Assembly (NCBI GenBank): GCA_022709695.1
Contig: JAKLII010000001.1
Span: 24,881 to 88,880 of the forward strand
Source of the DNA: Bacteroidota bacterium
Lineage (GTDB): Bacteria > Bacteroidota > Bacteroidia > Bacteroidales > SKPS01
Length of the DNA: 64,000 nucleotides
Direction: 5' to 3'
Part shown: positions 1-64,000 of the stretch, piece by piece
How positions within the stretch are numbered: the stretch's first letter is position 1
How the letters are laid out: every line of letters begins with the position of its first letter
Position numbers and translations under genes: made by a program
The notes under the pieces: generated by a model
Databases searched by the model: none
The model's input: the letters and a program-made list of their open reading frames with translations, nothing else
What the model was told of the DNA's origin: nothing

Positions 1-749
1 AACTGCACCAACAGCAGCTGAATCATGGTTTTAGGGATTGTAAAGCGTTTTCTCTGCTCAGGTTCAGCACCTTCTGAAACGGGTTCGCTTTCATAAAATT
101 CAGGCGGGTATTCTCTGGTTCGGATCACTGTCCACAGGATGGCTGCAAACAGTACAGCAGCTCCGATATAAAAGGAGTAGGTTACATTCTGTGGAACAAG
201 GCCTGCCTGTTCTGAGGTTTCAGGTACATTAAAAAGGTTTGCCAGGATCCATGGAAGCCATGAACCGAGTACAGCTCCGATACCTATCAGCAGGGTTTGC
301 ATGGAAAAGCCCAGGGCATGCTGCTCTTCGGGAAGTTTATCAGCCACCAGTGCCCTGAAAGGCTCCATGGAGATATTGATGGAGGCATCCATAATCATCA
401 GCATGCCGCCGCCGATGAACATGGGGGCTATAAAGGTGGCAAGATGCGGAGCATTGGGCATCAGGATGAGGGCAGTGGAGGTCAGGATGGCTCCAACCAG
501 AAAATAGGGCCTTCTCCGTCCCAGCCTTCCCCAGGTCCGATCGCTGAAATATCCGATGATGGGTTGTACGATCATGCCGGTTATGGGAGCTACCAGCCAG
601 AACCATGGCAGATGGTGTACATCGGCACCAAACGTTTGAAGAATTCTGGAGGCATTCGCATTCTGAAGGGCAAATCCGAACTGGATGCCCAGGAATCCGA
701 AACTCATGTTCCAGATCTGCCAGAAGGATAAACGGGGCTTTTGTTTCAT
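1..749 (-). CDS. MFS/GPH-type sugar (maltose/maltodextrin-like) transporter, N-terminal ~249 codons; gene continues beyond window start
   Basis: Absent from the ORF track because it runs off the edge. Manual minus-strand translation from ATG at 749-747 is an open frame: MKQKPRLSFWQIWNMSFGFLGIQFGFALQNANASRILQTFGADVHHLPWFWLVAPITGMIVQPIIGYFSDRTWGRLGRRRPYFLVGAIL... It shows the MFS loop motif (D-R-x-x-G-R-R-R-P) and repeated hydrophobic helices, and it sits next to the starch PUL. Track ORFs 297-731(+) and 340-771(-) are wrong frames of this gene. Confidence 0.8.
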   Translation of the reverse strand, partial: MKQKPRLSFWQIWNMSFGFLGIQFGFALQNANASRILQTFGADVHHLPWFWLVAPITGMIVQPIIGYFSDRTWGRLGRRRPYFLVGAILTSTALILMPNAPHLATFIAPMFIGGGMLMIMDASINISMEPFRALVADKLPEEQHALGFSMQTLLIGIGAVLGSWLPWILANLFNVPETSEQAGLVPQNVTYSFYIGAAVLFAAILWTVIRTREYPPEFYESEPVSEGAEPEQRKRFTIPKTMIQLLLVQ

Positions 750-762
750 ATAAGGTGGGATT

Positions 763-888
763 AAGGTTCAAGGATCAAGGATCAACGTATAATATTCCAG
801 GTTTCAGGTTTTATTTATAACTCATAACTCATAACTCATAACTCATCATTTATCTGCCAACTGCCGACTGTCGACTACCGACTAAAAT
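763..888. repeat. Concatemer of four different heptanucleotide tandem arrays filling the GH13-MFS intergenic gap
   Basis: Read directly: AAGGTTC AAGGATC AAGGATC AACGTAT (763-790). CAGGTTT x2 (798-811). ATAACTC x4 perfect (817-844). CTGCCAA CTGCCGA CTGTCGA CTACCGA CTAAAAT (854-888). Confidence 0.9.
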
Positions 889-3708
889 TCAATAAACCAC
901 CAGCTTCAGGGTCTGGGTAGATTCAGGATCGGAGAGATTGGTGATCTTCAGCAGGTAAATCCCTGTAAGTAGTTTGAAATCAAGGTTATAAAGTGGTATT
1001 TGTTTTCTTTCGGATACCTGTATAGTGGAAGACGCCAGCTGTTTGCCGGTGAGGTCCGATACCTGTACCAGCAACTCTGCTGTAGCAGGAAAATTATTCG
1101 TGAGTACCAGGGTAACCTGCCCTGAGGTGGGATTCGGGAAAAGCATTCCGATTCCTTCTCCAGGCGATGCGCAGCTCTTCCAGCCGGACCCGATACTAAA
1201 CGGACTTTCAATCTTCCTGTCGAGCCATACATGGTATTCTCCCGGAGCCATGGCCAGCACCAGGGAATCGTTGGTTACGCTGATGGAGTCGCCGCTGAGG
1301 TAGTCGTACCAGGTGCCGGTTTGAGGGAACGCGGGTTCAGCATCCTGCCATGTCACATCGAAGTTTCCCATAACCACCATATTGACCGTTGGGGAAGTAC
1401 GTTCATGTCTTTTTACAGATTCTGCCAGACTGATGCTGAGCTGACCATCGTTGGCTGCAGGAAGATGATTGCGGAGATGGTTGAGTGAAGCATAGGTCCT
1501 GTACAGCTGTTGCCGGTCAGGATCGTTGTAATAGTCCCATCTTACTGGTTTTTCGCCTGTTCTGCCGTTGTAGTCGATGCTGTAGTCGTAGCCAAGTTCC
1601 CCGAACTGCCAGATCATTTTAGGGCCTGGCATGGTGAGAAGAAATGCTGCCACCATCTGCGCACGCTGCATGGCAGTATCGGGTTTTGAGGTGTTATAGA
1701 AAGAGGTTTTTGCCCCATACTGCAGGCATTTGTACACGACCCGTTCCTCATCGTGGCTTTCGGCATAGCCGATGGCTGCCGGTACATTCCATCCCCGCTG
1801 TTCCCAGGATAGCCATGAGAAATCGGACTTGCCGCTGCTGTGGTATCCCATAGCAGCCTCCGCAAAAGGATAATTCAGGTTCCCCCAAAGCAGCATACCT
1901 CTGTCGGCCAGCTCCTTCTCCTCATCGTTGTTGGCGAAGTGCTCCAGGATCACATAGGCGCCAGGGTTCACCGACCAGATGGTGTCTGCATACTGTTGCA
2001 GGATCTGGATCCGTGAGGCATCATACTGACCCCATGCGGAGACATTGCCCAGGGTGGTCTTCTGGGTAAATCCCTTTGAGAGGTCGAACCGGAAACCATC
2101 CACCCTGAACTCTTCAAGCCAGAATTTCAGTGCACGGCCGATGAATACTTTTGTGGCTGTGGATTCATGGTTCATATCAAATCCAACATTATAATCGTGC
2201 TTTGCAGTCATATTATAGAAAGGACTTCCCGCTGAGGGGCGGTTATTTGCCTGATCCCAGTAAAGCATCACATAAGGGGAGGTTCCGAAGGAGTGGTTGA
2301 ATACCACATCGAGAATCACTGCGATACCCAAACTGTGGCAGGTGTCAATCAGCGCCTTCAGGTCGTTCTTCGTACCATAATATTTATCTACCGCAAAATA
2401 GTAATTTGGGTTATAGCCCCAGCTGCTGTTTCCTTCGAATTCATTCACAGGCATCAGCTCTATGGCATTGATGCCCAATGTTTTCAGGTATCCAATGGTG
2501 TCGATCACCGTCTGAAATGAATGTTCTGTCGTAAAGTCTCTGACCAATAGCTCGTAGACCACCAGGTCTTCTGCAGCAGGAGGCGTAAACGCCGGATTCT
2601 GCCATTGGTAAATGGGCGGGGTGGTACTGAACACGGTGGCAATGCCTGAGGTTTTTCCGGTGGGATAGGGGAGTATTCCCGGACCGCCTATCCATGCGTC
2701 GTTCCAGGGGTCACTTACCTTTTCCGCGTATGGATCTCCAATTCTGACCGTTCCATCCACCAGGTACTGATAGATATACTCTTTGCCCGGGGTAAGTCCC
2801 CTCAGGTGTGTCCACCAAAGGCCACCCGAAGGAGATCTCTTCATATACCCTGCTGAATCCGGAGTCCAGTGGTTGAAATCGCCGATGGCATATATATACT
2901 CTTTTGCAGGAGCGTACAGAACCAGTATTGCTTCCGAGGGATTGAGGATGTTGATGCCAGGACTAACGCCGGGAGGAGGTAAGGCGACCTGTACCGGTCC
3001 CTGGGTGATGCACCAGAAACTGTCGGTACGGCATTGCGTTGCGTCGCAGGCTGTGGCCTTTATGAGGGTGCTGCCGGGTTGCTGGGGCACGAAGATCCCC
3101 TGATACCCCTGGTTCTGGGTAGTGGCAATGAGGCTGTCATTCAGCATGATCATCAGTGAATCAGCAAGACTGGAGAAAGCCTGGATGGATACTGTATCAC
3201 CAGGGGTGTTAATAATGTAGCTGTAGGGTGGCTTTACAAGGCTCACCTGCAGCCCCGGTTCCCAAACTTTAATAAAGATATCTCCTCCCCCTGCGGTTTT
3301 CCCCTCCAGAAAACTTCCCCCAACTTCGGTAGCACTGCGGAATACGAAAGCCATTTCGAGGATCTTCTCCTGCGCAGGAACCCCATAGTAGGCTCTTATA
3401 GATGGCATAATATCAAGACGATACAGGTTTGCTGCCACCTTTGTGAGTTTGGTGGCCGGGATATTTACACCCCAGGCAGCCTTGACATATTTCCAGTCGG
3501 ATGGCGACTGGCTGGCAGTGGTTATAACACCGGTATGGGCATATACGTCACCGGTGAAGTTATTCAGTCCCTGGGAACCCTGATCTGCATAAAAAAAGAC
3601 CGACACTGTATCGGAATCGGTAGGGAAAACAGGAACCGTAGTAACCACCTGACCATAGGAAGTGATTGATAATAAGAATAATATTCCTATGTAGATATTT
3701 CTTTTCAT
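889..3708 (-). CDS. Secreted GH13 alpha-amylase/pullulanase-like enzyme with N-terminal carbohydrate-binding-like domains and a T9SS C-terminal sorting domain
   Basis: 939 aa with a signal peptide. GH13 regions are DVVFNHS (I), GFRFDLSKG (II), ILEHFA (III) and YAESHDEER (IV). The C-terminus (LFPNPTSGQVTLVL...GIYLLKITN...LKLVVY) fits the Por/T9SS tail. Confidence 0.88.
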   Translation of the reverse strand: MKRNIYIGILFLLSITSYGQVVTTVPVFPTDSDTVSVFFYADQGSQGLNNFTGDVYAHTGVITTASQSPSDWKYVKAAWGVNIPATKLTKVAANLYRLDIMPSIRAYYGVPAQEKILEMAFVFRSATEVGGSFLEGKTAGGGDIFIKVWEPGLQVSLVKPPYSYIINTPGDTVSIQAFSSLADSLMIMLNDSLIATTQNQGYQGIFVPQQPGSTLIKATACDATQCRTDSFWCITQGPVQVALPPPGVSPGINILNPSEAILVLYAPAKEYIYAIGDFNHWTPDSAGYMKRSPSGGLWWTHLRGLTPGKEYIYQYLVDGTVRIGDPYAEKVSDPWNDAWIGGPGILPYPTGKTSGIATVFSTTPPIYQWQNPAFTPPAAEDLVVYELLVRDFTTEHSFQTVIDTIGYLKTLGINAIELMPVNEFEGNSSWGYNPNYYFAVDKYYGTKNDLKALIDTCHSLGIAVILDVVFNHSFGTSPYVMLYWDQANNRPSAGSPFYNMTAKHDYNVGFDMNHESTATKVFIGRALKFWLEEFRVDGFRFDLSKGFTQKTTLGNVSAWGQYDASRIQILQQYADTIWSVNPGAYVILEHFANNDEEKELADRGMLLWGNLNYPFAEAAMGYHSSGKSDFSWLSWEQRGWNVPAAIGYAESHDEERVVYKCLQYGAKTSFYNTSKPDTAMQRAQMVAAFLLTMPGPKMIWQFGELGYDYSIDYNGRTGEKPVRWDYYNDPDRQQLYRTYASLNHLRNHLPAANDGQLSISLAESVKRHERTSPTVNMVVMGNFDVTWQDAEPAFPQTGTWYDYLSGDSISVTNDSLVLAMAPGEYHVWLDRKIESPFSIGSGWKSCASPGEGIGMLFPNPTSGQVTLVLTNNFPATAELLVQVSDLTGKQLASSTIQVSERKQIPLYNLDFKLLTGIYLLKITNLSDPESTQTLKLVVY

Positions 3709-3746
3709 CAGTTTGGATTAGGGATAAAATCTAAACTTTTAATTAT

Positions 3747-3754
3747 TAAATTTG
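3747..3754 (+). promoter_or_regulatory. Candidate Bacteroidota -7 box (TAAATTTG) upstream of susC
   Basis: Matches TAnnTTTG, ~107 nt upstream of the ATG at 3861, in the divergent intergenic region. No well-spaced -33 TTTG is present. Confidence 0.3.
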
Positions 3755-3860
3755 TTGGGCTACTTCCGGTTTTGTTGTGATTGGATTGAATGGCAAATGT
3801 AAGGAAAATCGGAGGTTGACCAGCGATATAGTGTTGAGAAAACCAAAAACCAATACCATA

Positions 3861-6800
3861 ATGGATATGAAGCGAAAATTACTCAGAATGTATGCCGTTA
3901 CCTGGCTGATTGTGCTTTCAGCCTTTACGGCGGGAGCGCAGAACGTAACGGTGGGTGGTGTTGTCTCAGACAGCACTTCAGGTGCTGCGCTGTTTGCGGT
4001 GAACATCCTTCAGAAAGGAACCTCCAACGGAGTGATTTCTGATATCAACGGGAAGTTTACCCTAACAGTACCCAAGGGTGCCACCCTCATCTTCTCCTAT
4101 ATTGGTTATTTAACCAAAGAAGTGGTGATTCAGGAAGGAACCCAGCTTACGATCCGTATGCAGTATGCCACCACTCGACTCGACGATCTGATTGTGATCG
4201 GTTACAGCACCCAGAAGAAGACCGACAAGACCGGGGCAGTAAGCAATGTTACTGCCGAGGAGCTGGTTGGGGGTGTACTTACCGATCCGGTTCAGGGATT
4301 GCAGGGCAAAGCGTCAGGGGTATCGGTGACCAAGAAAGGGGGGGATCCCAACTCCGGGTTTTCGGTGCAGATCCGAGGCGCTTCAGGGTTTAACTCCAAT
4401 ACCCAGCCGTTGTATGTGATTGATGGTGTGCCGGGAGCTGACCCCACAGCGATTTCCCCGGCTGATATCGAATCCATCAATATCCTCAAGGATGCTGCAT
4501 CTACAGCTATTTATGGTTCCAGGGGATCCAACGGGGTAATCATCATTACTACCAAAAAGGGTGTCGCCGGTTCCGGGAAAGGGCAGACCTTCTCGAAAGT
4601 GGAACTGAGTTCACAGGTATCAGTGGACCGGGTGGCCAAAAAGCTTAACGTCCTCTCTGCTGCAGAGATGCGCAACTTTGCCAATACACTGCTGCAGGAA
4701 GCTCTTACTGAGCATCCTGACTACACGGTTGACAGTGTGTTTACCGATGGCGGGGCATCGACCGACTGGCAGGATGTGATCTATCGGAACGGTATTTCCA
4801 CAAGTTCAACCCTCAGTCTTTCCGGGGGGCATGCCAACAGCACCTACTTCGGTTCAGTAACCCGTTCAAACTGGCAGGGTGTGATGCATGGTACTGAAAA
4901 AGACCGGACAACAGCACGATTAAGTGTAACTCACAAAGCGCTGGCAGAGAAGCTGGTGCTTTCAGGGAATCTGATTACCTCTTTCGAAAATAATGATTAT
5001 GAAGATTATGGAGGTTGGGGCAAGTCCGATATCATCTATCAGGCCCTGTCAAGAAATCCAACGGACCCAGTGTATAACAAAGATGTAAACAACAGTGATT
5101 CAGGGTATTATCAGACCAACCGGGTATTCAACTATGAAAACCCGATGGCCATCATCAATGAGATCACAAACCAGAGGGCAGCCAAGCGGATGTTGGGTAA
5201 CATCAAGGCCGATTACGAGATTCTGCCCGGATTTATTGGAAGTGTGAACCTTGGATATATCCGGAATGATCACAACAACGACTATTTCCGTCCGGCCAAT
5301 CTCTACGCTACTGCCGACAACGGATTTGGAAGAAAGAGTTACGAGAACAACACCCAGAAGCTTGTTGAGGTAACAGGAACCTATACCAGGGTTTTTAATA
5401 AAGTACACAACCTTAATGTGTTGGGGGGCTATTCGTGGCAGGAGTCGGTATACAGCGGCTTTTATGCACAGGGTGGAGACGCCCAGTCGGAATTTGCCGG
5501 ACCGGACAATCTGGCAGTTCTGAACGATGTGAAGTGGGGCGATATCGGTTCATGGAAAGGGCAGTGGAACCTGATCGGATTCTTCGGCAGGGTGCAGTAC
5601 AATTATAACGGCAGGTATTACATCACCGGTTCCTTGCGAAGGGATGGCTCTTCGAAGTTCGGCAAGAACAACAAATGGGGCTGGTTCCCTACAGCAGCAC
5701 TGGGATGGAACCTTCTTGAGGAAGACTTCATGAAAGGATTGAAAAGCTTTGATCAGCTAAAGCTCAGGGTAAGCTATGGTATTGCCGGAAATCAGGAGAT
5801 AGGTGAATACAGAAGCCTGGTGGTCTGGGAACCCAGCGGTGTGGCCATCAACCCCGAAACCGGCCAGGAGGTTATCACTTTCAGGCCAGCATGGAATGCC
5901 AATCCCGACCTCAAATGGGAAGAGACCTCAGAACTCAATGTGGGTATCGACTTTTCTCTGCTTAAGAACCGGCTGAACGGCTCACTGGAAGGGTATTACA
6001 AAAAGACCAAGGATCTGCTGGGTGAGTATACCGTTCCCGTTCCCCCTAACCTTGCCACTAAAACCTTTGCCAATTCCGGATCCTTACAGAATATCGGGGT
6101 AGAACTGTTTATGCAGTATTTTGCCATCGACAACCGGAATTTCTCATGGAAAACCAGCGGTACCATTGCCCATAACACTTCAAAGATCCTGGATCTGGGT
6201 TCCTATTTCAATGAAGAGGACGGCGTAAGGAAGGAGGGGTATATCTCGGGTCGCGGAATGGTGGGTGATGAGTACTACCTGACCGGTATCATTGTAGGTG
6301 AAAAGATCGGTTCGTTCTACCTTCCGATATACAAGTCCCTTCAGGAAGGGGAATTTATTTACGAATCCAAGAATGGTGGTTATACTGATAATCTGAGTGA
6401 AGCCAAGCGTGAGATTGTGGGTTGTGCAGCACCCTGGCTGGAGCTGGGCTGGTCGAACAGTTTCACCCTGTACAGGAACTGGACCGTTGATCTGGCATTC
6501 AGGTCGATGATTGGAAACAAGGTGTATAATGCCACCCGGATGTTCTTCGACAATCCGGGAAATCTTCCCTCTCTCAACTCCCTGCCGGATGCCATCGACT
6601 GGCGTGATGACGGGCGCACCTCAGGTTCCAAAATCGCTGATATATACCTCGAGGATGCCTCTTTTGTCAAACTCGATTATCTGGCAGTTGCCTATAAACT
6701 TCCACTCAGAAAGGTGAACAATATCAGCGGGTTATCGATATACCTCTCTTCAAACAACCTCTTTACCATTACAGGTTACAGCGGTATTGACCCTGAAACC

Positions 6801-6890
6801 ACCATTAGCGGGCTCTCTTTCGGAATAGACCAGTACAATGTCTATCCGAAGACCCGATCCGTATCAATCGGTTTCAAGGCAACTTTCTAA
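3861..6890 (+). CDS. susC: SusC-like TonB-dependent outer-membrane transporter
   Basis: The ORF is trimmed to MDMKRKLL... with a signal peptide ending AGAQ. It has a carboxypeptidase-regulatory-like domain, a plug (DDLIVIGYSTQKK), the SusC signature FSVQIRGASGFNSNTQPLYVIDGVP, and a barrel ending ...SIGFKATF. Confidence 0.93.
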   Translation: MDMKRKLLRMYAVTWLIVLSAFTAGAQNVTVGGVVSDSTSGAALFAVNILQKGTSNGVISDINGKFTLTVPKGATLIFSYIGYLTKEVVIQEGTQLTIRMQYATTRLDDLIVIGYSTQKKTDKTGAVSNVTAEELVGGVLTDPVQGLQGKASGVSVTKKGGDPNSGFSVQIRGASGFNSNTQPLYVIDGVPGADPTAISPADIESINILKDAASTAIYGSRGSNGVIIITTKKGVAGSGKGQTFSKVELSSQVSVDRVAKKLNVLSAAEMRNFANTLLQEALTEHPDYTVDSVFTDGGASTDWQDVIYRNGISTSSTLSLSGGHANSTYFGSVTRSNWQGVMHGTEKDRTTARLSVTHKALAEKLVLSGNLITSFENNDYEDYGGWGKSDIIYQALSRNPTDPVYNKDVNNSDSGYYQTNRVFNYENPMAIINEITNQRAAKRMLGNIKADYEILPGFIGSVNLGYIRNDHNNDYFRPANLYATADNGFGRKSYENNTQKLVEVTGTYTRVFNKVHNLNVLGGYSWQESVYSGFYAQGGDAQSEFAGPDNLAVLNDVKWGDIGSWKGQWNLIGFFGRVQYNYNGRYYITGSLRRDGSSKFGKNNKWGWFPTAALGWNLLEEDFMKGLKSFDQLKLRVSYGIAGNQEIGEYRSLVVWEPSGVAINPETGQEVITFRPAWNANPDLKWEETSELNVGIDFSLLKNRLNGSLEGYYKKTKDLLGEYTVPVPPNLATKTFANSGSLQNIGVELFMQYFAIDNRNFSWKTSGTIAHNTSKILDLGSYFNEEDGVRKEGYISGRGMVGDEYYLTGIIVGEKIGSFYLPIYKSLQEGEFIYESKNGGYTDNLSEAKREIVGCAAPWLELGWSNSFTLYRNWTVDLAFRSMIGNKVYNATRMFFDNPGNLPSLNSLPDAIDWRDDGRTSGSKIADIYLEDASFVKLDYLAVAYKLPLRKVNNISGLSIYLSSNNLFTITGYSGIDPETTISGLSFGIDQYNVYPKTRSVSIGFKATF

Positions 6891-6924
6891 TCAACTCTGT
6901 ATCAATAAAAAAAACATAACTGCA

Positions 6925-8406
6925 ATGAAAAAGATCATACTGTTTCTCGGAGCGCTGGTGTTGATTCTCAGCGCCTGTACCGATCTGGAAGAGGTTCTAT
7001 ACGGGAAAATTCCCGGCAACAAATACCCGGAAAATGAAAATCAGATCGCCAATCTCACGGTAGAGGGGTATGCCCGCCTGAGGCCTCTGTGTGATGATGA
7101 AGGGTGGTGGTTTCTGGCACAGGAAATCTCTTCGGATGAGTTGTGTGGCCCTACCCGCGGCAGCGACTGGTATGATGGTGGTAAATGGGTTAATATGCAC
7201 AAACACGACTGGACCAATGATGATGAAGGGGTGAACCGGATGTGGGATGTATTCTGGAAAGGGATCACTACCTGCAATCAAACGCTCGATATGATGCGTG
7301 ATCTGCCTCAGAATGATGCGCTGAAGGCAAAAATGAAAGAAGCCGAAGTGTTGCGCTCTTTCTATTATTACCTCCTCATTGATAATTATGGTGACGTACC
7401 TTACATCACTGTTGCCAAAGGGGCACCTGAAAAACCCTTCAAGATTTCCAGAAGTGCCGTTTTCGACAGCCTGGTTGCCACCATTACTGACGCATTGCCC
7501 TATCTGAAAGCTATTGACAACAAGTATATGGTAACCCGATACGCCGGTTTTGCCATCCTGGCCAAGTTGTACCTGAATGCGGAGGTATACACCGGCACAC
7601 CGATGTGGGATCTGGCAGGGCAGTATTGTGACAGCATCCTGGCAGGACCCTATCAGCTTGACCCTACCGTATCCGGTTCCTTTATCACCAACAATGGGCA
7701 GGCTCCTGAAATTATCTTCTCCATTCCCTATGATGAAAACACTTTTCAGGGTTTCAGACTGCATATGAGAACCTTACACTACCAGCACAACCTGAAGTAC
7801 AATATGCCGGTAGGTCCATGGAACGGATTTGCGGTAGTACCCACCCATTTCGACACCTACGACCAGAACGATCTGAGGCGGACCGCCTATCATATCTTTG
7901 GCTTGCAGCTTACACCCGGAGGAAAGGTTATTCTGGACGGTGAAACCAAAAAGCCGCTGGATATCGTAACCCATCTGCCGGCTCTCACGATGCAGGCTCC
8001 TGCCTTTACCCCGGAACAGATCCGAATGACCGGGGCCCGGGTTGGTAAATATGAAATCAAGATGGGGGCAAAGGAAAACCTCAGCAATGATTTCCCGCTT
8101 TTCAGGCTTTCAGACTTTTATCTCATGAAAGCTGAGACTGAAATCCGGCAAGGCAGGAGCGGTGATCAATGGATTGCCCCCATCCGGACCCGTGCAGGGG
8201 TAACTCCTTTTACAGGCGCCACCCTTACCGATCTGCTGGCTGAGAGAGGCCGTGAATTATATTGCGAAGGGCACCGCCGTCAGGACCAGATCCGATTCGG
8301 AACATGGGGCAATGCATGGTGGGAAAAACAGGCTTCCGGTCCTGAACGAAAGACCTTTCCAATCCCCAAATGGGCTACCGATGCAAATCCAAATCTTCTC
8401 CGATAA
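6925..8406 (+). CDS. susD: SusD/RagB-family starch-binding outer-membrane lipoprotein
   Basis: Start MKKIILFLGALVLILSAC (lipobox). The gene lies immediately downstream of susC and the sequence is SusD-like and helical/TPR-like. The track ORF start at 6838 overlaps the susC end and was rejected. Confidence 0.9.
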   Translation: MKKIILFLGALVLILSACTDLEEVLYGKIPGNKYPENENQIANLTVEGYARLRPLCDDEGWWFLAQEISSDELCGPTRGSDWYDGGKWVNMHKHDWTNDDEGVNRMWDVFWKGITTCNQTLDMMRDLPQNDALKAKMKEAEVLRSFYYYLLIDNYGDVPYITVAKGAPEKPFKISRSAVFDSLVATITDALPYLKAIDNKYMVTRYAGFAILAKLYLNAEVYTGTPMWDLAGQYCDSILAGPYQLDPTVSGSFITNNGQAPEIIFSIPYDENTFQGFRLHMRTLHYQHNLKYNMPVGPWNGFAVVPTHFDTYDQNDLRRTAYHIFGLQLTPGGKVILDGETKKPLDIVTHLPALTMQAPAFTPEQIRMTGARVGKYEIKMGAKENLSNDFPLFRLSDFYLMKAETEIRQGRSGDQWIAPIRTRAGVTPFTGATLTDLLAERGRELYCEGHRRQDQIRFGTWGNAWWEKQASGPERKTFPIPKWATDANPNLLR

Positions 8407-8537
8407 CCCTTTTTTAGAAAAATTGCCTTTATTTGTGTCAAAATAATTTGAACAAATCATTGTTTTATTTGTAATTTTACCGTTTGAAGAACACTGACTG
8501 AATCTTACACCCAATTATCAACCAAAAACTAGCTGCT

Positions 8538-9770
8538 ATGAAGATCAATGTGAGACGTATTATGAGCCTGTTGGGGATGGTTTTCCTCTCCGCGCTCGTG
8601 GTGTTTACATCCTGCAAAAAGGATGATGACGATGATCCCATCGTGCTCGATGGACTTTATGTACTTGGTGGTGCATCAGCGTACACCGATTTTGATGCGA
8701 AAGCCAGGATGAAGGTTACCCGCAACGAGGTAAACCAGACCGAAAGGGCAACCCTCTATGAACTTTACATCCCGTTGAAGGCCGGTGCCACTGGTTTCCA
8801 GATCGCCCAGGTGGCAGGAAGTGTTAAGAAGTATTTTGGCCCCGGTGCTGTATTCGGTGATGTACTGCAGGGTACCACTGATGAACCCAAGGTTACCTTC
8901 CAGCGTGGTGAATATGCCGAAAATACAACCAAATTCACGGTTCCTGCCGATGGAATGTACCATGTGGTAATCGACACCGAATTGGGAAAAGTAGCCATCA
9001 TACCCGTTGAATGGGGTTTGATCGGTGCAGCAACTCCGGATGGCTGGGGAAGTTCAACCCAAATGACCCCGAGCGCTTTCAACCTTACCACCATGGAATG
9101 GTCCCTCACAGGACTGGAGCTCCGCAATGGCGACTGGAAGTTCCGTTATTCACAGGGTTGGAAAGTTGAACTTGACACCGTCCTCGACCTTGGTGGCGGA
9201 CAAAAAGGTGTTAAAGTGAATACCAACTTCGGCGGTGCCGTTGACGCACTTGTTCCCGGTGGTGCCAATATCGTAAACACCGTTCCCGGTATCTATACCG
9301 TTAAACTGAAGTATGTACTCGGAACAGGCTACACGGCCACCCTGACCAAAACCGGTGACCTTCCCCTGACCGACTGGACCGGCGTACAGCTGGATGCAGT
9401 AGGAACCGGTGTAAGTGTTGACAATACCGCTGCTATTCCGGATCCAAGTTCATGGGGATGGGGTAATGTGCTTCTTGCCGATAATGGCGCTGTGCCCACC
9501 AAGGTTGGTGACATCTACACCTGGACTTGGACCGGCATCATCCTCGAAGCCAACGAAGGATTCAAACTCAGAACCCTCAATGGCGTTGCTCCTCCGGTTG
9601 GCGGTGCCAACTTCGACGCAGGATACGGCGCTCTTGATGTAGCAGCCAGCTCTGCCAAAGTGGTGGATTCCGGCGGAAACCTTTCTGTAAATGCAAAGGG
9701 ACCATTTAACATTGCCCTTACCATTGACGCTGCCGACAGCGATAAGATTAAAATCGTGATTACTGAGTAA
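8538..9770 (+). CDS. SusE/SusF-like surface starch-binding lipoprotein
   Basis: Lipobox VVFTSCKKDDDDD. There are two Trp-rich beta-sandwich-like modules (WGLIGAATPDGWGSS...GDWKFRYSQGW and SSWGWGNVLL...EGFKLRTLNG). The position after SusD is typical. Confidence 0.7.
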   Translation: MKINVRRIMSLLGMVFLSALVVFTSCKKDDDDDPIVLDGLYVLGGASAYTDFDAKARMKVTRNEVNQTERATLYELYIPLKAGATGFQIAQVAGSVKKYFGPGAVFGDVLQGTTDEPKVTFQRGEYAENTTKFTVPADGMYHVVIDTELGKVAIIPVEWGLIGAATPDGWGSSTQMTPSAFNLTTMEWSLTGLELRNGDWKFRYSQGWKVELDTVLDLGGGQKGVKVNTNFGGAVDALVPGGANIVNTVPGIYTVKLKYVLGTGYTATLTKTGDLPLTDWTGVQLDAVGTGVSVDNTAAIPDPSSWGWGNVLLADNGAVPTKVGDIYTWTWTGIILEANEGFKLRTLNGVAPPVGGANFDAGYGALDVAASSAKVVDSGGNLSVNAKGPFNIALTIDAADSDKIKIVITE

Positions 9771-9791
9771 GACCGATTGATTACTGAGGAA

Positions 9792-9820
9792 CTGCCCCCT
9801 TTGCGGGGCAGTTTTTTTTT
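9792..9820 (+). terminator. Rho-independent terminator after the susC-susD-susE/F unit
   Basis: CTGCCCC-ctttgc-GGGGCAG stem followed by T9 (9812-9820), 22 nt after the stop at 9770. Confidence 0.8.
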
Positions 9821-9851
9821 GCTGAATTTTTTCTATCTTAGTCGCAAAGTT

Positions 9852-11738
9852 ATGTCTATGATTTTAACGCGATTTTCCGGGATTTCCCTCCTCATAATAT
9901 TGTTTTTCATCTATATAGGAACCGGCGTTTCGGAAGCGCAGGTAAAAATTGAACGCCTTGAGCCACCCTGCTGGTGGACAGGGATGTCGGATCCTTCACT
10001 CCAGTTGCTGGTTTACGGAAAGGGCATCTCAAGCACCACACCTTCAGTTCAGTATCCTGGTGTATTGCTCGATTCTGTCGTTCGTACGGGAAACCCTGAT
10101 TATCTTTTCCTTTACCTCTCCATATCACCCAACACTGCTGCCGGGAAGTTGGAGATATTGTTTGCCGCTCCTCAGAAGGGAAAGAAAAAGCCACCGGTCA
10201 TCCACCATCCATTTGAACTGAAATCACGTGAGACAGGATCCGCCCAAAGGCAGGGTTTTACGTCTTCTGATGTGATATACATGCTGATGCCTGACCGTTT
10301 TGCCAACGGAGATCCCGCCAACGACTCGGTTGGCGGTATGCTTGAGAAAGCAAACCGCAGTAACCCCGATGGCAGGCATGGCGGTGATATACGCGGAATC
10401 AGGAACCATATCGGATATTTCAGGGAAACAGGCATAACCGCTTTGTGGATTAACCCGTTACTGGAGAATAACATGCATGCCTATTCCTACCATGGCTATG
10501 CAGCAACCGATTTCTACAGTATCGATCCCAGGTTCGGAACGCTGGACGAGTATCTTTCCCTTTCGGATGAGTTGCGAAAAAACGGCATAGGGCTGATCGC
10601 TGACATGGTGTTCAACCATTGTGGCCTGAACCACTGGTGGATGAACAACCTGCCAACCTCCACCTGGATCCACCAGTGGCCGGAATTTACCCGTTCAAAC
10701 TACAGGGCCGAAAGCCTGATGGATCCCTACGCTGCAGCATCAGACCAAAAAGAGATGCTGGAAGGGTGGTTTGACCGTGGCATGCCCGACCTGAACCAAC
10801 AGGACCCTCTGCTTGCCACCTACCTGATTCAGAACAGCATCTGGTGGATAGAAACTGCCGGGCTTACCGGTATCCGGATGGACACCTGGCCTTACGTGGA
10901 TGCTGGATTTACTGAGAAATGGATCGACAGGATCAGGGAGGAATACCCGAAATTCTCCGTTCTGGGTGAAACATGGCTTCAGAAAGAAGCGCATACCTCA
11001 TGGTTTCAGCAAAACCCCGCAACCCGTTTCAATTCCGGGTCAAACCTCACCTTTCTCACCGATTTCCCACTGAGTTATGCCATCAACAGGGCTTTCAGGG
11101 ATGAGGATTCCTGGACCGGCGGATTGTACGACCTGTATTATGTGCTGAGCCAGGATTTTCTGTATGCCAACCCCAAACACCTGATGACTTTTGTCGATAA
11201 CCACGATGTGCAACGGTTCTATTCGAACCAGGGCGATAACTACAACCTCTGGGATCTGGGCATGACCTTCCTCTTTACCACCCGTGGTATCCCGGTAATC
11301 TATTATGGTACCGAAATTCTGATGGAAGGTGAAAAGAGCAAAGGGGATGCAGACCTGCGGAAGGATTTCCCGGGAGGCTGGGCAGATGACACCGTGAGTG
11401 TACTTCTGGGCAGAGGGTTTAGCGCCGACCAGATGAAGGCGCTTAACCGCTTCAGGCAGCTGGTAAAGCTCAGAACCGAAGGGATTTACCATCAGGGTGA
11501 TCTGGTGCATTTTGTACCCAGGGATGGCGTGTATGTGTATGGCTGGAGCCACTATTACGAGAACCTGCTGGTGATACTGAACAAGAATTCGTCGGAAACC
11601 CTGTTTGATCCGGAAAGGTTCCGTGAACTGACAGGCGGAAAAACCCTGGGGATTGAATACTTCACCCAGGAAGTTTACTCCCTGGATAAGCCTTTTGTAA
11701 TTCCTCCTCAAAAACCATTGGTCCTGTATCTTAAATAA
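9852..11738 (+). CDS. GH13 cyclomaltodextrinase/neopullulanase-like enzyme (SusA-like), signal peptide
   Basis: Start moved to ATG 9852 because the track start 9777 lies inside the terminator. It has a cyclomaltodextrinase-N-like domain (VKIERLEPPCWWTG...). GH13 motifs are DMVFNHCG, GIRMDTWPY, VLGETW and FVDNHDVQRF. Confidence 0.85.
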   Translation: MSMILTRFSGISLLIILFFIYIGTGVSEAQVKIERLEPPCWWTGMSDPSLQLLVYGKGISSTTPSVQYPGVLLDSVVRTGNPDYLFLYLSISPNTAAGKLEILFAAPQKGKKKPPVIHHPFELKSRETGSAQRQGFTSSDVIYMLMPDRFANGDPANDSVGGMLEKANRSNPDGRHGGDIRGIRNHIGYFRETGITALWINPLLENNMHAYSYHGYAATDFYSIDPRFGTLDEYLSLSDELRKNGIGLIADMVFNHCGLNHWWMNNLPTSTWIHQWPEFTRSNYRAESLMDPYAAASDQKEMLEGWFDRGMPDLNQQDPLLATYLIQNSIWWIETAGLTGIRMDTWPYVDAGFTEKWIDRIREEYPKFSVLGETWLQKEAHTSWFQQNPATRFNSGSNLTFLTDFPLSYAINRAFRDEDSWTGGLYDLYYVLSQDFLYANPKHLMTFVDNHDVQRFYSNQGDNYNLWDLGMTFLFTTRGIPVIYYGTEILMEGEKSKGDADLRKDFPGGWADDTVSVLLGRGFSADQMKALNRFRQLVKLRTEGIYHQGDLVHFVPRDGVYVYGWSHYYENLLVILNKNSSETLFDPERFRELTGGKTLGIEYFTQEVYSLDKPFVIPPQKPLVLYLK

Positions 11739-11755
11739 CCCTTATCCTGATTACT

Positions 11756-14131
11756 ATGGAAAGAAAGAGGTTGTTCACCCTGGTGTTTGCTTTTGCAGCC
11801 GTATGGTTGTTATTCTCCTGCAGACAGCAACCCGCCCCTGACCCCGGGGTCATAACGCTGCACCAGCCGGTTTGGCTTGGATATGATACCACAAGAATCT
11901 GGTATTCTGATTTTATGCCTCCGGATACAGATCCCGATTCTATAGTGATTCTGGATCAAAGAGTACCTGTGCAGAATGGTGAAAAGTCATTTCTGTTTAA
12001 AGCCGATACCACCGTGCCCCCCATGTTTGCCATGCATCTGTGGTATAAGGGAAAAAGCACCGATGTATTGCTGAAGCGTTCACCTGTGGTGAAGATCAGT
12101 TATCGGTTTGATCCTGGCACCAAAGTCTACCGGTCGGTGTCCCTCAAAGGGGAATTCAACGGATGGACCCCTTCGCGCACCCCTCTCCAGCTGAAAGATG
12201 GAGTCTGGCAAACCGACCTGTTGGTTTCCGCCGGCAGATATCAGTATCTGCTGGTAGCAGATGGTGCGGAAATGACCGACCCGGGTTGCAGCCTGAAAGA
12301 GAGCAATCAGATGGGTGGTTTTAATTCGGTACTTGTGGCAGGAAATGATGGCGGAGGATATGCCCCTTTGCTGATACCGGAGAGGTCTTCACGACGGAAG
12401 ATATGGATCAGGCTGAAGCACCAGCCTGAACACTTTATCGTGCTGTGCAACAACAGGATCATTGATGAATCGCGTTACCGGGTCAATGCCGGTGAGCTGC
12501 AGATTCAGATTCCACGTGATGCATATAGGAATCAGAGATCGTGGATCAGGGTGTATGCCTGGAACAACGAAGGAGCTGGAAATGATGTACTGATACCGCT
12601 GGCAAAAGGCAGAGTCATAATGGATCCTTCGCAACTTTCAAGGAATGATCTGCACACCGCTATCATGTACAATGTGTTTGTCGATCGTTTCTTCAATGGC
12701 AATCCCGGAAATGATAAACATCTGCCTGACAGCATCGTTTTACCCAGGGCCAATTATTTCGGGGGTGATCTGGCGGGGGTGCTGCAGAAAGTGGAAGAAG
12801 GATATTTTAAAGACCTGGGTGTAAATACCCTGTGGCTCTCACCTGTAGTAAAAAATGCCGATGGTCCCTATGGCCAGTGGAATGATCCACCAACAAAGTT
12901 CTCATCCTACCATGGCTATTGGCCGGTGTCGTTTACGGAAACCGACAGCCATTTCGGTACGGCGGATGAACTGAAGGCCCTTTCGGAATCCCTGCATAAA
13001 GCCGGGATGAATATCCTGCTCGATTTTGTAGCCCACCATGTGCATCAGGATCACCCCTATTACAAGGCCAATCCGGATATCGCCACCAACCTGTACCTGC
13101 CTGATGGAACGCTCAATACCGAGAAATGGGACGTACACCGCCTCACTACCTGGTTCGATGTGTTTCTTCCAACCCTTAACCTCGAAAAGAATGAGGTGGC
13201 AAACCTGGTCTCAGATTCTACCGTATGGTGGTTGAATGAATTTCAGCTCGACGGGTTCAGACACGATGCTGCCAAGCATATCCCGTTGTCGTTCTGGAGA
13301 ATGCTTACCTATAAAGTAAGAAAGCAGGTGGTGTTTGCTGAAAAAAGGCCGGTGTACCAGATTGGGGAAACCTATGGCGGCAAGGAACTTATCGGAAGTT
13401 ATCTCGGTAGCGGCCTCCTCGACGCCCAGTTCGACTTTAATGTGTTTGATGCGGCGCTGGGTGCTTTTGCCGGCGGACGCCCATTTGTCCCGCTATCGAA
13501 TCGCCTGATGGAAAGTCTGGAATATTACGGACATCACAACCTGATGGGGAATATCACCGGTAACCAGGACCGTGGAAGGTTCATCTCCTATGCCGGAGGA
13601 GATCTGAAATTTGAGGAAAATGCCAAAGAGGCAGGCTGGACCCGGGAGATTGGTGTCGGTAATCCGGTAGGCTACAAACGTTTGCAGATGATGATGGCAT
13701 TTATCATGACCATCCCCGGAATTCCGGTGATCTACTACGGCGATGAATTCGGGATGCCCGGAGGCAATGACCCTGATTGCAGGAGGATAATGCGTTTTGG
13801 AGATCAGCTCAGTGATCCTGATAAAGAGAACCTCAGTATTACCCGCAATCTTACAGGTATCAGACGGAATAATCTGGCATTGCAGTATGGTGATATTACC
13901 TGGCATCTTGTGGATGAACACGTTTTCGCTTATGCAAGATCCTACTTCGGCAATACCGTAATTGTGGTTTTCAACAATAGCCTGGAAGAAAGGAAAATCA
14001 GCATCGACCTCACGGATTTTGCACCGGGGAAAAATTTCCTGCCCCGATTCGGCCATCAGGTAACATCGGGGAAAGATCTGCTTACCGTATCTTTACCCGG
14101 CAATTCATTCGAAATACTCATTAATCCCTGA
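11756..14131 (+). CDS. GH13-family lipoprotein with E-set/CBM48-like N-terminal domain; atypical conserved regions I and IV
   Basis: Lipobox LLFSC. It has the module SLKGEFNGWTPSRTPLQLKDGVWQTDL. The GH13 catalytic triad regions are GFRHDAAKH, IGETYG and GNQD. Region I reads DFVAHH. Confidence 0.8.
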   Translation: MERKRLFTLVFAFAAVWLLFSCRQQPAPDPGVITLHQPVWLGYDTTRIWYSDFMPPDTDPDSIVILDQRVPVQNGEKSFLFKADTTVPPMFAMHLWYKGKSTDVLLKRSPVVKISYRFDPGTKVYRSVSLKGEFNGWTPSRTPLQLKDGVWQTDLLVSAGRYQYLLVADGAEMTDPGCSLKESNQMGGFNSVLVAGNDGGGYAPLLIPERSSRRKIWIRLKHQPEHFIVLCNNRIIDESRYRVNAGELQIQIPRDAYRNQRSWIRVYAWNNEGAGNDVLIPLAKGRVIMDPSQLSRNDLHTAIMYNVFVDRFFNGNPGNDKHLPDSIVLPRANYFGGDLAGVLQKVEEGYFKDLGVNTLWLSPVVKNADGPYGQWNDPPTKFSSYHGYWPVSFTETDSHFGTADELKALSESLHKAGMNILLDFVAHHVHQDHPYYKANPDIATNLYLPDGTLNTEKWDVHRLTTWFDVFLPTLNLEKNEVANLVSDSTVWWLNEFQLDGFRHDAAKHIPLSFWRMLTYKVRKQVVFAEKRPVYQIGETYGGKELIGSYLGSGLLDAQFDFNVFDAALGAFAGGRPFVPLSNRLMESLEYYGHHNLMGNITGNQDRGRFISYAGGDLKFEENAKEAGWTREIGVGNPVGYKRLQMMMAFIMTIPGIPVIYYGDEFGMPGGNDPDCRRIMRFGDQLSDPDKENLSITRNLTGIRRNNLALQYGDITWHLVDEHVFAYARSYFGNTVIVVFNNSLEERKISIDLTDFAPGKNFLPRFGHQVTSGKDLLTVSLPGNSFEILINP

Positions 14132-14139
14132 ATATACCC

Positions 14140-15492
14140 ATGAAGAAACCCATCCTTATTGCTGCGGCAGTTGCTCTCTGTGCAACAGCATGCCATAATG
14201 AACAAAAAAATGAATCCATGAAGATGAACGGAACCCATGAAGACTGGTCGAGGAGCGCAGTGATCTACGAGGTAAACATCAGGCAATACACACCTGAAGG
14301 CACCTTTAACGCTTTTTCCACGCATCTTCCAAGGCTTCAGAAAATGGGCGTTGACATTCTGTGGCTGATGCCGGTTCATCCCGTTGGAGAACTCAACCGC
14401 AAAGGCTCACTGGGAAGCTATTATGCCGTAAAGGATTACCGGGCGGTAAATCCTGAGTTCGGAACGATGGAGGATTTCAGGAATCTGGTAAACAAAGCAC
14501 ATGACCTGGGGATGAAGGTGATGCTCGATTGGGTCGCCAATCATGCAGCCTGGGATAATGTATGGACCATTACCAATCCAGACTTTTTCGAGAAAGATGA
14601 AAAGGGAAAATTCGTTTCACCCTACGACTGGACCGATGTGATTTCACTGGATTATAACAACCGGCAGATGCGCGACTCGATGATTGCGGCCCTGAAGTTC
14701 TGGATCACAGAAACGGGCATCGACGGGTACCGCTGTGATGTGGCAGGTATGGTACCTACCGATTTCTGGGACGAAGCGCGTAAGGAGCTGGAAGCATTAA
14801 AACCTCTGTTCATGCTGGCTGAGGATGAAGATAATGCAGATCTTCTCAGAGAAGCCTTCGATATGAATTATGCCTGGAAGGTGCATAAAATCATGAATGG
14901 GATTGTGAAAGAGGAAAAAACCCTGCAGGATCTGCAGGATTATTTCCGATGGAATGATTCCGCATTTAAACCGGATGATTACCGGATGAATTTCATCACC
15001 AACCACGACGAAAACTCATGGAACGGAACGGAGTTCGAGCGCCTCGGGGCTGCTACGGAGGCTTTTGCAGCATTCACCTTTGTGATGCCGGGCATGCCGT
15101 TGATGTACAGCGGTCAGGAAGCCGGCCTGGATAAGAGGCTCAGGTTTTTTGACAAGGACACCATTGACTGGACCACCGTAAAATATGAGGATCTGTACAG
15201 CAATCTTATCAGAATCCGAAAGAAGAATTCATCCCTCTGGAGTGGTTCCTATGGCGCACCCATGGAGATGCTGAAAACCAGCAGCCCGGAACAGGTGTTT
15301 GCATTTATCAGGCAGAATAACCAGGTGGCCATTGCTGCTGTATTCAATTTTTCCGATAAACCCTGCAACGATCTGAAGATAAACCTCGACGGAAACTGGA
15401 AGAATATGATGACCCGGGACAAGATGCGGTTCAGGGAAGAGACGCGTATTAGTCTGAAACCATGGGAGTATCTGATTCTCAAGCAGAAGTAA
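14140..15492 (+). CDS. GH13 alpha-amylase lipoprotein
   Basis: Lipobox LCATAC. GH13 regions are DWVANHAA, DGYRCDVAGMVP, MLAEDE and FITNHDENSW. Confidence 0.88.
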   Translation: MKKPILIAAAVALCATACHNEQKNESMKMNGTHEDWSRSAVIYEVNIRQYTPEGTFNAFSTHLPRLQKMGVDILWLMPVHPVGELNRKGSLGSYYAVKDYRAVNPEFGTMEDFRNLVNKAHDLGMKVMLDWVANHAAWDNVWTITNPDFFEKDEKGKFVSPYDWTDVISLDYNNRQMRDSMIAALKFWITETGIDGYRCDVAGMVPTDFWDEARKELEALKPLFMLAEDEDNADLLREAFDMNYAWKVHKIMNGIVKEEKTLQDLQDYFRWNDSAFKPDDYRMNFITNHDENSWNGTEFERLGAATEAFAAFTFVMPGMPLMYSGQEAGLDKRLRFFDKDTIDWTTVKYEDLYSNLIRIRKKNSSLWSGSYGAPMEMLKTSSPEQVFAFIRQNNQVAIAAVFNFSDKPCNDLKINLDGNWKNMMTRDKMRFREETRISLKPWEYLILKQK

Positions 15493-15567
15493 ATTGAATT
15501 GAGAATCAATCCTCCTTAAGCAGCTGTTTGTTTACCTTTGCCGGCGATTGAACCTTAACCGTTACCT

Positions 15568-17229
15568 ATGCTCCAAAGGCTTGTCATTACCAACTATGCC
15601 TTGATCCGTCACCTCGATCTTTCGTTTGGAGCGGGGTTATCTACCCTTACCGGTGAAACCGGAGCCGGGAAATCGATTATGCTGGGAGCCCTGGGTCTTG
15701 TGCTTGGAAACAGGGCAGATACACAGGTCCTCTGGGATAAGGAGGAAAAATGTGTGGTGGAAGCAACCTTCAGGGTGCAGGGATATCAGCTGGAAGAGTG
15801 GTTCAGCGGGAATGACCTCGATTATCTGCCCGAAACGATCCTGCGCCGGGAAATCACTCCGGCCGGTAAATCCCGTGCTTTTATCAACGATACTCCTGTA
15901 ACCCTGCCGCTGATGAAAGAGGTGGGTTCCCGCCTGGTGAACATTCATTCCCAGCATGAGATCCTCCTGCTCAATAACCGCGATTTTCAGCTTGCAGTGA
16001 TTGATTCGTTTGCTGGAATCGAAAAGGAGGTGGACGCCTATCAGACATTATTCAGGGATTATACCCGCCTGAGGGAAAAACTCGCTGCGATAAGGGAAGA
16101 ACATGCCGCGCAGATCGCACAGCAGGACTACGACATGTTTTTGCTGGATGAACTCCGTCTGGCTGAACTGGACAAGGTTGATCTGCAGGCCATGGAAGCC
16201 TCGTGCCGCATGCTAGAACATGCCGGGGAAATCAGGCTGGTGCTGCACAGGCTGCTGGATCTTTTCAGCAATGAACCGGTGAACCTGATATCAGCCTTTC
16301 GTAATGCATCTGAAAGCCTGTACCGTATGGAAGCAGGCGGAAAGCTGGCACAAGTGGCAGAGCGGTTGAAATCGATGTGGCTCGAAACAGACGATTTAAA
16401 CCGTGAAATGGAACTCCTTGCCGGTGAAGTGGATGACAACCCCGAAGAGCTCGCAACCATCCGTGACCGGTTGAGCCAGCTGTACCATATCATGCAGAAG
16501 CACCGGGTAAACGACCTGGCAGGCCTTATCAGCATTCGCGATACGCTCAGCGAGAAATGGCTGAAGCACAATGACCGTGGAACCGAAATCTCCAGGATCT
16601 CGGCTGAATGTGAAATAAAATATCAGGAACTAAAGGATCGCTGCGCAAAGCTTTCCAGGGAAAGGGCACAGGCCTCCAAACCCCTTGCGGAACATCTGGG
16701 CGGTATTCTTGCAAAGCTCGGGATGCCACTGTCAGCAGTGAATTTTCAGATCACTCCTTTGCCGGAACCCGGTGCAGATGGGTCGGACCATGTAGAGTTG
16801 TTGTTCAGCGCAAATGCAGGTTCAGATCCAAGTCCGGTGAGCAGGGTCGCCTCCGGTGGGGAACTGTCGCGCCTGATGCTGGCCATAAAATCGGTGCTTT
16901 CGACCCGGCAGCTGATCCCCACCATCATCTTTGATGAGATTGATGCAGGAGTATCCGGTGAGATTGCCGGGAAAGCCGGTAACATCATGCAGCAGATGGG
17001 ATCTTCAATGCAGGTGATTGCCATCACCCACCTGCCACAGATTGCTGCCAGGGGAGCAGAACAGTTTCAGGCATCAAAATATCTTGAAAACGGACGTACT
17101 TTTTCGGTGGTGCAGAAGCTGACCCCCTCCGAGCGTATTGAGGCCATTGCCCGGATGCTGAGTGATGGCGACCCCACACCCGAATCGCTGGCGAATGCCC
17201 ACAGGCTCATGCTTAGGGATAAAAGGTGA
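15568..17229 (+). CDS. recN: DNA repair protein RecN
   Basis: 553 aa. The N-terminal Walker A is LTGETGAGKSI, followed by a long coiled coil and the C-terminal SMC signature ASGGELSRLMLAIK plus FDEIDAGVSG. Confidence 0.93.
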   Translation: MLQRLVITNYALIRHLDLSFGAGLSTLTGETGAGKSIMLGALGLVLGNRADTQVLWDKEEKCVVEATFRVQGYQLEEWFSGNDLDYLPETILRREITPAGKSRAFINDTPVTLPLMKEVGSRLVNIHSQHEILLLNNRDFQLAVIDSFAGIEKEVDAYQTLFRDYTRLREKLAAIREEHAAQIAQQDYDMFLLDELRLAELDKVDLQAMEASCRMLEHAGEIRLVLHRLLDLFSNEPVNLISAFRNASESLYRMEAGGKLAQVAERLKSMWLETDDLNREMELLAGEVDDNPEELATIRDRLSQLYHIMQKHRVNDLAGLISIRDTLSEKWLKHNDRGTEISRISAECEIKYQELKDRCAKLSRERAQASKPLAEHLGGILAKLGMPLSAVNFQITPLPEPGADGSDHVELLFSANAGSDPSPVSRVASGGELSRLMLAIKSVLSTRQLIPTIIFDEIDAGVSGEIAGKAGNIMQQMGSSMQVIAITHLPQIAARGAEQFQASKYLENGRTFSVVQKLTPSERIEAIARMLSDGDPTPESLANAHRLMLRDKR

Positions 17230-17282
17230 ACAAATCGGAAACCTGCCTGTTTTGTCTAAGTAATCGTTAAACATTTTTCTCT

Positions 17283-18158
17283 ATGGCATACAATCTACTG
17301 AAAGGAAAGCGGGGCATCATCTTCGGACCGCTCGACGACAAATCCATTGCATGGAAAGTGGCAGAACGTGCCCATGAAGAGGGAGCCCGTTTCACCCTCT
17401 CCAATACGCAGACAGCCATCCGCTTCGGAACCATCAGCGAGCTTTCAGAACGAACAGGATCAGAAGTGATTGCTGCCGATGCCACTTCGGTGCAGGATGT
17501 GGAGCAGGTGTTCCGGCGTTCGATGGAGGTATTGGGTGGAAAGGTTGATTTTGTGCTCCATTCCATAGGCATGTCACTCAATGTGAGAAAGGGGAGGAAA
17601 TATGACGACCTCGATTACGGTTATTTTATGAAAACGATGGATATTTCAGCCTTTTCGTTTCACAAGATGCTGCAGGTGGCACGCAAGATGGACGCCATCA
17701 GCGAATGGGGTTCTGTGGTAGCCCTTTCCTATGTGGCAGCCCAAAGAACCCTTTTCCGCTACAACGATATGGCCGATGCAAAGGCAGCCCTCGAATCCAT
17801 CGCCAGAAGTTTTGGATACATCTATGGAAGAGATAAAAAAATCAGGGTGAATACGATATCCCAGTCACCCACCATGACCACCGCCGGAAGTGGGGTGAAG
17901 GGTATTGATAACCTCATCGATTTTACCGACCGAATGTCACCACTCGGAAATGCAACTGCCGATGAATGTGCCGATTACTGTGTAACCCTGTTTTCAGATC
18001 TCACACGAAAGGTTACTATGCAAAATCTGTTTCATGACGGAGGCTTCTCCAGTATGGGTATGAGCCTGAAAGCCATGATGATGTACAACAGAAGCCTCGA
18101 ATGCAAAGACTGCCTGGATCCCGACGATCCGGAGCTATTGAAATCCCTTGATGATTGA
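17283..18158 (+). CDS. fabI: Enoyl-[acyl-carrier-protein] reductase (NADH) FabI
   Basis: 291 aa. LKGKRGIIFGPLDDKSIAW... is typical of a FabI-type SDR, with a Tyr/Lys active-site region (LSYVAAQR...AKAALES). Confidence 0.85.
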   Translation: MAYNLLKGKRGIIFGPLDDKSIAWKVAERAHEEGARFTLSNTQTAIRFGTISELSERTGSEVIAADATSVQDVEQVFRRSMEVLGGKVDFVLHSIGMSLNVRKGRKYDDLDYGYFMKTMDISAFSFHKMLQVARKMDAISEWGSVVALSYVAAQRTLFRYNDMADAKAALESIARSFGYIYGRDKKIRVNTISQSPTMTTAGSGVKGIDNLIDFTDRMSPLGNATADECADYCVTLFSDLTRKVTMQNLFHDGGFSSMGMSLKAMMMYNRSLECKDCLDPDDPELLKSLDD

Positions 18159-18161
18159 CCT

Positions 18162-18956
18162 ATGAAACTTGAAAACCGTCGGATCTGGATCACAGGCGCA
18201 GCATCCGGGATTGGGGAAGCCATGGCGCGTCAGCTCTCTGGGGTAGCCTCCCTGCTGATCATTTCTGATCTGAATGCTGAACGTCTCCTCGCGCTTAAGC
18301 CTGAACTGGAAAAGGGGATTACCACGGTTGACGCCCTGCCCTTCGATCTCAGCAACCGGACAGAGGTTGAAAAAGCGGCAGACAAAGTACTGGCAACCTA
18401 CGGAGGAGTGGACTTGCTGATCAATAATGGCGGAATCAGTCAGCGCGGGCTCTTCTATGAGACTACTGAAGAAGTTGATCGCAGGATCATGGAAATCAAC
18501 TTCTTCAGCTATGTCGTACTTACTAAAAAGATGCTGCCGCCAATGCTTGCACAGGGTTTCGGGCACATCGCTGCCACCAGCAGCATGACCGGTAAGTTTG
18601 GTTTTCCCCTCAGATCCTCCTATGCTGCCTCAAAGCATGCTGTGCAGGGCTATTTCGAAACGGTGGGACTTGAATTGTACGACAGGGGAATCAGGGTAAC
18701 CGTAGCCTCTCCGGGAAGGATACGTACCAATATTTCAGTGAATGCCCTGTCGGGGGAAGGGACACGTTATGGTCAGATGGATCCCGGTCAGGCAGGAGGT
18801 ATGCCGGCAGAGAAGTGTGCAGCACGATACCTGAGGGCCATACGGCGGGATCAATGGGAAGTGTATATCGGTTATAATGAAATACTTATGATCTGGTTTA
18901 AACGCTATCTTCCGTGGTTATTCAGAAAACTGGCGTTGCGGGTGGGCAAAGTGTAA
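18162..18956 (+). CDS. SDR-family oxidoreductase
   Basis: TGAASGIGEA Rossmann motif, NNGG, and YAASKHA catalytic Tyr-x3-Lys. Confidence 0.85.
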   Translation: MKLENRRIWITGAASGIGEAMARQLSGVASLLIISDLNAERLLALKPELEKGITTVDALPFDLSNRTEVEKAADKVLATYGGVDLLINNGGISQRGLFYETTEEVDRRIMEINFFSYVVLTKKMLPPMLAQGFGHIAATSSMTGKFGFPLRSSYAASKHAVQGYFETVGLELYDRGIRVTVASPGRIRTNISVNALSGEGTRYGQMDPGQAGGMPAEKCAARYLRAIRRDQWEVYIGYNEILMIWFKRYLPWLFRKLALRVGKV

Positions 18957-19036
18957 ATCCCGCTTGAAGAAGGGTTACGGTTTTTGTACCTTTGCAGGTA
19001 CATTCGCATATGTACTTCTCAAAAAAACCAATCGCA

Positions 19037-20095
19037 ATGAAATATTCTATCGCAGGAATCCAGCAGGTGGGTGTTGGTGTTACAGATGTAAAAGAGGCAT
19101 GGGCATGGTACAGGGAGCATCTTGGGATGGATATCAGGATTTTTGAAGATGCCAGCATTGCCGGATTGATGTTGCCCTACACGGGAAATGAACCGCGGGA
19201 GCGATACGCAGTACTGGCTTTTAACCTTCAGGGAGGAGGGGGCTTTGAGATCTGGCAGCATACCGGCAAAAAACCCGTGTATGCTGATGAACCACACCGG
19301 CTGGGGGATACCGGGATTCTGATTACCAAAGTGAAGAGTTATAATCTTGAAGCCGCCCATTGTTTTCTGGTCCGGAAGGGCATTGCCGGCCTTTCAGGTA
19401 TCCAGAAGGACCCGGAGGGAAGGAAGTCTTTCTTTCTCAAAGATCCATGGGGAAATCTTTTTCAATTATGTGAAAGCAGCGATTTCTTCCATACCATGCG
19501 ACCCATCCACAATGGCGGAGTTTCGGGAGCAGTGATCGGTGTTTCGGATATGGAGAAGAGTTTCAGGGTGTATCGTGATCTGCTGGGGTATGACCAGGTG
19601 GTTTACGATATCAATGGCCATTTCATGGACCTTGAATACATTGAAGGTTCCGAGGGGAGGTTTCGCAGGGTATTGCTACGTCACAGCCAGCCCCGAAAAG
19701 GAGCTTTCAGCCCGCTGTTGGGCAAAACAGAGATTGAACTGGTACAGGCCCTTGACCGCCAGCCCAGACAGATTTTCCGCGATCGAATGTGGGGCGATCC
19801 CGGCTTTATACACCTCTGCTTTGATATCAATGGCATGGATGACCTTAGGGAAACCAGTGCCTCACATGGATTTCCCTTCACCGTGGATAGTGCAAAAAGC
19901 TTCGACATGGGCGAGGCTGCTGGCCACTTCAGCTATATTGAAGATCCGGATGGCACCCTGATCGAATTTGTTGAGACCCACAGACTTCCCCTCATAAAAA
20001 AACTGGGCTGGTATCTCGATCTGCGTAAACGAAACCCCGAGAAGCCCCTGCCGGGTTGGATGCTTAGGGCAATGCGGTTTAACAGGGTGAAATAA
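19037..20095 (+). CDS. VOC (glyoxalase/bleomycin-resistance/dioxygenase) family protein, two-module
   Basis: Two glyoxalase-like halves (IAGIQQVGVGVTDVKEAWAWY... and GVSGAVIGVSDMEKSFRVY...). Start trimmed to MKYSIAG. A TACCTTTG box lies at 18987-18994. Confidence 0.7.
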   Translation: MKYSIAGIQQVGVGVTDVKEAWAWYREHLGMDIRIFEDASIAGLMLPYTGNEPRERYAVLAFNLQGGGGFEIWQHTGKKPVYADEPHRLGDTGILITKVKSYNLEAAHCFLVRKGIAGLSGIQKDPEGRKSFFLKDPWGNLFQLCESSDFFHTMRPIHNGGVSGAVIGVSDMEKSFRVYRDLLGYDQVVYDINGHFMDLEYIEGSEGRFRRVLLRHSQPRKGAFSPLLGKTEIELVQALDRQPRQIFRDRMWGDPGFIHLCFDINGMDDLRETSASHGFPFTVDSAKSFDMGEAAGHFSYIEDPDGTLIEFVETHRLPLIKKLGWYLDLRKRNPEKPLPGWMLRAMRFNRVK

Positions 20096-20110
20096 AGGGA
20101 TCTGTTCCTC

Positions 20111-22756
20111 TTACTGCTTCTTTTTGATGATGGCAGGGATCTTCCGGCGCCTGCGCAGCAGCTTTTTCAATTCAGGCTCCAGATCTTCCTGACGCAATGC
20201 CTCATCATCATCATAGATCAGAATCCTGGCTTTCTTGAGTTTTCTCGTTTCCAGGAGCTTTTCAAGCGACAGGATCAGTGAGGGAAGCAATATCAGATTC
20301 GTAAACATAGCCAGCAACAGGGTGAGGGAAACCAGGATTCCCATCGCCTGGGTGCCCCCAAATCCTGATGCGCTGAAGATTCCAAATCCGAAAAACAGCG
20401 TAATGGATGTGTACATCATACCGAAACCTGTTTCCCGTAAAGCCAATATCACACTCTTTCTCTTGTTGCCGCTGTTCAGCCTCAGCTCCTGCCGGAACTT
20501 GGCCAGAAAATGGATGGCACTGTCAACCGAAATCCCGAAGGCAATGCTGAAAACCAGGATGGTGGAAGGTTTTATCGGTATACCGGTATATCCCATGATC
20601 GCACCTGTAAATAATAATGGTATAATGTTGGGTATCAGTGATATAAGTACCATTCGGGTGGATCGGAAAAGCCATACCATAAATCCTGCAATTACCAGGA
20701 TTGCAAGCCCCAGGCTCTGAAACAGGTTATTCAGCAGAAAACCGGTTCCTTCCAGAAACACTACTGCCATTCCGGTGGGTTCAATGGTATACTGATCGGG
20801 TACCATGTATCTGGCAAGAATCTCCTCCTTTTTTTCTTCATCCCAGCTCTTCCACTCCTGCGCGGTGAATGGTTTCACCGCCAGATTGGTTCTGGCCATA
20901 ACATCCTGATTTCCATTCTCTTCAAACGCTTCTATCAGGCTGCTGATCGGTTCTTCTTCTTCAAAGTCGAGATTGTACCATTTCGGAGGATTAAAAACCC
21001 TTGCCACCAGGGGTTCCAGGGAGTCTTTGATCTGTTTGATCTGCTTCGATCCGATATTGGCCATCTGCATGCTGACACGGGTGTATCGCCGTGTGGAGTC
21101 AATAAATGGCCTGAAGGCATTTGAGTTGATGGAATCGCGGCTCAGATACATTTTTAGCTCTGAGAGTTCGGTTGCGGTGGGTACGAGGTAGTATTGCGGA
21201 TCGCCATCGTGGTGCGCCTGATTGAGAAAACTGATCCCATCAATCACCGACAGGGGCGGAGAAAGGTAGCGCGACAGCAGTGAATCGGCCTGTATTTCCC
21301 TGTAGAATCTGCTGATATGGTATAGGGTACGGCCATTGTTACTGAACACACCATCTTTATTGCGGGTATCAATCTTCAGTTCAAAAGGCAGCACGCCGGT
21401 AAAATGCTGTTCAAAAAACATGAGATCCTTATAAATCGGATCCTTTTTCGAGATATCATCCACCACATTCCCTGTGGTGGATATCAGGAACATTCCTGCA
21501 ATTGTAATGGCCAGTACGATCCCGGTACCATAATAGACTTTATTCCGGTGATCGATGGTAAGCCTGACGATTTTTCCGACCTGCTTCCGGAAAAACACAT
21601 TTTCGAGATGCCGGATATGTTTGTCGGTAGGGGAAGGCAGATAGCTGAAGATGATGGTAAAAAGGGTTAATGAAAGGAGGTAAAGCCCGATAATGTTGAT
21701 CGAGGCTATCAGGCCGAACTGCTGAAGCACGTGGCTTTTTACAATAATAAAGGTGGCAAATCCGATGGCAGTGGTGAGGTTGGTCATCATGGTGGCGTTG
21801 CCAATCCTTTGGATTACCCTGGAGAGAGCTTTGATTTTATTGCCGTGATTCCGGAATTCGTGGTGGTATTTGTTGAGCAGGTAAATACAGTTTGGGATTC
21901 CGATCACAATGATCAGAGGGGGGACCATGGCGGTGAGGATGGTAATCTTATAACCCAGCAGATGCATACTCCCCAGCACCCACACTACTGCAATGCCCAC
22001 AATGAGCAGTGAGGTGGCCACCACCCTGAAGGATCGGAAAAACAGGTACAGAATGATGGCCAGGATGAGGGCCGCAAGGGCGATGAAGATCAGAACCTCC
22101 CGTTTTACCTTGGCCATCATCTGGGTTCGGATGTAAGGCATCCCGGAATAATGGAGTTTGATCCCGGTATTATCCTCGAATTTTTTTGCCACCTCCGTCA
22201 CCTCATTCACAAAGGTGATTCGCCCTTTGGAATTCAGGATTTTATGGTTCAGGGTGATGGCCATGATATGCACAAAACCGGTGTCCGTTTTGTTGTAAAG
22301 GTTTCCTTCGTACACCTTCAGCTTTTCCAGTACACTGAGGATGCTATCCAGCTCTGCCTGTGTTTCGGGTTTTTTGCCGGCAACATTCACCAGTCTGAGT
22401 TTGGATCTGCCGGTAATTTTTTCGATATTGTAGAAATTGGCAATGGAAAGCACCGTATCTACCCCTTCGATATGGTTGATAGCTGCAGTAAGATCCCAGT
22501 ATTCCCGGTACGGCTTCAGCTTCAGAATGGCAGGATCGTCGGAGCCCAGAATCATCACCGAAGCATCCTGTCCGAATTTGTCCTTAAACTCCTGGTAGGT
22601 AACAAACGTTGGGTCATCTTCCGGCAGAAGCTGCACCATATCATAGTCCATCTCCAGCCTGAACGCCATGAACGCCATGAAAATCGTAATGGAAAAAATG
22701 GTCGCCAGAATGGCGATTCTGTTCCTGAGAATGATTCTGACGATTACTGTCCACAT
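20111..22756 (-). CDS. RND-superfamily exporter (COG1033/MMPL/SSD type), 12-TM with two large loops
   Basis: Start trimmed to MWTVIVRIILRNRIAIL. It has two repeated 6-TM bundles with SSD-like helices (GIPNCIYLLNKYHHEF..., AFGISVDSAIHFLAKFRQE). Confidence 0.8.
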   Translation of the reverse strand: MWTVIVRIILRNRIAILATIFSITIFMAFMAFRLEMDYDMVQLLPEDDPTFVTYQEFKDKFGQDASVMILGSDDPAILKLKPYREYWDLTAAINHIEGVDTVLSIANFYNIEKITGRSKLRLVNVAGKKPETQAELDSILSVLEKLKVYEGNLYNKTDTGFVHIMAITLNHKILNSKGRITFVNEVTEVAKKFEDNTGIKLHYSGMPYIRTQMMAKVKREVLIFIALAALILAIILYLFFRSFRVVATSLLIVGIAVVWVLGSMHLLGYKITILTAMVPPLIIVIGIPNCIYLLNKYHHEFRNHGNKIKALSRVIQRIGNATMMTNLTTAIGFATFIIVKSHVLQQFGLIASINIIGLYLLSLTLFTIIFSYLPSPTDKHIRHLENVFFRKQVGKIVRLTIDHRNKVYYGTGIVLAITIAGMFLISTTGNVVDDISKKDPIYKDLMFFEQHFTGVLPFELKIDTRNKDGVFSNNGRTLYHISRFYREIQADSLLSRYLSPPLSVIDGISFLNQAHHDGDPQYYLVPTATELSELKMYLSRDSINSNAFRPFIDSTRRYTRVSMQMANIGSKQIKQIKDSLEPLVARVFNPPKWYNLDFEEEEPISSLIEAFEENGNQDVMARTNLAVKPFTAQEWKSWDEEKKEEILARYMVPDQYTIEPTGMAVVFLEGTGFLLNNLFQSLGLAILVIAGFMVWLFRSTRMVLISLIPNIIPLLFTGAIMGYTGIPIKPSTILVFSIAFGISVDSAIHFLAKFRQELRLNSGNKRKSVILALRETGFGMMYTSITLFFGFGIFSASGFGGTQAMGILVSLTLLLAMFTNLILLPSLILSLEKLLETRKLKKARILIYDDDEALRQEDLEPELKKLLRRRRKIPAIIKKKQ

Positions 22757-22835
22757 ACCCGCTTCCCTCCTTCCCCTTGATTCCGGCCAGGGGAAACCGG
22801 CTGCAAAGGTATAAAATTCCAACAATTCCTTTTCG

Positions 22836-22843
22836 TATCTTTG
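22836..22843 (+). promoter_or_regulatory. Candidate -7 box (TATCTTTG) upstream of ffh
   Basis: TAnnTTTG match 26 nt upstream of ATG 22869. No clear -33 element. Confidence 0.3.
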
Positions 22844-22868
22844 CCCCTCGTTTTAACCCAAAGAATCT

Positions 22869-24212
22869 ATGTTTGAGAGCTTAAGTGAAAGGTTTGACAG
22901 GGCGCTGAAAGTGCTGAAAGGGCAGGGGCGCATCACAGAGATTAACGTAGCCGATACGCTGAAAGATGTGCGGAAGGCATTGCTTGATGCGGATGTGAGC
23001 TATTCTATTGCGAAGGATTTTGCAAATCGTGTAAAGGAGAAGGCCTTGGGGATGAATGTCCTTAACTCCATTTCTCCGGGCCAGCTGATGGTAAAAATCA
23101 TGCACGACGAGCTCACTGAACTGATGGGGAGCGAAAACAGTGATATCAATATCAAGGCAAAGCCCTCCGTCATTTTGATCGCAGGTCTCCAGGGATCCGG
23201 AAAAACCACTTTCGCGGCCAAGCTGGCCTGGCATCTGAAAAACAAACGGGGTAAGATGCCTTTGCTGGTGGCCTGCGATGTGTACCGTCCGGCAGCCATC
23301 GACCAGCTCAAAGTGCTGGGATCCCAGATAGAAGTTCCGGTATACACTGAGGAATCCAACCTGAATCCTGTGAACCTGGCGAAAAACGGGATTGCCCATG
23401 CCAGATCCACCGGACGCGATATCATCATTATCGACACTGCAGGTCGTCTGGCCATCGATGATGCCATGATGAAGGAGATCTCAGATATCCACAAGGCGGT
23501 GGTGCCTCACGAGACCCTGTTTGTGGTGGATGCCATGACCGGGCAGGATGCGGTGAACACAGCCAGGGCATTTAATGATGTGCTCGACTTTGATGGAGTG
23601 GTGCTTACCAAAATGGATGGCGATACCCGTGGCGGTGCTGCACTCACGGTAAAAGCGGTGGTGAATAAACCCATCAAGTTTATTGGTGTGGGTGAGAAAA
23701 TTGATGCACTCGATCTCTTCTATCCCAAAAGAATGGCCGACAGGATTCTGGGAATGGGGGATATCGTAACCCTTGTCGAAAAAGCCCAGGAGCAGTTTGA
23801 TGCAGAAGAGGCCGTAAGGATCCAGCGTAAACTGGCAAAAAACACTTTCGACTTCGATGATTTCCTGAAGCAGATCCGTCAGGTGAAAAAGATGGGAAAT
23901 GTTAAGGATCTGATGGGAATGATCCCCGGGATGGGGAAAGCCCTGAAAGATATTGATATTGACGACAATGCTTTTAAAGGTATAGAGGCGATCATTCAGT
24001 CAATGACCCCCCAGGAACGCCAGAACCCGCACATTATCAATGCAAACCGCCGCAAGAGAATAGCCAATGGTTCAGGTACGGAGATTCAGGATGTGAACAG
24101 GCTGATCAAGCAATTTGAAGATACCCGGAAAATGATGCGTACCCTTACCGCCGGCGGCGCCAAACAGGCGATGCGCAATATGCGGAACATGCAGGGATTG
24201 CGTCGCAGGTAG
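22869..24212 (+). CDS. ffh: Signal recognition particle protein Ffh
   Basis: 447 aa. The NG domain shows GLQGSGKTT, DTAGR and TKMDGDTRGG. A Met-rich M domain follows. Confidence 0.95.
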   Translation: MFESLSERFDRALKVLKGQGRITEINVADTLKDVRKALLDADVSYSIAKDFANRVKEKALGMNVLNSISPGQLMVKIMHDELTELMGSENSDINIKAKPSVILIAGLQGSGKTTFAAKLAWHLKNKRGKMPLLVACDVYRPAAIDQLKVLGSQIEVPVYTEESNLNPVNLAKNGIAHARSTGRDIIIIDTAGRLAIDDAMMKEISDIHKAVVPHETLFVVDAMTGQDAVNTARAFNDVLDFDGVVLTKMDGDTRGGAALTVKAVVNKPIKFIGVGEKIDALDLFYPKRMADRILGMGDIVTLVEKAQEQFDAEEAVRIQRKLAKNTFDFDDFLKQIRQVKKMGNVKDLMGMIPGMGKALKDIDIDDNAFKGIEAIIQSMTPQERQNPHIINANRRKRIANGSGTEIQDVNRLIKQFEDTRKMMRTLTAGGAKQAMRNMRNMQGLRRR

Positions 24213-24262
24213 AACAATACCGGTATCAAACTGTTATTTGTCTAACCAAACTGAAAACCCAT

Positions 24263-25144
24263 ATGATCCTGATCGACGGAAAACAAACAGCAGAAGATAT
24301 TCGCCTGGAAATCGCCAGGGAGGTGGCTTCCATGATCGACAAAGGCATAAAGGCACCTCATCTTGCCGCGGTTATCGTTGGTGAGGATCCTGCTTCACAA
24401 ACCTACGTTGCCAGTAAGGAGAAACAGGCCAAAGCTGCCGGTTTTACCTCCACAGTGTACAGGTTGCCTGCAGCAACCACCGAACAGGAACTTCTGGGGG
24501 TGATTGATTTTCTGAATGATGACCCCGATGTGGACGGGTATATCGTGCAGTTGCCTCTGCCCGGCCATATCAACAGCAATACGGTGTTACAGGCAGTTGC
24601 ACCCGAAAAGGATGTGGACGGCTTTCATCCGGTGAATGTAGGCCGGATGGCCCTGGGCCTGCCCTGCTATGTGCCTGCTACTCCGCATGGCATCATGGAG
24701 CTCCTCCGAAGGTACCAGGTAGAGACCACCGGTAAAAAATGTGTGGTGCTGGGACGCAGCCATATCGTCGGTTCCCCGGTTTCCATCCTCATGTCGCAGA
24801 AAGGTACCCCTGGTGATGCCACGGTTACCCTGTGTCACAGCAAAACAGCCGGCCTGGCACAGATTGCCGCCGAAGCCGATATCCTGATCGCTGCCATCGG
24901 CAAACCCGGTTTTGTGACCGCTGATATGGTGAAAGAAGGTGCCGTGGTGATAGATGTCGGGATCCACCGTATCGAAGCCCCTGATACCAAAAGTGGCTTC
25001 AGACTGGTCGGAGATGTTGACTTCGAGGCAGTGGCAAAAAAAGCATCCATGATTACACCGGTACCGGGAGGAGTTGGCCCTATGACCATTGCTTCCCTGT
25101 TGCAGAATACCCTGAAAGCCGCCAAGAAGGAGATCTACGGATGA
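24263..25144 (+). CDS. folD: Bifunctional methylenetetrahydrofolate dehydrogenase/methenyl-THF cyclohydrolase FolD
   Basis: 293 aa with the motifs YVASKEKQAKAAG, GYIVQLPLP, VVLGRSHIVGSP and TPVPGGVGPMT. Confidence 0.95.
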   Translation: MILIDGKQTAEDIRLEIAREVASMIDKGIKAPHLAAVIVGEDPASQTYVASKEKQAKAAGFTSTVYRLPAATTEQELLGVIDFLNDDPDVDGYIVQLPLPGHINSNTVLQAVAPEKDVDGFHPVNVGRMALGLPCYVPATPHGIMELLRRYQVETTGKKCVVLGRSHIVGSPVSILMSQKGTPGDATVTLCHSKTAGLAQIAAEADILIAAIGKPGFVTADMVKEGAVVIDVGIHRIEAPDTKSGFRLVGDVDFEAVAKKASMITPVPGGVGPMTIASLLQNTLKAAKKEIYG

Positions 25145-25785
25145 CCTCTCCCGGCAGCAAAGGGCAGGCTGATGCGAAAGCCCCCTCCGAAGGCCTGCCG
25201 GTGATGGAAATTTTCGCTACGCTGCAGGGCGAAGGGTACCACACCGGAAAACCTGCAGTTTTTGTGAGACTTGCCGGATGTGACCTTGCATGCCACTGGT
25301 GCGATGTGAAAGAATCATGGAATGCCGGTTGCTGGCCTGAAAAACCCCTGGCTGAGATCATGGATGAAATTGAGGCCTTTCGTATCCCTGCCGTGGTGGT
25401 AACCGGCGGTGAACCTCTGATGAATGACCTCAATGACCTTACCATCGCTTTGAAATCAAAGGGTTACGATACCTTCCTCGAAACCTCGGGAAGCTATCCG
25501 ATGACGGGGATCTGGGACTGGATTTGCCTTTCCCCCAAAGAGCAGCAGCCCCCGCTTCAGGATAACCTTGCTTTGGCGCACGAGCTCAAAGTGGTGGTAC
25601 AGGCACCTGCCGATCTGCACTGGGCTGAAAAGCATGCGGCTTTGGTAAGCCCCGGTTGCAAGTGCTTCTTGCAGCCCGAATGGTCCGTGTGGAAGGAGGT
25701 GACGCCCCTCATCACAGATTATATTCTCAGAAATCCCCGTTGGATGCTATCTTTGCAAAGCCATAAATACATCGGAATTCCATAA
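25141..25785 (+). CDS. queE: 7-carboxy-7-deazaguanine synthase QueE (radical SAM)
   Basis: LPVMEIFATLQGEGYHTGKPAVFVRLAGCDLACHWCDVKESW contains the CxxxCxxC-type cluster motif. The start overlaps the folD stop (ATGA). Confidence 0.88.
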   Translation: MTSPGSKGQADAKAPSEGLPVMEIFATLQGEGYHTGKPAVFVRLAGCDLACHWCDVKESWNAGCWPEKPLAEIMDEIEAFRIPAVVVTGGEPLMNDLNDLTIALKSKGYDTFLETSGSYPMTGIWDWICLSPKEQQPPLQDNLALAHELKVVVQAPADLHWAEKHAALVSPGCKCFLQPEWSVWKEVTPLITDYILRNPRWMLSLQSHKYIGIP

Positions 25786-25828
25786 GATCAGGTCTTTTCA
25801 GGCGTTTATACTTCATACCATCCAGCAG

Positions 25829-30420
<4,592 letters not shown>

Positions 30421-30477
30421 CTTCCTGACGTATCATGCAAATATAACGTTTACAAAGGGTGCCTGTTACATCCTGTG

Positions 30478-30509
30478 AAAAAAAAAGTCCCGATGGCCAT
30501 CGGGACTTT
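30478..30509 (-). terminator. Rho-independent terminator of hup
   Basis: On the minus strand: GTCCCGAT-ggcc-ATCGGGAC stem (30487-30506) followed by T9 (plus-strand A9 at 30478-30486), 23 nt after the hup stop. Confidence 0.85.
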
Positions 30510-30531
30510 CAGAATTCCACAAGAAGCGGAA

Positions 30532-30804
30532 TTACTTAACAACCTTGGCCAGTTCGCTTCCGGCTTTAAACTTCACCACCTTTTTGGCTTTGATGTCGAT
30601 CACCTGGTTGGTGAGGGGGTTGCGGCCTTTACGGGCTTGCCTTGCGGAAACGCCGAATGTGCCAAATCCCACGAGAGCTACTTTGTCGCCTTTCTTGAGG
30701 GCATCCTGGGTAGCACCCACAAAAGCATCCAGTGCTTTCTTTGCATCGACTTTGGTTAAGTTTGCCTTTGCAGCAATGGCTTCGATAAGTTCTGCCTTGT
30801 TCAT
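30532..30804 (-). CDS. hup: HU-family DNA-binding protein
   Basis: 90 aa from MNKAELIEAIAAKANLTKVDAKKALDAF...GFGTFGVSARQARKGRNPLTNQVIDIKAKKVVKFKAG. The track ORF has a 28-codon spurious N-terminal extension. Confidence 0.93.
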   Translation of the reverse strand: MNKAELIEAIAAKANLTKVDAKKALDAFVGATQDALKKGDKVALVGFGTFGVSARQARKGRNPLTNQVIDIKAKKVVKFKAGSELAKVVK

Positions 30805-30846
30805 CTTCTTCTGATTTTTAATGACTAATAAGATTATTAAGCATAG

Positions 30847-30882
30847 CAAATATAAGTAAAATAAGGGAAAAGTCAACAAAAA
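30847..30882 (-). promoter_or_regulatory. Candidate Bacteroidota promoter of hup (-33 TTTG / -7 TATATTTG)
   Basis: The minus strand reads TTTTTG-N22-TATATTTG, with the -7 box at 30854-30847, 43 nt upstream of the ATG at 30804. Confidence 0.45.
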
Positions 30883-30984
30883 TCTCATTAAAGTACTGAA
30901 ATTGTTGAAAAAACGGGATTTTTGTTAATAAAACCCTTGTTATCAGGGGGATTGAGTGCTGTCTGCAGGGAAAAATCCGGCAGA

Positions 30985-31962
30985 TTATTGGAGTTTCCAT
31001 CCCTCTCCGGCGGCAAATCCCCTGAGAAAATCTTTAGTTATCATCCTGTTTCTGTCCTGGAGTTGCACCTCCTGTACGGAAATCACCCCATCAGGGAGAA
31101 GAAAACGGAGGTACGTCCTGCCATCTGTGGAGATAGCGGGGAACTCCTGCGGACTGGTGGTGAGGGGCAGGAGCTGGCTCCTGAAAATTTTCAGCACCTG
31201 GCTTCCGTGTGTGGGATGTGTCAGCAGGGTAAATGCTCCGGGGTAAGGAGAGAGCCCTCTGATCTGGTTGTGAATCTGGAACGCAGGGGCTTCCCATCGG
31301 ATCCGGCAGTCGTCTCTGGTGATTTTGGGAGCTGTGGGGATCTGACCGCTGACCGGGGGTTGGGGTACCGGGCTTACGGTACCGTCTGCGATAGCCTCAA
31401 CGGTTTTCAGCACAAGGGGCACGCCGGCCACCATCATCCGGTCGTGCAGTTCACCAGCCGTCTCATCAGCCCAGATCTCCATCCTTTCCTGAATGATCAT
31501 GGCCCCGGTATCGGTTTTATGATCGAGGAAGAAGGTGGTGAGGCCGCTGGTGTGCTCGCCGTTCATGATGGCCCTCTGGATCGGGGCGGCACCCCGGTAG
31601 AAGGGGAGCAGGGAGGCATGCAGGTTTATGCTTCCGAAACGGGGGAGCGTGTACACTTCATGTGGCAGCATCCTGAAGGCTACCACCACAATCAGGTCGG
31701 GGTTCCAATGCCGCAGGAGCTCAAGAAAGCCCTTTTCCCTGAGGATTTCGGGTTGAGCAAGGGGTAACCCCATCTTCAGGGCAGCCTCTTTCACCGCACT
31801 GGCCCTGAGCTTTTTGCCACGCCCGGCAGGTTTGTCGGGAACGGTAACCACACCACAAACGGAATGGCGGCTCTGTACAAGCCCTTCCAGCACAGGTACC
31901 GAAAATTCGGGAGTACCCATGTAAACGATCTTCAGGCAGGGGTTTACCGCTGTGTGGGACAT
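30985..31962 (-). CDS. fmt: Methionyl-tRNA formyltransferase
   Basis: 325 aa with the motifs IVYMGTPEFSVPVLEGL, PDKPAGRGKKL, INLHASLLPFYRGAAPIQ and a C-terminal Fmt domain. Confidence 0.93.
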   Translation of the reverse strand: MSHTAVNPCLKIVYMGTPEFSVPVLEGLVQSRHSVCGVVTVPDKPAGRGKKLRASAVKEAALKMGLPLAQPEILREKGFLELLRHWNPDLIVVVAFRMLPHEVYTLPRFGSINLHASLLPFYRGAAPIQRAIMNGEHTSGLTTFFLDHKTDTGAMIIQERMEIWADETAGELHDRMMVAGVPLVLKTVEAIADGTVSPVPQPPVSGQIPTAPKITRDDCRIRWEAPAFQIHNQIRGLSPYPGAFTLLTHPTHGSQVLKIFRSQLLPLTTSPQEFPAISTDGRTYLRFLLPDGVISVQEVQLQDRNRMITKDFLRGFAAGEGWKLQ

Positions 31963-31996
31963 GTATATACTATGGTATGCTGCGAAGGTGCACCCT

Positions 31997-32494
31997 TCAG
32001 AGCGTTGTTTCCATCTTCTGCTTCAGTGCGAGCATCGACACTACGGCAGCGGCAGCTTCAATCCCCTTGTTGCCGTGTTTACCGCCTGCCCGATCGAGGG
32101 CCTGCTGGTGGGTATCGGTGGTGAGTACGCCAAAGCTTACGGGGGCAGTGGCCTGGAGGTTAACCTCCATGATGCCATGTGCCACAGCCTGTGCAATGAA
32201 TTCGAAATGACGGGTTTCGCCCTGGATGATGCATCCGAGGCATACCACCCCGTCGATATCTCCGCGATTCAGCATCAGCCGGGCTGCCAGCGGAAGCTCG
32301 TAACTTCCGGGTACCTTTTCCACCAGGATGTTTCCGGGGGTAATCCCCTGCTCCGAGAGATAGGCAACAGCCCCCTGCTCCAGCACGCCGGTAACTTCAG
32401 GATTCCACGAAGAGGTAACAACGGCAATGCGCACCCGGCCCGGTTCCCTGAGGTGCACCTGCGTCACCTCCGAAAGGTTTTTCTTCTTGGCCAT
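31997..32494 (-). CDS. ribH: 6,7-dimethyl-8-ribityllumazine synthase
   Basis: 165 aa with RIAVVTSSWNPEVT, VPGSYELPLAA, GCIIQGETRHFEF and NKGIEAA. Confidence 0.93.
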   Translation of the reverse strand: MAKKKNLSEVTQVHLREPGRVRIAVVTSSWNPEVTGVLEQGAVAYLSEQGITPGNILVEKVPGSYELPLAARLMLNRGDIDGVVCLGCIIQGETRHFEFIAQAVAHGIMEVNLQATAPVSFGVLTTDTHQQALDRAGGKHGNKGIEAAAAVVSMLALKQKMETTL

Positions 32495-32505
32495 CGGCAG
32501 GTGGA

Positions 32506-33210
32506 TTACTTTCCGGTGCCGTGGGCCAGGTACATCTCCACGCGGGCAATGTACTTCTCTATATTGCTGGACCGGAAGCTGGTCGGATATTCGGTTTTGA
32601 TTCTGTTGTAGATATCCAGTGCCTTCTGGTATTCTTTCATCAGCTCATAGGTATTGCCGGCACGCATCAGGAATTCGGGTGTGAGGAGGTCGTTGTTGGC
32701 CTTCTCCGCTGCCTTGAGGTAATACTCGATGGCTTCCTGCTGGTTGTTGAGCTCGAGGTTGGCATCCCCCAGCATCCTGAGGGCATTGGGGTACACCATG
32801 GGGTCTTTGCTTTTGAACTTCTTCAGCAGCGTGATGGCTTCGGCGAAGTTGCCCTGCTTCAGGTAGATGGCTCCGGCGTAGTACCTTGCCAGGTTGCCGC
32901 CCGGGGTGCGGCCGTAGTCGTCGATGATATCCAGAAAACCCAGGTTCAGCCCGTCGCCGTTCAGTGCCAGGTTCAGACTGTCCTGTGCAAAGTAGCGCTC
33001 TGCCACGTACATTTTCTCCTGTGCCTCACGGGTCTTCGGGAGCTTGATAAACCGCTGGTATCCGAAGTATCCCCCGAAAATCAGAATGATAACCCCAAGC
33101 CCGATCAGGATGGGTTTCTGATGCTTCTCAAGAAACATCTCGGTTCTGCTCAGTGCTTCTTCAACGGCCTGGATATTGTCCTGTGCCTTGTCTTGTAATT
33201 TCTTTGCCAT
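32506..33210 (-). CDS. Membrane-anchored tetratricopeptide-repeat protein (YfgM-like architecture)
   Basis: 234 aa with a single N-terminal TM helix (ILIGLGVIILIFGGYFGY) and then TPR-like helices. It lies 12 nt upstream of ribH. Confidence 0.7.
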   Translation of the reverse strand: MAKKLQDKAQDNIQAVEEALSRTEMFLEKHQKPILIGLGVIILIFGGYFGYQRFIKLPKTREAQEKMYVAERYFAQDSLNLALNGDGLNLGFLDIIDDYGRTPGGNLARYYAGAIYLKQGNFAEAITLLKKFKSKDPMVYPNALRMLGDANLELNNQQEAIEYYLKAAEKANNDLLTPEFLMRAGNTYELMKEYQKALDIYNRIKTEYPTSFRSSNIEKYIARVEMYLAHGTGK

Positions 33211-33236
33211 ATCGATCGTTCAAAAAATTTGAGGTG

Positions 33237-33244
33237 CAAAAATA
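33237..33244 (-). promoter_or_regulatory. Candidate -7 box (TATTTTTG) for the TPR-ribH-fmt transcription unit
   Basis: Minus-strand TAnnTTTG match 27 nt upstream of ATG 33210. The upstream element is only TTGT. Confidence 0.35.
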
Positions 33245-33434
33245 GGGAATTTCAGTCACATCACAAGGCCGTTACCGATTTTAATCAACAACCTGAGGTT
33301 AGCTACTCAAACGTTTCAATGATAACCGCATCCGTATGAATAAACGATGTACCATCACCCTTCAGACATGAATAAGCTCATCACTTCGTTGATTGGTATC
33401 AATGAATGACACATTTCCAGTAAGATAAAGCAAA

Positions 33435-35831
33435 TTATCTTGAGATGATCACTTTTTGAACAAAAGTATTCTCTATACCGGTTATCTGTATCAAATAAAT
33501 GCCTGATGAAAACCCGGAAAGATCCAGGTTCATAGAGCTTTCAGGTTCAGAGATTTCAATAGTATGTTCGATAAGAGGATTTCCCTCGTAACCTAAAACC
33601 CGAATCTGGTATTTTCCCGGGGTAAATTTTATCAGGTGAAGGGAGAATTTGCCATCAGACGGGTTTGGATGCAGGTTAATTATCGGTGCACGATCGGTGG
33701 TTTCAATGCCTGAATCATCAATGAAGGTCACAAGCACCGTATCAGAATTATCACATCCGTTGGAATCAGTCACTTTTACCCATACAGGTTTCGCACCTAC
33801 CCCTGTGCCTGTACTATCCACTAATGTAGTCTGCGAAGTCGAGCCAGTACTCCAAAGGTATGTACTGAAACCCGCTCCGGCATTTAAAACTACACTTGCT
33901 CCCATTTTAAGAGTGATATCGGATCCAAGACTAACTGCCGGCAAAGGGTACGCGACCACTCCGGGCCTCACTATTGTGTCGTTATAGGTATTGACGTCAG
34001 TTTGATTGTTGGGTTGGGTTACGTAGGCATTCAAAACAAAGGGGGAGGAGTTGTTTGAAAAAGGGAAGTTACACAGCAGTACAGGAGCAGATCCTCCATA
34101 CGGTAACAGCATACCTGTCCATGATACCGAGGCTTGTGGATTTCCGTTCAGGTCCAAATGAATCATCGCACTGGTAAGGGTATCAGAAGAGTAGTTTGCC
34201 AATTGGACAACCACAGGTTTGGTGCCCTCACAAAAAGCTGGTGGTGGGTCAACGAATGCTACCAGACATGCATCGGTATAGGAGGTAAGGATTTCAAATC
34301 CAAAGGAGGCTAGCCGGTCCTGTACTGAACCGGAGGCCGAAGCGCTGTTGCCAAGCATACTTCTTCCCGTGGCGTTGGCTGAGGTTTGCATCACCCAAAA
34401 ACCGGGTGAGAATCCTTGTTGTGAAGCCTCCACCACAAAATTGGATACACCGTCGTAAAAGAAGGGTCTTTGCAATCGGATACGGATCCAGTTTTCGCCG
34501 ATGCTTACCAGATTGGCGGTGGTGTTGTAGAGTACAGTATCGAGTCCGGTTGCAAAAGTGGTTCCGGAAAAACTTGACAATGAAGTTGTTCCCATCCTGA
34601 TCAGGAATCCTGAAAGTGATGGACTTACTGTAGTGCTAGCCTTCAGGTAAATAGAGGTAATATACCCTTTTGGGGTGCATCGAAAATCTGCAGGATGGTA
34701 GATCCATTGCCGCTTATTATTTCCCGACGAGGGTTCAAGAAAGGGAATGCTGTTGCTGATGAGGCTTCCGGGATTAAATCTGTAAACTGAAGGGAATTCA
34801 TATCTGAGTTCTGCCCTTCCGATGGGCGCCGTGTTTTCTGTCCAGAAGTTTGCAGCAGCAGATGAGATGATGCTTCCTTGCCAACCCAGCCTTGCCAGGG
34901 AAATGGTATGTGACCCTAAGGAAGATGAAATCGGTGACGAAGCGCTCGTGTAGGAGGTTACACTTCCACCGCTGCCATTATTCCGTACGGCCATAACGCC
35001 TATAATATCTCCTGAATAAATCTGAACAGAGAGGTTGATAAACCCGGTGTCTCCAATGTTGGCACCATAAAACAACGTAGTAAATGCAGTGGTTGTACTT
35101 GTGTATATAGGTGGTGCTGCCGTGAATTTAACCAGATGAATGGATTGCGGATTGGTGCTGAAATCTGTGGGGGCCCTGACGCCGGTAAGGAGAAAATCAC
35201 AGGGGGCCGTGAACCAGAATCCCCTTGAGTTGCCCGAAAAATTTGTTGCATGAGCCGGCACAGGAACCTTTGCCGGAAGCAGCTCATAGATAATCTCAAC
35301 CCTGCCAATCGGGTTGCCTCCTTCTGTGAAAAAATCCACAGCAGCGCCATTGATGATATTGCTCTGGGTTCCAAGCCTTGCAAGCGAAATGGTGTAGGAT
35401 CCAATGGAGGATGCAATCGGAGAGTTAGCTGTAGTATAGGAGGTAATCGCTAAGCCGGACCCGTTGTTCCGGACACCTAGAACGCCAATGAATTCACCAG
35501 CAAGTACCTGAATGTCAAGGTAACTGTAACAGGTATCGGTAATGTTGCTACCGTAAAAAAGAGTCGTAAAATTTGTGGATGTGCTTGGCCAGGTGGCAGG
35601 AGCAGTGGTAAACTTTACAAGATGGATGGATTGTGCATTAACGCTGAAATCAGCAGGAGCTCTCACCCCGGTAATCCTGAAATCGCATGGGGCGGTAAAC
35701 CAGTAACCCCTGGAATTGCCCGTGAAACTGGTTCCGTGTGCAGGGAGGGGGATCACGTTTTGGGATGAAACACGCGAAGGGCATGAAACAAGAACGAGAA
35801 CGAAAAACAGAACATAGTGTAAGTTTTTCAT
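33435..35831 (-). CDS. T9SS cargo protein (putative adhesin) with tandemly duplicated 163-aa N-terminal module, Ig-like region and Por C-terminal domain
   Basis: Start trimmed to MKNLHYVLFFVLVLVS (signal peptide). Two modules share about 55-60 percent identity by eye: ...PAHGTSFTGNSRGYWFTAPCDFRITGVRAP... and ...PAHATNFSGNSRGFWFTAPCDFLLTGVRAP... The tail is INLHPNPSDGKFSLHL...GIYLIQITG...QKVIISR. Confidence 0.8.
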   Translation of the reverse strand: MKNLHYVLFFVLVLVSCPSRVSSQNVIPLPAHGTSFTGNSRGYWFTAPCDFRITGVRAPADFSVNAQSIHLVKFTTAPATWPSTSTNFTTLFYGSNITDTCYSYLDIQVLAGEFIGVLGVRNNGSGLAITSYTTANSPIASSIGSYTISLARLGTQSNIINGAAVDFFTEGGNPIGRVEIIYELLPAKVPVPAHATNFSGNSRGFWFTAPCDFLLTGVRAPTDFSTNPQSIHLVKFTAAPPIYTSTTTAFTTLFYGANIGDTGFINLSVQIYSGDIIGVMAVRNNGSGGSVTSYTSASSPISSSLGSHTISLARLGWQGSIISSAAANFWTENTAPIGRAELRYEFPSVYRFNPGSLISNSIPFLEPSSGNNKRQWIYHPADFRCTPKGYITSIYLKASTTVSPSLSGFLIRMGTTSLSSFSGTTFATGLDTVLYNTTANLVSIGENWIRIRLQRPFFYDGVSNFVVEASQQGFSPGFWVMQTSANATGRSMLGNSASASGSVQDRLASFGFEILTSYTDACLVAFVDPPPAFCEGTKPVVVQLANYSSDTLTSAMIHLDLNGNPQASVSWTGMLLPYGGSAPVLLCNFPFSNNSSPFVLNAYVTQPNNQTDVNTYNDTIVRPGVVAYPLPAVSLGSDITLKMGASVVLNAGAGFSTYLWSTGSTSQTTLVDSTGTGVGAKPVWVKVTDSNGCDNSDTVLVTFIDDSGIETTDRAPIINLHPNPSDGKFSLHLIKFTPGKYQIRVLGYEGNPLIEHTIEISEPESSMNLDLSGFSSGIYLIQITGIENTFVQKVIISR

Positions 35832-36061
35832 TTTTAGTAATTTGTAGATTAATACAAGTGAGAATGACCCTAACCTACAAATATACGGACTCAGAGAGCA
35901 AAAGTCAAGCAATTGTAAATGAAATGCAGTGGTTTTCAATATGTTTCTGCAAACCGAACGAAATTTCCTTTACGATGATTTCAGATGATTCTGTTCATCT
36001 TCCGGCAAATCTTGCAGCATTTCACCCCTGCGTTAGTTCAGCCACTGGATGACCGGTCAGG

Positions 36062-37312
36062 TCAGTTTTTCAGCAACCATTTCCAAAGGGGAATTACCTG
36101 TATAACTGATTCTTTCTCCCTGATGATCTCTTCCGAATCGAAGGTAATGATCATGAGGGATTTTACGGAGTGCAGTGCAGCGGCTTTCAGCAGGGCTGAA
36201 ATTTCCCGCTTGCGCGTTTCTGCTGCAGCAAGGCTGTAGCATACCTGCACCAGTAATTCCCCTGGAACCAGAAAATCCACCTCGAAGCCATTTCTCATAT
36301 AAAAGACATTTTGACCATAAAGCTTCCGCAAATGATTGAAAACCAATGTTTCAATCTGAACGGACTCCGGTTCAGCAAGAAATAATGACAGTAATCCGTT
36401 GTCTCTGAAGTAGTATTTTTTCTTTGATTCCCGGCTGCTGATCTTCGCATTGAAATTTGGGATGGAGTTTATCAGAAAAGAATCCTCCAGGTAGTTCATG
36501 TATTCTATCACTGTGGCGGTCCCTATTTGTATTCCTGTAGATGCAATGATATTCCGGATACGGTTAAAGGCCACTTCATCCATGGTGCTTTCTGCAAGCT
36601 TTTTTATGAGCAGGCGCAAGGCAAAAGGATTCCTGATCTGGTACCGGGCAATGATATCCCCCAGGAACACTTTCTGAAAGAGATTGCTCAGGTACTCCTT
36701 TTTATCTGTAAACCTGATCAGTTCCGGAAAACCACCGGTTGAAAAATAGGTACCGAACAAACGGATCACCTCAAACCTTGAAGGAGAGAACTCAAGATGG
36801 TCATCTGGCTGATAACCGTGAAACCACAAAAACTCCCTGAAGGACAGGGTTTCAATCTCCCTGACCAGGAACCTGCCCCCAAGGGTTGAGGCCATCTCTT
36901 TGCTGAGCATGGCAGAATTGCTTCCTGTGATGTAGGTTTGATACCCGGTGTCGGCCATTCGCCTGGCAAATTTCTGCCAGCCCGCAACGACCTGAATTTC
37001 ATCCAGAAAAAGTATCGGCTTATGGCTGAACAGTTCCTGGTAGCTGGACAGCAGGGCATCGAACCCGGTAACATCCAATCCGATGAGCCTTTCATCCTCG
37101 AAATTTACATACAGGATGGATTCCGGGGGCAATCCGTTTTTTACCAGCGACTGCAGCACACCGATGATAAAATAGGTTTTTCCGGCGCGTCGCTGACCGG
37201 TGAAGATGTAGTTTGCCCGGGGTTCGATCGTGTAATCCCTGGGCAGTACTTCAAGGGCAGAAATCCGCTGCTGGTTTTCAAGGATGATTTTTTTTAACAG
37301 GTTGCTTTCCAT
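36062..37312 (-). CDS. AAA+ ATPase of the COG1373 / AAA_14 + DUF4143 type
   Basis: Walker A is GQRRAGKTY and Walker B is ILFLDEIQ, with a C-terminal DUF4143-like region. The track start at 37345 is a GTG, so ATG 37312 (MESNLLKK) is preferred. Confidence 0.8.
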   Translation of the reverse strand: MESNLLKKIILENQQRISALEVLPRDYTIEPRANYIFTGQRRAGKTYFIIGVLQSLVKNGLPPESILYVNFEDERLIGLDVTGFDALLSSYQELFSHKPILFLDEIQVVAGWQKFARRMADTGYQTYITGSNSAMLSKEMASTLGGRFLVREIETLSFREFLWFHGYQPDDHLEFSPSRFEVIRLFGTYFSTGGFPELIRFTDKKEYLSNLFQKVFLGDIIARYQIRNPFALRLLIKKLAESTMDEVAFNRIRNIIASTGIQIGTATVIEYMNYLEDSFLINSIPNFNAKISSRESKKKYYFRDNGLLSLFLAEPESVQIETLVFNHLRKLYGQNVFYMRNGFEVDFLVPGELLVQVCYSLAAAETRKREISALLKAAALHSVKSLMIITFDSEEIIREKESVIQVIPLWKWLLKN

Positions 37313-37332
37313 ATTTTGTTCTATATAGAGAA

Positions 37333-37364
37333 CAAAGATATGCACAAATTATTCGATATACAAA
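37333..37364 (-). promoter_or_regulatory. Candidate Bacteroidota promoter of the AAA ATPase gene (TTTG-N20-TATCTTTG)
   Basis: On the minus strand, TTTG (37364-37361) is followed after 20 nt by TATCTTTG (37340-37333), 21 nt upstream of ATG 37312. The spacing fits the TTTG-N19-21-TAnnTTTG consensus. Confidence 0.5.
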
Positions 37365-37598
37365 ACATTTTTTTTTACGGATAGCGTGATACTGTCATTG
37401 CAGCATCATTTCGTTATTACCTATTCAGCCGTATCCAATTGCGATCATGATAATTCTGGCCAATCAACGAATCGGATGCTGCATGTTGATTGATGACAGA
37501 TTACCCCAGCAAAAAAATCCATCCACCCACATCAATTTCTGAAAAAAATGATTAAATTACCATCAGAAAAATGATCAATATCTAATCAAATCTTTCTT

Positions 37599-37661
37599 GG
37601 ATCAAGGATCAACGTTCAAATATCAAAACAACAACAAACAACAAACAACAAACAACAAAAG
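37599..37661 (+). repeat. Nine phased heptamers forming the leader of the polymerase gene
   Basis: GGATCAA GGATCAA CGTTCAA ATATCAA AACAACA ACAAACA ACAAACA ACAAACA ACAAAAG, then ATG at 37662. This contains (CAACAAA)x4 perfect at 37632-37659. The first 17 nt are identical to 772-788. Confidence 0.9.
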
Positions 37662-40601
37662 ATGCTCTTCGCCCACTCATACTACAGCCTCCGCTACGGC
37701 ACGTTGTCGCCGGAGCAGCTGGTACACCAGGCCCGGGCGCTGGGGCATGAGGTGCTGGTGCTTGCCGACATCAACAACAGCAGTGGGTTTCCGGAGTTTG
37801 TGAAGGAGTGCATGGAGGCGGGCATCACCCCTGTGGCCGGCATCGAATTCCGCCGGAAGGGGCGTTATCTCTGGACCGGCCTCGCCCGCAACGGCGATGG
37901 CATGCAGGAGCTCAACGAATTTCTGAGCCGGCACAATATTGAAGACCTTCCCCTTCCCGACCGGGCGCCCGCCTTTTCTGAGACGTACGTGGTGTACCCG
38001 ATGCAGGGGTTTGGCACGGCAGGGTTGCGAGACAACGAATACATCGGCGTTACACCGCAGGAGCTGCGGAAAAATCCGATGGCGCTGCAGGGCAGGATGT
38101 CAGAGCGCTACCTGCTGCGTGCGCCGGTGTCGTTCGGCACGCCGCAGCAGTACGAGGTGCACCGCAACCTGCGGGCCGTGGACATGAACACCCTCATCTC
38201 CAGGCTCACGCCATCCGACACCGCGTCGCCGGAGGACCTGCTGGTGCCGCCCGATGCCGTACGCAGCCTGTCGGCAGGGGCGCCCTGGCTCCTCAGCAAC
38301 ACCCTGAAGCTGCTGTCGGACTGCCACCTCAGCCTCGACTTCGGCACCATCAAAAACCGGCAGACCTTCACCGGCAACCGCTACGACGACAAGCTGCTGC
38401 TGGAGAAGCTGGCGATGGACGGACTGAAACACCGCTACGGCGCCCGCAACCGCACCGCACGGCAGCGGGTGGTGCATGAGCTGGAGATCATCGACCGCCT
38501 GGGCTTTGCATCGTACTTCCTTATCACCTGGGATATCGTGCGGTATTCGATGTCGCGGGGGTTCTACCACGTGGGCAGGGGCAGCGGCGCCAACAGCGTG
38601 GTGGCCTACTGCCTGATGATCACCAACGTGGATCCCATCGAGCTGGACCTCTACTTCGAACGGTTCCTCAACCCGCGCCGCTCCACCCCGCCCGACTTCG
38701 ACATCGACTATTCGTGGAAGGAGCGCGACGAGGTGCAGGACTACATCTTCAAACGCTACGGGCACCGTCACACCGCCCTGCTGGGTGCCACCTCCACGTT
38801 TAAGGACAAATCGATCTACCGGGAGCTGGGCAAGGTGTACGGGCTGCCCAAAGGGGAGATTGACGCCCTGGTGGAGCGCCCCGCCGACCCGGCAAACCAT
38901 AATGCCATTACGCTGAAGATCATCCGGCTGGCGGAACATATCGCCGACTTCCCCAACATCCGCAGCATCCACGCAGGAGGCATTATTGTATCGGAGGAGC
39001 CCATTACCCGTTACACAGCCCTGGACATGCCACCCAAGGGGTTTCAGACCACACAGTGGGATATGTATGTGGCTGAGGAGCTGGGATTTGAGAAGTTCGA
39101 CATCCTGAGTCAGCGCGGCATCGGCCACATCCGCGATGCCGCCCTCATCGTGAAGCAGAACCGGGGCGAGGCGGTGGATGTGTACGACATCCCCCGGTTC
39201 AAGAGCGACCCTGCCGTGCAGGCACAATTGAAACAGGGAGAGTGCAACGGCTGCTTCTACATCGAGAGCCCGGCCATGCGGGGGCTGCTGAAGAAGTTGC
39301 GCTGCAGCGATTACCTCACCCTGGTGGCCGCCAGCTCCATCATCAGGCCCGGTGTGGCAAAGTCGGGGATGATGAAGGAATACATCCGCAGGTTTCATAA
39401 CCCAAAGGGATTCAGCTACATACACCCCGTGATGGAGGAGCAGCTGAAGGAGACCTATGGCGTGATGGTATATCAGGAGGATGTGCTGAAGATCTGCCAC
39501 CACTTCGCCGGACTTGACCTGGGTGACGCCGACGTGCTGCGCAGGGCCATGAGCGGCAAGGGGCGCGGGAAGAAGGAATTCCGGCTGATTGTGGAGAAGT
39601 TCTTCGACAACTGCCGGCGGTTCGGCTATCCCAAGGCCACTACGCAGGAGGTGTGGCGTCAGATCGAATCGTTTGCCGGGTATTCGTTCTCCAAGGCGCA
39701 TTCGGCCTCCTATGCGGTGGAGAGTTTTCAGAGCCTGTGGCTCAAGGTGCATTACCCGCTGGAGTTCATGGTGGCGGTGATCAACAATTTCGGCGGTTTT
39801 TACCGCACATGGGTCTATTTCAACGAGGCGCGGCGATGGGGAGCCACGCTGGCGCTCCCCTGTGTGAACCTCAGCGGATATCTCACCACCATTTCGGGCA
39901 CCACCATCTATGCCGGCTTCATCCACATCGCAGGGTTGGAGGAGAAACTGGCAAAGCGGCTGGTGCAGGAGCGTGAGGAGCATGGCGATTATCTTTCGCT
40001 GGAGGATTTCGTGCAACGGGTGACGCCAACCCCCGAACAGCTCACCCTGCTGATCCGTGTGGGAGCCTTCCGGTTCACCGGAAAGGGAAAAGCGCCGCTG
40101 TTGTGGGAGAGCCGTATGCTCATCAGCCACCGGCAGCCGGAACCAGCCACTGCCCGGCTGTTTCCGCTTACCACCCGCCCCTTCACGCTGCCCGCGCTGG
40201 TGCACGACCCGCTGGAGGATGCCTGGGATGAGATGGAGCTATTGGGGTTCCCCATCTCTGTGTCGTGGTTCGATATGCTCGAAACCCGCTATCGAGGCGA
40301 TATTGCCGCCCACGGGCTGGCCGGCAGGGTGGGGCAGGAGGTACGGATGCTGGGAAAGCTCGTTACCATCAAATACGTATGGACCGTCCGTAAAGAGATC
40401 ATGCACTTCGGTACGTTTATCGATGTGCACGGCGAATTCTTCGATACGGTGCATTTTCCGCCCTCATTGAAGAACAACCCTTTCCGGGGCGAGGGAATTT
40501 ACCTGCTGCGCGGCAGAGTGGTGGAGGAATTCGGATTTCCGTCGGTGGAAATTTCACACATGGCCAAAATGCCGTTGAAACCCGACCCGCGGGGGAAATG
40601 A
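37662..40601 (+). CDS. DnaE-family DNA polymerase III alpha-like protein, short form (DnaE2/ImuC-like), orphan
   Basis: 979 aa. It has an N-terminal PHP domain (MLFAHSYYSLRYGTLSPEQLV...VLADINNSSGF), a pol III alpha core (GRGSGANSVVAYCL, FERFLNPRRSTPPDFDIDY, AGYSFSKAHSASYA), an HhH region and a C-terminal OB fold. No imuA/imuB-like genes are adjacent. Confidence 0.85.
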   Translation: MLFAHSYYSLRYGTLSPEQLVHQARALGHEVLVLADINNSSGFPEFVKECMEAGITPVAGIEFRRKGRYLWTGLARNGDGMQELNEFLSRHNIEDLPLPDRAPAFSETYVVYPMQGFGTAGLRDNEYIGVTPQELRKNPMALQGRMSERYLLRAPVSFGTPQQYEVHRNLRAVDMNTLISRLTPSDTASPEDLLVPPDAVRSLSAGAPWLLSNTLKLLSDCHLSLDFGTIKNRQTFTGNRYDDKLLLEKLAMDGLKHRYGARNRTARQRVVHELEIIDRLGFASYFLITWDIVRYSMSRGFYHVGRGSGANSVVAYCLMITNVDPIELDLYFERFLNPRRSTPPDFDIDYSWKERDEVQDYIFKRYGHRHTALLGATSTFKDKSIYRELGKVYGLPKGEIDALVERPADPANHNAITLKIIRLAEHIADFPNIRSIHAGGIIVSEEPITRYTALDMPPKGFQTTQWDMYVAEELGFEKFDILSQRGIGHIRDAALIVKQNRGEAVDVYDIPRFKSDPAVQAQLKQGECNGCFYIESPAMRGLLKKLRCSDYLTLVAASSIIRPGVAKSGMMKEYIRRFHNPKGFSYIHPVMEEQLKETYGVMVYQEDVLKICHHFAGLDLGDADVLRRAMSGKGRGKKEFRLIVEKFFDNCRRFGYPKATTQEVWRQIESFAGYSFSKAHSASYAVESFQSLWLKVHYPLEFMVAVINNFGGFYRTWVYFNEARRWGATLALPCVNLSGYLTTISGTTIYAGFIHIAGLEEKLAKRLVQEREEHGDYLSLEDFVQRVTPTPEQLTLLIRVGAFRFTGKGKAPLLWESRMLISHRQPEPATARLFPLTTRPFTLPALVHDPLEDAWDEMELLGFPISVSWFDMLETRYRGDIAAHGLAGRVGQEVRMLGKLVTIKYVWTVRKEIMHFGTFIDVHGEFFDTVHFPPSLKNNPFRGEGIYLLRGRVVEEFGFPSVEISHMAKMPLKPDPRGK

Positions 40602-40605
40602 TCAT

Positions 40606-40662
40606 TTCCGGATTTTATCGCACACGGATCAAACGGATTTTACGAATTAACACGGATTATAA
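40606..40662. repeat. Short tandem ACGGAT-type 9-10 bp word repeats
   Basis: CGGAT/CGAAT words start at 40609, 40625, 40634, 40643 and 40653 (tccggatttta, cacggatcaa, aacggatttt, acgaattaa, cacggattat). They lie between the polymerase stop and the GxxExxY stop. Confidence 0.7.
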
Positions 40663-40672
40663 ACATTATTAT

Positions 40673-41080
40673 TCAAAACCTGGTCATGGGTTTTTGGGAC
40701 TTCCTGTCGTTTGTGAAGATCTTTCTCCTGAATTCCGGATTCTTGCCAAAATTCAACAGAAGCCCAACTTCTTTATCTGTTGCTTTCAAATAGTTGATTA
40801 ATTGCAGTTCATTTTCTTTAATCAGACACTCTGATGCTTTAAGCTCAACTATTATGGTATCCTCGACAATAATGTCGGTAAAGTATTCACCAACAGTAAT
40901 GTTATTGTAATAGACATTGATCTTCTTTTGTTTATCTGCTTTGAGGCCTTGCTCTTTCAACTCCACCAGTATGGCATTTTCATAGACTTTTTCCAGGAAA
41001 CCAAAATCAAGCGTGTTGTAAACTTTAAAAAAGCAATTCAGTATTCTATTTGTCAATTCCTTGTGCAAGAGATCATTCAT
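40673..41080 (-). CDS. GxxExxY-family protein (PD-(D/E)XK nuclease-like fold)
   Basis: 135 aa. The GFLEKVYENAL signature (G-x-x-E-x-x-Y) and the ...IIVELKA...QLINYLKAT...GLLLNFG blocks are typical of the family. Confidence 0.85.
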   Translation of the reverse strand: MNDLLHKELTNRILNCFFKVYNTLDFGFLEKVYENAILVELKEQGLKADKQKKINVYYNNITVGEYFTDIIVEDTIIVELKASECLIKENELQLINYLKATDKEVGLLLNFGKNPEFRRKIFTNDRKSQKPMTRF

Positions 41081-41136
41081 GGTCGCGGCATGTCTTTAAT
41101 CCATTTTTAAGCAAAATGCACTGGTTTACAATAAAC

Positions 41137-41415
41137 AATCAGTGATCATCAGTTGCAACCGTAAAATCAGTGTTCAATGATTGTTTTCTAATCCTATAAA
41201 TGATTGAAAACAGAAAAACGGAGATTATCAATCAATTTTTTCAGCAGATTTCCCTGAGGGGTATTAAGTATTACTTCAGATCCCCGTAATAAGTGATGCT
41301 AATGGAAGACTGATGCCACCGATACAACGGATAAACACACATTTTATAGAACGGATTCATTATTGTGTTTTTAGTAAATCAGCGATCATCCGTTACATCG
41401 GTGTTGACCGTGTTC
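41137..41415. repeat. Dispersed word repeats: two ~39-bp AATCAGYGATCATCMGTT... copies plus ACGGAT words
   Basis: 41137-41175 and 41377-41415 match at 28 of 39 positions by eye. ACGGAT occurs at 41327 and 41351, and the inverted ATCCGT at 41388. Confidence 0.6.
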
Positions 41416-41532
41416 TATTCCTTATGAAGTTCGCATAGATGCCATAACAGGATTAAGTGAAGTTCCTGCGGTGAACATATAGAAGTCTCCTTTGGCAGCA
41501 TGCAGATGTCGGAAGGCAGCTCAGTTCCGGCA

Positions 41533-43380
41533 TCAGGGACGCTTCTTCCCTTTGCGTTGCCCGGTGCCTGCATCCTCTTCCAGAAACCGTTCCCAGAAGG
41601 GCCTCTCATCCTGAGGTTTGTTTAAGGTACCCTTATCGGGTTTGGGCTTGTTTTTTTTCGGCTTGCTGAATTCGTTCACCGTGGTTCTTGAGTTCTGAAA
41701 ATCTCTTTTCCCCTGTTTCGGCTTGCTGAGCTCGGCATAATTCACTTCGAGTGCCAGCCCTTCGAACTTTGCGCCCCTGAATCCGCCAATCAGCCTCTGG
41801 GCTGCAGCGGCATCTACCTCGAAAAAGGAGAAGTTGCGCTGAATGTCGATTTTGCCTATGGTAACCCTGCGGCTTCTGCCGTAGTCGTTGATGAGGCCGA
41901 TGAGCCTGGCAGGATTGATGTTGTGCTTCGAGCCCGCATTGATGAACAGCCGGGTGAACTGTACCTGATCATTCCTCTCGCGGCGGTTATCACTGGATCG
42001 CTCGCCCCTGGTGTTGCCTGCCATACGCTGGTCGCGGGCATCTTTCTGTTCCCCCTTTACGTTGATGTCGGTGGCATTGCGGTAATAATCGAGGAAGCGG
42101 TTGAACTCCAGCGACACAAATTTCTTAATCAGGTCTTCACGGCTCAGCCATTCCAGTTTTTTGTAGATGACGGTCAGAAACTGTTCGATCTGTTCCTCAT
42201 TCACCTCACTGTGTTCCATTTTATCCACCAGATGGAACAGTTGTTTTTCGCAGATCTCTTTTCCGGAGGGGACCATTTTTCGTGAAAAGCGGGCGCCTGT
42301 AATCCTTTCGAGCTCTTTGATCCTCCCCATCTCACGGGTGTGGATGATGGAGATGGAAACGCCGAGTTTACCGGCGCGCCCTGTTCTTCCGCTGCGGTGG
42401 ATGTAGGCATCCTGATCGTCGGGGAGGTTGTAGTTGATCACGTGGGTCAGGTCGCTCACATCCAGTCCGCGGGCTGCCACATCGGTGGCCACAAGCATCT
42501 GCAACGTGTTGTTCCTGAAGCGGTTCATCACGTGGTCGCGCTGCGCCTGCGACAGGTCTCCGTGCAGGGCATCGGCATTGTAGCCGTCCTGGATCAGCTT
42601 CTCTGCCACCTCCTTGGTCTCCTGGCGGGTGCGGCAGAATACGATGCTGTAAATGCCCGGATGAATGTCGGCGATCCGTTTAAGGGCCAGGTACCGGTCT
42701 TTGGCGTGCACCATATAGTATTCATGGCTCACGTTTTCGGTGCTTACATTTTTCTTTCCGATGGTGATTTCCAGCGGATTGTGCATGTATTTTTCGGCGA
42801 TCTTGCGGATTCCCTGGGGCATGGTGGCCGAGAACAGCAGGGTTCTTTTGGTGTCTGGGGTCTCCGCAAGGATATTGTCGAGGTCTTCCTGAAAACCCAT
42901 ATTGAGCATCTCATCAGCTTCGTCCAGCACAAGCCACTTCAACTCCTGTACTTTCAGCACCTTGCGTCCGATGAGGTCGAGCACCCTGCCGGGGGTACCT
43001 ACCACGATGTGGGTGCCATCCTTCAGGCGGTTGATCTGCTTCACAATGTCGGCGCCACCGTACACCGGGCATATCGTAATGTTTTTCAGGTATTTTGCAT
43101 AGTTTCCCAGATCTTTGGTGATCTGGATGCACAGCTCTCTCGTGGGACAAAGGATCAGACCTTCGGGCATCCTGGAATCAGGGTCAATATCCTGCAGCAG
43201 CGGGAGCCCGAAAGCGGCCGTTTTGCCGGTTCCGGTCTGAGCCAGCGCGATGATGTTATCCTTTGAATCCAGAATGGCAGGGATAACCTCTGCCTGAACG
43301 GGTGTTGGGGTTTCAAACCCCAGGTCTTCAATGGCCTTCAGGAGGTTCTCACCGAGGCCGGTTTGGGTAAAATGTTCCAT
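41533..43380 (-). CDS. deaD: DEAD-box ATP-dependent RNA helicase with DbpA-like RNA-binding domain and basic C-terminal tail
   Basis: It has the Q motif and the motifs AQTGTGKT, DEAD (VLDEADEML), SAT and HRSGRTGRAG. The C-terminal domain reads FTRLFINAGSKHNINPARLIGLIN... Start trimmed to MEHFTQTGL (ATG 43380). Confidence 0.9.
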   Translation of the reverse strand: MEHFTQTGLGENLLKAIEDLGFETPTPVQAEVIPAILDSKDNIIALAQTGTGKTAAFGLPLLQDIDPDSRMPEGLILCPTRELCIQITKDLGNYAKYLKNITICPVYGGADIVKQINRLKDGTHIVVGTPGRVLDLIGRKVLKVQELKWLVLDEADEMLNMGFQEDLDNILAETPDTKRTLLFSATMPQGIRKIAEKYMHNPLEITIGKKNVSTENVSHEYYMVHAKDRYLALKRIADIHPGIYSIVFCRTRQETKEVAEKLIQDGYNADALHGDLSQAQRDHVMNRFRNNTLQMLVATDVAARGLDVSDLTHVINYNLPDDQDAYIHRSGRTGRAGKLGVSISIIHTREMGRIKELERITGARFSRKMVPSGKEICEKQLFHLVDKMEHSEVNEEQIEQFLTVIYKKLEWLSREDLIKKFVSLEFNRFLDYYRNATDINVKGEQKDARDQRMAGNTRGERSSDNRRERNDQVQFTRLFINAGSKHNINPARLIGLINDYGRSRRVTIGKIDIQRNFSFFEVDAAAAQRLIGGFRGAKFEGLALEVNYAELSKPKQGKRDFQNSRTTVNEFSKPKKNKPKPDKGTLNKPQDERPFWERFLEEDAGTGQRKGKKRP

Positions 43381-43397
43381 GTTGTAGCGTACGGTCA

Positions 43398-43447
43398 AGG
43401 CATGCCTCAACCGGATGATTGTTATGTAGGATCAGGGCATGCCCTGA
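43398..43447. promoter_or_regulatory. Two GGCATGCC-core palindromes in the deaD leader/upstream region
   Basis: AGGCATGCCT (43398-43407) and TCAGGGCATGCCCTGA (43432-43447, a perfect 16-bp palindrome), 18-67 nt upstream of the deaD ATG. Confidence 0.35.
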
Positions 43448-43552
43448 CCCGTTGTTGTATTTTTGCAATGAAATTTTAGAGGGAATGGCAATCAGACTAA
43501 AAATTCAGGCGGCAAAGGTAATGATTTTATTCAAACCTTTGGCAACTGTTTA

Positions 43553-43795
43553 TCAATGCACTACAATTTTCAAGCTGCTGCTGAAACCTTGCCCGTTTTC
43601 GCTGTTGCCATAAATGTGTATCAGATAAACACCATTGCTCATCGTATCAATAATTGATGATTCGAAATAATCTTCGTCTCTGATAAGCGCTTCCCTGTGT
43701 ATAAGCCGTCCTTCTGCAGAGAAAATTTCGAGCATTCCGTTAGGAATATCTGTGTCAGAGCCATTTATGATCAAATAGTAATGAATGAAATGCAC
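43553..43795 (-). pseudogene. Remnant of a T9SS cargo gene: only the C-terminal sorting domain survives
   Basis: The 80-aa ORF ...LEIFSAEGRLIHREALIRDEDYFESSIIDTMSNGVYLIHIYGNSENGQGFSSSLKIVVH fits the Por tail pattern. The 293 bp upstream carries stops in all minus-strand frames. Confidence 0.55.
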
Positions 43796-44025
43796 ATTTG
43801 CATTCTCGTTTTAAGAACTCCTGATATTCCTACAGAGTTATACTGAAACGAGAAGTTATCAACGTATAGAATGCTTCCGGTCGGATTCTTTATTGTTCAG
43901 AGAATGGTTGTGATGCTTCAACAAACCCGGGAACCATTTATTCCTGCAACTTCAGCAATCCTGTAATCATAACAAAATATTTACTGAAACCTTTTAGATT
44001 TCATTGCAGGGTATTTTTTATTCGC

Positions 44026-44033
44026 TATTTTTG
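44026..44033 (+). promoter_or_regulatory. Candidate -7 box (TATTTTTG) for the mannoside operon
   Basis: TAnnTTTG match 56 nt upstream of ATG 44089. The only upstream element is a partial ATTG about 20 nt away. Confidence 0.35.
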
Positions 44034-44088
44034 CCACTTTGCCGGTACATTATCGGCAGCATATAGTTAGAAATTATCAGTTTAAGTC

Positions 44089-45027
44089 ATGGATTTATTA
44101 GCAATCGGAGCAGATGTAGGGGGGAGCCATATTACAGCCCAGGTATATAATTTATCGGATCACACCCTGTTGGAAGGAACAAGGCACAGGGTTGAGGTCG
44201 ACAGCAAGGCACAGTCAGATGCAATTCTTGACAAATGGGCGGAGGCCATCAGGGCAGCCGCCGGGCATCTGTCCATCGAAACGACTGCCGGGGTTGGATT
44301 TGCCATGCCGGGTCCGTTTGATTATCCCGGGGGTATCGCCTGGTTTAAAGGTGTTGAGAAGTACGATCACTTGTATGGCATCAATGTGCGTGAGGAGCTG
44401 CGAAGCCGGCTGGGTATGCCGGGAAATTTCAGGATCCGGTTTCTGAACGATGCTTCAAGTTTCGCGATCGGTGAATCATTCAAGGGCAGATCGGTCCGCT
44501 TCAGCCGCTTTCTGGCCATAACACTGGGAACCGGATTTGGCAGCACTTTCATCCGCAGCCATATTCCAGTGGCCGGAGAAGCAGGGACCCCACCCGACGG
44601 ATTCCTGTATGACATACCTTTTAACGGATCCAATGCCGACAACCATTTTTCCACGCGATGGTTCCTCAGGCAATACCAGAAACGAACCGGGCACGAGGTG
44701 GCCGGCGTGAAACAGCTTGCAGCTCAGGTGCACGAAGACCCTGTGGCAGAGGGCTTATTTAGTGAGTTTGGCCGGAATCTCGGGGGTTTTCTGAGTCCCT
44801 GGCTCCGGGGCTTTGAAGCGGAAGGGCTGGTGATCGGCGGTAATATTGCCAATGCCTATCCTCTTTTCAGGGAGTCCATGTCTGCTCAGTTTTCAGCAAA
44901 TGATATTGAAGTTGATGTGGTTATCTCTGAACTTCAGGAAGATGCCGCCATCAGTGGAGCTGCACTCCTGTGCGATGACACCATTTATGCCGGGCTTATC
45001 GTTGGCCAGACGGAAAATACAATTTAA
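44089..45027 (+). CDS. ROK-family sugar kinase
   Basis: 312 aa with LAIGADVGGSHI (ATP-binding DxGG), the ROK core LNDASSFAIGE and GTGFGS. Confidence 0.85.
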   Translation: MDLLAIGADVGGSHITAQVYNLSDHTLLEGTRHRVEVDSKAQSDAILDKWAEAIRAAAGHLSIETTAGVGFAMPGPFDYPGGIAWFKGVEKYDHLYGINVREELRSRLGMPGNFRIRFLNDASSFAIGESFKGRSVRFSRFLAITLGTGFGSTFIRSHIPVAGEAGTPPDGFLYDIPFNGSNADNHFSTRWFLRQYQKRTGHEVAGVKQLAAQVHEDPVAEGLFSEFGRNLGGFLSPWLRGFEAEGLVIGGNIANAYPLFRESMSAQFSANDIEVDVVISELQEDAAISGAALLCDDTIYAGLIVGQTENTI

Positions 45028-45042
45028 ATCCCCTAAAACGCT

Positions 45043-46218
45043 ATGGAAGAAAACAACAGGAAGCAATCCGTGACCGTAATCCTTCCGGTATTGCTCACTT
45101 TCTTTGTGATGAGCTTCTGCGACCTCGTAGGTATCGGAGTCGACTATGCCAAGGCCGATTTCAATCTGAGCAATACCATGGCTCAGCTGATCCCTTCTGC
45201 TGTGTTTATCTGGTTCTTCTTTTTTTCTGTTCCTGTTGGGGTTTTGCAAGATCGGATCGGGAAGAAAAATATGGTCAATATCGGTATGCTGATTACTGCT
45301 GCAGGGCTGTTGCTGCCGTTTGTCGCCTATACCTACCCGACACTGCTGGCAGGATTTGTATTGATTGGCATCGGCAACACTATCATGCAGGTATCTGCAA
45401 ACCCGCTGATGCTGGATGTGGTGCGCCCCGAAAGGCGATCGAGCTATCTCAGCTTTTCACAATTTATAAAGGCTATAGGTTCTATGGTGGCACCTTACGT
45501 GGCAGCTTTCTTTGCGGCACGTTTCGGCGACTGGAAGCTGGCTTTCCTGAGCTTCGGGATCGTTTCACTGATCTCGGTCCTGTGGCTCTATTTCATCCCG
45601 GTTACCGAGGTAAGGTCTGATGAAAAACGTGCTACCTTCATGTCGGCACTGGGGTTGCTGAAAATCCCCTACGTGGTGATGATGGTCCTCGGGATTTTCT
45701 TTGTGGTCGGGATTGATGTGGGGGTGAATTCCGTTTCCGGCCAGTTCCTTATGGAAAAGCTGGGGATGGATGCTCAGCCGGCAAAAGAGGCCAGAAGCCT
45801 CTACTTCTTCGGTAAGATGCTGGGAACCTTCGCGGCGGCATTCCTCCTTGCACGGATCAAACCGGGTAAATTCCTCCTCTTTTCCTCGCTTGCAACCCTT
45901 GTAACCATCCTCGCTTTCATCTTTTCCCCTTCGGTGCTTTTTGCACAGGTGCTGATGTTCCTGATCGGTATCTCTGCCGCTGCCATCTTCCCGCTGATCT
46001 TCAGCATTACGGTGTCAAAGCATCAGAAGTATTCCAATGAGATCTCCGGACTGATGATTATGGCGGTTTCCGGGGGGGCAGTGATTCCGCCACTGATCGG
46101 GTACCTAACTGACAGCATTTCTGTTACTGCCGGGATGTTTGTGCTTGTTGCGTGTGCAGTTTATCTGATCATTCTGTCGGTACCTGCCCGGAACAAATCC
46201 CTTCCGGATCAGGCCTGA
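45043..46218 (+). CDS. MFS sugar transporter (12 TM)
   Basis: 391 aa with hydrophobic helices throughout. The LQDRIGKKN loop motif (D-R-x-G-K/R-K/R) is present. Confidence 0.85.
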   Translation: MEENNRKQSVTVILPVLLTFFVMSFCDLVGIGVDYAKADFNLSNTMAQLIPSAVFIWFFFFSVPVGVLQDRIGKKNMVNIGMLITAAGLLLPFVAYTYPTLLAGFVLIGIGNTIMQVSANPLMLDVVRPERRSSYLSFSQFIKAIGSMVAPYVAAFFAARFGDWKLAFLSFGIVSLISVLWLYFIPVTEVRSDEKRATFMSALGLLKIPYVVMMVLGIFFVVGIDVGVNSVSGQFLMEKLGMDAQPAKEARSLYFFGKMLGTFAAAFLLARIKPGKFLLFSSLATLVTILAFIFSPSVLFAQVLMFLIGISAAAIFPLIFSITVSKHQKYSNEISGLMIMAVSGGAVIPPLIGYLTDSISVTAGMFVLVACAVYLIILSVPARNKSLPDQA

Positions 46219-48035
46219 TGATGGCGCCTTTTACTCCGGATGGACGCAGAAGCATTGACACCCTGTGGCGCATTTCGTCGCAGGAGATCATGCCCCTGAA
46301 TGATTCACGAACCGATACGGAAGGCTACAGGCTCTATCCTGTTCATTCTCTTGGTGATAATGCCATCCAGCCCGGTTTGGTTTCACTGGCGGAGTCGCTT
46401 CCTAAGTCGGGAATTCTGCGCGTGGATGGTGATACCGGAGTTTTTTTTGAACCGTTTGTCCGTCAGCTTACTGAGGCACTGAGCCACCTTGGAAGAAGTG
46501 TATGCCATGTTCCGGTGTCGGAGTGGGTGCATCCGCCAGAAACGGTTCTTGAAATGACCGCCCCTTTCACCGGTGGTGATGATCCCGTTTTTGGCCGTCG
46601 GACCACCCTTGCGATGCGCGATTTTTTCAGGGCAGGAAAACTGGAATCCGCGAAACCTGATGCAGATTCCGGTATCACCATTTTTTTCGGTACAGGTGCA
46701 GCCCTTTGTCCTGTCGGCGGAGCCCTTCTGTACATCACGGTACCGAAGAACGAACAGCAGTACCGTGCCAGGGCAGGCAGCATTGCCAATCTCGGTCTGG
46801 CGCGACCGCTGGGATCTAAAATGGCTTACAAACGTTTCTATTTTAACGACTGGGTTGTGGTAAGAAAACACCTCGAATCGATTGCCCCCGTGGTTAATTA
46901 TTTTATTGACGGACAGCAAGGGGATTCGTTTACGTGGGCATCCGGTGACACGATCAGAAAAGGGCTGGCAATGCTCAGTCGTTCCGTGTTCAGGCCCCGC
47001 CCCTGGTTCGAGCCGGGTGCCTGGGGGGGTGAATGGTGCCTTGGTCACATCCCTGGTCTGAATACTGAAGTTCCGAATTATGCATGGTCGTTCGAACTGA
47101 TCTCTCCCGAGAATGGAGTTGTGTTTGAAAGCGACGGCAACCTGCTGGAGGTTTCCTTTGACCTGCTCATGGCACTCGAAGCAAAGCAAATCCTCGGGCA
47201 ATCATTCGCAACGTATGGTACCGAATTTCCCATCCGTTTCGATTTTCTTGATACTTATAATGGCGGAAACCTGTCGGTGCAGTGCCATCCGCGCCCCGAA
47301 TACATCCGGGCACATTTCGGCGAAAACTTTACCCAGGAAGAGGCCTATTACATGCTCGACTCCGGTGATAATGCGGTGGTGTACCTTGGCTTTCAGCAGG
47401 GGATCAATCCCGAAGAATTTGAGCGGATCCTCACCGGTAGTTACCTTCATGGCCAGCCGGTTGATATCGAGCAGTTTGTACAGAAACACCCGGCCCACAA
47501 ACACGATTTCTTCCTCATCCCTCCGGGAACGATCCATGCTTCAGGAATCAATAACCTGGTGCTCGAGATCAGCACAACCCCCTACATCTTTACCTTCAAG
47601 ATGTACGACTGGTGCAGGCCCGATCTGGATGGCAATCCACGGCCCCTGAACATTGCGAGGGGAATGGAGAACCTGTATTTCGAACGGCAGGGGCATGCGG
47701 TAAAAGAGGATCTGATCAGTAAACCGCTCCTCCTGGAAAAGGGGGATGGCTGGGAAATGTATCAGCTGCCTACCCATCCGATGCACTCCTATGAAGTGAA
47801 AAGACTGGTGATAACACATGAGATAAACCTGAACACATCAGGTCAATGCCATGTGTATAACCTTGTGGAAGGCAGTATGATACATGTGGTTACCGAAAGT
47901 GGTTTTTCAACTACTTACCGGTATACAGAAACCTTTGTGGTGCCGGCTTCAACCGGCAATTACACCCTGATAAATCCAACGGATACCCCTGTGATGCTTG
48001 TGGATGCTTCCCTAAAAAAAATCACTCTGCCATGA
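46218..48035 (+). CDS. Long class I mannose-6-phosphate isomerase-like cupin protein
   Basis: 605 aa from MMAPFTPDG; the ATG overlaps the MFS stop (TGATG). The PMI type I metal-site blocks are LSVQCHPRPEY and ...IPPGTIHASG...LEIS. The ~290-aa N-terminal region has no family I recognise. Confidence 0.7.
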   Translation: MMAPFTPDGRRSIDTLWRISSQEIMPLNDSRTDTEGYRLYPVHSLGDNAIQPGLVSLAESLPKSGILRVDGDTGVFFEPFVRQLTEALSHLGRSVCHVPVSEWVHPPETVLEMTAPFTGGDDPVFGRRTTLAMRDFFRAGKLESAKPDADSGITIFFGTGAALCPVGGALLYITVPKNEQQYRARAGSIANLGLARPLGSKMAYKRFYFNDWVVVRKHLESIAPVVNYFIDGQQGDSFTWASGDTIRKGLAMLSRSVFRPRPWFEPGAWGGEWCLGHIPGLNTEVPNYAWSFELISPENGVVFESDGNLLEVSFDLLMALEAKQILGQSFATYGTEFPIRFDFLDTYNGGNLSVQCHPRPEYIRAHFGENFTQEEAYYMLDSGDNAVVYLGFQQGINPEEFERILTGSYLHGQPVDIEQFVQKHPAHKHDFFLIPPGTIHASGINNLVLEISTTPYIFTFKMYDWCRPDLDGNPRPLNIARGMENLYFERQGHAVKEDLISKPLLLEKGDGWEMYQLPTHPMHSYEVKRLVITHEINLNTSGQCHVYNLVEGSMIHVVTESGFSTTYRYTETFVVPASTGNYTLINPTDTPVMLVDASLKKITLP

Positions 48036-51000
48036 AACGATTCGTACTGATCGCATTTGCTTTGTCCACCCTTACCGCAGCTTTTGCCCAGCAGGGAGAT
48101 GATGCCGCCCTGATCAACGGATATTTGAAAAAAGTGGAGGGTGTCGATTTCAGCTACCACTCTTCAATACCGGTAGCACGTGAGTGCATGCTGATCAGGG
48201 CTACGGATGGCAGGTCTTCAATGGAGTGGCAAACCGCAACTGCTCCCCGGAAGATCTCAGGAGCGGAGGCCACATTTGTATGGCTGGCCGGAATCGGTTC
48301 CTCTCCCGGTCCGGCGAGCTTTGATCTGGAAGTGAATGGAAGCCATGAGTTTACTTTCTGGGCAGACGGAACCGACACCTGGAATCTGACTGCTCCCTCA
48401 GGTTGCCGGCTGGCATTTTCTACCGATATGGTGGACCAGCATGGCGACCGGTTTGGATTTATGAGGCTTACCCTTCCTGCGGGCCGGGTGGTACAGGGAG
48501 AGCCGTTGAATATCAAAGTAACGGGTGGCAGGTTCAGTAAAACCAGCTGGTACATGACCTTCAAACTCCCTCTCGAGAGCGGTGTGTCGCTGAAAGCGCT
48601 GCCAGCCATCATGCACGGGGATAAACAGGATGCTCAGTTAGGTACAGCCGGCATCCTTCATTTTGGCAATCCTGCCAGGGCAATCATCCATGTAGGAGGG
48701 AAGAAGGTCTGTGATACTGTGGTGCAATATGGGTATAACTACCTCAGAATTAGGCTTCCGCGTGTTTCCAAAAAGACCCGGATGCCCTATCGGCTGGATC
48801 TTGCGGGCAAAACATGGAAAGGGGAGGTGGAGCTGATCCCCGTGAAAGAGTGGCAGGTGAATTTTGTGCAGCACTCCCATACCGATATCGGATACACCAG
48901 GCCCCAGACCGATATTCTGGCAGAACACCTCCGTTTTATCGATTACGCCCTGGACTATTGTGATCTTACGGATGATTACCCGGATGCGGCAAAATTCCGC
49001 TGGACATGCGAGGCCTCCTGGGCAGTGGATGAGTACCTGAAATGCCGCCCTGCAGCCCAGATAGAGCGTCTCAGAAAACGGGTCGAAGAGGGGAGGATTG
49101 AAATTACAGGTATGTATTTTAATTTCGATGAACTTCCTGATGAACAGATTCTTGCAGCCTCCCTGAAAGCCATTGGCAACATCCGTAGCCATGGTATGCA
49201 GGTTGAAACCGCCATGCAAAATGACGTAAACGGCATTGGCTGGTGTTTGAGCGATTATTTTTCCCAGGCGGGGATCCGGTATCTGAATATGGGGACCCAC
49301 GGCCACCGGGCACTGATCTGTTTCGACAAACCCACCCTGTTCTGGTGGGAATCACCGGCGGGAAATCGCATGCTGGCGTTCAGGGCCGAGCATTACATGA
49401 CAGGGAATACGGTGTTCAAGATTCATGCAGGGAATTTCAATGTATTTGAAGATGAGCTGCTTACATATCTGTCAGATCTGGAGCGTAAAGGATACACCTA
49501 TAACACCATTTCCATACAGCATTCGGGTTATATCACCGATAACAGTCCACCCTCCACCCACGCCTCTGATATGATCCGGCAGTGGAATGAGAAATACCAG
49601 TGGCCAAAGCTCAGGACCGCCACAGCCACGGAATTTTTCCGGCAGATGGAGACATTGCATGGCGCCTCATTGCCTGTGATCCGCGGTGCCTGGCCCGACT
49701 GGTGGACGGATGGTTTCGGGGCATCGGCACGGGAGGTGGCGGCCACCCGTGGTGCGCAAACCGATCTGATCGCCACGGGTGCCGGCCTTACCATGGCTGC
49801 CCTGTCCGGTGTTGTACTGCCGGAAGGCATCAACCAGAGGATTGATGCCGCCAACTCAGCCCTGCTGTTTTACACAGAGCATACGGTCGGGTATCACGGA
49901 AGCGTGCGTGAACCTCTGCACCGATATACGATGGAGCAGCGCGCACTCAAGGAATCTTATGCATGGGAAGCCGGAAGACGGGCCCGGATGCTGGGTGAGG
50001 AAACCATGGGTTTGCTGCAAAGCACTTTTCCCCGCAATGCCGATCCCACCCTCGTGGTGTACAATTCCCTGAACCTGGAGCGCAGCGGTATGATGAAGGT
50101 GTACATCGACCATCAGATCATCCCGCGATATACGGGGTTTACCATCACGGATCAGGATGGCAATGCTGCCATAGCCCAGCCGATGGAGCACCACAGCGAT
50201 GGCACCTATTGGGCAGTGTGGGTGGAGAAGGTCCCGGCATTTGGATACAAGAGCTATGTGATCAGGCTTGTCCAGCAAAGGTATGGAGTGAGCACTGAAA
50301 TTTTGAAGGAAACACCTGTTAATACACTTGAGAACCAGTGGTACAGGCTCACGGCTGATACCCTGAAAGGGGTGATTACCGGATTATTTGACAAGGATTT
50401 GGGGCTCGAATTGCTTGATACGGCAGCGAAGTACCAGGCTGGCAGTTTTATTTATGAAGAGTTGGAAAACCGCGCCCAGATGGAGTCGTTTCGTCTCGAC
50501 AACTTTACCCGTTCACTCCCTGATTCGGTGTGGCTGGATGGGATAAACCGCGGGGCATTGTGGGATTCTTTCAGGTTTAAAGCCAATACGGCTGCGGCCA
50601 CAACCGGAGGTGCGCTGGTGTATGAGTTCAGGCTGTACCATACCACCAAAAAGGTGGAGCTGGTGTATGATATTGAGAAGAAAGCAGTTGCAGATCCGGA
50701 AGGGATTTACATTGCCCTGCCGTTTGCGTTGGCGCAGGGGCAGCTCTCATTTGAAGTGCAGGGGGGCGAAATGAGGGCCGGTATCGACCAGATACCGGGA
50801 TCATCCAACGATTGGAACACGGTGCAGAACTATGCGCGCTTGTCTTCGCCCCGGGGACAGATTGTTGTGGTATCGCCTGAGGCACCGCTCATGCAGTTCG
50901 GGGGGATCAATACCGGCAGGTATAAAGCCGGGGCCGTGCCTGAAAGTACCCATATCTATGGATGGCCGATGAACAACTACTGGACGACCAACTTCAATGC

Positions 51001-51397
51001 CGATCAGCGCGGGGGGCACCTGTGGAGCTACTCGGTAACGAGTATGCCGGTCAACGGGTCGTCTGATGCTTTGCAATTCGGATGGGGGGTAAGGGTGCCA
51101 TTCCTGAGCAGGGTGCTCCCCGGGGGTGGTGCGGAGCAAAAGCTTCCTTCAGGTTCATTCATCTCCGGATGGCCGGAAAACATGTTGCTGATCAGTGCAT
51201 TCCCTGAGGCGGGCGGACGTTCGGCCATCATTCAGGTTCGGGAAACGGAAGGGAAAGAACTGACCATTTCACTACGGAACGGAAAGTCCGGAGATGTACT
51301 CCGCCTGGGAAGGGTGGATGTTACCGGGGAACCTATGGAAGGGCCGGCAAACACCCTGAAACCCCTCGAATCAGGGTTTTTCAGGGTTTGGTTCTGA
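48032..51397 (+). CDS. GH38-family alpha-mannosidase-like enzyme, signal peptide
   Basis: 1121 aa with signal MKRFVLIAFALSTLTAAFAQ. The GH38 N-terminal metal/nucleophile block is VNFVQHSHTDIGYT. The start overlaps the upstream stop (ATGA). Confidence 0.72.
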   Translation: MKRFVLIAFALSTLTAAFAQQGDDAALINGYLKKVEGVDFSYHSSIPVARECMLIRATDGRSSMEWQTATAPRKISGAEATFVWLAGIGSSPGPASFDLEVNGSHEFTFWADGTDTWNLTAPSGCRLAFSTDMVDQHGDRFGFMRLTLPAGRVVQGEPLNIKVTGGRFSKTSWYMTFKLPLESGVSLKALPAIMHGDKQDAQLGTAGILHFGNPARAIIHVGGKKVCDTVVQYGYNYLRIRLPRVSKKTRMPYRLDLAGKTWKGEVELIPVKEWQVNFVQHSHTDIGYTRPQTDILAEHLRFIDYALDYCDLTDDYPDAAKFRWTCEASWAVDEYLKCRPAAQIERLRKRVEEGRIEITGMYFNFDELPDEQILAASLKAIGNIRSHGMQVETAMQNDVNGIGWCLSDYFSQAGIRYLNMGTHGHRALICFDKPTLFWWESPAGNRMLAFRAEHYMTGNTVFKIHAGNFNVFEDELLTYLSDLERKGYTYNTISIQHSGYITDNSPPSTHASDMIRQWNEKYQWPKLRTATATEFFRQMETLHGASLPVIRGAWPDWWTDGFGASAREVAATRGAQTDLIATGAGLTMAALSGVVLPEGINQRIDAANSALLFYTEHTVGYHGSVREPLHRYTMEQRALKESYAWEAGRRARMLGEETMGLLQSTFPRNADPTLVVYNSLNLERSGMMKVYIDHQIIPRYTGFTITDQDGNAAIAQPMEHHSDGTYWAVWVEKVPAFGYKSYVIRLVQQRYGVSTEILKETPVNTLENQWYRLTADTLKGVITGLFDKDLGLELLDTAAKYQAGSFIYEELENRAQMESFRLDNFTRSLPDSVWLDGINRGALWDSFRFKANTAAATTGGALVYEFRLYHTTKKVELVYDIEKKAVADPEGIYIALPFALAQGQLSFEVQGGEMRAGIDQIPGSSNDWNTVQNYARLSSPRGQIVVVSPEAPLMQFGGINTGRYKAGAVPESTHIYGWPMNNYWTTNFNADQRGGHLWSYSVTSMPVNGSSDALQFGWGVRVPFLSRVLPGGGAEQKLPSGSFISGWPENMLLISAFPEAGGRSAIIQVRETEGKELTISLRNGKSGDVLRLGRVDVTGEPMEGPANTLKPLESGFFRVWF

Positions 51398-51545
51398 CGA
51401 TACCTCAGTTTTCTTCCCATAAACCCTCATCATTGAATCCTGTCAACCATAATTCATAACCCTAAACAAGGATTTTAAATCTGGAACCATGACAAAACTA
51501 TACGATTTCAGCAATACCATCGTTTGCTGTGAAATCCTCTGACCG

Positions 51546-53078
51546 ATGAGCCACACCCCAAAAAGCTGGCATATCCTTGCCGGCGCTGTAATCCTGACCA
51601 TCCTTTTTCATAAACAGCCTCCCGGGCTGAACCTGTGGATTGCTGAATTTCTGATTTTCGGGTGGATGTTTCTGAACCGGCAGATTCCGGTTCGAAAGCC
51701 CCTTGTACCGTTAACCCTCGCAGGAGTTTTTTTTACATTGCTGGCAACAGTACTGGTGCATTCAGCCTTCTCAGGATGGATGCATGCCTTCAGCCTTCTG
51801 GTATTGGCTGGTTTGTTATCGGCACCTGATCTCAGATCACTGGCCAGTGCACTGGGAACAGGTCTTGTGAACATCGTTATGGCCCAGGTAACATTTCTGA
51901 GAGGAATCAGGCACTTTCGGGTAGGGAAAAAGCCGGTGGGTTCCTACCTGTGGAAAAGCAGGATATTCCTTATCCCTCTCATAATCATTATCATATTTAT
52001 ATCCATTTACAGAAATTCCAGTCCGGTTTTCGACGACCTGATGGAACAATCCCTGGGATGGTTAGGGGAGCGGATAGCCGATCTTTTTGAGCATTTCAAT
52101 TTTGCATTGCTGGGAACCTTTATCCTTTGCCTGGCGATTGCAGTGCTGATGATGGTGCGAAACCCCATACCGTTTATTTCCGGTGCCGACCAGAGTGCTC
52201 CGGATGCAGTGCTTCGCAAACGGGTCCGCAGTTTCAGAAAAACCCTCGGGATGGGCCTGAAAAACGAATACCGGGCGGCCCTTTTCCTGCTGGTGGTGCT
52301 GAACCTGCTGATTCTCATACTGAATATTACCGATATTCACTGGGTATGGTTTAATTTCGAATGGGAAGGGCAGTATCTGAAACAGTTCGTACACGAAGGC
52401 ACCTGGCTGCTGATCTTTTCCATCCTTATTTCCATCACCATCGTCCTGTGGTTTTTTCGGGGGAACCTCAATTTTTATGCTTCCAACAAAACCCTCAGGA
52501 TACTCAGCTACATCTGGCTACTCCAGAATGTGATCCTCACAGTGTCGGTAAGTATCCGTAACTTTTACTATATCAGCTACTTCTCTCTGGCCTATAAGCG
52601 TATTGGAGTCATTATATTTCTGATCCTTACCCTGATAGGTCTTATCACCGTGCTCTATAAAGTGATGCATAAAAGATCGGGGTTCTGGCTGGTAAGAACC
52701 AATGCAGTGGCCTGGTTTGTAGTACTCATAACCTCATCTGCCGTTCCCTGGGACGTATATATTGCCCGCTACAATTTTGCCCATGCCGGGGAATCATTTG
52801 TCCATCTCAATTTTCTCTCAGGACTCTCCGATAAAGCATTGCCCTACCTTGATGTTCCCCTTGAGAAGCTGCAGGCTATCGATAAAGCACAGGAGGGGAA
52901 ATTCCCCTTCGGAAGGGAGCGGCGATACATGGAACCTGTCAGGTACCGTGAGATTATAGACCTGCGCAAAGCAAACTTCATAGACCGTTACGAGAGTGAG
53001 GGATGGCTCTCGTGGAACCTGCCGGAGCATCTGGCGTACAAGGCATTGAAGAGACCTCAGATTGATTTGTTGAGGTGA
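51546..53078 (+). CDS. Polytopic membrane protein (DUF4173/DUF4153-like)
   Basis: 510 aa with about 10 hydrophobic helices and a soluble C-terminal ~110 aa. The family assignment is from memory of the N-terminal pattern and is not verified. Confidence 0.6.
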   Translation: MSHTPKSWHILAGAVILTILFHKQPPGLNLWIAEFLIFGWMFLNRQIPVRKPLVPLTLAGVFFTLLATVLVHSAFSGWMHAFSLLVLAGLLSAPDLRSLASALGTGLVNIVMAQVTFLRGIRHFRVGKKPVGSYLWKSRIFLIPLIIIIIFISIYRNSSPVFDDLMEQSLGWLGERIADLFEHFNFALLGTFILCLAIAVLMMVRNPIPFISGADQSAPDAVLRKRVRSFRKTLGMGLKNEYRAALFLLVVLNLLILILNITDIHWVWFNFEWEGQYLKQFVHEGTWLLIFSILISITIVLWFFRGNLNFYASNKTLRILSYIWLLQNVILTVSVSIRNFYYISYFSLAYKRIGVIIFLILTLIGLITVLYKVMHKRSGFWLVRTNAVAWFVVLITSSAVPWDVYIARYNFAHAGESFVHLNFLSGLSDKALPYLDVPLEKLQAIDKAQEGKFPFGRERRYMEPVRYREIIDLRKANFIDRYESEGWLSWNLPEHLAYKALKRPQIDLLR

Positions 53079-53195
53079 AGTAATTTCAGGGTTTCATTCT
53101 TTCCGGTTTCAGCTATTTTTTATGGGATAGTTGTTGACTTTTCGATTTATCGATACATTTACGGTCCACATAAGCAGTATTAAAATGTATCGCTC

Positions 53196-54263
53196 ATGAA
53201 ACAGATCCTCTTTTCCTTGTTATTCGTTTTTAGTATCTTATCAGCAGCTCATGCACAGGATGAACCCTTTACCAAAGAGACCCTGCGTGAGTATTATCCG
53301 ATTCTTACCGCCATTACGGATGCAGATATGCCGGCTCAGGATTGCCTGTTCGGTTTTTACCAGAAATTCCGGCGGAGTGAGATCACATCTGATCAGGAGG
53401 TGGAACAGATTCTCAGATACCGTGATTCCCTTGCCACGATCCTGACCCCCCATGTGCGGAAATGGATCGCCGAAAATTATGATGAAGAGTATGAAAACTA
53501 TTTCAATATCAGGGGGGAACTGAACCAGATTATGATTGAGCCCATGCTGCATACTGATACGCTCTATGCCTTGTTTTCAATGACCAATGATTATGTGCTG
53601 GAGACCCGAGCCACTGCAGACTACTGGTTGTATATCCGGTATTGCGATGCACGGCAGTATACCGGATTTGCCCAACAGCATGGTTTGAACCTGGATTTTC
53701 TGCATAGTTATTACGAAATTATCGATATCTATCTGGAAATGAAGCAATCATTTCCAAAGAGTACCTGGCTGCCAAAGATGCGCAAAGATTTTGAAAGTGC
53801 CCTGGTTTTCGGGCTGGACCTGCATGTACTGGCACTCAGCGAACAATCGTATGTGCTGAGTACAAAATCCGGAAAGGATACCGATGTGGGTAAAGTCATG
53901 CTTGAAGAGCTGTATGGTTATGCGGGTGCTTATACCCGGTATGCACCATTGATTTCCAGACTTCTGGAAGATATCTCAATTATGGAGCAGGATGGAGGGC
54001 AGGAGGTTAAAAGCCTGTTTATCATTTCAATAGGTAAGTCCCCTGTAAAAGGTGAGGCTGAAAAAGCCCGGATCAAATACCTTGAGGAGCAGAAAGTTAT
54101 TCCACATATCATCGCAATTACAGCAAGTAAAACCACCATGTACCATAATGTGTACAGGTTTTACAGCAATGAGGCTGTCGCAACGGAAACCCTCAAGAAC
54201 GTTAAAAAAGCGATACCAGCTGCAGTGATGGTAAAAACCGGACCGAACTTCAGGTTTGAATAA
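53196..54263 (+). CDS. Secreted hypothetical protein; C-terminal ~80 aa possibly SPOR-like
   Basis: 355 aa with signal peptide ...SILSAAHA|QDE and no family recognised. The C-terminus (SLFIISIGKSPVKGEAEKARIKYLEE...MYHNVYRFYSNEAVATETLKNVKK) has a beta-alpha-beta-beta-like pattern. Confidence 0.55.
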   Translation: MKQILFSLLFVFSILSAAHAQDEPFTKETLREYYPILTAITDADMPAQDCLFGFYQKFRRSEITSDQEVEQILRYRDSLATILTPHVRKWIAENYDEEYENYFNIRGELNQIMIEPMLHTDTLYALFSMTNDYVLETRATADYWLYIRYCDARQYTGFAQQHGLNLDFLHSYYEIIDIYLEMKQSFPKSTWLPKMRKDFESALVFGLDLHVLALSEQSYVLSTKSGKDTDVGKVMLEELYGYAGAYTRYAPLISRLLEDISIMEQDGGQEVKSLFIISIGKSPVKGEAEKARIKYLEEQKVIPHIIAITASKTTMYHNVYRFYSNEAVATETLKNVKKAIPAAVMVKTGPNFRFE

Positions 54264-54330
54264 ACCTCAGGGCTATATAATCCTCCTCTTTCTGATGTAA
54301 TCTGTTGATAATCCATCAAATCATCGTTGC

Positions 54331-56850
54331 ATGAAATCAATAAAGCTATTTTCCCCATGGATATGCCTGATGTGTGTTGTAATCTTTTCAGGCTGTTCCC
54401 GTGAAAAAGAAAAATATTTCACCTCCCTTGATACAAACGCCTGGTTCCTGTATCACGGGAGCAATCCGGTAAATGCCGGAAAGGCCGGAGAGCGGAATTG
54501 TTACAGGTTTCTGTATGATGCAGAGGGCAGGGTTAAGGAAATTACCTATCTTAAAGCCGGCCTTGCAGCCATCAATCCGGAAACGGATTTCCACAGGGCA
54601 GTGTATACGTATACCGAAGGTTTCATCGATGTAGCTTTCTATGATCATCTGGGTAACCTTACCAAATCGGAAGATGGAGCAGCCAAACTGCGATACCGCC
54701 TCGACGCGGACGGGCATTTAAAAGCGCTCTATTATTATGGTGTCCAGGGAAGAATGACCCGCAATAAAACGGGGGTGTTTCAGTATGCATTCACCACCGA
54801 CAAAAAGGGGAACGTGGTTGCTGCGGTTTCTAAGGACCCTGATGGAAACAGAATGCCTGGTGAATCAGGGGTTTGGGAAACCCGTTCAACCTATTCACGG
54901 GAAGGGTATCTGACGAAGGTGCAGTTTATCGGCCCTGACGGCGAACCCATGACCAATCGTACCTCCGGTGTTGCTGAGATCAGGTATACCTATGATTCAA
55001 AGGGTATCAGAACCGAAGAGCGGTATTTCGACCTGAATGGGAAAAAAGCTGTTGAAAGCGGAACCGGGATACATGCCTTACGCTACGATCTGGATGGTGA
55101 CGGACAGCCTGTTCGGGAAACGGTGATGGATACTGAAGGCAAGCCTTTTAACAGACTGGATGAAAAGTGGGCTATTCATGAATTTGTGCGCAACAAAAGG
55201 GGGAATGTCGTTGAAGAAAAATTTCTGGGTTCTGATGGGAGTATAATTGAGTTACCGGAGTCAGGGATTAGCAGTTTGAAACTAAAGTATGATAGGCATA
55301 ATCAGATAGTTGAATTATCCTATCTGGATTCACTGGGAAAACTTAAAGGATTCAGGGGGAAAGGTTATGCAAAAATTGAAAATCAGTATGATGCACAGGG
55401 CTTGCTGATCAGGCAGAGGTATTTCGGTGACGATGGCAAGCTGAGGGAGAGGATCGACAACAGGATTGCCTCTGCGGAATTCACCTACGATGAAAAGGGT
55501 AACAAAACCACTGCACGGTACTATAACCTGGATGGTAAGCCGAAAGAGTCAGCTGACAAAAGAGTGACCGGGGAGGATTGCCGGTATGACGTATGGGGCA
55601 ACCTTGTCAGCCGCACCTGGACAGGAACCAACGGAGGGGCAAAAGTGGCAAAAGACTATGGCTATGCAACTGTCAGAATCGACTACGATTCAAGTGGCCA
55701 TATCGCTCAGGAGCAATATTTCGATGAATCCGGAAACCCGGTTAACCTGCCGGGCAAGGGCATTTCGAAGGTGAAGAAAAAATACAACCGGCTCCAGCAA
55801 GTGACAGAGATTTCATACTATGATCCATTGGGTAATCCGGCAATGCATCTCGAAAAAGGGTATGCTGCCATCAGATACACCTATTCTGTTCATAATAAAG
55901 TAGATATGGAATGGTATCTGGATGCCGCGGGTCAGCCGGTGACCTCGAATGACGGGGTTGCAGCAATTAAATACGGATACAATGTTTACGGTGATTTAGC
56001 CGAAAAGAGCTTTTACGATGTCTCCCGCCAGCCTGTGGAGCCATCCAGCAACGGAGGGATCCATAAGTACAGATTCTCCTATGATGCGTATGGCCATCAG
56101 ACCGAAATAGCTTATTTCAACCGGAATGATCAGCGGATTCAGCCTGCTTCACGTGATGGAATGGCACGCATCAACTATTCCTATGATTTATATGGACGCA
56201 TTATTGGCGAGGCCTACTTCGATACTGCGGGCAATGCCTGCCTATCGTCAAAAACCGGAATAGCAGGATTGTTCAACGAATATGACCATGATGGTAACCT
56301 AATAAAGATTAGTAGCTTTGGATTGGATGGCAGACCTCAGAATGACATTATTGCCGGTATAGCAACCCAGATCAGAAAGTATAAGAACGGACGAAAAATT
56401 GAGGCGAGATTCTTTGATAAGGATGGTAAACCGGCTCCGAAGCTCAATGACCGGTCTGCGGCCAGGATCGTATGGAGCTATAGTGCAAAAGGGGATGTAT
56501 TTAAAGAGACCCTGTATGATGCTGAAGGAAAGATGTGGGCTGATCCGGAGGATGGGGCTGCCGGGTATGAAGAAATCACTGACCGGTATGGCAATGTATT
56601 GGAAATGAGGTGGTATGGCCCTGATGGAAAACTGTTGCAGGTCAATAGCAGCGATTATGCAATTCTGCGACAGACCTATGACCTTTGGAATAATCTGATT
56701 ACGGAGGAATACCTGGATGCGGATGGTAAACTCATGCCTTACAGTTCAAAAGTACAATACGACTACAATGAGTACAACGAAAAGATCAGGACAACAGTCT
56801 TCGATGCAAATGGCAGGGTGGTATCCCGTACCGAAGGTGCCTCGTCGTAG
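54331..56850 (+). CDS. Lipoprotein made of ~24 copies of a 33-residue YD-like repeat
   Basis: Lipobox VIFSGC. The repeat consensus is roughly a-x-h-x-Y-x-Y-D-x-x-G-N-h-x-E-x-x-Y-F-D-x-x-G-K-P-x5-G. Examples are AEIRYTYDSKGIRTEERYFDLNGKK and ARINYSYDLYGRIIGEAYFDTAGN. Confidence 0.8.
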   Translation: MKSIKLFSPWICLMCVVIFSGCSREKEKYFTSLDTNAWFLYHGSNPVNAGKAGERNCYRFLYDAEGRVKEITYLKAGLAAINPETDFHRAVYTYTEGFIDVAFYDHLGNLTKSEDGAAKLRYRLDADGHLKALYYYGVQGRMTRNKTGVFQYAFTTDKKGNVVAAVSKDPDGNRMPGESGVWETRSTYSREGYLTKVQFIGPDGEPMTNRTSGVAEIRYTYDSKGIRTEERYFDLNGKKAVESGTGIHALRYDLDGDGQPVRETVMDTEGKPFNRLDEKWAIHEFVRNKRGNVVEEKFLGSDGSIIELPESGISSLKLKYDRHNQIVELSYLDSLGKLKGFRGKGYAKIENQYDAQGLLIRQRYFGDDGKLRERIDNRIASAEFTYDEKGNKTTARYYNLDGKPKESADKRVTGEDCRYDVWGNLVSRTWTGTNGGAKVAKDYGYATVRIDYDSSGHIAQEQYFDESGNPVNLPGKGISKVKKKYNRLQQVTEISYYDPLGNPAMHLEKGYAAIRYTYSVHNKVDMEWYLDAAGQPVTSNDGVAAIKYGYNVYGDLAEKSFYDVSRQPVEPSSNGGIHKYRFSYDAYGHQTEIAYFNRNDQRIQPASRDGMARINYSYDLYGRIIGEAYFDTAGNACLSSKTGIAGLFNEYDHDGNLIKISSFGLDGRPQNDIIAGIATQIRKYKNGRKIEARFFDKDGKPAPKLNDRSAARIVWSYSAKGDVFKETLYDAEGKMWADPEDGAAGYEEITDRYGNVLEMRWYGPDGKLLQVNSSDYAILRQTYDLWNNLITEEYLDADGKLMPYSSKVQYDYNEYNEKIRTTVFDANGRVVSRTEGASS

Positions 56851-56924
56851 TTGTATCCCCGCTTAACCCTTTGAAATACTGCCATCGAAAACTCATTCAA
56901 TGAATGTTTACAGAAATGCACGAT

Positions 56925-58238
56925 ATGAAGACACGATTTTTGTCACTGCTGTTTTGGATTTCGTTAATCTTATGGGCAGGTTGCGGAAGAAATAATCCTA
57001 TCGCCTTCAGGCATATGGAGACCAATGGATATGGGGATTTTACCGGGCGTTATCCAGTGGAATCGGCCGACACCGGGAAAGTGGCGTGTTACACGGTAAC
57101 CTATGACGAAGAAGGGAGAATTTCAGGCTGGAGATACCTGAAAGGTGGGATGTTGGCTATTGATCCCATTTTCAATGTGGCCTCTGCATCCTGTGAAAGA
57201 GACAAGGAAAGGGTAAAAACCAGCTATTTCGATCTCTATGGAACCCTGTGCGCAAATTTCGAAGGGGTATTTATGACCGAAAGGGTGCTGAGTCCGGAAG
57301 GTTTTCCGGTAAGTGAAACCAATCTTGACCGGGATGGAAAAGCCATGGCCGACAGCAGAGGGGTCACTACATACCGCTATACCACAGATCCGGAAGGGCG
57401 CATTATCACCTCCCGGTTTTATGGCTCTGATGGTGCACCTGTGGCCAATACATACGGAGTGGAAGAACACAGGTACAGTTACACCAAAGAGGGGTGGTAC
57501 AGTGATGTGCAGTATTTTTCGAAAGAGGGAAAACCGGTGCTGCACAACGAACAGAAATATGCCCGCATTCATTGGGAATATGATAAAAAGGGGAATAAAA
57601 CGGTTGAATCCTACTATGATGAAATGGATTCCCTGAGCGAGAAAACAGCAACGGGAGTTGCCCGGATTCAACTGGACTATGACCAGAATGGGTATCGTTA
57701 TGCGCTCAGGTGCCAGGGGAAAGATGGCCTGCCCAAAAGGAACACCAGCTGGCAAACTGCATCTATCATCCAGGAATATGATTCGGCCGGCAATATCCTG
57801 CTTGCCAGGTACCTTGGGACAGACGACCTGCCTGAGGTGATCAGGGAACCTTCATGGATGGAGGTTGCGTTTGTGTATGATGCATTTGGGAATCAGGTTG
57901 AACGCAGGCATCTGGATGCCAGTGGAAATCTGGTGATGGTCAGCGATTTTGGGTATGCCATGTTGCGGCAACGCTTCGATGACCACCGCAACATTGTTGA
58001 AAAACAGTATTTTGGTGCTGACGGAGTTCTGATCGATTTCCTGGGTTACGGTTATGCGATTCACCGAATGCAATACGACAGCAAGGGGCGACTGACAGAA
58101 GAGAGCCTTTTTGGTACCGATGGCAAACCTGTCAACCAGGTGCCTTCCGGGGCTTCGGTTTACAGGTACACCTACGATGAGGAGGGCAGAAGGACAGGTA
58201 CAACCCGGTTGGATGCAAACGGAGCGGTGGTGGAATAG
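56925..58238 (+). CDS. Paralogous lipoprotein with ~12 copies of the same 33-residue YD-like repeat
   Basis: Start trimmed to MKTRFLSLLFWISLILWAGC (lipobox). Example repeats are VTTYRYTTDPEGRIITSRFYGSDGAP and SVYRYTYDEEGRRTGTTRLDANGA. Confidence 0.8.
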   Translation: MKTRFLSLLFWISLILWAGCGRNNPIAFRHMETNGYGDFTGRYPVESADTGKVACYTVTYDEEGRISGWRYLKGGMLAIDPIFNVASASCERDKERVKTSYFDLYGTLCANFEGVFMTERVLSPEGFPVSETNLDRDGKAMADSRGVTTYRYTTDPEGRIITSRFYGSDGAPVANTYGVEEHRYSYTKEGWYSDVQYFSKEGKPVLHNEQKYARIHWEYDKKGNKTVESYYDEMDSLSEKTATGVARIQLDYDQNGYRYALRCQGKDGLPKRNTSWQTASIIQEYDSAGNILLARYLGTDDLPEVIREPSWMEVAFVYDAFGNQVERRHLDASGNLVMVSDFGYAMLRQRFDDHRNIVEKQYFGADGVLIDFLGYGYAIHRMQYDSKGRLTEESLFGTDGKPVNQVPSGASVYRYTYDEEGRRTGTTRLDANGAVVE

Positions 58239-58252
58239 ATTACCTTTGCCCC

Positions 58253-59392
58253 ATGCTCGCCAACAAATCAGATGTAAAGGGATCGTGGATCGGGTATTTC
58301 AGCAACCTGGTGAAGACCTACGGGGGGATCAATATGGCACAGGGGATTCCGGGGTTTCAGCCGCCGGAGGAGCTGCTCGATATCCTGGCGGAGATCAGAA
58401 ACGAACCCATTCATCAGTATGCCCCAGGCACGGGGAACCTGGAGCTGCTGCGGTGCCTGCGGATGCGCTACCAGGGGCGATACAACCCCGATGAAGCCGG
58501 TTTCTTCATCCTCAACGGCGCTACCGAGGCGATTTCGCTGGTGTACACGATGCTGTACCACCACTTGGGGAGTAACCTCCGGCCCATGGCCCTGTCGCCG
58601 GCCTACGAATCGTACCTCTACCTGCCCGCCATCTTTCATCATCAGGTGCACCTTGTCACCATGCCGGAACAGCCTGCAATGCTGCCAGCCCTGCTCGAAC
58701 AGGAAATCCGGGAACACTGCATCAATCTGCTGTTTCTCTCTTCCCCGGGAAATCCGTGGGGTAGAGTGATTCCGAAAGAGACCCTTGCAGAAATCATCCG
58801 GATTTGTGAAGCCAACCGCTGCAACCTGATCCTGGATGCAGTGTACAGTGAACTTTATTTCGGTGAAAAGAAACCCGATTATCCGCTTGACGGGATCAGT
58901 GAGTACGTGTTCTATGTGAATTCCTTTTCCAAACTGCTCTCGGTAACCGGCTGGCGACTGGGTTACCTGCTGGCGCACCATTCCCATTTCGATGCATTGA
59001 AAGGGATCCACGACTACATCGGGTTAAGCTCTCCGGCTCCGCTGCAGGCCGCCATTGCCGCGTTTATGCAAAACCCGGATCATGTGAATGGATATGCTGC
59101 CTCGATACGGGGGATTATTCGTCAGAACTTCCTGAAATTCAGTCCGATGCTTCAGCAGGCAGGGTTTTACCTTCCACCGCATGATGGCGGGTATTTTATC
59201 TGGTGCCGGTGCCCCGATCATATCCCTTCTGGAACCGATTTCGCAGTAGATCTTTACAACAAGACCCAAACGGCTATCATCCCGGGAATCCATTTCGGGA
59301 GGGATTGGGAGCGGTATATCCGGATCAATATCGCGCAGCCGGCTGAACTTTTAACTGAAGGGTTTGTACATATCATTGATGCTGTTAGATAG
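58253..59392 (+). CDS. Class I/II PLP-dependent aminotransferase (YbdL/kynurenine-aminotransferase-like)
   Basis: 379 aa with INMAQGIPGFQPP, HQYAPGTGN, SPGNPWG and the PLP-lysine block NSFSKLLSVTGWRLGY. Confidence 0.85.
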   Translation: MLANKSDVKGSWIGYFSNLVKTYGGINMAQGIPGFQPPEELLDILAEIRNEPIHQYAPGTGNLELLRCLRMRYQGRYNPDEAGFFILNGATEAISLVYTMLYHHLGSNLRPMALSPAYESYLYLPAIFHHQVHLVTMPEQPAMLPALLEQEIREHCINLLFLSSPGNPWGRVIPKETLAEIIRICEANRCNLILDAVYSELYFGEKKPDYPLDGISEYVFYVNSFSKLLSVTGWRLGYLLAHHSHFDALKGIHDYIGLSSPAPLQAAIAAFMQNPDHVNGYAASIRGIIRQNFLKFSPMLQQAGFYLPPHDGGYFIWCRCPDHIPSGTDFAVDLYNKTQTAIIPGIHFGRDWERYIRINIAQPAELLTEGFVHIIDAVR

Positions 59393-59432
59393 AACACAGA
59401 TGAAACTGATGGGACTGGTTTCCGATGATTAT

Positions 59433-59633
59433 TTCTCGCAGAAAACGCGGAAACTACGCAGATATCCGCAGAAGTTATTTATTTTTTCAGCGTCTTTCCG
59501 CGAAATTTCAGCGAATTTCAGCGAGAGAAAAAATTTCACGCAGAAACCTCGCGGAAATCCGCAGAAACATTTTTTCAGCGCCACTTGTGCTGAGCTTGTC
59601 GAAGCATCAGTGAAATTTCCTGCGAGAAACTTC
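59433..59633 (+). repeat. Modular intergenic repeat, locus R1 (A-C-A-B-C', partly degenerate)
   Basis: Contains TTCTCGCAGAAAACGCGGAAACTACGCAGATATCCGCAGAAG. It also has ...GCGAAATTTCAGCGAATTTCAGCGAGAGAAAAAAT and CTCGCGGAAATCCGCAGAAAC. CCACTTGTGCTGAGCTTGTCGAAGCA lies at 59581-59606. Confidence 0.9.
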
Positions 59634-59666
59634 TATGGATAAAAATATCTGAAGTATAATAAATCC

Positions 59667-62357
59667 GTGAAAATCATAAAGATCAGCGTTATCAGCGTTC
59701 TATTGGTCTTCAACATTGGTGCAAAAGCCCAACCTGCTGAGCAGCGCCCCGACCCGGAATGGCTCAGAACCTACGTGTCCGGCGATTTCTGCTGGGCCTA
59801 CGACGTACAGGTGGATCAGGCCGGCAACAGTTACTCCACCGGCTACTTCCAGAGAAACCTGAAACTGGCCCAGGGAAAATACATTGAACCCAAAACCACA
59901 TGCTATGCCCGTTGCCCCGACACCTGGTTTCTGATGAAGCACGACCCCAACGGCAACCTGCTGTGGGTCCGTTACGCCGAAGGGAACTCCAGGCCAGCCC
60001 GCATCGCCATTGATCCCAACGGCTTTATCTGGGTAGCCGGTAATTTCTATGGCGGAAAAGTGGATTTTATCACCGCCGATGACAGAAAGCTTACCCTGAA
60101 TGGGACAGAGGGTTTAAACTCTTCTTTGTTCATTGCCCATTACAACTCTAATGGGGAGCTGCTGCATCTGATCATGCCCAGGATTGATTTCGAGGTTGAG
60201 TTATTTGATTTCAGGGGAGATATGGAGGGTAATTTTTATCTGGCCGGAGCAAAACTCTTCAGAACCTACGATAAAACCTATGAAGTAAAGCGCACCTTTG
60301 CCCTGCTGTCGTACGACCAGGAGTTCCATCTCCGGTGGAGCCTCCTGGGTGATACGGTTGGACAATCCCATATCAATGCAGTATGTGCTGATAATCAGGG
60401 GAATGTGATAGCTACCGGAGGTTTTCATGACGACATCAGGATTGGAAAGAGCCAGTTTACCACGAGGGATTACAATGCCATGACCTTTGCTTTCAAAGCC
60501 AATCGCAAGGGTGATGTGGAATGGGCGATCGACTCACTGGGGATCTATACCAACGGAGCCGGGGCATCGATGGCGCTGAACAGTAAAGGGGATGCGTTTA
60601 TTGTAACTACCTCATCCTACAGCCGAACATGCCTGAACCGCATCAGCAGCAGGGGTAAACCCGAATGGTCGGTACCCATCAATGGCAAGGCATCGGTGTA
60701 CCACGAAAGGTTGCTGCTGGACAAAGAGGAGCGGATCTGGCTGGCAGGAGAGGGGTATGGTTTCGATGTTGTTTCGAAGAATGAAACTATTACAACGTTG
60801 AGCTCAAAGGGTGGGACTGATCCGTTTATGCTGCACTTTTCGGCCGATGGCAACCTGTTACAGGCCCTCAGCGGGGGTGGGGCAGGCACCGATTACCTGA
60901 AGGCGATTGCGCTGAAAGACGACAAATTGCTGGCTTTCGGGTGGTTTGGCGGAGATATGGTATTCGGGGACACAGTTGTAAAAACCCGCGATGGCTATAT
61001 CTTCTGGATCGGACAGTTCAGCACGTTGCCCGGGGCTGCAAATCCATTTCCCAGGCAGCCTGTGGAGCCTGGGGCGAACCTTTCGGATACCACATGGAAC
61101 AGCGACCTCTGCACCTGCACTTACCACCGGGAGAAGCGGACCGTGTTTTACCCGTCCCTGGACGCCCTTCTGGAATACGACGATTTCAACGAGTATTCGG
61201 GATGGAGCCAGGATCCACTTCTTCAGAATTATAAGAATCTCTATTACAGAGATTTTCAGTTTTCAACCAGTTCGCACGGAGGATTTTATTCCCTGGTGCT
61301 GGCCTCTTTCAGAAACCCGGTAGTATTTCATCATCCGTCAAATACCTTCGGAATTGATTTTACCCCATGTGTCAACAACCTGAAAATCTACGAGTTGCCG
61401 ATAACACTCAGCTATGAATTTCCGTATGCCCGGTATTTTGAAGATCTTGAAAATGGGTTCGACAGGTCGGCGGCAGCGTGGTTCGATTTCTGGCAGGAGG
61501 TGAATCAGATCGGTGTGGAGGAATTGGCAGAATCAATGGATCTTGCCCCATGGCTTGCGGCAGTGGCGGAGAACGATCTTGAGAAGCTCGGAACGGCCAT
61601 GGCGGATGATGGGTATATTCTTGATCTGGAGGGACTTGAAACATACACCGTGCCTGAGGTGAATGCCCGCATGGAAACCGGGGAAATTGCGCTGCTGATC
61701 TCTTCTGACATCCTGCGGCAGCACGATCCGGTTACCGGTGCGCTGCTGCTGAATGAGGAGGGAAAACCTGCCCGGGCGAGGATCCTGGCGAAGGTCGAAG
61801 AGCTGACCTATTCCACAGAGAGCTCACTGCAGGCAACCTTCGGTGAGATCTGTATGCCCTGGGCTGAGATAGGCACCTCAGGAATGCAGATCCAGTTCAA
61901 CACCGCATCGATTGTCAGCACACCGGAGCAACTGTATTACGATCCGTATTCGATTGATGGTCCGGGGTTTCCTGAAAGAAGCCAGAATGGTGCATACGAT
62001 GAGGAGGAGCTGCCGGAAGCTGCACAGAATACACCGAATGTGCTGGATAATTTCACCGGAATTTCTGTGGACGATGCAGTGATACATTGGCCCTTTGCCG
62101 GAAAAATGCTGGAAGGCTGGGGTTCAGGATTTCTGATCAACAATCAGATGTTATGCGGCCTGATCATGCTTCCGCTTTCTGACAACCAGCCGTCGGATTC
62201 AGACAGCAGTGTCGTGTTGCTGGCCGGTGAAGAGGAGGTTTATACTTCACTTCAGGATCTGCAGAACTGGCTGAAGATAAATGGTTTTGATGTTGCCAGG
62301 TTTCATCCGCTGGAAAGTGAACTTGCCATCTATATCGAAATGAAAAGCAAATACTAA
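59667..62357 (+). CDS. Secreted hypothetical protein: N-terminal SBBP-like beta-propeller repeats, acidic C-terminal half of unknown fold
   Basis: 896 aa with a GTG start and signal peptide MKIIKISVISVLLVFNIGAKA|QP. Recurrent blocks are DQAGNSYSTGYF, DPNGFIWVAGNFYGG, DMEGNFYLAG and DNQGNVIATGGF. There is no T9SS tail. Confidence 0.7.
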   Translation: MKIIKISVISVLLVFNIGAKAQPAEQRPDPEWLRTYVSGDFCWAYDVQVDQAGNSYSTGYFQRNLKLAQGKYIEPKTTCYARCPDTWFLMKHDPNGNLLWVRYAEGNSRPARIAIDPNGFIWVAGNFYGGKVDFITADDRKLTLNGTEGLNSSLFIAHYNSNGELLHLIMPRIDFEVELFDFRGDMEGNFYLAGAKLFRTYDKTYEVKRTFALLSYDQEFHLRWSLLGDTVGQSHINAVCADNQGNVIATGGFHDDIRIGKSQFTTRDYNAMTFAFKANRKGDVEWAIDSLGIYTNGAGASMALNSKGDAFIVTTSSYSRTCLNRISSRGKPEWSVPINGKASVYHERLLLDKEERIWLAGEGYGFDVVSKNETITTLSSKGGTDPFMLHFSADGNLLQALSGGGAGTDYLKAIALKDDKLLAFGWFGGDMVFGDTVVKTRDGYIFWIGQFSTLPGAANPFPRQPVEPGANLSDTTWNSDLCTCTYHREKRTVFYPSLDALLEYDDFNEYSGWSQDPLLQNYKNLYYRDFQFSTSSHGGFYSLVLASFRNPVVFHHPSNTFGIDFTPCVNNLKIYELPITLSYEFPYARYFEDLENGFDRSAAAWFDFWQEVNQIGVEELAESMDLAPWLAAVAENDLEKLGTAMADDGYILDLEGLETYTVPEVNARMETGEIALLISSDILRQHDPVTGALLLNEEGKPARARILAKVEELTYSTESSLQATFGEICMPWAEIGTSGMQIQFNTASIVSTPEQLYYDPYSIDGPGFPERSQNGAYDEEELPEAAQNTPNVLDNFTGISVDDAVIHWPFAGKMLEGWGSGFLINNQMLCGLIMLPLSDNQPSDSDSSVVLLAGEEEVYTSLQDLQNWLKINGFDVARFHPLESELAIYIEMKSKY

Positions 62358-62362
62358 AGACC

Positions 62363-62507
62363 TTTTTTCTCGCAGAAATCCGCAGACAGCACGCGGAAAT
62401 CCGCAGAACCTTATTTCAGCGTCTATCTGCGAAATTTCAGCGAATTTCAGCGAGAGAAAAAATATTCTCGCAGAAATCCGCAGTAAGTTCGCGGAAATCC
62501 GCAGAGA
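62363..62507 (+). repeat. Modular intergenic repeat, locus R2 (A-A-C-A-A, no B module)
   Basis: TTTTTTCTCGCAGAAATCCGCAGACAGCACGCGGAAATCCGCAGAACCTTATTTCAGCGTCTATCTGCGAAATTTCAGCGAATTTCAGCGAGAGAAAAAATATTCTCGCAGAAATCCGCAGTAAGTTCGCGGAAATCCGCAGAG. Confidence 0.92.
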
Positions 62508-62513
62508 TCATTC

Positions 62514-62891
62514 TCATAAACCATTAACAATTCGCTGAATCGAGTGTAGTATATTGGCTGTGTTGAAGTTAATCAGTAATCCAAGCTTTTTATCAGAAAG
62601 CTTCAGGTACGTTAAAAGTTGCTTGCTGTGCACATCTGTGAGCTGTTCAACTGATTTGATTTCAACGATCACTTTGTTTTCTACAAGCAGGTCTATCCGA
62701 TATCCAACATCAAGTTTAACATCTTCATAAACAAGCGGCAGAGGCACCTGCGAATTAACAATCAAGCCATTTTTACTGATAAGGTGCTTTAAAACAGATT
62801 CATAACTCGATTCAAGTAATCCTGGCCCAAGTTCCTTATAGGTAGTATAAACTGCGCCACGGATGATGTACGAAATTTCATTTTCAGTCAT
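62514..62891 (-). CDS. GxxExxY-family protein (PD-(D/E)XK nuclease-like fold)
   Basis: 125 aa with the GLLESSYESVL signature and ...VIVEIKSV...QLLTYLKLSDKKLGLLINFN. It is a paralogue of 40673-41080. Confidence 0.85.
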   Translation of the reverse strand: MTENEISYIIRGAVYTTYKELGPGLLESSYESVLKHLISKNGLIVNSQVPLPLVYEDVKLDVGYRIDLLVENKVIVEIKSVEQLTDVHSKQLLTYLKLSDKKLGLLINFNTANILHSIQRIVNGL

Positions 62892-62965
62892 AAGTTTTTA
62901 TTGTATATATGATTGAGCTTTCAAAAAAGGAGACAGGTAAGGTACTTTTTAAAAATAATCATGAT

Positions 62966-63020
62966 TCTTTCTGCGAATTTCCGCGTAATTTCACCGAGTT
63001 TCTGCGAGAAAAAAAATCAC
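62966..63020 (+). repeat. Modular intergenic repeat, locus R3 (degenerate C module only), abutting the MBL start codon
   Basis: TCTTTCTGCGAATTTCCGCGTAATTTCACCGAGTTTCTGCGAGAAAAAAAATCACG aligns to the C module TCTGCGAAATTTCAGCGAATTTCAGCGAGAGAAAAAAT. It ends 1 nt before ATG 63022. Confidence 0.7.
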
Positions 63021-63021
63021 G

Positions 63022-63726
63022 ATGAAAACCTTCACTACAAAATCGGGTTACCAAATCATTCAGCTGTTAAGTGGCCGTGCCAATGTATGGCTCGTGGAAG
63101 CCGGTTCAATCCGCATTCTGGTAGATACCGGGATCACCCTCAACCGCAAAAAACTCCTCAACAAGCTCAATCCCGAATCGCTTCGCTCCCGGGACTCCGC
63201 TTCGCTCCGCCTCAACTTTCTCCTGCTGACCCACACCCATTTTGATCATTGTCAGAATGCAGCCTGGCTAAAGAACAGGTTAGGGTGTAAGATCATTGTC
63301 GGGGAGAGTGCGAAAGAGTTTGTCAGGATGGGGTACACACCGATCCCTGGTGGAGTAACCCGGTGGGCCAGGTTTGTTGTGAGGTTAGGGAGAAAGTTCA
63401 GGCCAGGATTTACAGGTTATGCTCCATTTCAGGCAGATATGATTGTGAAAGAGAAGTTTACATTTGCGCTGGAAGGGGTAAACCTGGAAATTATCCCTAC
63501 CCCAGGACACTCCTCCGATTCCATTTCCCTGCTGGTTGACGGTGAGGTAGCAATTGTTGGAGATACATTGTATGGGATGGTATCCGGGAAAGCCATGCCT
63601 CCGTTTGCAGATGATGTGCCGTTGTTGAAGCAGCAGTGGAAAGTATTGCTTGATACGGGTTGCCAATGGTTTTTGCCGGGACACGGAAAACCCATTTCTG
63701 CCGCTTTGCTGCAGAAATTCATTTAA
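63022..63726 (+). CDS. MBL-fold metallo-hydrolase
   Basis: 234 aa with the HxHxDH motif (LLLTHTHFDHCQN) and a later PTPGHSSDS block. Confidence 0.85.
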   Translation: MKTFTTKSGYQIIQLLSGRANVWLVEAGSIRILVDTGITLNRKKLLNKLNPESLRSRDSASLRLNFLLLTHTHFDHCQNAAWLKNRLGCKIIVGESAKEFVRMGYTPIPGGVTRWARFVVRLGRKFRPGFTGYAPFQADMIVKEKFTFALEGVNLEIIPTPGHSSDSISLLVDGEVAIVGDTLYGMVSGKAMPPFADDVPLLKQQWKVLLDTGCQWFLPGHGKPISAALLQKFI

Positions 63727-63740
63727 TACCCTGATTTTAT

Positions 63741-64000
63741 TTCTCGCGGAAATCCGCAGAACCTTATTTCAGCGCCACTTGTGCTGAGTTTGTCGAAGCA
63801 TCTGCGAAATTTCAGCGAATTTCAGCGAGAGAAAAAATATTCTCGCAGAAATCCGCAGAAAGCACGCGGAAATCCGCAGAATTTTATTTTAGCGCCACTT
63901 GTGCTGAGCTTGTCGAAGCATCAGCGAAATTTCAGCGAATTTCAGCGAGAGAAAAAATATTCTCGCGGAAATCCGCAGAACCTTATTTCAGCGCCACTTG
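63741..64000 (+). repeat. Modular intergenic repeat, locus R4: tandem array (100-bp unit, 120-bp unit, third unit cut by window end)
   Basis: Unit 1 is 63741-63840 (A-B-C). Unit 2 is 63841-63960 (A-A-B-C). Unit 3 starts at 63961 and is identical to unit 1 as far as the window shows. Confidence 0.92.

Follow-up and report, generated by a model that had tools for sequence, protein, structure and literature searches.

A heptamer repeat before the start codon of a dnaE2-like polymerase gene and its counterparts in Bacteroidales

It is already known that simple sequence repeats with a unit of seven nucleotides are abundant in prokaryotes, that heptamers may be found before start codons (PMC4679880) and that a heptamer array in a 5'UTR can control expression, as in hmw1A (PMC12721329). 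According to the work of Mrazek (2007), in the form in which it is summarised in PMC4679880, heptanucleotides are the most abundant class of long simple sequence repeats (LSSRs) in many prokaryotes. In Haemophilus influenzae the genes hmw1A and hmw2A have the repeat (ATCTTTC)n in their 5'UTR (PMC12721329, PMC8262952). The array of hmw1A forms a hairpin which is cut by RNase III, and the level of expression is set in this way; in nature this gene has at least 11 repeats (PMC12721329). The heptamer TAACTGA is found as direct repeats which precede start codons in Beggiatoaceae, in Cyanobacteria and in five Bacteroidetes (MacGregor 2015, PMC4679880). The STRR heptamers of Cyanobacteria are a comparable case. 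For the TAACTGA repeats a role in translation is suspected (PMC4679880). Initiation of translation in Bacteroidetes is independent of the Shine-Dalgarno sequence and is tuned by mRNA structure, by an A at position -3 and by the avoidance of AUG (PMC6847099).

Here we describe a heptamer tract of 63 nt (37599–37661) which is placed immediately before the start codon of a DNA polymerase gene. It is found in a stretch of DNA of 64 kb, which we call the window. The coordinates of its main features are given in Table 1.

Table 1. Position of the features discussed in the text, numbered from the first nucleotide of the window
Feature	Position	Strand	Description
Second heptamer-phased locus	751–884	+	GATTAAG GTTCAAG GATCAAG GATCAAC ..., ATAACTC x4.3, CTGCCGA x4.3
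Putative operator site 1, TGATTAAATTACCATCA	37549–37565	+	dyad of type TGATTA-N5-TAATCA, degenerate right half
Putative operator site 2, TGATCAATATCTAATCA	37572–37588	+	dyad TGATCA-N5-TAATCA
Imperfect heptamer array (NNNTCAA)x4	37599–37626	+	GGATCAA GGATCAA CGTTCAA ATATCAA
A/C-only run, then AG	37627–37661	+	perfect (CAACAAA)x4 at 37632–37659; start-proximal part of the predicted 5'UTR, A at -3
DnaE-type Pol III alpha homologue, 979 aa	37662–40601	+	short PHP, pol3_alpha, finger and HHH_6 domains

The tract had been read in the earlier note as nine consecutive heptamers. The letters are as described there, but the count is in part a matter of parsing: the 63 nt are made of two adjacent arrays, both anchored on CAA, and the second one is offset by 1 nt with respect to the first. 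The four perfect CAACAAA units which the note reported are present, and TRF detects them with a score of 60 (37630–37659, period 7, 4.3 copies, 100% match). Their end does not coincide exactly with the start codon, as had been claimed: the perfect repeat stops 2 nt short of ATG 37662, which is preceded by AG. With a gap of only 2 nt it is a start-proximal repeat of the type described by MacGregor (2015). The self-identity of the tract is 0.75 at lag 7, while at other lags it is 0.31–0.52. The 14-mer CAACAAACAACAAA, which corresponds to two units, has 3 matches, as compared with 0.08 expected. Among periods 4–12, arrays with 14 out of 14 lag matches were found in the 64 kb at period 7 only and at two loci only; a scan extended to periods 2–15 gave arrays of this quality at no other period. 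The tract is a simple sequence repeat of the LSSR kind, with head-to-tail copies of 7 nt beyond chance. We also considered the open reading frame 37597–37803 (TTG start, 68 aa) as a leader peptide; we discarded it, since its frame is not that of the polymerase and relatives do not conserve the repeat units. A scan of region 37200–37800 against Rfam gave nothing meaningful, the best E-values being 0.84 and 0.88, both for eukaryotic families.

The second locus with period 7, whose lag-7 identity is 0.69, also lacks structure as RNA (z = +1.3). Two convergent genes have their 3' ends on either side of it, so that it is not a leader. The 17-mer GGATCAAGGATCAACGT is found without any change at 772–788 and at 37599–37615, and it is the only repeat sequence which both loci share. 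A scan of viral contigs for a mobile-element origin of this 17-mer gave 2 matches, which we judge to be at about the level of chance and uninformative. In the 64 kb examined there is no single reused heptamer comparable to TAACTGA: the units found are CAACAAA, GGATCAA, ATAACTC and CTGCCGA. Towards its end the window also has a dispersed family of repeats of about 120 nt, with motifs of 10–11 nt (CGCGGAAATCCGCAGAA ... TCTGCGAAATTTCAGCGAATTTCAGCGAGAGAAAAAATATT) and inverted symmetry, at positions 59430–59630, 62360–62510, 62960–63010 and 63740–64000. Copies of this family flank a second GxxExxY PD-(D/E)XK gene (62514–62891) and precede a gene with a metallo-beta-lactamase fold (63022–63726). At the very end of the window TRF finds two tandem copies of 120 nt with a match of 94%.

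The gene which follows the tract codes for a DnaE-type polymerase. Its start appears to be well placed, since ATG 37662 is the first possible start in frame and the homologues align from residues 1–5. The PHP match is confined to residues 4–95. The protein does not reach the NCBIfam model NF004225 ('error-prone DNA polymerase'), with 458 bits where 939 are required; the DnaE equivalogs also have cut-offs which it does not attain, and the superfamily model TIGR00594 is the only NCBIfam model which it passes. It has the features of DnaE2, namely a DnaE-type core which lacks the C-terminal tau-binding domain and has a short PHP and thumb; its size and its reduced PHP agree with those reported for DnaE2 of Bacteroidetes (PMC3919608). 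The context of its orthologues makes it plausible that it is an error-prone polymerase of the DnaE2 type (PMC6511836), which lends support to the suggestion, made previously from the sequence, of a putative mutator polymerase.

In most orthologues a repressor gene of the HTH_3/Peptidase_S24 type is divergent from a gene for a Y-family polymerase (IMS/IMS_C), which is followed by dnaE2. This layout is that of the putative PolY2-DnaE2 mutasome (DnaE2B-PolY-RecA) of Bacteroidetes (PMC6511836, PMC12926913). The Y-family gene is directly upstream of dnaE2 in 114 of 151 orthologues; the window has the operator of this cassette without that gene. A tblastn search of the 64 kb window found neither a Y-family polymerase nor an S24 repressor. 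The upstream neighbour of the polymerase is a divergent AAA_14/DUF4143 gene and the downstream neighbour is a GxxExxY PD-(D/E)XK gene (40673–41080). The latter is flanked on both sides (40602–40672 and 41081–41532) by scattered ACGGAT / ATCCGT motifs, with one GGATCAA at 40626–40632. In the clade of the window the junction between the Y-family polymerase and dnaE2 has been repeatedly split by unrelated inserted genes (L164 1128–1490; L168 1789–2282; L169 774–2306; window 36062–37345). The inserts comprise a gene for a four-helix-bundle protein (23S_rRNA_IVP), a ParE/YoeB toxin together with its antitoxin, and an S41 peptidase. At all of these split junctions dnaE2 has its own copy of the operator.

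The putative operator is a pair of dyads upstream of the tract, and a direct repeat (AAAAATGATTAA / AAAAATGATCAA) with a spacing of 23 nt is found in it. A block TGATYA-N20-36-TRATCA is present in 98 of 165 loci and is invariant in the alignment of the clade of the window. The typical pair is formed by TGATTATATTGTAATCA, a separation of 6–7 nt and then TGATTAATTTTTAATCA. In intact operons it is found in the intergenic region between the repressor and the Y-family polymerase; when the polymerase stands alone it is found 60–300 nt upstream of it. Over the loci L002–L172 the paired dyads are typically 1300–1900 nt upstream of the polymerase start, beside HTH_3/Peptidase_S24 genes in MAGs of Bacteroidales. 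Site 1 overlaps a box similar to TAnnTT(T)G, probably a -7 box of the Bacteroidetes type (TAnnTT..), which in relatives is preceded by a TTG at a distance of about 11 nt. The promoter would be placed there on this similarity. A scan for sigma-70 promoters and intrinsic terminators did not find any. This is to be expected, given the nature of Bacteroidetes promoters. Transcription would start near the operator, as judged from the position of the latter and from weak motifs which resemble -33 and -7 boxes.

The tract is located between the operator block and ATG 37662. Since the conserved operator/promoter block (37549–37588) is upstream of it, the tract would be part of the 5'UTR and not a promoter spacer; the number of copies would then alter the length of the leader and not the spacing of the promoter. 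A change in promoter spacing, which the earlier note had also envisaged, is thus unlikely.

The dyads bring to mind the SOS boxes of LexA. The non-canonical boxes already known are CTAA-N5-TTAG and GGA-N5-TCC, and the survey which describes them reports that both groups of regulators are absent from Bacteroidales (PMC8565304). The operator pair, together with the neighbouring HTH_3/S24 genes, may represent a third SOS-like regulator with its own motif. The presence of the TGATTA-N5-TAATCA pair beside HTH/S24 genes suggests an SOS-like regulon in Bacteroidales, of which there is none in published surveys.

The RNA of the tract is practically devoid of structure. The segment 37599–37680 has a minimum free energy of -1.9 kcal/mol and has no pairing between 37611 and the end of the start codon; when the larger region 37540–37700 is folded, pairing is restricted to the operator. 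The leader is poor in G, has an A at -3 and no AUG. Its fold does not differ from that of shuffled sequences (z = 0.5), so that the A/C composition alone accounts for the absence of structure, without any need for repetition as such. The description of a G-poor, unstructured A/C leader, fit for initiation independent of Shine-Dalgarno pairing (PMC6847099), is borne out by these values. A hairpin or attenuator in the window was considered and discarded: the tract is unpaired, and a complementary TTTGTTG arm is absent across the whole window.

The locus acquires its interest when it is compared with related species. We have studied 80 orthologous loci from genomes and 80 from metagenomes, to which closer relatives were added by protein search and exact-protein look-ups. 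All matches in the genome and metagenome scans had at most 65% identity; the relatives with 74–81% identity and the identical assemblies came from the protein search and the look-ups. Recurrence was counted in 151 non-redundant orthologous loci, considering the last 100 nt before the start and a TRF score of at least 40 (or at least 30 as a lenient threshold). In this interval 51% of the loci had a repeat at the first threshold and 62% at the second. The commonest periods there are 7, 8 and 9, in this order, plus their multiples; period 7 also leads among all repeats of the loci (146 of 516 TRF rows). The median gap between repeat and ATG is 7 nt in the 151 loci. Repeats cover 25% of the bases at -100..-1, 10% at -200..-101, about 0.5–1% in the flanks and almost none inside the gene. 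Minor peaks are found before the Y-polymerase gene, in its leader, and just past the stop codon of the polymerase.

The units are unrelated between lineages. Even in relatives with about 80% protein identity we find CAACAAA (window), three copies of TTGATCA (L163) and four of TTTTAGT (L164), all of them abutting the ATG. Some loci have very long arrays at the same junction (L052, L014, L044, L129, L074 and L116): GACTTTC is repeated 36 times, GAACCCTT 20 times and TTTGACT 15 times, and further arrays in these six loci are a 9-mer with 12 copies, a 13-mer with 10 and a 9-mer with 9.6. Such repeats distort gene calls. Protein P0070 (L170 2501–2782) is 94 aa too long, because a heptamer array free of stops was read as coding, while P0010 (L166 2501) was called too short: its true start (ATGCTGACGCAATGCCAT...) is upstream and is preceded by heptamers of the TTAACCA type.

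The distance between genes is also informative. Among the 114 orthologues with the Y-family polymerase directly upstream there are 18 with a gap of 20 nt or less and no repeat; when the gap is 60–250 nt, repeats are found in 74–82% of the cases. In the clade of the window the distance from the end of the operator to the ATG is 11, 21, about 25–32, 42, 73 (window) and 77 nt; the longer leaders owe their additional nucleotides to short repeats. Starting from tight coupling, the spacer seems to have been lengthened time and again by expansion of repeats, also in the clade of the window. The relatives with leaders of 11–21 nt and the 18 operons with short repeat-free gaps demonstrate that a long repeat leader is dispensable.

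Repeat leaders are of two classes. In 28 of the 69 repeat-bearing loci the 150 nt upstream form a long hairpin, with a repeat arm and a complementary arm as in hmw1A, and the folds are much better than those of shuffled sequences (z < -2.5). In this class a G-rich array pairs with a C-rich array which is proximal to the start; in L134 the energy is -53.6 kcal/mol, with z = -8.5. Such a pair of arms is absent from the window, whose tract belongs to the single-stranded class and not to the hairpin class.

In order to interpret these counts we need to consider the repeats found elsewhere in the same loci. Among gene starts with free upstream DNA, repeats are present in 57 of 107 cases for dnaE2 and in 81 of 396 for other genes (OR 4.4, p 1e-10). 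In intergenic regions of matched length, 60–250 nt, the values are 53 of 70 (76%) for dnaE2 and 77 of 211 (36%) for the others (OR 5.4, p 1.5e-8); this background of about 36% corresponds to the lenient repeat threshold. In regions of this length repeats make up 32.5% of the bases upstream of dnaE2 and about 12% elsewhere. These controls indicate that short repeats are a general habit of the non-coding DNA of these genomes, with a further enrichment of 2–5-fold at the dnaE2 start.

The repeats next to the start also have a bias in base composition, which suggests constraint on the sense strand. On the sense strand C exceeds G in 50 of them and G exceeds C in 17 (p 7e-5), whereas the arrays at -300..-61 have the opposite bias (G>C 55 vs 17). 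The proximal bias is found in both classes, 20:7 with a long hairpin and 24:9 without it. ATG is present in 2 of 70 proximal units, while shuffling of the units predicts 9.2 (P 0.0025). Stop trinucleotides are more frequent in the proximal units than expected, 49 vs 33.7 (P 0.0005). Local folding (-45..+15) is weaker in the leaders with repeats, -4.3 vs -6.9 kcal/mol. About a quarter of the start-proximal arrays are rich in G or in T, as is the case for TTTTAGT in L164.

The number of copies is extremely variable in some related species. Three loci (L170, L171 and L172) have dnaE2 genes which are 95–97% identical, while the spacers between the Y-family polymerase and dnaE2 have 466, 317 and 404 nt, a difference of up to 149 nt. 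These spacers are almost entirely made of heptamers (CCAAGTC, CCAAAAT, ATCCGAC, ATTAGAC), with a lag-7 identity of 0.53–0.54 vs about 0.2–0.3 at other lags. L005 and L008, which are 98% identical, differ by an indel of two heptamers in the operon leader, and several indels of unit size distinguish L083 from L096. In some loci the arrays at the start junction reach 10–36 copies. The lineage of the window itself appears uniform: L001 (JGI 3300010429) and L162 (ENA ERZ795055) do not differ from the window over 8.9 and 5.3 kb, the four-unit tract included, so that no polymorphism of the tract is seen among these three assemblies, which are consensus sequences and perhaps not independent. The idea of a slippage-prone tract with a variable number of copies agrees with relatives such as L170, L171 and L172; the lineage of the window, with three identical assemblies and only about four perfect units, does not lend it support.

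From these data we propose with moderate confidence that the tract is a 5' leader without structure, built by slippage and evolving fast, which belongs to a dnaE2 gene of the SOS type, and that it is one member of a recurrent class. It would be the start-proximal part of the leader of a stand-alone dnaE2-like gene, with a conserved operator/promoter block of the SOS type on one side and the start codon on the other. Its 7-nt units would have multiplied by replication slippage, and repeats of 7–9 nt with unrelated units would have arisen independently, directly before dnaE2, in roughly one half of the related Bacteroidales. In the mRNA it may act as a spacer poor in G, free of AUG and of structure and with an A at -3, suited to initiation which does not depend on a Shine-Dalgarno sequence. 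The number of copies would drift rapidly over evolutionary time and thus change the length of the leader; the effect on the synthesis of DnaE2 would probably be graded at most, and not an on/off switch.

Much of what we have described would also be found if these genomes simply had a strong tendency to tandem duplication of 7–9 nt in unconstrained DNA, which the 5' junction of dnaE2 merely tolerates, without any function. Part of the repeat signal is indeed a mutational habit of the whole clade, as demonstrated by the repeats in about 36% of the other intergenic regions of 60–250 nt. The dominance of period 7 in the loci, the lack of conservation of the unit sequences, the short repeat-free leaders of close relatives and the second heptamer locus, where convergent genes make a leader function impossible, agree with a neutral origin; so does the general abundance of heptanucleotides among long repeats in many prokaryotes, as far as the work of Mrazek (2007) is reported in PMC4679880. 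However, the 2–5-fold enrichment at dnaE2 survives length matching and the arrays abut the start codon. The excess of C over G, the depletion of ATG and the excess of stop trinucleotides are not predicted by a DNA process which is blind to the strand, and it is mainly for this reason that we rank a role in the mRNA above pure neutrality. A purely neutral origin deserves to be taken seriously, though we rather doubt it. A quite different possibility is that the repeats have been selected as an evolvable 'rheostat' of the mutasome: the length of the repeat, or in many lineages a hairpin built from it, would set the amount of DnaE2 after induction, and lineages would vary in their mutagenic capacity in a heritable and reversible way. 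We consider it unlikely. In a bolder version the arrays may be the footprint in cis of slippage-prone synthesis by the mutasome itself at a heavily transcribed locus.

A contingency locus, as the earlier note had imagined it and for which hmw1A is the model, would require more: frequent and reversible gain and loss of CAACAAA in the population would switch or grade the expression of DnaE2 and give a heritable, reversible capacity for mutagenesis. The repeat is within a predicted transcribed leader, nearly identical strains differ hugely in their junction arrays, which may be very long, and the hairpins of many orthologues, such as that of L134, are similar to the hmw 5'UTR (PMC12721329). Nevertheless the window has about four perfect units and no complementary arm, far from the number found in hmw1A in nature (PMC12721329). 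The three assemblies are identical at the locus. The tract is neither between promoter elements nor in a coding frame, so that no on/off mechanism is apparent, and the differences between strains correspond to evolutionary lability rather than to switching within a population. For the window we find such a contingency locus decidedly improbable. The heptamers of the mRNA could also bind a single-strand-binding regulator (a cold-shock-domain protein, S1 or similar), one per unit, by analogy with the proposal made for TAACTGA in Beggiatoaceae. The period of 7 and the location just before the start codon are as in PMC4679880, and the 17-mer shared by the two heptamer loci may point to a unit which this genome prefers. 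Yet the units differ completely within and between loci and between relatives, without any shared recognition sequence, and the second locus precedes no gene. Given units without a common sequence, very little probability can be assigned to a binding platform.

A leader with four heptamer units is not remarkable by itself. The novelty comes from the comparison: in about half of the lineages of Bacteroidales studied, of which there are more than 150, the same error-prone-type polymerase gene has repeats of 7–9 nt up against its start codon, with units unrelated to one another, with a sense-strand bias and with variation at the level of strains. In the literature searched we have found no description of an association of repeats with the dnaE2 start across Bacteroidales, of its sense-strand biases or of the TGATTA-N5-TAATCA pair. 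Should the repeats tune translation, a mutagenic polymerase would be under a simple and evolvable control, and these species would offer a natural test bed for the influence of leader length and structure on initiation in bacteria which ignore the Shine-Dalgarno sequence.

We may finally compare this locus with the systems already described. With LSSRs (Mrazek 2007 via PMC4679880; PMC4692102) it shares tandem units of 5–11 nt, with 7 nt as the commonest size, a mostly non-coding location and an origin ascribed to polymerase slippage; in that case it is a propensity of the whole genome, and neither enrichment at the start of a particular gene nor sense-strand bias is described in that work as summarised. 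The TAACTGA repeats are also sets of 2–6 heptamers a few nt before start codons, in a context poor in Shine-Dalgarno sequences and with other heptamers in the same intergenic regions. They differ from the present case by their unit and by its use throughout the genome, since no single genome-wide unit is evident in the 64 kb examined; here a single orthologous gene has acquired unrelated units in many lineages.

The LexA SOS boxes (PMC8565304) are likewise dyads with a 5-nt spacer, and in relatives of the window the present dyad adjoins an HTH_3/S24 gene; its motif is TGATTA-N5-TAATCA, present twice, which is neither CTAA-N5-TTAG nor GGA-N5-TCC. As in the PolY2-DnaE2 mutasome (PMC6511836, PMC12926913), the orthologues have an HTH_3/Peptidase_S24 gene divergent from the pair formed by the Y-family polymerase and dnaE2, whereas the 64 kb of the window have neither the Y-family polymerase nor the repressor. 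With hmw1A and hmw2A there is in common a heptanucleotide repeat in a predicted 5'UTR, just upstream of the gene, with a number of copies which varies among relatives, and in many orthologues of the present locus also a long hairpin between a repeat arm and a complementary arm. The window itself departs from them by its approximately four units, the absence of complementary arm and hairpin and the lack of visible polymorphism within the lineage; the gene which follows the repeat codes for a surface adhesin in H. influenzae and for a DNA polymerase here.

Follow-up and report, generated by a model that had tools for sequence, protein, structure and literature searches.

Analysis of two neighbouring predicted lipoprotein genes of an uncultured Bacteroidales bacterium (ORF list) suggested, on balance, that their products, designated A and B, constitute an extracytoplasmic platform for multivalent binding or sensing, which is built of YD-derived hairpin units, is probably periplasmic, and is not a toxin cocoon. 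This explanation takes the unit to derive from the YD/RHS repeat, and A and B would represent, as lipoproteins that stand alone, a very large and unnamed family of extracytoplasmic repeat arrays. Since most arrays of this family are tied to TIR, kinase, or nSTAND1 domains, a binding or sensing platform appears to be the most likely role.

The genes lie in a window of 64,000 nt (the whole stretch of DNA analyzed) from a Bacteroidota bacterium (Bacteroidales; SKPS01; assembly GCA_022709695.1, contig JAKLII010000001.1, positions 24,881–88,880, forward strand). An earlier note on this DNA had described ORFs of 839 and 437 aa, and both exist as described according to the ORF list and the ortholog starts (Table 1). 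An alternative upstream ATG of B at 56904 would give a 444-aa protein, but the B orthologs (435 and 443 aa) begin at the equivalent of M8 (56925) and not at that ATG; therefore, the length of 437 aa was considered correct. Rfam gave no match anywhere in the window. Scans for sigma-70 promoters and terminators stayed at chance level, and sigma-70 models are not applicable to Bacteroidota.

Table 1. Features of the A/B locus, in positions of the window
Feature	Position	Strand	Evidence
DUF4153 (NCBI: DUF4173) multi-pass membrane protein	51546..53078	+	Pfam PF13687, E = 2.9e-36
355-aa secreted partner; family has a C-terminal SPOR-like domain (~residues 274–346, nt 54015–54233)	53196..54263	+	
Protein A, 839 aa: predicted lipoprotein, cap and 24 repeat units	54331..56850	+	ORF, unit HMM, AF2, orthologs
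A signal peptide and lipobox (..VIFSG-C22)	54331..54396	+	Sequence; Cys kept in orthologs
A membrane-proximal cap, residues 23–57, KYFTSLDTNAWFLYHGSNPV...CYRF	54397..54501	+	Motif class and model
A array, 24 units of 29–34 aa (mode 33)	54502..56847	+	Autocorrelation, unit HMM, AF2
Protein B, 437 aa: predicted lipoprotein, cap and 12 repeat units	56925..58238	+	ORF, unit HMM, AF2, orthologs
B signal peptide and lipobox (..ILWAG-C)	56925..56984	+	Sequence; Cys kept in orthologs
B membrane-proximal cap, IAFRHMETNGYGDFTGRYPV...ACY	56985..57089	+	Collinearity with A cap and model
B array, 12 units	57090..58235	+	Unit HMM, AF2

Repeat Unit and Relationship of A and B

Autocorrelation of both proteins (BLOSUM62) had its main peak at a lag of 33, followed by 66 and 99; smaller peaks were at 12 and 21. 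When iterated on A and B, a unit HMM identified exactly 24 units in A (residues 58–839) and exactly 12 in B (residues 63–444 of the 444-aa reading), in agreement with the approximately 24 and 12 copies of a 33-residue repeat counted previously. The computed consensus, IRyTYDxxGNxxEExYFxxDGKPxxxxxxGYAx, also matched the one proposed then. Across both proteins, the units measured 33 (20 units), 32 (nine units), or 34 residues (three units), with a few shorter; the YD motifs within a unit are spaced 21 + 12 aa, and the positions Y, D, G, P, and A are conserved while the remainder varies. The HMM was trained on A and B themselves, and support independent of this training comes from the autocorrelation and from the thousands of other proteins retrieved by the unit profile. 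Composition-shuffled versions of A and B produced at most one match, in five of 400 shuffles, and the six frames of the window contained no matches beyond A and B. No DNA-level tandem repeat was found in the two genes, indicating old units that have since diverged.

Orthologs of the pair are rare and were found at two metagenomic loci, both of which keep the protein lengths and unit positions. The A orthologs have 837 aa (50% identity) and 843 aa (39%), with the same unit positions as A, and those of B share 63% (435 aa) and 48% identity (443 aa). A genome-contig search with A returned no relative, and a metagenome search with the B alignment returned only distant members of the family; none was a further ortholog, and none had a SPOR or DUF4153 partner. 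B is best collinear with units 1–12 of A (score 367), followed by units 13–24 (292). This collinearity lends weak support to the earlier suggestion that the 2:1 ratio reflects duplication, but A and B share only approximately 26–28% identity and their split predates the three lineages. A recent duplication of B into A was rejected on the basis of this identity, the lack of a DNA repeat, and a weak unit-offset signal at 12.

Relationship to Known Repeats

Both proteins exceeded the curated cut-offs of RHS_repeat (PF05593; 31.3 and 31.7 bits versus 22) and TIGR01643 (48.4 and 44.3 bits versus 15.8), scores that are sums of many weak stretches with at most one individually significant stretch. 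The best TIGR01643 stretch (A 762–793) joins an FD..G motif to the next YD..G 21 aa later. Together with the YD shells that head the Foldseek results (see below), these scores bear out the earlier description of the unit as YD/RHS-like. The MORN and WG families, also put forward as candidates, fell away: MORN_2 (PF07661) scored 22.8 bits for A, below its cut-off of 29.6, and did not match B, and neither WG_beta_rep nor cell wall–binding repeats appeared among the Pfam matches of A and B at E ≤ 1.

Escherichia coli RhsA, used as a control, has a period of 21 aa and the core motif PVTNTDPLGL at residue 1238; it scored 34 bits with the unit HMM, compared with 300–600 bits for family members with a related unit profile. 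A regular-expression search for the Rhs core (P....DP.GL and DP.G[LWIV]) found neither form in A or B. According to Pfam and NCBIfam analysis, no toxin, plug, secretion adaptor, or other domain was detected, nor was a T9SS tail by Pfam, as had been noted before, and in both cases the C-terminus falls inside the last repeat unit or immediately behind it. Without the Rhs core motif, a toxin, or a plug, A and B are very unlikely to be an Rhs toxin-encapsulating cocoon. PADLOC gave no matches for A, B, the 355-aa protein, or the DUF4153 protein at E ≤ 0.1. The literature searched on YD/RHS repeats in combination with TIR, STAND, kinase, or lipoprotein contained no account of such a class of repeat, and the papers mentioning nSTAND1 do not describe the present array, which is consistent with the uncharacterised class envisaged earlier.

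Predicted Structure

AF2 predicted a regular beta-hairpin repeat structure in both A (pLDDT 89, pTM 0.80) and B (pLDDT 90, pTM 0.77), as the earlier note had anticipated, with strands of 6 and 7 residues and a connector of approximately 14 residues in each unit. Accordingly modelled, a unit would begin with a 6-residue strand that ends in Y-D, turn at D-x-x-G, and continue with a 7-residue strand that ends in Y-F, and each hairpin would be followed by a 14-residue loop (F-D-x-x-G-K-P ... G-Y-A) opened by the second motif. Neighbouring units would pack laterally to give a long antiparallel sheet, probably open and single-layered, in which one edge carries the tight YD turns and the opposite edge a ridge of loops. 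The term "compressed", once applied to this repeat, holds for the sequence, where YD motifs are 12 and 21 aa apart, but not for the structure, which has one hairpin per 33 aa compared with one per 21 aa in Rhs.

It is very unlikely that A, alone or with B, is a closed YD shell like those of Rhs, TcB-TcC, or teneurin that encloses cargo. The best PDB matches by Foldseek were indeed the Rhs, Tc, and teneurin shells (E values of 1e-14 to 1e-30, down to 1.8e-30), but they superposed with TM-scores of only 0.12–0.39 and rmsd of 13–31 Å. The 782-residue array of A is near the Rhs and teneurin shells in size, its pTM suggests a globally defined shape, and the unit number is strictly conserved among A/B orthologs; however, array length in the family as a whole varies continuously from 8 to 60 units, the period is 33 and not 21 aa, and the PxxxxDPxGL core, aspartyl-protease region, plug, and C-terminal toxin are all missing. 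A membrane-tethered N-terminal cap, with a PDZ domain often after the array, fits a ribbon better than a sealed capsule. Of the shell or solenoid proposed previously, the hairpin repeat and the resemblance in Foldseek thus stood, but support for the shell was poor. Engineered single-layer OspA sheets were also matched (E values of 1e-6 to 1e-9, TM-scores of 0.10–0.22), as were MORN proteins locally in the viral library (1e-9 to 1e-7, 0.13–0.34). A sequence search of A against PDB chains gave no match at E ≤ 1.

A Large Family of Membrane-Anchored Arrays

The unit profile retrieved 11,872, 3,743, and 1,318 cluster representatives at E ≤ 1e-3, 1e-10, and 1e-30, respectively. The family is thus neither small nor restricted to lipoproteins: its members number in the thousands, and in most of them the array forms the outward-facing part of a TIR, kinase, or STAND protein with a TM anchor. 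Among the best 150 representatives, TIR (41), Ser/Thr kinase (41), nSTAND1 (25), and PDZ (41) domains were present. In the sequences examined, the TIR, kinase, or STAND domain is N-terminal to a single TM helix and the array follows the helix, which places the array outside the cytoplasm; the helix directly precedes the conserved cap in the homologs examined, and PDZ is often last in those inspected. The continuous range of array lengths argues for an open-ended structure, and a structural quantum of 12 units (12, 24, 48) was rejected because of it. The family includes a conserved kinase of approximately 1,260 aa that is common in human-gut metagenomes. No consistent theme emerged from the neighbourhoods of other members examined, in which YkuD and SLT adjoin a kinase-fused member and YkuD is near P0005. 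A defence-island context for TIR-fused members was unsupported by the three loci examined.

In the favoured binding or sensing platform, A and B would be lipid-anchored outside the cytoplasm, their 24 or 12 hairpin units preceded by a short, conserved cap next to the membrane; in most family members, a single TM helix links the array to a TIR, Ser/Thr kinase, or nSTAND1 NTPase in the cytoplasm. A and B would bind or sense a putative extended ligand in the cell envelope, and in this clade a secreted, SPOR-like protein predicted to bind peptidoglycan may be their partner, probably in the periplasm. Binding, with an envelope or peptidoglycan component as the putative ligand, is the most likely function. 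It is possible, though tentative, that the array is a widespread, unrecognised, TLR-like pattern-recognition ectodomain of single-pass TIR, STAND, and kinase receptors; A and B could then serve as co-receptors or decoys, or present ligands, where signals arise from the envelope, for example through damage to peptidoglycan or contact with an invader.

That the array is mainly a rigid spacer or scaffold lacking ligand specificity of its own, which would hold a distal module such as PDZ at a fixed distance from the membrane in the fusions and organise envelope proteins in the case of A and B, seems unlikely. The PDZ domains in 41 of the best 150 proteins, C-terminal to the array where inspected, suit such a role, but the array is the C-terminal part of A, B, and most TIR-fused members, which lack a distal module. 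The unit number is fixed within orthologs and differs between architectures, as expected of a spacer, and the conserved Y, D, G, P, and A look like framework residues; however, variation around a fixed framework would be expected just as much of a binding surface that has diversified.

Anchoring, Location, and Gene Neighbourhood

The hydrophobic region ends in FSG-C in A and WAG-C in B, and the lipobox Cys is conserved across all six proteins, including the four orthologs (VILTGC in P0020 and TLYSC in L085 for A; MYSC in L001 and LQAGC in L085 for B). By the lipobox criterion, A and B are predicted bacterial lipoproteins, as they had been read initially. Residues 9–22 of A were modelled as a helix (signal peptide) and its cap as a hairpin (E26–35/E41–47), with the B cap at E33–40/E46–52 (AF2). 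The motif class of the A cap, YYxDYVxxWGxPxGIGxL...H....YRFxY, occurs directly after the TM helix in TIR, kinase, and STAND members, and the B cap is collinear with that of A and of P0001-type proteins.

The 355-aa protein has a signal peptide visible in its sequence and belongs to a family of six members. SPOR (PF05036) matches five of the six at residues ~270–346, with P0216 alone passing the cut-off (35 versus 21 bits) and four relatives just below it, of which P0212, P0213, and P0214 scored 17–21 bits over nearly the whole model (residues ~274–346); the window's own copy had no SPOR match at E ≤ 1. The family profile had no match in the PDB, and a metagenome search with its alignment found no relative. 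The gene is directly upstream of A in all three A/B loci, and the 355-A-B order is kept in three lineages with conserved lengths. A DUF4153 gene precedes the 355-aa gene in L083, L084, L085, and L087, and none was called next to it on the L001 contig. Two close relatives keep both genes without A and B, so that the partnership with A and B is not obligatory, and the DUF4153 protein is regarded as context rather than a strict part of the pair. Of the neighbours named in the earlier note, the DUF4173 protein (the NCBI name for Pfam DUF4153) and the secreted 355-aa protein, of a SPOR-like family, were thus recovered, but both persist in relatives without A and B. Genes of approximately 355 aa upstream of other array genes (L088, L090) were considered as SPOR-like partners and rejected, as they are not homologs; one of them encodes a lipoprotein made of the repeat.

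Another tandem pair of repeat lipoproteins (357 and 354 aa) is located directly downstream of SusC/SusD, with GH10 nearby. This pair points to a surface role instead of a periplasmic one.

Ligand binding is the probable role that Pfam gives for RHS repeats, and A and B might be surface-exposed glycan-binding lipoproteins for nutrient capture, like PUL proteins in the SusE/F position. The SusC/SusD-linked pair and a window rich in glycoside hydrolases (GH38 just upstream of DUF4153, amylases) with a SusC-like receptor agree with this, but adjacent SusC/SusD genes are absent from all three orthologous A/B loci, and most family members have their array fixed to the inner membrane through a TM helix. 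The conserved partner is moreover SPOR-like and therefore probably periplasmic. The Bacteroidota surface-export signal, K-(D/E)2 or Q-A-(D/E)2 just after the lipoprotein Cys (PMC5080379), occurs in none of the six proteins, although this rule comes from work on other Bacteroidota and might not apply to the present lineage. The residues from the Cys onward are CSREKEK, CSREKVK, and CSRKQPE in the A orthologs and CGRNNPI, CGMEKGT, and CQKKQAE in the B orthologs. Surface glycan capture is therefore considered improbable, and A and B are probably on the periplasmic side.

Significance and Comparison With Known Systems

To our knowledge, YD repeats have been described almost exclusively as wall material of shells, either those that carry toxins (Rhs, Tc toxins) or that of teneurin. 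A and B point to a distinct YD branch with a 32/33-residue unit and with no toxin, core motif, or shell-like superposition. It comprises thousands of proteins, most of which a single TM helix connects to TIR, STAND, or kinase, the same output domains on which bacterial immunity and signalling rely. Should the array be a sensor, these proteins would form a large class of envelope-facing receptors, including the gut-metagenome kinase of ~1,260 aa. The A/B pair is a small, soluble-domain starting point for work on structure and binding. Should the array be no more than a scaffold, the result is a useful annotation refinement, namely that array proteins should not be called Rhs toxins.

Rhs, Tc, and teneurin proteins have the Y-x-Y-D-x-x-G motif and the antiparallel beta-hairpin meander in common with A and B, and the canonical 21-aa spacing of Rhs is one of the two motif spacings here. 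However, the Rhs period is approximately 20–21 aa (21 in the RhsA control) compared with 33 aa (21 + 12), each 21 aa of Rhs forms one hairpin whereas A and B have one hairpin and a 14-residue loop per 33 aa, and Rhs/Tc proteins are secreted through T6SS or Tc whereas the A/B family is lipid- or TM-anchored outside the cytoplasm. MORN/YwqK-type repeats (PF02493, PF07661) are likewise short beta-hairpin repeats in a single-layer sheet, but the MORN_2 unit has 22 aa instead of 33 and a different motif. Engineered OspA variants form a similar extended single-layer antiparallel sheet by Foldseek, but have no sequence relationship to A and B and no repeat motif.

In TLRs (LRR) and PknB-type kinases (PASTA), as in the fused family members, a repeat array outside the cell is connected by one TM segment to a TIR or kinase inside. 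Their ectodomains are unrelated in fold and sequence to the A/B array, the TLR orientation is reversed relative to the fused members, whose cytoplasmic domain is N-terminal, and A and B, unlike these receptors, lack any cytoplasmic module. The logic of envelope sensing is comparable to that of PASTA-kinase ectodomains, which bind muropeptides (PMC3145798). The likeness to TLR and PASTA receptors may therefore indicate how the family works, rather than membership in either group.

Two adjacent lipoproteins built from a 33-residue repeat

Proteins A and B are encoded by neighboring ORFs on the same strand. B has two candidate starts, and its orthologs begin at the position matching the second ATG, which makes 437 aa the correct length. 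Both proteins are predicted to be lipid-anchored and extracytoplasmic: each opens with a hydrophobic signal peptide ending in cysteine (FSG-C22 in A and WAG-C in B), and the lipobox cysteine was kept in all four orthologs examined.

Autocorrelation of A and B (BLOSUM62) was strongest at lag 33, with lags 66 and 99 next and minor peaks at lags 12 and 21. When a unit HMM was iterated over both proteins, it settled on exactly 24 units for A and 12 for B, most of them 33 aa long and some 32 or 34 aa. Across all six reading frames of the window, the same profile had no match outside A and B, and it gave at most one match in shuffled A or B. The ORFs, the autocorrelation and the unit HMM thus confirmed in all particulars the earlier note's account of two adjacent lipoproteins with 24 and 12 repeat copies. 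No tandem repeat was found at the DNA level in either gene, which indicates that the units are ancient.

It had also been proposed that the 2:1 repeat count reflects duplication. A and B share 26–28% identity and align collinearly, starting with the signal peptide and cap. The best global alignment of B was with units 1–12 of A (score 367), ahead of units 13–24 (292) and of the other registers (154–278). This ranking fits an old doubling of a 12-unit module, though only weakly, and any duplication relating A to B would predate the split of the three lineages that carry them. Nor is the ratio general: in another tandem pair, with repeat lipoproteins of 357 and 354 aa (locus L088:4084-7065), it is approximately 1:1.

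Positions of the repeat lipoproteins and other features in the window
Feature	Position	Strand	Description
AAA_14/DUF4143 gene	36062-37345	-	ATPase, adjoins the DnaE-like gene
DnaE-like gene	37662-40601		979 aa; PHP, DNA_pol3_alpha, finger and HHH_6 domains
DUF4153 gene	51546-53078	+	Membrane protein (NCBI name DUF4173)
355-aa gene	53196-54263	+	Secreted SPOR-like protein
Protein A	54331-56850	+	ORF, 839 aa
Protein B	56904 or 56925 to 58238	+	ORF, 444 or 437 aa
Intergenic repeats	59432-59565; 62363-62505; 62965-63017		41-53 nt, direct and inverted copies
896-aa gene	59667-62357		Secreted protein
125-aa ORF	62514-62891	-	Bracketed by the intergenic repeats

Genomic context of A and B

The gene order is DUF4153, 355-aa protein, A, B and aminotransferase, all on the forward strand. 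In two related loci, L001 and L085, both A and B were retained with nearly identical unit positions. In L083/L084 and L087 they were absent, and an AAA_14/DUF4143 gene directly followed the 355-aa gene. These comparisons indicate that A and B form an accessory cassette of two genes whose internal layout is conserved. The 355-aa protein, which the cassette usually adjoins, does not depend on it.

Amino acid identity of the locus in relatives to the window
Locus	DUF4153	355-aa protein	A	B
L001	None called adjacent on contig	65%	50%, 837 aa	63%, 435 aa
L085	69%	35%	39%, 843 aa	48%, 443 aa
L083/L084	85%	74%	Absent	Absent
L087	87%	73%	Absent	Absent

A SPOR peptidoglycan-binding domain was matched at the C-terminus of five of six members of the 355-aa family, with only P0216 above the cut-off; the window's own copy gave no match. 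The DUF4153 and 355-aa proteins of the window have exact matches in an NCBI 'Bacteroidales bacterium' MAG (HRZ43091.1 and others). The exact A and B sequences were not found in a 15-billion-protein collection, although these flanking proteins were present in it. The window is Bacteroidota chromosomal DNA, with T9SS tails, a SusC-like receptor, LigA and DnaE; its LigA shares 78% identity with the copy in an uncultured Lentimicrobiaceae MAG.

Several other features of the window were recorded. The intergenic repeats are rich in TTTCxGCGAAATTTC-like motifs. They flank the 896-aa gene, and around the 125-aa ORF they form inverted arms that are 83% complementary and separated by 560 nt. The 896-aa protein showed only weak beta-propeller repeat matches (SBBP and Reg_prop) and a long C-terminal region without a match. 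The DnaE-like gene segment has a GC content of 0.606 vs approximately 0.49 for the window. Its product is short for a replicative DnaE, and the gene could therefore be a horizontally acquired DnaE2-like gene.

Size and architecture of the array family

Word-indexed searches returned a single clear A ortholog, P0020 (50% identity), with the remaining matches at or below 30% identity. The distant homologs share the repeat unit, with the family consensus v-r-x-e-Y-D-E-R-G-N-v-I-E-e-A-Y-F-D-a-D-G-K-P-T-l-n-k-d-G-Y-A-r and a spacing most commonly of 32 aa and next of 33 aa. An exhaustive search of 1.84 billion cluster representatives with a 36-unit profile found 11,872 proteins at E ≤ 1e-3 (a level that is borderline for a canonical Rhs protein), 3,743 at E ≤ 1e-10 and 1,318 at E ≤ 1e-30.

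Among the top 150 proteins, TIR (41), Ser/Thr kinase (41), nSTAND1 NTPase (25) and PDZ (41) domains were identified; the 40 proteins with none of these mostly had a signal peptide or transmembrane helix ahead of the array. In the fused proteins whose sequences were examined, an N-terminal cytoplasmic module is followed by one transmembrane helix, a cap with the conserved motif YYxDYVxxWGxPxGIGxL...H....YRFxY, and the array. This arrangement makes the array an extracytoplasmic module. A and B, whose caps are of the same motif class, are its lipoprotein form, within a very large family in which such ectodomain arrays are fused to TIR, kinase or STAND modules.

Public names of members are 'hypothetical protein', 'YD repeat-containing protein' or that of the cytoplasmic domain, and no description of the array was found in the literature searched. 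Precomputed lists assign two array proteins (P0024 and P0032) a newer Pfam entry, PF27244.1, which may be a recent family for the array or cap and bear on novelty. A conserved kinase-array protein of approximately 1,260 aa (start motif like MIGKE[IV]LNY...) occurs on many metagenome contigs (L099-L123, e.g., L116:7591-11379), several of which are labelled human gut. A sub-family of approximately 700 aa (P0001, P0002, P0005 and P0009) has a signal peptide, a cap, an array detected over about 10–12 units and, at the C-terminus, a conserved domain of roughly 200 aa with hydrophobic segments and no Pfam match; P0005 lies between CobW-like GTPase and GAF-SpoIIE phosphatase genes (L089).

No single genomic context recurred among the family-member loci examined. 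The L088 pair lies directly downstream of SusC/SusD; a 222-aa MORN-like protein is adjacent, with GH10 and Laminin_G_3 genes nearby. One kinase-fused member adjoins YkuD and SLT peptidoglycan enzymes. One TIR-fused member lies within a cluster of zinc-ribbon repeat-protein paralogs (L093:485-14661), comprising at least five DZR genes with Sel1, Ank and FGE-sulfatase partner domains and an LRR protein and kinase alongside, which looks like a paralogous sensor cluster. The other two TIR-fused loci examined showed no defence-island context.

Predicted structure and proposed role

AlphaFold2 models built with homolog alignments predicted a hairpin repeat with confidence for both A (pLDDT 89.0, pTM 0.80) and B (pLDDT 90.0, pTM 0.77). 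Each modelled unit consists of a 6-residue strand ending in Y-D, a D-x-x-G turn and a 7-residue strand ending in Y-F, followed by a connector of approximately 14 residues bearing isolated beta-bridges. A cap hairpin spans residues 26–47 in A and 33–52 in B.

The array would form an extended single-layer sheet whose surface would bind or sense an envelope ligand multivalently. A rival explanation is that it closes into a shell like those of Rhs proteins, which ranked among its first fold matches; array length in the family is continuous, from approximately 8 to 60 units with a mode of 21–24, and this fits an open-ended solenoid better. Because the family is systematically fused to TIR, STAND and kinase modules, a receptor role for it is plausible and testable, with the array as a passive spacer being the competing view.

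The Bacteroidota lipoprotein export signal, K-(D/E)2 or Q-A-(D/E)2 (PMC5080379), was present in none of six orthologs. Together with the SPOR-like partner, this suggests that A and B face the periplasm; the alternative is that they are surface glycan-binding proteins. Their ligand may be related to peptidoglycan, the most tentative step of the proposal.

Relation to YD/RHS repeats

The window units have the consensus I-R-y-T-Y-D-x-x-G-N-x-x-E-E-x-Y-F-x-x-D-G-K-P-x6-G-Y-A-x. The likeness to YD/RHS repeats proposed in the earlier note was borne out by Pfam RHS_repeat (31.3 and 31.7 bits for A and B; cut-off, 22) and TIGR01643 (48.4 and 44.3 bits; cut-off, 15.8), both passed only by summing weak stretches. 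The best TIGR01643 stretch (A 762–793) covers an FD..G motif plus the next YD..G. Inside a unit, 12 aa separate the two YD-like motifs, Y-D-x-x-G and F-D-x-x-G; from one unit to the next the separation is 21 aa, the canonical YD spacing. The suggestion of a compressed YD period therefore holds for motif spacing in the sequence, but the models place one hairpin in every 33 residues and no compressed hairpin pair.

As a control for YD repeats, E. coli K-12 RhsA showed a 21-aa period, the core motif PVTNTDPLGL and 33.9 bits with the unit HMM. In A and B, the P....DP.GL motif, toxin domains and T9SS tails were all absent, as had been noted; no sequence hallmark of an Rhs shell or toxin was seen. 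In Foldseek searches against the PDB, Rhs effectors, TcB-TcC and teneurins ranked first (E values, 2e-30 for A and 2e-14 for B), yet these matches superposed with TM-scores of only 0.12–0.39 and rmsd of 13–31 Å. Engineered single-layer OspA sheets were also matched, as were MORN and YwqK-type repeat proteins in a viral library, the latter with low TM-scores. On period and core motif, A and B fall outside the Rhs toxin/YD-shell family as strictly defined, the comparison with solved shells being equivocal. They represent a derived form of the YD hairpin repeat, widespread but, as far as this analysis shows, unnamed and unstudied.

Follow-up and report, generated by a model that had tools for sequence, protein, structure and literature searches.

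A probable REP/MITE-like repeat family associated with a predicted Cas4/RecB-like nuclease, with junction palindromes formed by abutting element ends

The imperfect palindrome at positions 62437-62484 of the window (the whole 64-kb stretch of DNA analyzed here) is formed where two repeat elements touch, the right arm (C) of the first running into the left arm (A) of the second: a gene-less element (62368-62455) there makes contact with an element that carries the GxxExxY gene 62514-62891. The reading that we favor, with a probability of about 0.6, is that these elements represent a REP/MITE-like repeat family tied to a Cas4/RecB-like nuclease, the junctions being abutting ends, while the recognition and mobilization of the elements by the nuclease are the part that we infer. 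The data suggest that this nuclease-linked mobile repeat family is so far undescribed: no description of the repeat association was found in the literature on GxxExxY/PF13366, on the unit sequences, or on Bacteroides MITEs.

Element anatomy and the junction palindrome

The repeats consist of units spaced 10 to 11 nt apart, with the core CGCNGAAA and with 2 to 4 units per arm. The A arm has the form TCT-(CGCRGAAATC)n and the C arm the form (TTTCAGCGAA)n-GAGA; the two arms of one element are mutually inverted, and their outer ends are TTTCTCGC (left) and GCGAGAAA (right). The center of an element is occupied by 6 nt, by a conserved 34-nt B module (TCAGCGCCACTTGTGCTGAGYTTGTCGAAGCATC), or by a GxxExxY (PF13366) gene. 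The possibility that the B module is a remnant of a GxxExxY element was considered and rejected, as no similarity was found. Module C, described previously as essentially the reverse complement of module A, is so in its unit cores but not in the rest of the module. Within the window, clusters of at least three units are confined to four intergenic regions, none of them outside its last 4.6 kb. The + strand shows A4-C4, junction, A3-B-C2 at 59432-59631; A4-CCTTAT-C4, junction, A4 at 62368-62508; and a lone C4 at 62968-63013, while 63742-64000 holds tandem A-B-C elements with a 120-nt period that continue past the window end. The individual features are as follows.

40673-41080, - strand: third, distant GxxExxY gene (35% identity)
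59432-59473: A arm of 4 units (TTTCTCGCAGAAAA CGCGGAAACTA CGCAGATATC CGCAGAA), left end of the first element in the spacer between the aminotransferase gene and the 896-aa gene
59485-59527: C arm of 4 units, ending GCGAGAG
59528-59567: junction spacer AAAAAATTT and a 3-unit A arm, the degenerate junction copy
59575-59631: B module (TCAGCGCCACTTGTGCTGAGCTTGTCGAAGCATC), then a degenerate C arm ending GCGAGAAA
62368-62455: complete gene-less element, with A arm 62368-62408 (4 units), center CCTTAT (6 nt), and C arm 62415-62455 (4 units)
62437-62484: junction palindrome 1, made up of the C arm's inner 19 nt, the spacer GAAAAAATAT (62456-62465), and the next A arm's first 19 nt
62466-62508: A arm of 4 units, terminal arm on the 3' side of the GxxExxY gene, 5 nt from its stop codon
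62514-62891, - strand: GxxExxY / PDDEXK_3 nuclease gene, 125 aa (PF13366, TIGR04256)
From 62892: 76-nt leader of the GxxExxY gene, between the gene and C arm 62968-63013
62968-63013: C arm of 4 units, ending GCGAGAAAAA, terminal arm on the 5' side of the GxxExxY gene
63742-63830: element A(2 units)-B-C(3 units), which opens the 120-nt tandem array that follows the MBL-fold gene
63812-63859: junction palindrome 2, exact, GCAG version
63841-63950: element A(4 units)-B-C(3 units), second array unit
63932-63979: junction palindrome 3, exact, GCGG version, the sole GCGG copy
63961-64000: start of the third array element (A of 2 units, then B), cut by the window end

The gene-carrying element thus reads, on the + strand, A arm 62466-62508, GxxExxY gene, 76-nt leader, and C arm 62968-63013, the last of which stops 8 nt before the ATG of a gene for a metallo-beta-lactamase (MBL)-fold protein; the degenerate C arm within 59575-59631 lies 35 nt 5' of a GTG start at 59667. 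Contig L001, which carries the same genes, continues beyond the window end with the array, followed by a second GxxExxY gene with its own arms and another C/A junction, and no further repeats were seen in the next 9 kb. This second gene is 86% identical to 62514-62891 and has an identical layout; the two gene-carrying elements align from the A arm through the gene to the C arm, and their homology stops after GCGAGA(G)AAAAAAT. Five other contigs that carry this locus break off within the array or shortly after the MBL-fold gene.

The 48-nt imperfect palindrome that had been noted at the C-to-A junctions is indeed present at 62437, 63812, and 63932. The 47-nt string TCAGCGAATTTCAGCGAGA-GAAAAAATAT-TCTCGCRGAAATCCGCAG has exact matches at these three positions and nowhere else, against an expectation of 0 from shuffles. 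The stem pairs at 16 of 19 positions when its last base is A and at 15 of 19 at 62437-62484, where this base is T; the three internal mismatches occupy identical positions in every copy. The count of 16 pairs had been given for a GCGG version at both 63812 and 63932; the count stands, but 63812 is a GCAG copy and only 63932 is GCGG. Likewise, arms of 19 nt are right for the junctions, but at 62413-62508 the palindrome extends to 43-nt arms that are 74% complementary. The degenerate copy, placed earlier at 59511-59560, was located at approximately 59509-59564 and is degenerate because one extra A-type unit has been inserted. An 18-nt A-arm pattern, searched with up to 3 mismatches, had 14 matches (0.08 expected), all within 59509-63978.

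Related copies were found in metagenome contigs and in a single Lentimicrobiaceae MAG, the only one found when a genome collection was scanned with a 20-mer. A scan of metagenomes with a three-unit pattern returned mostly unrelated 10- to 11-nt tandem arrays from other organisms, with about 10 truly related loci among the matches listed; two pattern scans of viral contigs gave chance matches only, and a protein search with the translated array, aimed at spurious ORFs over other copies, gave one match only. In these copies, isolated elements have the structure A-center-C (L026/L040, L093, L007, L010, and the B-containing L159), with (T)TTTCTCGC as left boundary and GCGAGA(G)AAAA as right boundary, and C arms that end in GCGAGA and an A-run, with no A arm after them, are found at 62968-63013 in the window and in L026, L074, L159, and L007. 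Therefore, the junction is the contact of two elements' ends. Any head-to-tail row of inverted-repeat elements has a second set of palindromic centers, and the junction palindrome is such a by-product of two palindromic elements standing head to tail, not an independent unit. The suggestion that it serves as an operator for a dimeric protein does not survive this anatomy, given the C arms without a following A and the A-center-C structure of isolated elements, and a CRISPR reading is ruled out by the anatomy as well. Integron attC sites were also considered and rejected, as R''/R' core sites (RYYYAAC / GTTRRRY) were absent from every element boundary read.

The GxxExxY protein, its inverted arms, and their insertion as a block

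The only ORF of the gene-carrying element encodes a protein that matches PF13366 with 131 bits (cut-off 22) and TIGR04256 with 135 bits (cut-off 35). Its residues E26, D66, E76, Q90, and Y94 are invariant and K78 is nearly so, giving the pattern E..D..ExK..QxxxY, which we take to be the RecB/Cas4 motif set. The AlphaFold model has a pLDDT of 95.5, and the best match to it among PDB structures in a Foldseek search is Cas4 SSO0001 (4ic1; a weak match, with E of ∼1e-3 and TM of 0.56), followed by lambda exonuclease and LHK-Exo; a search of PDB chains by sequence gave no match. The product is accordingly predicted, from the model, to have a minimal Cas4/RecB/lambda-exonuclease-like PD-(D/E)XK nuclease fold. 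One protein search returned 7,949 relatives at E ≤ 1e-20, and no match was found in phage genomes by tblastn. A survey of PD-(D/E)XK proteins gives the function of PDDEXK_3 as “Unknown” (PMC3424549).

When GxxExxY homologs were fetched by protein alone and their flanks then inspected for arms, inverted unit arrays were found around most of them. Three metagenome homologs (∼70% identity) have four CGCNGAAA units upstream (A-type) and four TTTCNGCG units downstream (C-type), and two Petrimonas-like genomes carry compact elements of the form TTTCTCGCAGATT...ATG and TAA...ATCTGCGAGAAA. The Bacteroides finegoldii gene is flanked by three CACAGAGGA-type units on each side, inverted; the Bernardetia gene has CACAGAGA units in its flanks, and that of Persicobacter has GGGATT units instead. 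In Gemmatirosa (Gemmatimonadota), near-perfect three-unit CGCAGAGGA hairpins lie on either side of the gene, and a second paralog is accompanied by CGCGGAT units. Genes on a Fusobacteria plasmid and in Treponema carry CACGGATT / AATCCGTG units; the window gene 40673-41080 is of the same type, with periodic flanking repeats of its own (CACGGATTA-type at 40615-40660 and ATCAGYG-type at 41136-41175 and 41376-41420). In Arachidicoccus and Empedobacter, complete A-center-C hairpins stand on either side, so that the gene lies between hairpins and not inside one. Prevotella nigrescens (L170) showed no clear arms around its gene, and Sphingomonas (L171) showed one arm only.

These observations hold up against control genes. 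An inverted-repeat score of the flanks (Smith-Waterman, upstream versus downstream), which replaced an earlier score based on 6-mers repeated on both sides that proved too strict, had a median of 36 at 15 GxxExxY loci, compared to a median of 17 and a 95th percentile of 23 at 191 control genes (p = 4e-6). The number of CRCRGA units within 200 nt on each side had a median of 5.5 at 18 GxxExxY loci versus a mean of 0.77 at 189 controls (p = 1.4e-9), and their orientation at the GxxExxY loci was predominantly forward upstream (30:11) and reverse downstream (48:16). In five phyla, GxxExxY genes are accompanied by the same inverted unit arrays in lineage-specific versions. The controls with five or more CRCRGA units include intergenic regions already holding gene-less elements. 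The converse notion, that a GxxExxY gene is required beside every repeat copy, was rejected, since loci fetched by the repeats have no such gene nearby; this asymmetry is the one expected of a repeat family with few gene-carrying copies.

The arms and the gene come and go together. At a locus flanked by a gene for a TPR-repeat protein and a TonB-receptor-like gene, GxxExxY is absent from three genomes, in which the spacer measures 28, 47, and 94 nt, and two other genomes have at the orthologous site a 490-bp insert that is exactly arm-gene-arm, leaving only 6+11 nt or 0+15 nt of spacer outside the arms. From this comparison of empty and occupied sites it follows that the arms and the gene are one inserted unit, and the gene-carrying form is a discrete insertion of approximately 0.5 to 0.65 kb. 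No direct repeat outside the arms, as expected of a target-site duplication, was found when occupied and empty sites were compared, with flanks diverged enough to hide short ones. Consistent with insertion, other GxxExxY genes separate fabD from fabG in Sphingomonas and hypF from hypC in Arachidicoccus, and two strains of Empedobacter brevis carry an identical GxxExxY protein in different contexts. Locus L164 contains a gene-carrying copy followed by a copy that lacks a 510-bp segment containing the ORF, the segment being bounded by the imperfect direct repeats TTTTCCGGCAAA and TTTCTGGTAAAA.

Most dispersed copies lie at the 3' ends of genes or in the narrow spacers of operons. The Gemmatirosa hairpin occurs in at least 79 places in two replicons of ∼1 Mb each, and a second repeat family of this organism occurs in 16 places. 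The B. finegoldii arm is present in nine Bacteroides records: one, from Bacteroides ovatus, has it as a gene-less hairpin that separates gmd from the gene for GDP-L-fucose synthase, and in another the same arms enclose a 115-nt cargo with a canonical terminator in it. Within the window, the repeats lie in one 4.6-kb cluster, so that their dispersal across the genome of the source organism is a possibility only, and a handful of related loci were seen among the metagenome matches listed.

Pairing, folding, and alternative roles of the repeats

The preliminary description held that the hairpin is probably not selected if mismatches among its copies are noncompensatory, and proposed a search for compensatory substitutions along with folding of both strands. 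The junction RNA folds with −18.1 kcal/mol on the + strand and −21.4 kcal/mol on the - strand (z = −6.3 for both), the latter being slightly better because one A.C mismatch turns into G.U, and the corresponding DNA values are −11.0 and −13.8 kcal/mol; predicted folding far exceeds that of shuffled sequence on both strands, with z ranging from −4.8 to −6.3. In an alignment of 12 junction copies, 77% of the cells pair, a fraction that is not above shuffles (53 of 500 reach the same value); the three mismatches are fixed, with 3 of the 19 stem positions unpaired in 11 to 12 of the 12 copies, and a double-sided change was seen in just one of the 19 pairs (A-U to G-C, in L055/L086), which amounts to no pattern of compensatory maintenance. 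In a count over 13 hairpins of both kinds (junction and A-center-C), unit cores were complementary without exception, the variable N position matched its partner in 10 of 45 unit pairs (22%, the chance level), and linker positions did so in 55%, mostly through the AA that they share. The palindromy arises from a conserved unit motif in inverted orientation, not from compensatory maintenance of the stem, and, by the yardstick quoted above, selection probably does not act on the hairpin as such. The Gemmatirosa hairpin copies are nearly perfect palindromes, which is a caveat to this reading.

Three other roles of the repeats were weighed against the favored reading. The junction or the A-center-C hairpin could be selected as an RNA stem-loop that protects mRNA 3' ends or terminates transcription, as enterobacterial REP sequences do. 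The strong predicted folding on both strands would fit such a role, as would the location of two repeat clusters between convergent genes and the - strand mini-hairpin TGCGGATTTCYGCG followed by AGAATATTTT at each junction. However, neither the invariant mismatches nor the chance-level complementarity of the variable unit position is what a selected stem would be expected to leave, and arms also occur alone and directly upstream of start codons. For a terminator, the anatomy is wrong: on neither strand does the 19-bp stem lead into a T-run, the T-tract being the loop of the - strand, and the A-center-C hairpin is preceded by a T-run and followed by an A-run whichever strand is read, the reverse of a terminator's layout. 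The window does contain a canonical terminator, at 30476-30512, which has quite a different appearance, and terminator-like structures are not more frequent than in shuffles (6 versus 4.7 expected). Rfam covariance models had no match at the gathering score in the whole window and, at a relaxed threshold, gave only chance-level, sub-threshold matches to hairpin-type models in 59300-64000. We therefore regard selection as an RNA stem-loop or terminator, which the preliminary description had listed, as unlikely.

Also listed there was a hairpin recognized as single-stranded DNA by an HUH/Y1 enzyme. The repeats would then be REP/REPIN hairpins served by a RAYT encoded elsewhere in the genome, with an incidental link to GxxExxY, and the mosaic clusters of alternating orientation do resemble BIMEs. 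Against it, the GTAG/CGTC foot is absent (the feet of the elements are TTTCTCGC and GCGAGAAA, and CGTC is limited to the interior of some outer C units, with no occurrence in the array copies), no Y1_Tnp appears in the Pfam lists of genes beside the repeats in the fetched loci, and the recurrent neighbor is instead GxxExxY, which lies inside the arms at a site that is empty in related genomes. Atypical flanking structures have been reported for the Bacteroidetes RAYT subclass 2.6 (PMC6006769), so that a hidden RAYT is conceivable, though nothing in the present data points to one, and we consider this reading very improbable. Only slightly better placed, and still improbable, is the view that the arrays are phased duplex sites for a host regulator or nucleoid protein, or curved DNA produced by phased A-tracts, and involve neither mobility nor a nuclease. 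The 10- to 11-nt unit spacing with an A-tract in each unit speaks for it, and so does the conservation of sequence cores rather than of pairing. It sits poorly with the presence or absence of arms and gene as one block among related genomes, with unit sequences that are lineage specific and change with the GxxExxY subfamily, with the tens of dispersed copies, most of which lie at 3' ends of genes or in tight spacers within operons, and with units that in other lineages stand 9 nt apart without A-tracts, such as CACAGAGGA.

Proposed mechanism and comparison with known systems

In the favored reading of a nuclease-linked REP/MITE-like family, the phased units would be the recognition sites of the cognate GxxExxY nuclease, which would mobilize or maintain the elements in the way that RAYTs do for REP/REPIN sequences or transposases for MITEs. 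Head-to-tail clustering could then arise by insertion beside existing copies or by local duplication, with the junction palindromes as a by-product. That the nuclease both recognizes the phased units and mobilizes the elements has, in our judgment, a little less than an even chance; we know of no PD-(D/E)XK nuclease of this size that transposes DNA unaided, and the arms might alternatively accompany the gene as expression or insulation signals. More tentatively still, GxxExxY proteins, a very large family that takes its name from a motif alone, may be the dedicated nucleases of a new cross-phylum REP/MITE-like class, the ends of which are inverted phased arrays of 9- to 11-nt units, often with the core CRCRGA, each subfamily recognizing its own unit and mobilizing its own cassette along with gene-less hairpins. 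If so, the GxxExxY / PF13366 family would gain a concrete role, and REP-like intergenic repeats outside the Proteobacteria would be tied to a non-HUH nuclease fold. The arrays also explain recurrent breaks in metagenome assemblies, several contigs ending inside arrays, and small insertions in conserved operons (gmd / GDP-L-fucose synthase in B. ovatus, fabD/fabG, and hypF/hypC) could alter the expression of neighboring genes.

Among known systems, REP/BIME repeats with their RAYTs (REPtrons, REPINs) offer the closest parallels on one side. The likeness to REP elements drawn in the preliminary description is apt as far as modules of alternating orientation, mosaic clusters, and a nuclease gene flanked by repeats are concerned. 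Both systems comprise short imperfect extragenic palindromes in multiple copies, alternating in orientation and gathered in mosaic clusters, with lineage-specific families in which a few small nuclease genes are flanked by cognate repeats and many gene-less copies are dispersed. Unlike the HUH/Y1 RAYTs, however, the protein here is a predicted PD-(D/E)XK nuclease of the Cas4/RecB type, and its gene can sit inside a single element; unlike REP sequences, the repeats have no GTAG/CGTC foot, each arm consists of 2 to 4 phased 9- to 11-nt units instead of a single stem, and noncore positions are not kept complementary.

MITEs and their parent transposons with terminal inverted repeats (Correia, RUP, and Nezha) provide the other parallel. 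Here, too, terminal inverted repeats delimit intergenic insertions, small noncoding derivatives share their ends with a longer gene-carrying form (as does the gene-less derivative in L164), and a site is occupied in some related genomes and empty in others. In contrast to these transposons, no target-site duplication was detected, the protein is no recognized transposase (neither DDE nor serine/tyrosine recombinase nor HUH), and the ends are built of phased sub-repeats.

Two further systems share single features. With Cas4, RecB, and lambda exonuclease, the GxxExxY protein has in common the predicted fold (best Foldseek match, 4ic1) and the catalytic pattern E..D..ExK..QxxxY, but it is ∼125 aa long, lacks an Fe-S cluster domain, and has no CRISPR context. 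The intervening-sequence elements of 23S rRNA genes (Leptospira type) contain an ORF of ∼120 codons between inverted repeats at several genomic sites; they encode a four-helix bundle protein, reside inside rRNA genes, and use the repeats as RNase III processing stems. A tiny ORF bracketed by inverted repeats at several sites is what they share with the elements described here, whereas the protein family, the location, and the role of the repeats all differ. Judged by analogy, the system appears to work most like REP/BIME repeats with a RAYT or like MITEs with their parent transposon, while lacking some defining features of both.

Contents and derivatives of the elements

The centre of an element can hold different cargoes, as seen in the lptB/der spacer of Bacteroides finegoldii (NZ_OY725920; locus L188), where the same CACAGAGGA-type arms surround a 115-nt cargo with a canonical terminator hairpin. 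In L164 (positions 1-1180), a ∼120-nt flank that includes the terminator hairpin CCGCCGCAAGGCGG-T9 is present three times, surrounding one gene-carrying element and one gene-less copy; the two copies differ by 510 bp, with imperfect direct repeats at the edges of this difference (TTTTCCGGCAAA and TTTCTGGTAAAA). The locus of the Proteiniphilum saccharofermentans protein (L182 2407-2500), one of the three compared sites that lack a GxxExxY gene, has retained periodic units in degenerate form (ATTTCAGGATTTCAAG ... CGTGAAATTGTGAAAT), which may be a relic of an element.

Two further modules were found between or beside the arms:
Window 59575-59608, 63769-63802 and 63889-63922, also L038 and L159: B module, 34 nt, TCAGCGSCACTTGTGCTGAGYTTGTCGAAGCATC
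L026 2600-2950, L093 4400-4750 and L159 10190-10260: extra repeated module ATAAGTRCTTATGAWAAAATCACATAGC... beside A-C elements of related contigs

The B module has an A arm on one side and a C arm on the other, with constant orientation in every copy, and is conserved across different genomes at 33 of its 34 positions. Its derivation from the GxxExxY element was considered and rejected. The ATAAGTRCTTATGAWAAAATCACATAGC... module lies on both sides of the A-C element in L093, forming a direct repeat of ∼50 nt.

The third GxxExxY gene

Window 40602-41430: third GxxExxY gene (40673-41080, - strand) with periodic flanks

The product of this gene is 35% identical to the first GxxExxY protein of the window (encoded at 62514-62891), and its flanks, although also periodic, differ from those of the first gene: the downstream flank carries CACACGGATCAAACGGATTTTACGAATTAACACGGATTA, and the upstream flank carries AATCAGTGATCATCAG... 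and AAATCAGCGATCATCCGTTACATCGGTGTTGACCGTGTTC. Among plasmid sequences, the closest relative is from Fusobacteria bacterium ZRK30 (58% identity); its flanks are similar (AATCAGTG...AATCCGTG), which suggests joint transfer of the gene with its repeats.

The 120-nt array and the neighboring genes

Window 54331-58238: large ORFs upstream of the repeat cluster (839 aa; 444 aa, matching RHS repeats)

The gene at 59667-62357 encodes an 896-aa secreted protein with weak matches to beta-propeller repeats. Comparison of the 120-nt array of A-B-C elements at the same locus in different assemblies (L001 3540-3830, window 63727-64000, and L002 10705-11065) revealed two units in L001 and at least three in both the window and L002, with variation in unit sequence as well. 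Five contigs terminate within the array or shortly beyond the MBL-fold gene. These differences reflect either copy-number variation or assembly collapse.

Other repeats and terminators

Window 758-880 and 37590-37660: intergenic heptamer tandem repeats (GGATCAA, ATAACTC, CTRCCGA, and AACAACA, four copies each)

Both heptamer sites share the motif GGATCAAGGATCAACG, and the AACAACA array directly precedes the ATG at 37662. Among the further matches of the metagenome pattern scan are 10-11-nt tandem arrays of unrelated families in other organisms (contigs L015, L022, L050, L082, L090, L029, L034, L046, L054, L088, and others), including GTCAGCGATATGTCAGCGATTTGTCAGCGGCATTTCAGCGCAATTTCAGCGAGG, located immediately upstream of an ORF, and TCAGCGCGATTTCAGCGCGATTTCAGCGCAATTTCAGAGC. 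A canonical bidirectional intrinsic terminator, AAAAAAAAAGTCCCGATGGCCATCGGGACTTT, is found at window 30476-30512; the A/C elements are quite different from this example of the terminators of this genome.

Follow-up and report, generated by a model that had tools for sequence, protein, structure and literature searches.

A GxxExxY gene between inverted arms of short repeated words in a Bacteroidales genome, and the recurrence of this layout around related genes in Bacteroidota

Towards the end of the window (the whole 64-kb stretch of DNA that was analysed), a small GxxExxY gene is located between the genes for an SBBP-repeat protein and an MBL-fold hydrolase, within a field of short repeats. 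The other long open reading frames between 56.9 and 64 kb encode an RHS/YD-repeat protein, an aminotransferase, the 896-aa SBBP-repeat protein and the MBL-fold hydrolase. All of these are on the plus strand, and the GxxExxY gene is therefore the only minus-strand gene of this part, as a first-pass annotation had noticed. Repeat copies occupy the gaps at 59.4, 62.36-62.51, 62.96-63.02 and 63.74-64.0 kb and are absent from the remaining 59 kb of the window. When the 64-kb window is extended by about 10 kb (contig L001), the repeat is found in five consecutive gaps only, at ~59.4-64.9 kb. The features that concern us are the following.

40602-41260, minus strand: third GxxExxY cassette, with a gene at 40673-41080(-) of 135 aa (profile match 2.8e-38)
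59393-59640, plus strand: gene-less repeat field in the gap between the aminotransferase and SBBP genes (repeat families D2-D5, word matches)
62367-62464, plus strand: gene-less unit (recognised from its sequence and families D1-D4; hairpin fold z = -2.6)
62465-62505, plus strand: arm at the gene's 3' end, TTCTCGCAGAAATCCGCAGTAAGTTCGCGGAAATCCGCAGA (inverted repeat with 62970-63010; near-identical beside gene copy 2)
62506-62513, no strand: junction GATCATTC between arm and stop codon, the same in both local gene copies
62514-62891, minus strand: GxxExxY (PD-(D/E)XK) gene, an open reading frame of 125 aa (TIGR04256 and PF13366 matches)
62892-62969, minus strand: gene leader, conserved with copy 2 over its first ~44 nt (62892-62935) only
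62970-63021, plus strand: arm on the gene's 5' side (C-type module, R3) with an A-rich tail (D2 copy, 83%; inverted-repeat partner)
63022-63726, plus strand: MBL-fold hydrolase (PF00753), a neighbour outside the cassette
63735-64000, plus strand: tandem 120-nt units of C arm, loop, A arm and B spacer (TRF; continued in L001/L007)

The words of the repeat are strongly enriched in the window. With at most 1 mismatch, GAAATCCGCAGA occurs 12 times against 0.53 expected, and with at most 3 mismatches, TTTCAGCGAGAGAAAAAAT occurs 6 times against 0.01 expected. The gene-less field at 59393-59640 contains CTGAT-type words, A-type words, a C module (59482-59534), a loop, an A arm and a B spacer, and aligns with a gap in a related organism (L089) with a score of 91. 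The gene-less unit at 62367-62464 comprises an A arm (62367-62407), the hexamer ACCTTA (62408-62413), a C arm (62414-62456) and an A-rich loop (62457-62464). Beyond the MBL gene, TRF reports a 120-nt unit at 63745-63980 (2.0 copies, 94%), laid out as C arm, A-rich loop, A arm and a B spacer of 26 nt. Whichever strand is folded, the C-loop-A portion of this unit gives a hairpin (z = -4.2 and -4.6). Searches against Rfam returned nothing at gathering score, only sub-threshold chance matches to snoRNA and miRNA families. An exact 29-mer of the repeat had 0 matches in genome contigs and, in metagenome contigs, matched no other locus than this one (L007), an absence that is weak evidence since the same scan missed JGI contigs that carry the repeat (L002, L005).

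The GxxExxY gene itself is framed by two such arms. Positions 62465-62505 and 62970-63010 form a 41-nt inverted repeat that agrees at 33 of 41 bases, and its score of 50 lies ~16 standard deviations above that of shuffled flanks (12.7 +/- 2.4). Read along the coding strand, the upstream flank is TTCTCGCAGAAACTCGGTGAAATTACGCGGAAATTCGCAGA, and the downstream flank, reverse-complemented, is TTCTCGCAGAAATCCGCAGTAAGTTCGCGGAAATCCGCAGA. One arm carries the words CGCAGA and CGCGGA and the other TCTGCG, TCAGCG and TCCGCG, at a spacing of 10-11 nt. The arm and tail on the 5' side extend to the MBL start codon, serving also as the leader of that gene.

Much of what the first-pass annotation said of these junctions holds on closer reading. 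It had placed the stop codon 7 nt from the end of the repeat; CGCAGA ends at 62505 and TCA starts at 62514, which leaves a gap of 8 nt, or of 7 if the repeat is taken to be one base longer. It had also described R3 as a truncated C module reaching the MBL start, and 62965-63017 is indeed an 83% identical copy, followed by CACG and by ATG at 63022. The suggestion that the gene splits a repeat unit stands in part. In the empty unit at 62392-62463, ACCTTA stands between the A arm and the C arm; in the filled unit at 62465-63017, the gene takes its place. Since the arms of the neighbouring unit are parted by ACCTTA alone, the GxxExxY gene sits at the spacer position. Its flanks are, however, the inverted arms of a hairpin cassette and not merely the halves of a split direct repeat.

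The product of 62514-62891(-) matches the TIGR04256 GxxExxY profile (E=1.8e-39, 134.7 bits, cut-off 35) and the PF13366 PDDEXK_3 profile (E=2.6e-38, 131.4 bits, cut-off 22), with coverage of residues 5-122, approximately the full length of the 125-aa protein. Across an alignment of 103 GxxExxY sequences, the motif residues G24, E27 and Y30 and the catalytic-type residues D67 and E77 are invariant, and the remaining catalytic-type residue, K79, is nearly so. AlphaFold2 predicts the fold with high confidence (pLDDT 95.9). Among solved structures, Cas4 (4ic1), lambda-type exonucleases and tRNA-splicing endonucleases come nearest to this model, all as weak matches with a TM of ~0.5, and a search by sequence gave no solved structure below E=0.3. 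The protein has the look of a minimal, intact PD-(D/E)XK nuclease, whose substrate is not readable from the modelled fold. Membership of a known defence system was considered and rejected, as PADLOC gave a faint Cas4 similarity alone (E ~1e-3). Phage records searched with tblastn contained no homologues of the protein.

More than 8000 relatives of the protein are found at E<=1e-10. The best 120 of these share 58-73% identity with it and include members of several bacteroidotal orders, the Balneolaceae and the Chlorobiota. The protein is unusually conserved, at 60-70% identity across orders. A survey of the PD-(D/E)XK superfamily gives the function of PDDEXK_3 as "Unknown", and the literature that we searched offered no function for either GxxExxY or PDDEXK_3.

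A second GxxExxY gene (copy 2) is situated just beyond the window end, at 8506-8883 of L001, directly after the 63.7-kb repeat field, whose tandem 120-nt units run past the window end into it (L001, L007). It has the same orientation as the window's gene (copy 1) and an identical 3' junction, CGCGGAAATCCGCAGA-GATCATTC-TCA, and is followed in L001 by another unit and then by rmuC. The two proteins are 86% identical, compared with at most 73% for other matches in a collection of 5.8 billion sequences. Synonymous divergence between the copies is substantial (dS 0.77, dN/dS 0.10). Identity climbs along the gene, from 75% over its 5' third to 91% over its 3' third, and the arm and junction are ~98-100% identical. 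Both observations argue against a recent duplication. We read copies 1 and 2 as old paralogues, whose arms and adjoining gene end would have been homogenised by gene conversion; local homogenisation of the arms at this locus is apparent from these identities. The conservation of the protein (60-70% across orders, with a dN/dS of 0.10) fits a function for the cell better than it fits a decaying selfish gene.

The third cassette of the window (40602-41260) uses different words, ACGGAT/ATCCGT and CACTGAT, and the pairing of its arms is weak (inverted-repeat score 24, shuffle p = 0.04). Where the junctions were read, no clear or consistent target-site duplication was present: GATCATTC and CATGATTC agree at 6 of 8 bases at the junctions of copy 1, and at 4 of 8 for copy 2.

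Filled and empty versions of the same gaps were compared by local alignments. In a relative whose MBL protein is 74% identical (L088), the gene order is that of the window (aminotransferase, 895-aa protein, MBL, RmuC, nucleotidyltransferase, VWA/OmpA), with no GxxExxY gene in either gap and a gene-less hairpin in the neighbouring gap. In the other relative (L089), the SBBP/MBL gap contains two arms on either side of a 37-nt spacer, one of A type and the other a C arm with homology to the C module of the window, and here too the gene is absent. Both relatives conserve the MBL start codon and have MBL leaders unrelated to that of the window.

Flavobacterial genomes provide an empty site of another kind. 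Five Chryseobacterium/Elizabethkingia genomes (L041, L047, L050, L058, L077) have arm, gene and arm, with an AT-rich tail, between a peptidase S9 gene and tpiA. C. nematophagum (L090) has just 15 nt between the same two genes and lacks the arms as well as the GxxExxY gene. Because this genome lacks both and its five relatives have both, arms and gene constitute one unit of gain or loss. The arms and the GxxExxY gene are therefore gained or lost jointly, as one cassette. Some cassettes occupy the same site in two genera, Chryseobacterium and Elizabethkingia, which amounts to long vertical persistence.

Gene-less units, in turn, can derive from cassettes. Mariniphaga sediminis (L016) has one intact gene amid tandem 238-nt units. 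Each of these units consists of a C arm, a loop, an A arm, a leader and an internally deleted gene of which a head of ~86 nt and a tail of ~20 nt persist. Gene-less or internally deleted derivatives thus exist and can multiply in tandem. Among 80 loci surveyed for remnants of the gene head, real cases were seen in L014 and L016 only. The gene-less units of the window probably arose from cassettes in the same way; their 26-nt B spacer bears no trace of the gene, as its resemblance to a gene remnant is not above that of shuffles.

The association between gene and arms extends well beyond this locus. We surveyed 80 loci with GxxExxY relatives from GTDB species genomes, drawn from Chitinophagales, Sphingobacteriales, Flavobacteriales, Cytophagales, Bacteroidales and a few others. 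The same words occur in the flanks of nearly all of them, and within 150 nt of the GxxExxY gene word density is 5-11 times the background. To score inverted repeats, the upstream flank of each gene was locally aligned with its reverse-complemented downstream flank. The median score is 24 for GxxExxY genes and 17 for 863 control genes from the same loci, and 53% of the GxxExxY genes exceed the 95th percentile of the controls (Mann-Whitney p = 2e-22). Further, the highest-scoring "controls" turned out to be two four-helix-bundle 23S_rRNA_IVP genes, one of them with 77-nt arms of tandem heptamers, two PDDEXK_3 genes and a GIY-YIG gene of 107 aa. Arrays of short words are six times denser near such cargo genes than elsewhere (0.85/kb against 0.14/kb), and empty inverted word arrays are present at other positions in related genomes (for example, L044 2186-2360). 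When all three cargo types are pooled under a looser threshold, 21 of 92 cassette genes, about a quarter, are without convincing arms.

The arm-gene-arm layout is therefore the rule for GxxExxY genes across Bacteroidota, and is shared with genes for four-helix-bundle '23S rRNA IVS proteins' and with a small GIY-YIG gene. As far as the literature that we searched shows, this phylum-wide arm architecture of the GxxExxY family has not been described. In some instances, cassette genes sit between hairpins, not within one.

These comparisons also bear on the more general suggestions of the first-pass annotation. The link that it proposed between GxxExxY genes and repeat words is borne out by the 80 other loci and their controls, the pairs of empty and filled sites that it called for exist (L088 and L089 against the window, C. 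nematophagum against its five relatives), and the four-helix-bundle '23S IVS'-type genes that it singled out have arms of the same kind. It had left undecided whether the gene was inserted into a pre-existing repeat or carried with it. Of these, carriage is the better supported, and a pre-existing repeat as target the less so, given the C. nematophagum site without arms and gene, the cassette-specific words and the deleted copies of M. sediminis. The GxxExxY gene is thus more likely to have been carried with its arms than to have been placed in an older repeat. At this particular locus, the arms without a gene in the same gap of L089 leave room for insertion into an older hairpin.

The words of the arms vary from one cassette to the next. 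Several word types can coexist in one genome, as in copies 1 and 2 of the window against copy 3, and likewise in L009, L051 and L086. Word type (TCTGCG, CTTTGCG, CTCTGTG, CTCCGTG and others) tracks the clade of the protein and not the host genome. In 19 of 91 cassettes, the best pairing partner of the upstream arm is the downstream arm of the same cassette, where 1 would be expected (own versus cross pairing, p = 5e-11), and two Marinifilum species (L083, L086) differ by one matched double change in 44-nt arms that are otherwise identical. Taken together, the preference for the own partner, the assignment of word types by cassette and the matched double change indicate that paired arms evolve together. 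Pairing is loose nonetheless, at ~80%, and the commonest mismatch is A/T at the centre of the word. Mismatches compatible with G-U pairing show no strand asymmetry (89 against 91), so a constraint purely at the RNA level is unsupported. Where orthologous Chryseobacterium cassettes differ in one arm, the other has no compensating change. The C arm is 76-88% identical there against 57-67% at synonymous sites, in a comparison of three species that involves few sequences and register problems and is not taken as a sign of selection.

We consider it rather probable that the locus represents one hairpin cassette, in which a small predicted nuclease gene lies between inverted arms of 6-7-nt words placed ~10-11 nt apart. 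The repeat field would then be made up of the arms and gene-less descendants of cassettes, with gene conversion or unequal recombination between units maintaining their similarity. The arms would supply the homology by which break repair could copy the gene into a neighbouring unit, or delete it from one. The encoded nuclease may start such copying by cutting a hairpin or cruciform, or the junction of empty arms. This mode of spread is one that we infer from the arrangement of the cassettes.

We speculate further that GxxExxY, small GIY-YIG and four-helix-bundle genes are cargo of a single, undescribed class of mobile hairpin cassettes. Where gene-less arm pairs form a hairpin or cruciform, the nuclease would cut it. 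Repair from a filled copy would then spread the gene, repair between arms would keep the word arrays complementary, and elements of this class that have landed in rRNA helices would be what is known as the ORF-bearing intervening sequences of rRNA. This wider proposal is tentative, and in its entirety we hold it to be more doubtful than not. Separately, a simple selfish reading of the cassettes has to contend with the strong conservation of the protein, with a four-helix-bundle cargo that is not a nuclease, and with the long vertical persistence of some cassettes.

Other explanations account for part of the same evidence. The element might act solely at the RNA level, with the transcribed arms forming a long stem that is cut by RNase III, so that a small mRNA is released or insulated, and with the nuclease serving an unrelated function of the cell and having no share in any spread. 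The architecture is that of the Coxiella intervening sequence, for which cleavage of the stem by RNase III has been shown (PMC4990558), half of the cassettes point the same way as both neighbours (31, against 11 that are antisense), and arm complementarity is specific to each cassette. The mismatches speak otherwise, given that those compatible with G-U pairing are evenly divided between strands and that an A/T mismatch at the word centre disrupts pairing on both strands. Nor do the orthologous cassettes of Chryseobacterium compensate changes between arms, and the window copies are antisense to their neighbours. An action on RNA alone would also leave unexplained the joint gain or loss of arms and gene and the tandem deleted copies. 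On this evidence, we regard it as unlikely.

Still less probable is an arrangement resembling REP sequences and their RAYT proteins, whereby a nuclease maintained by the host recognises the words and multiplies gene-less hairpins genome-wide, its own gene being flanked by its substrate. The inverted flanking repeat that also occurs gene-less nearby, the empty inverted word arrays in related genomes such as that in L044, and strong purifying selection (dN/dS 0.10) would suit such an arrangement. Yet the protein is not a Y1/HUH transposase, and the repeat of the window, over the 64 kb and the extension by L001, is local, limited to consecutive gaps at ~59.4-64.9 kb. Further, the multi-copy genes each have words of their own while the protein barely varies, which argues against sequence-specific recognition of the words. 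We give an equally low probability to the idea that intergenic hairpins already in place, such as terminator-like or regulatory repeats, served as safe landing sites, and that an unrelated mechanism put the gene into the loop of one of them. This idea, the first of the two options of the first-pass annotation, draws on the arms and 37-nt spacer without a gene in the same gap of L089, on the gene-less hairpin in the neighbouring gap of L088, and on the fact that one arm is the MBL leader right up to the ATG. Against it are the armless empty site in Chryseobacterium, word types that differ within a genome and track the phylogeny of the gene, and the deleted-gene units of L016, which derive from cassettes. 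Terminator-like and promoter-like sites are also without excess over shuffles, in a scan that does not model Bacteroidota promoters.

The hairpin cassette is of interest beyond this locus. GxxExxY (PF13366) is a very large and highly conserved family with no known function, and tying it to a DNA architecture provides a testable handle on the role of the protein. The arm architecture also bears on the purpose of the open reading frames in rRNA intervening sequences, an open question since the 1990s, and on how hairpin repeats of short words arise and stay complementary. In practical terms, such repeats disrupt metagenome assemblies and yield spurious small gene calls.

The cassette is neither a RAYT nor an integron cassette, nor is it a recognised transposon. 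An integron cassette was rejected because no GTTRRRY core, as expected of attC, was seen on reading the 120-nt unit, and no integrase is encoded among the neighbouring genes. MITEs and their parent elements resemble the cassette in having terminal inverted repeats and internally deleted, gene-less derivatives like those of L016. They differ from it in that the cassette has no recognised transposase and, at the junctions read, no clear target-site duplication, and in that its derivatives are tandem and local. REP/REPIN sequences and their RAYT genes likewise combine a gene flanked by an inverted short repeat with gene-less intergenic hairpins. The present cassette, in contrast, has no HUH/Y1 transposase, its product matching only PF13366 and TIGR04256; its gene is multi-copy with cassette-specific words, and its repeat, over the 64-kb window and the ~10 kb beyond it, occurs locally and in tandem instead of being dispersed.

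Free-standing homing endonuclease genes offer another parallel. They too are small nuclease genes (PD-(D/E)XK here, GIY-YIG in a sister cassette) that are present or absent at fixed intergenic sites, and the flanking homology would permit copying by break repair. Whereas homing genes usually decay, GxxExxY is highly conserved and under purifying selection, and inverted word arms are foreign to known homing genes. The P6b stem-loop of the Nostoc trnL intron is comparable at the level of the arms, since both arms of its stem are built from one 7-nt motif and its length varies by whole repeats. Motif classes in this hairpin get replaced (PMC4476775). The Nostoc hairpins are, however, gene-less and reside inside a group I intron.

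The nearest known design is that of the ORF-bearing intervening sequences of 23S rRNA in Coxiella, Leptospira and others. In Coxiella, an ORF for an S23p four-helix-bundle protein lies in the loop of a stem that is cut by RNase III, and the stem region holds three tandem GACAGAT heptamers, the number of which depends on the strain (PMC4990558). These intervening sequences have long been suspected of originating from mobile elements (PMC4990558) and are regarded as selfish. In CPR bacteria, non-intron rRNA inserts with GIY-YIG or 23S_rRNA_IVP ORFs are mostly found at the tops or bases of stem-loops (bioRxiv 10.1101/2024.02.27.582315). The cassette differs from the 23S rRNA elements in being placed between protein-coding genes and not in an rRNA helix, in its PD-(D/E)XK cargo, and in arms without an RNA-specific pairing signal. 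What the two have in common is a small ORF in the loop of a long inverted-repeat stem, tandem short words within that stem (GACAGAT x3 in Coxiella), a patchy distribution and, at the loci studied here, PF05635 (S23p / 23S_rRNA_IVP) cargo within the same type of arms.

Assemblies differ in how many copies of the 120-nt repeat unit, composed of a C arm, a loop, an A arm and a B spacer, separate the second GxxExxY gene from the MBL gene. At least three units are present here in both the window and L002, and two are present in L001 (the latter two being contigs that carry the same locus and repeat). This inequality among assemblies could represent either copy-number variation or assembly collapse, and four of the six contigs terminate within the 120-nt repeat in this interval. 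The regions compared, and the features associated with the repeat, are as follows.

Window 63735-64000: 120-nt units
L001 8890-9160: 120-nt units
L002 1-330: 120-nt units
Window 63776-63801, 63896-63921 and 59582-59607: 26-nt insert CCACTTGTGCTGAGYTTGTCGAAGCA, in some repeat units
L002 4445-4708; L001 9867-9983; window 59364-59642 and 59425-59613: open reading frames that translate the repeat

The 26-nt insert is missing from other units (62392-62463), and no similarity was found between it and the GxxExxY gene. Gene callers and ORF lists also return small 'proteins' that are mere translations of the repeat, such as ...SAKFQRISAREKISRRNLAEIRRN..., and these are probably spurious annotations.

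The window contains a third GxxExxY gene, which has a dnaE-like gene on one side and a gene for a DEAD-box helicase on the other.

40673-41080 (-): third GxxExxY gene, 135 aa; flanks 40602-40672 and 41081-41260

This copy is divergent, sharing 30% identity with the copy upstream of the MBL gene (alignment A2), and its flanks carry the words ACGGAT/ATCCGT and CACTGAT, not the 62-kb repeat. The ACGGAT/ATCCGT word type is also found in a gene-less hairpin with the outer pair GCACACGGAT...ATCCGTGTGC, which lies in the aminotransferase-SBBP gap (2052-2167) of L088, a related organism with the same gene order.

Gene-less hairpins are likewise found in L044, a Saprospiraceae contig (2186-2360, 4073-4174, 6211-6284 and 16290-16476), with arms that are arrays of differing 7-8-nt words: GGATATTG/CAATATCC, GTCATTA/TAATGAC and TTGGAC/GTCCAA. 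In Chryseobacterium kwangjuense (L077, 10480-10560), the cassette C arm is followed by a second A arm and then by ATGATGGAAAATGAAATTTC..., which looks like the head of another truncated GxxExxY copy.

Elsewhere in the window, the intergenic gap at 750-890 is full of three distinct tandem heptamer arrays (AAGGATC, ATAACTC in 4.3 copies and CTGCCGA in 4.3 copies); it lacks a cargo gene, and no inverted partner of the arrays is evident. A 22-mer from this gap, TTCTTGGATCAAGGATCAACGT (767-788), recurs immediately 5′ of the dnaE-like gene (37594-37659), followed there by 4.3 copies of AACAACA that reach the start codon.

Just past the window, a HepT-like/nucleotidyltransferase (MNT) toxin-antitoxin pair follows rmuC (L001 6102-6744); at this position in L088, the nucleotidyltransferase is the only gene of the pair called. 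The L088 gaps that are counterparts of those holding the first and second GxxExxY genes (4990-5135 and 5905-6030) are occupied by a different repeat of ~130 nt, with the hairpins CCCTTCTCCTCAAGGAGAAGGGG and CCCCTCTCCTTGAGGAGAGGGG. In either lineage, then, these two gaps act as traps for repeats.
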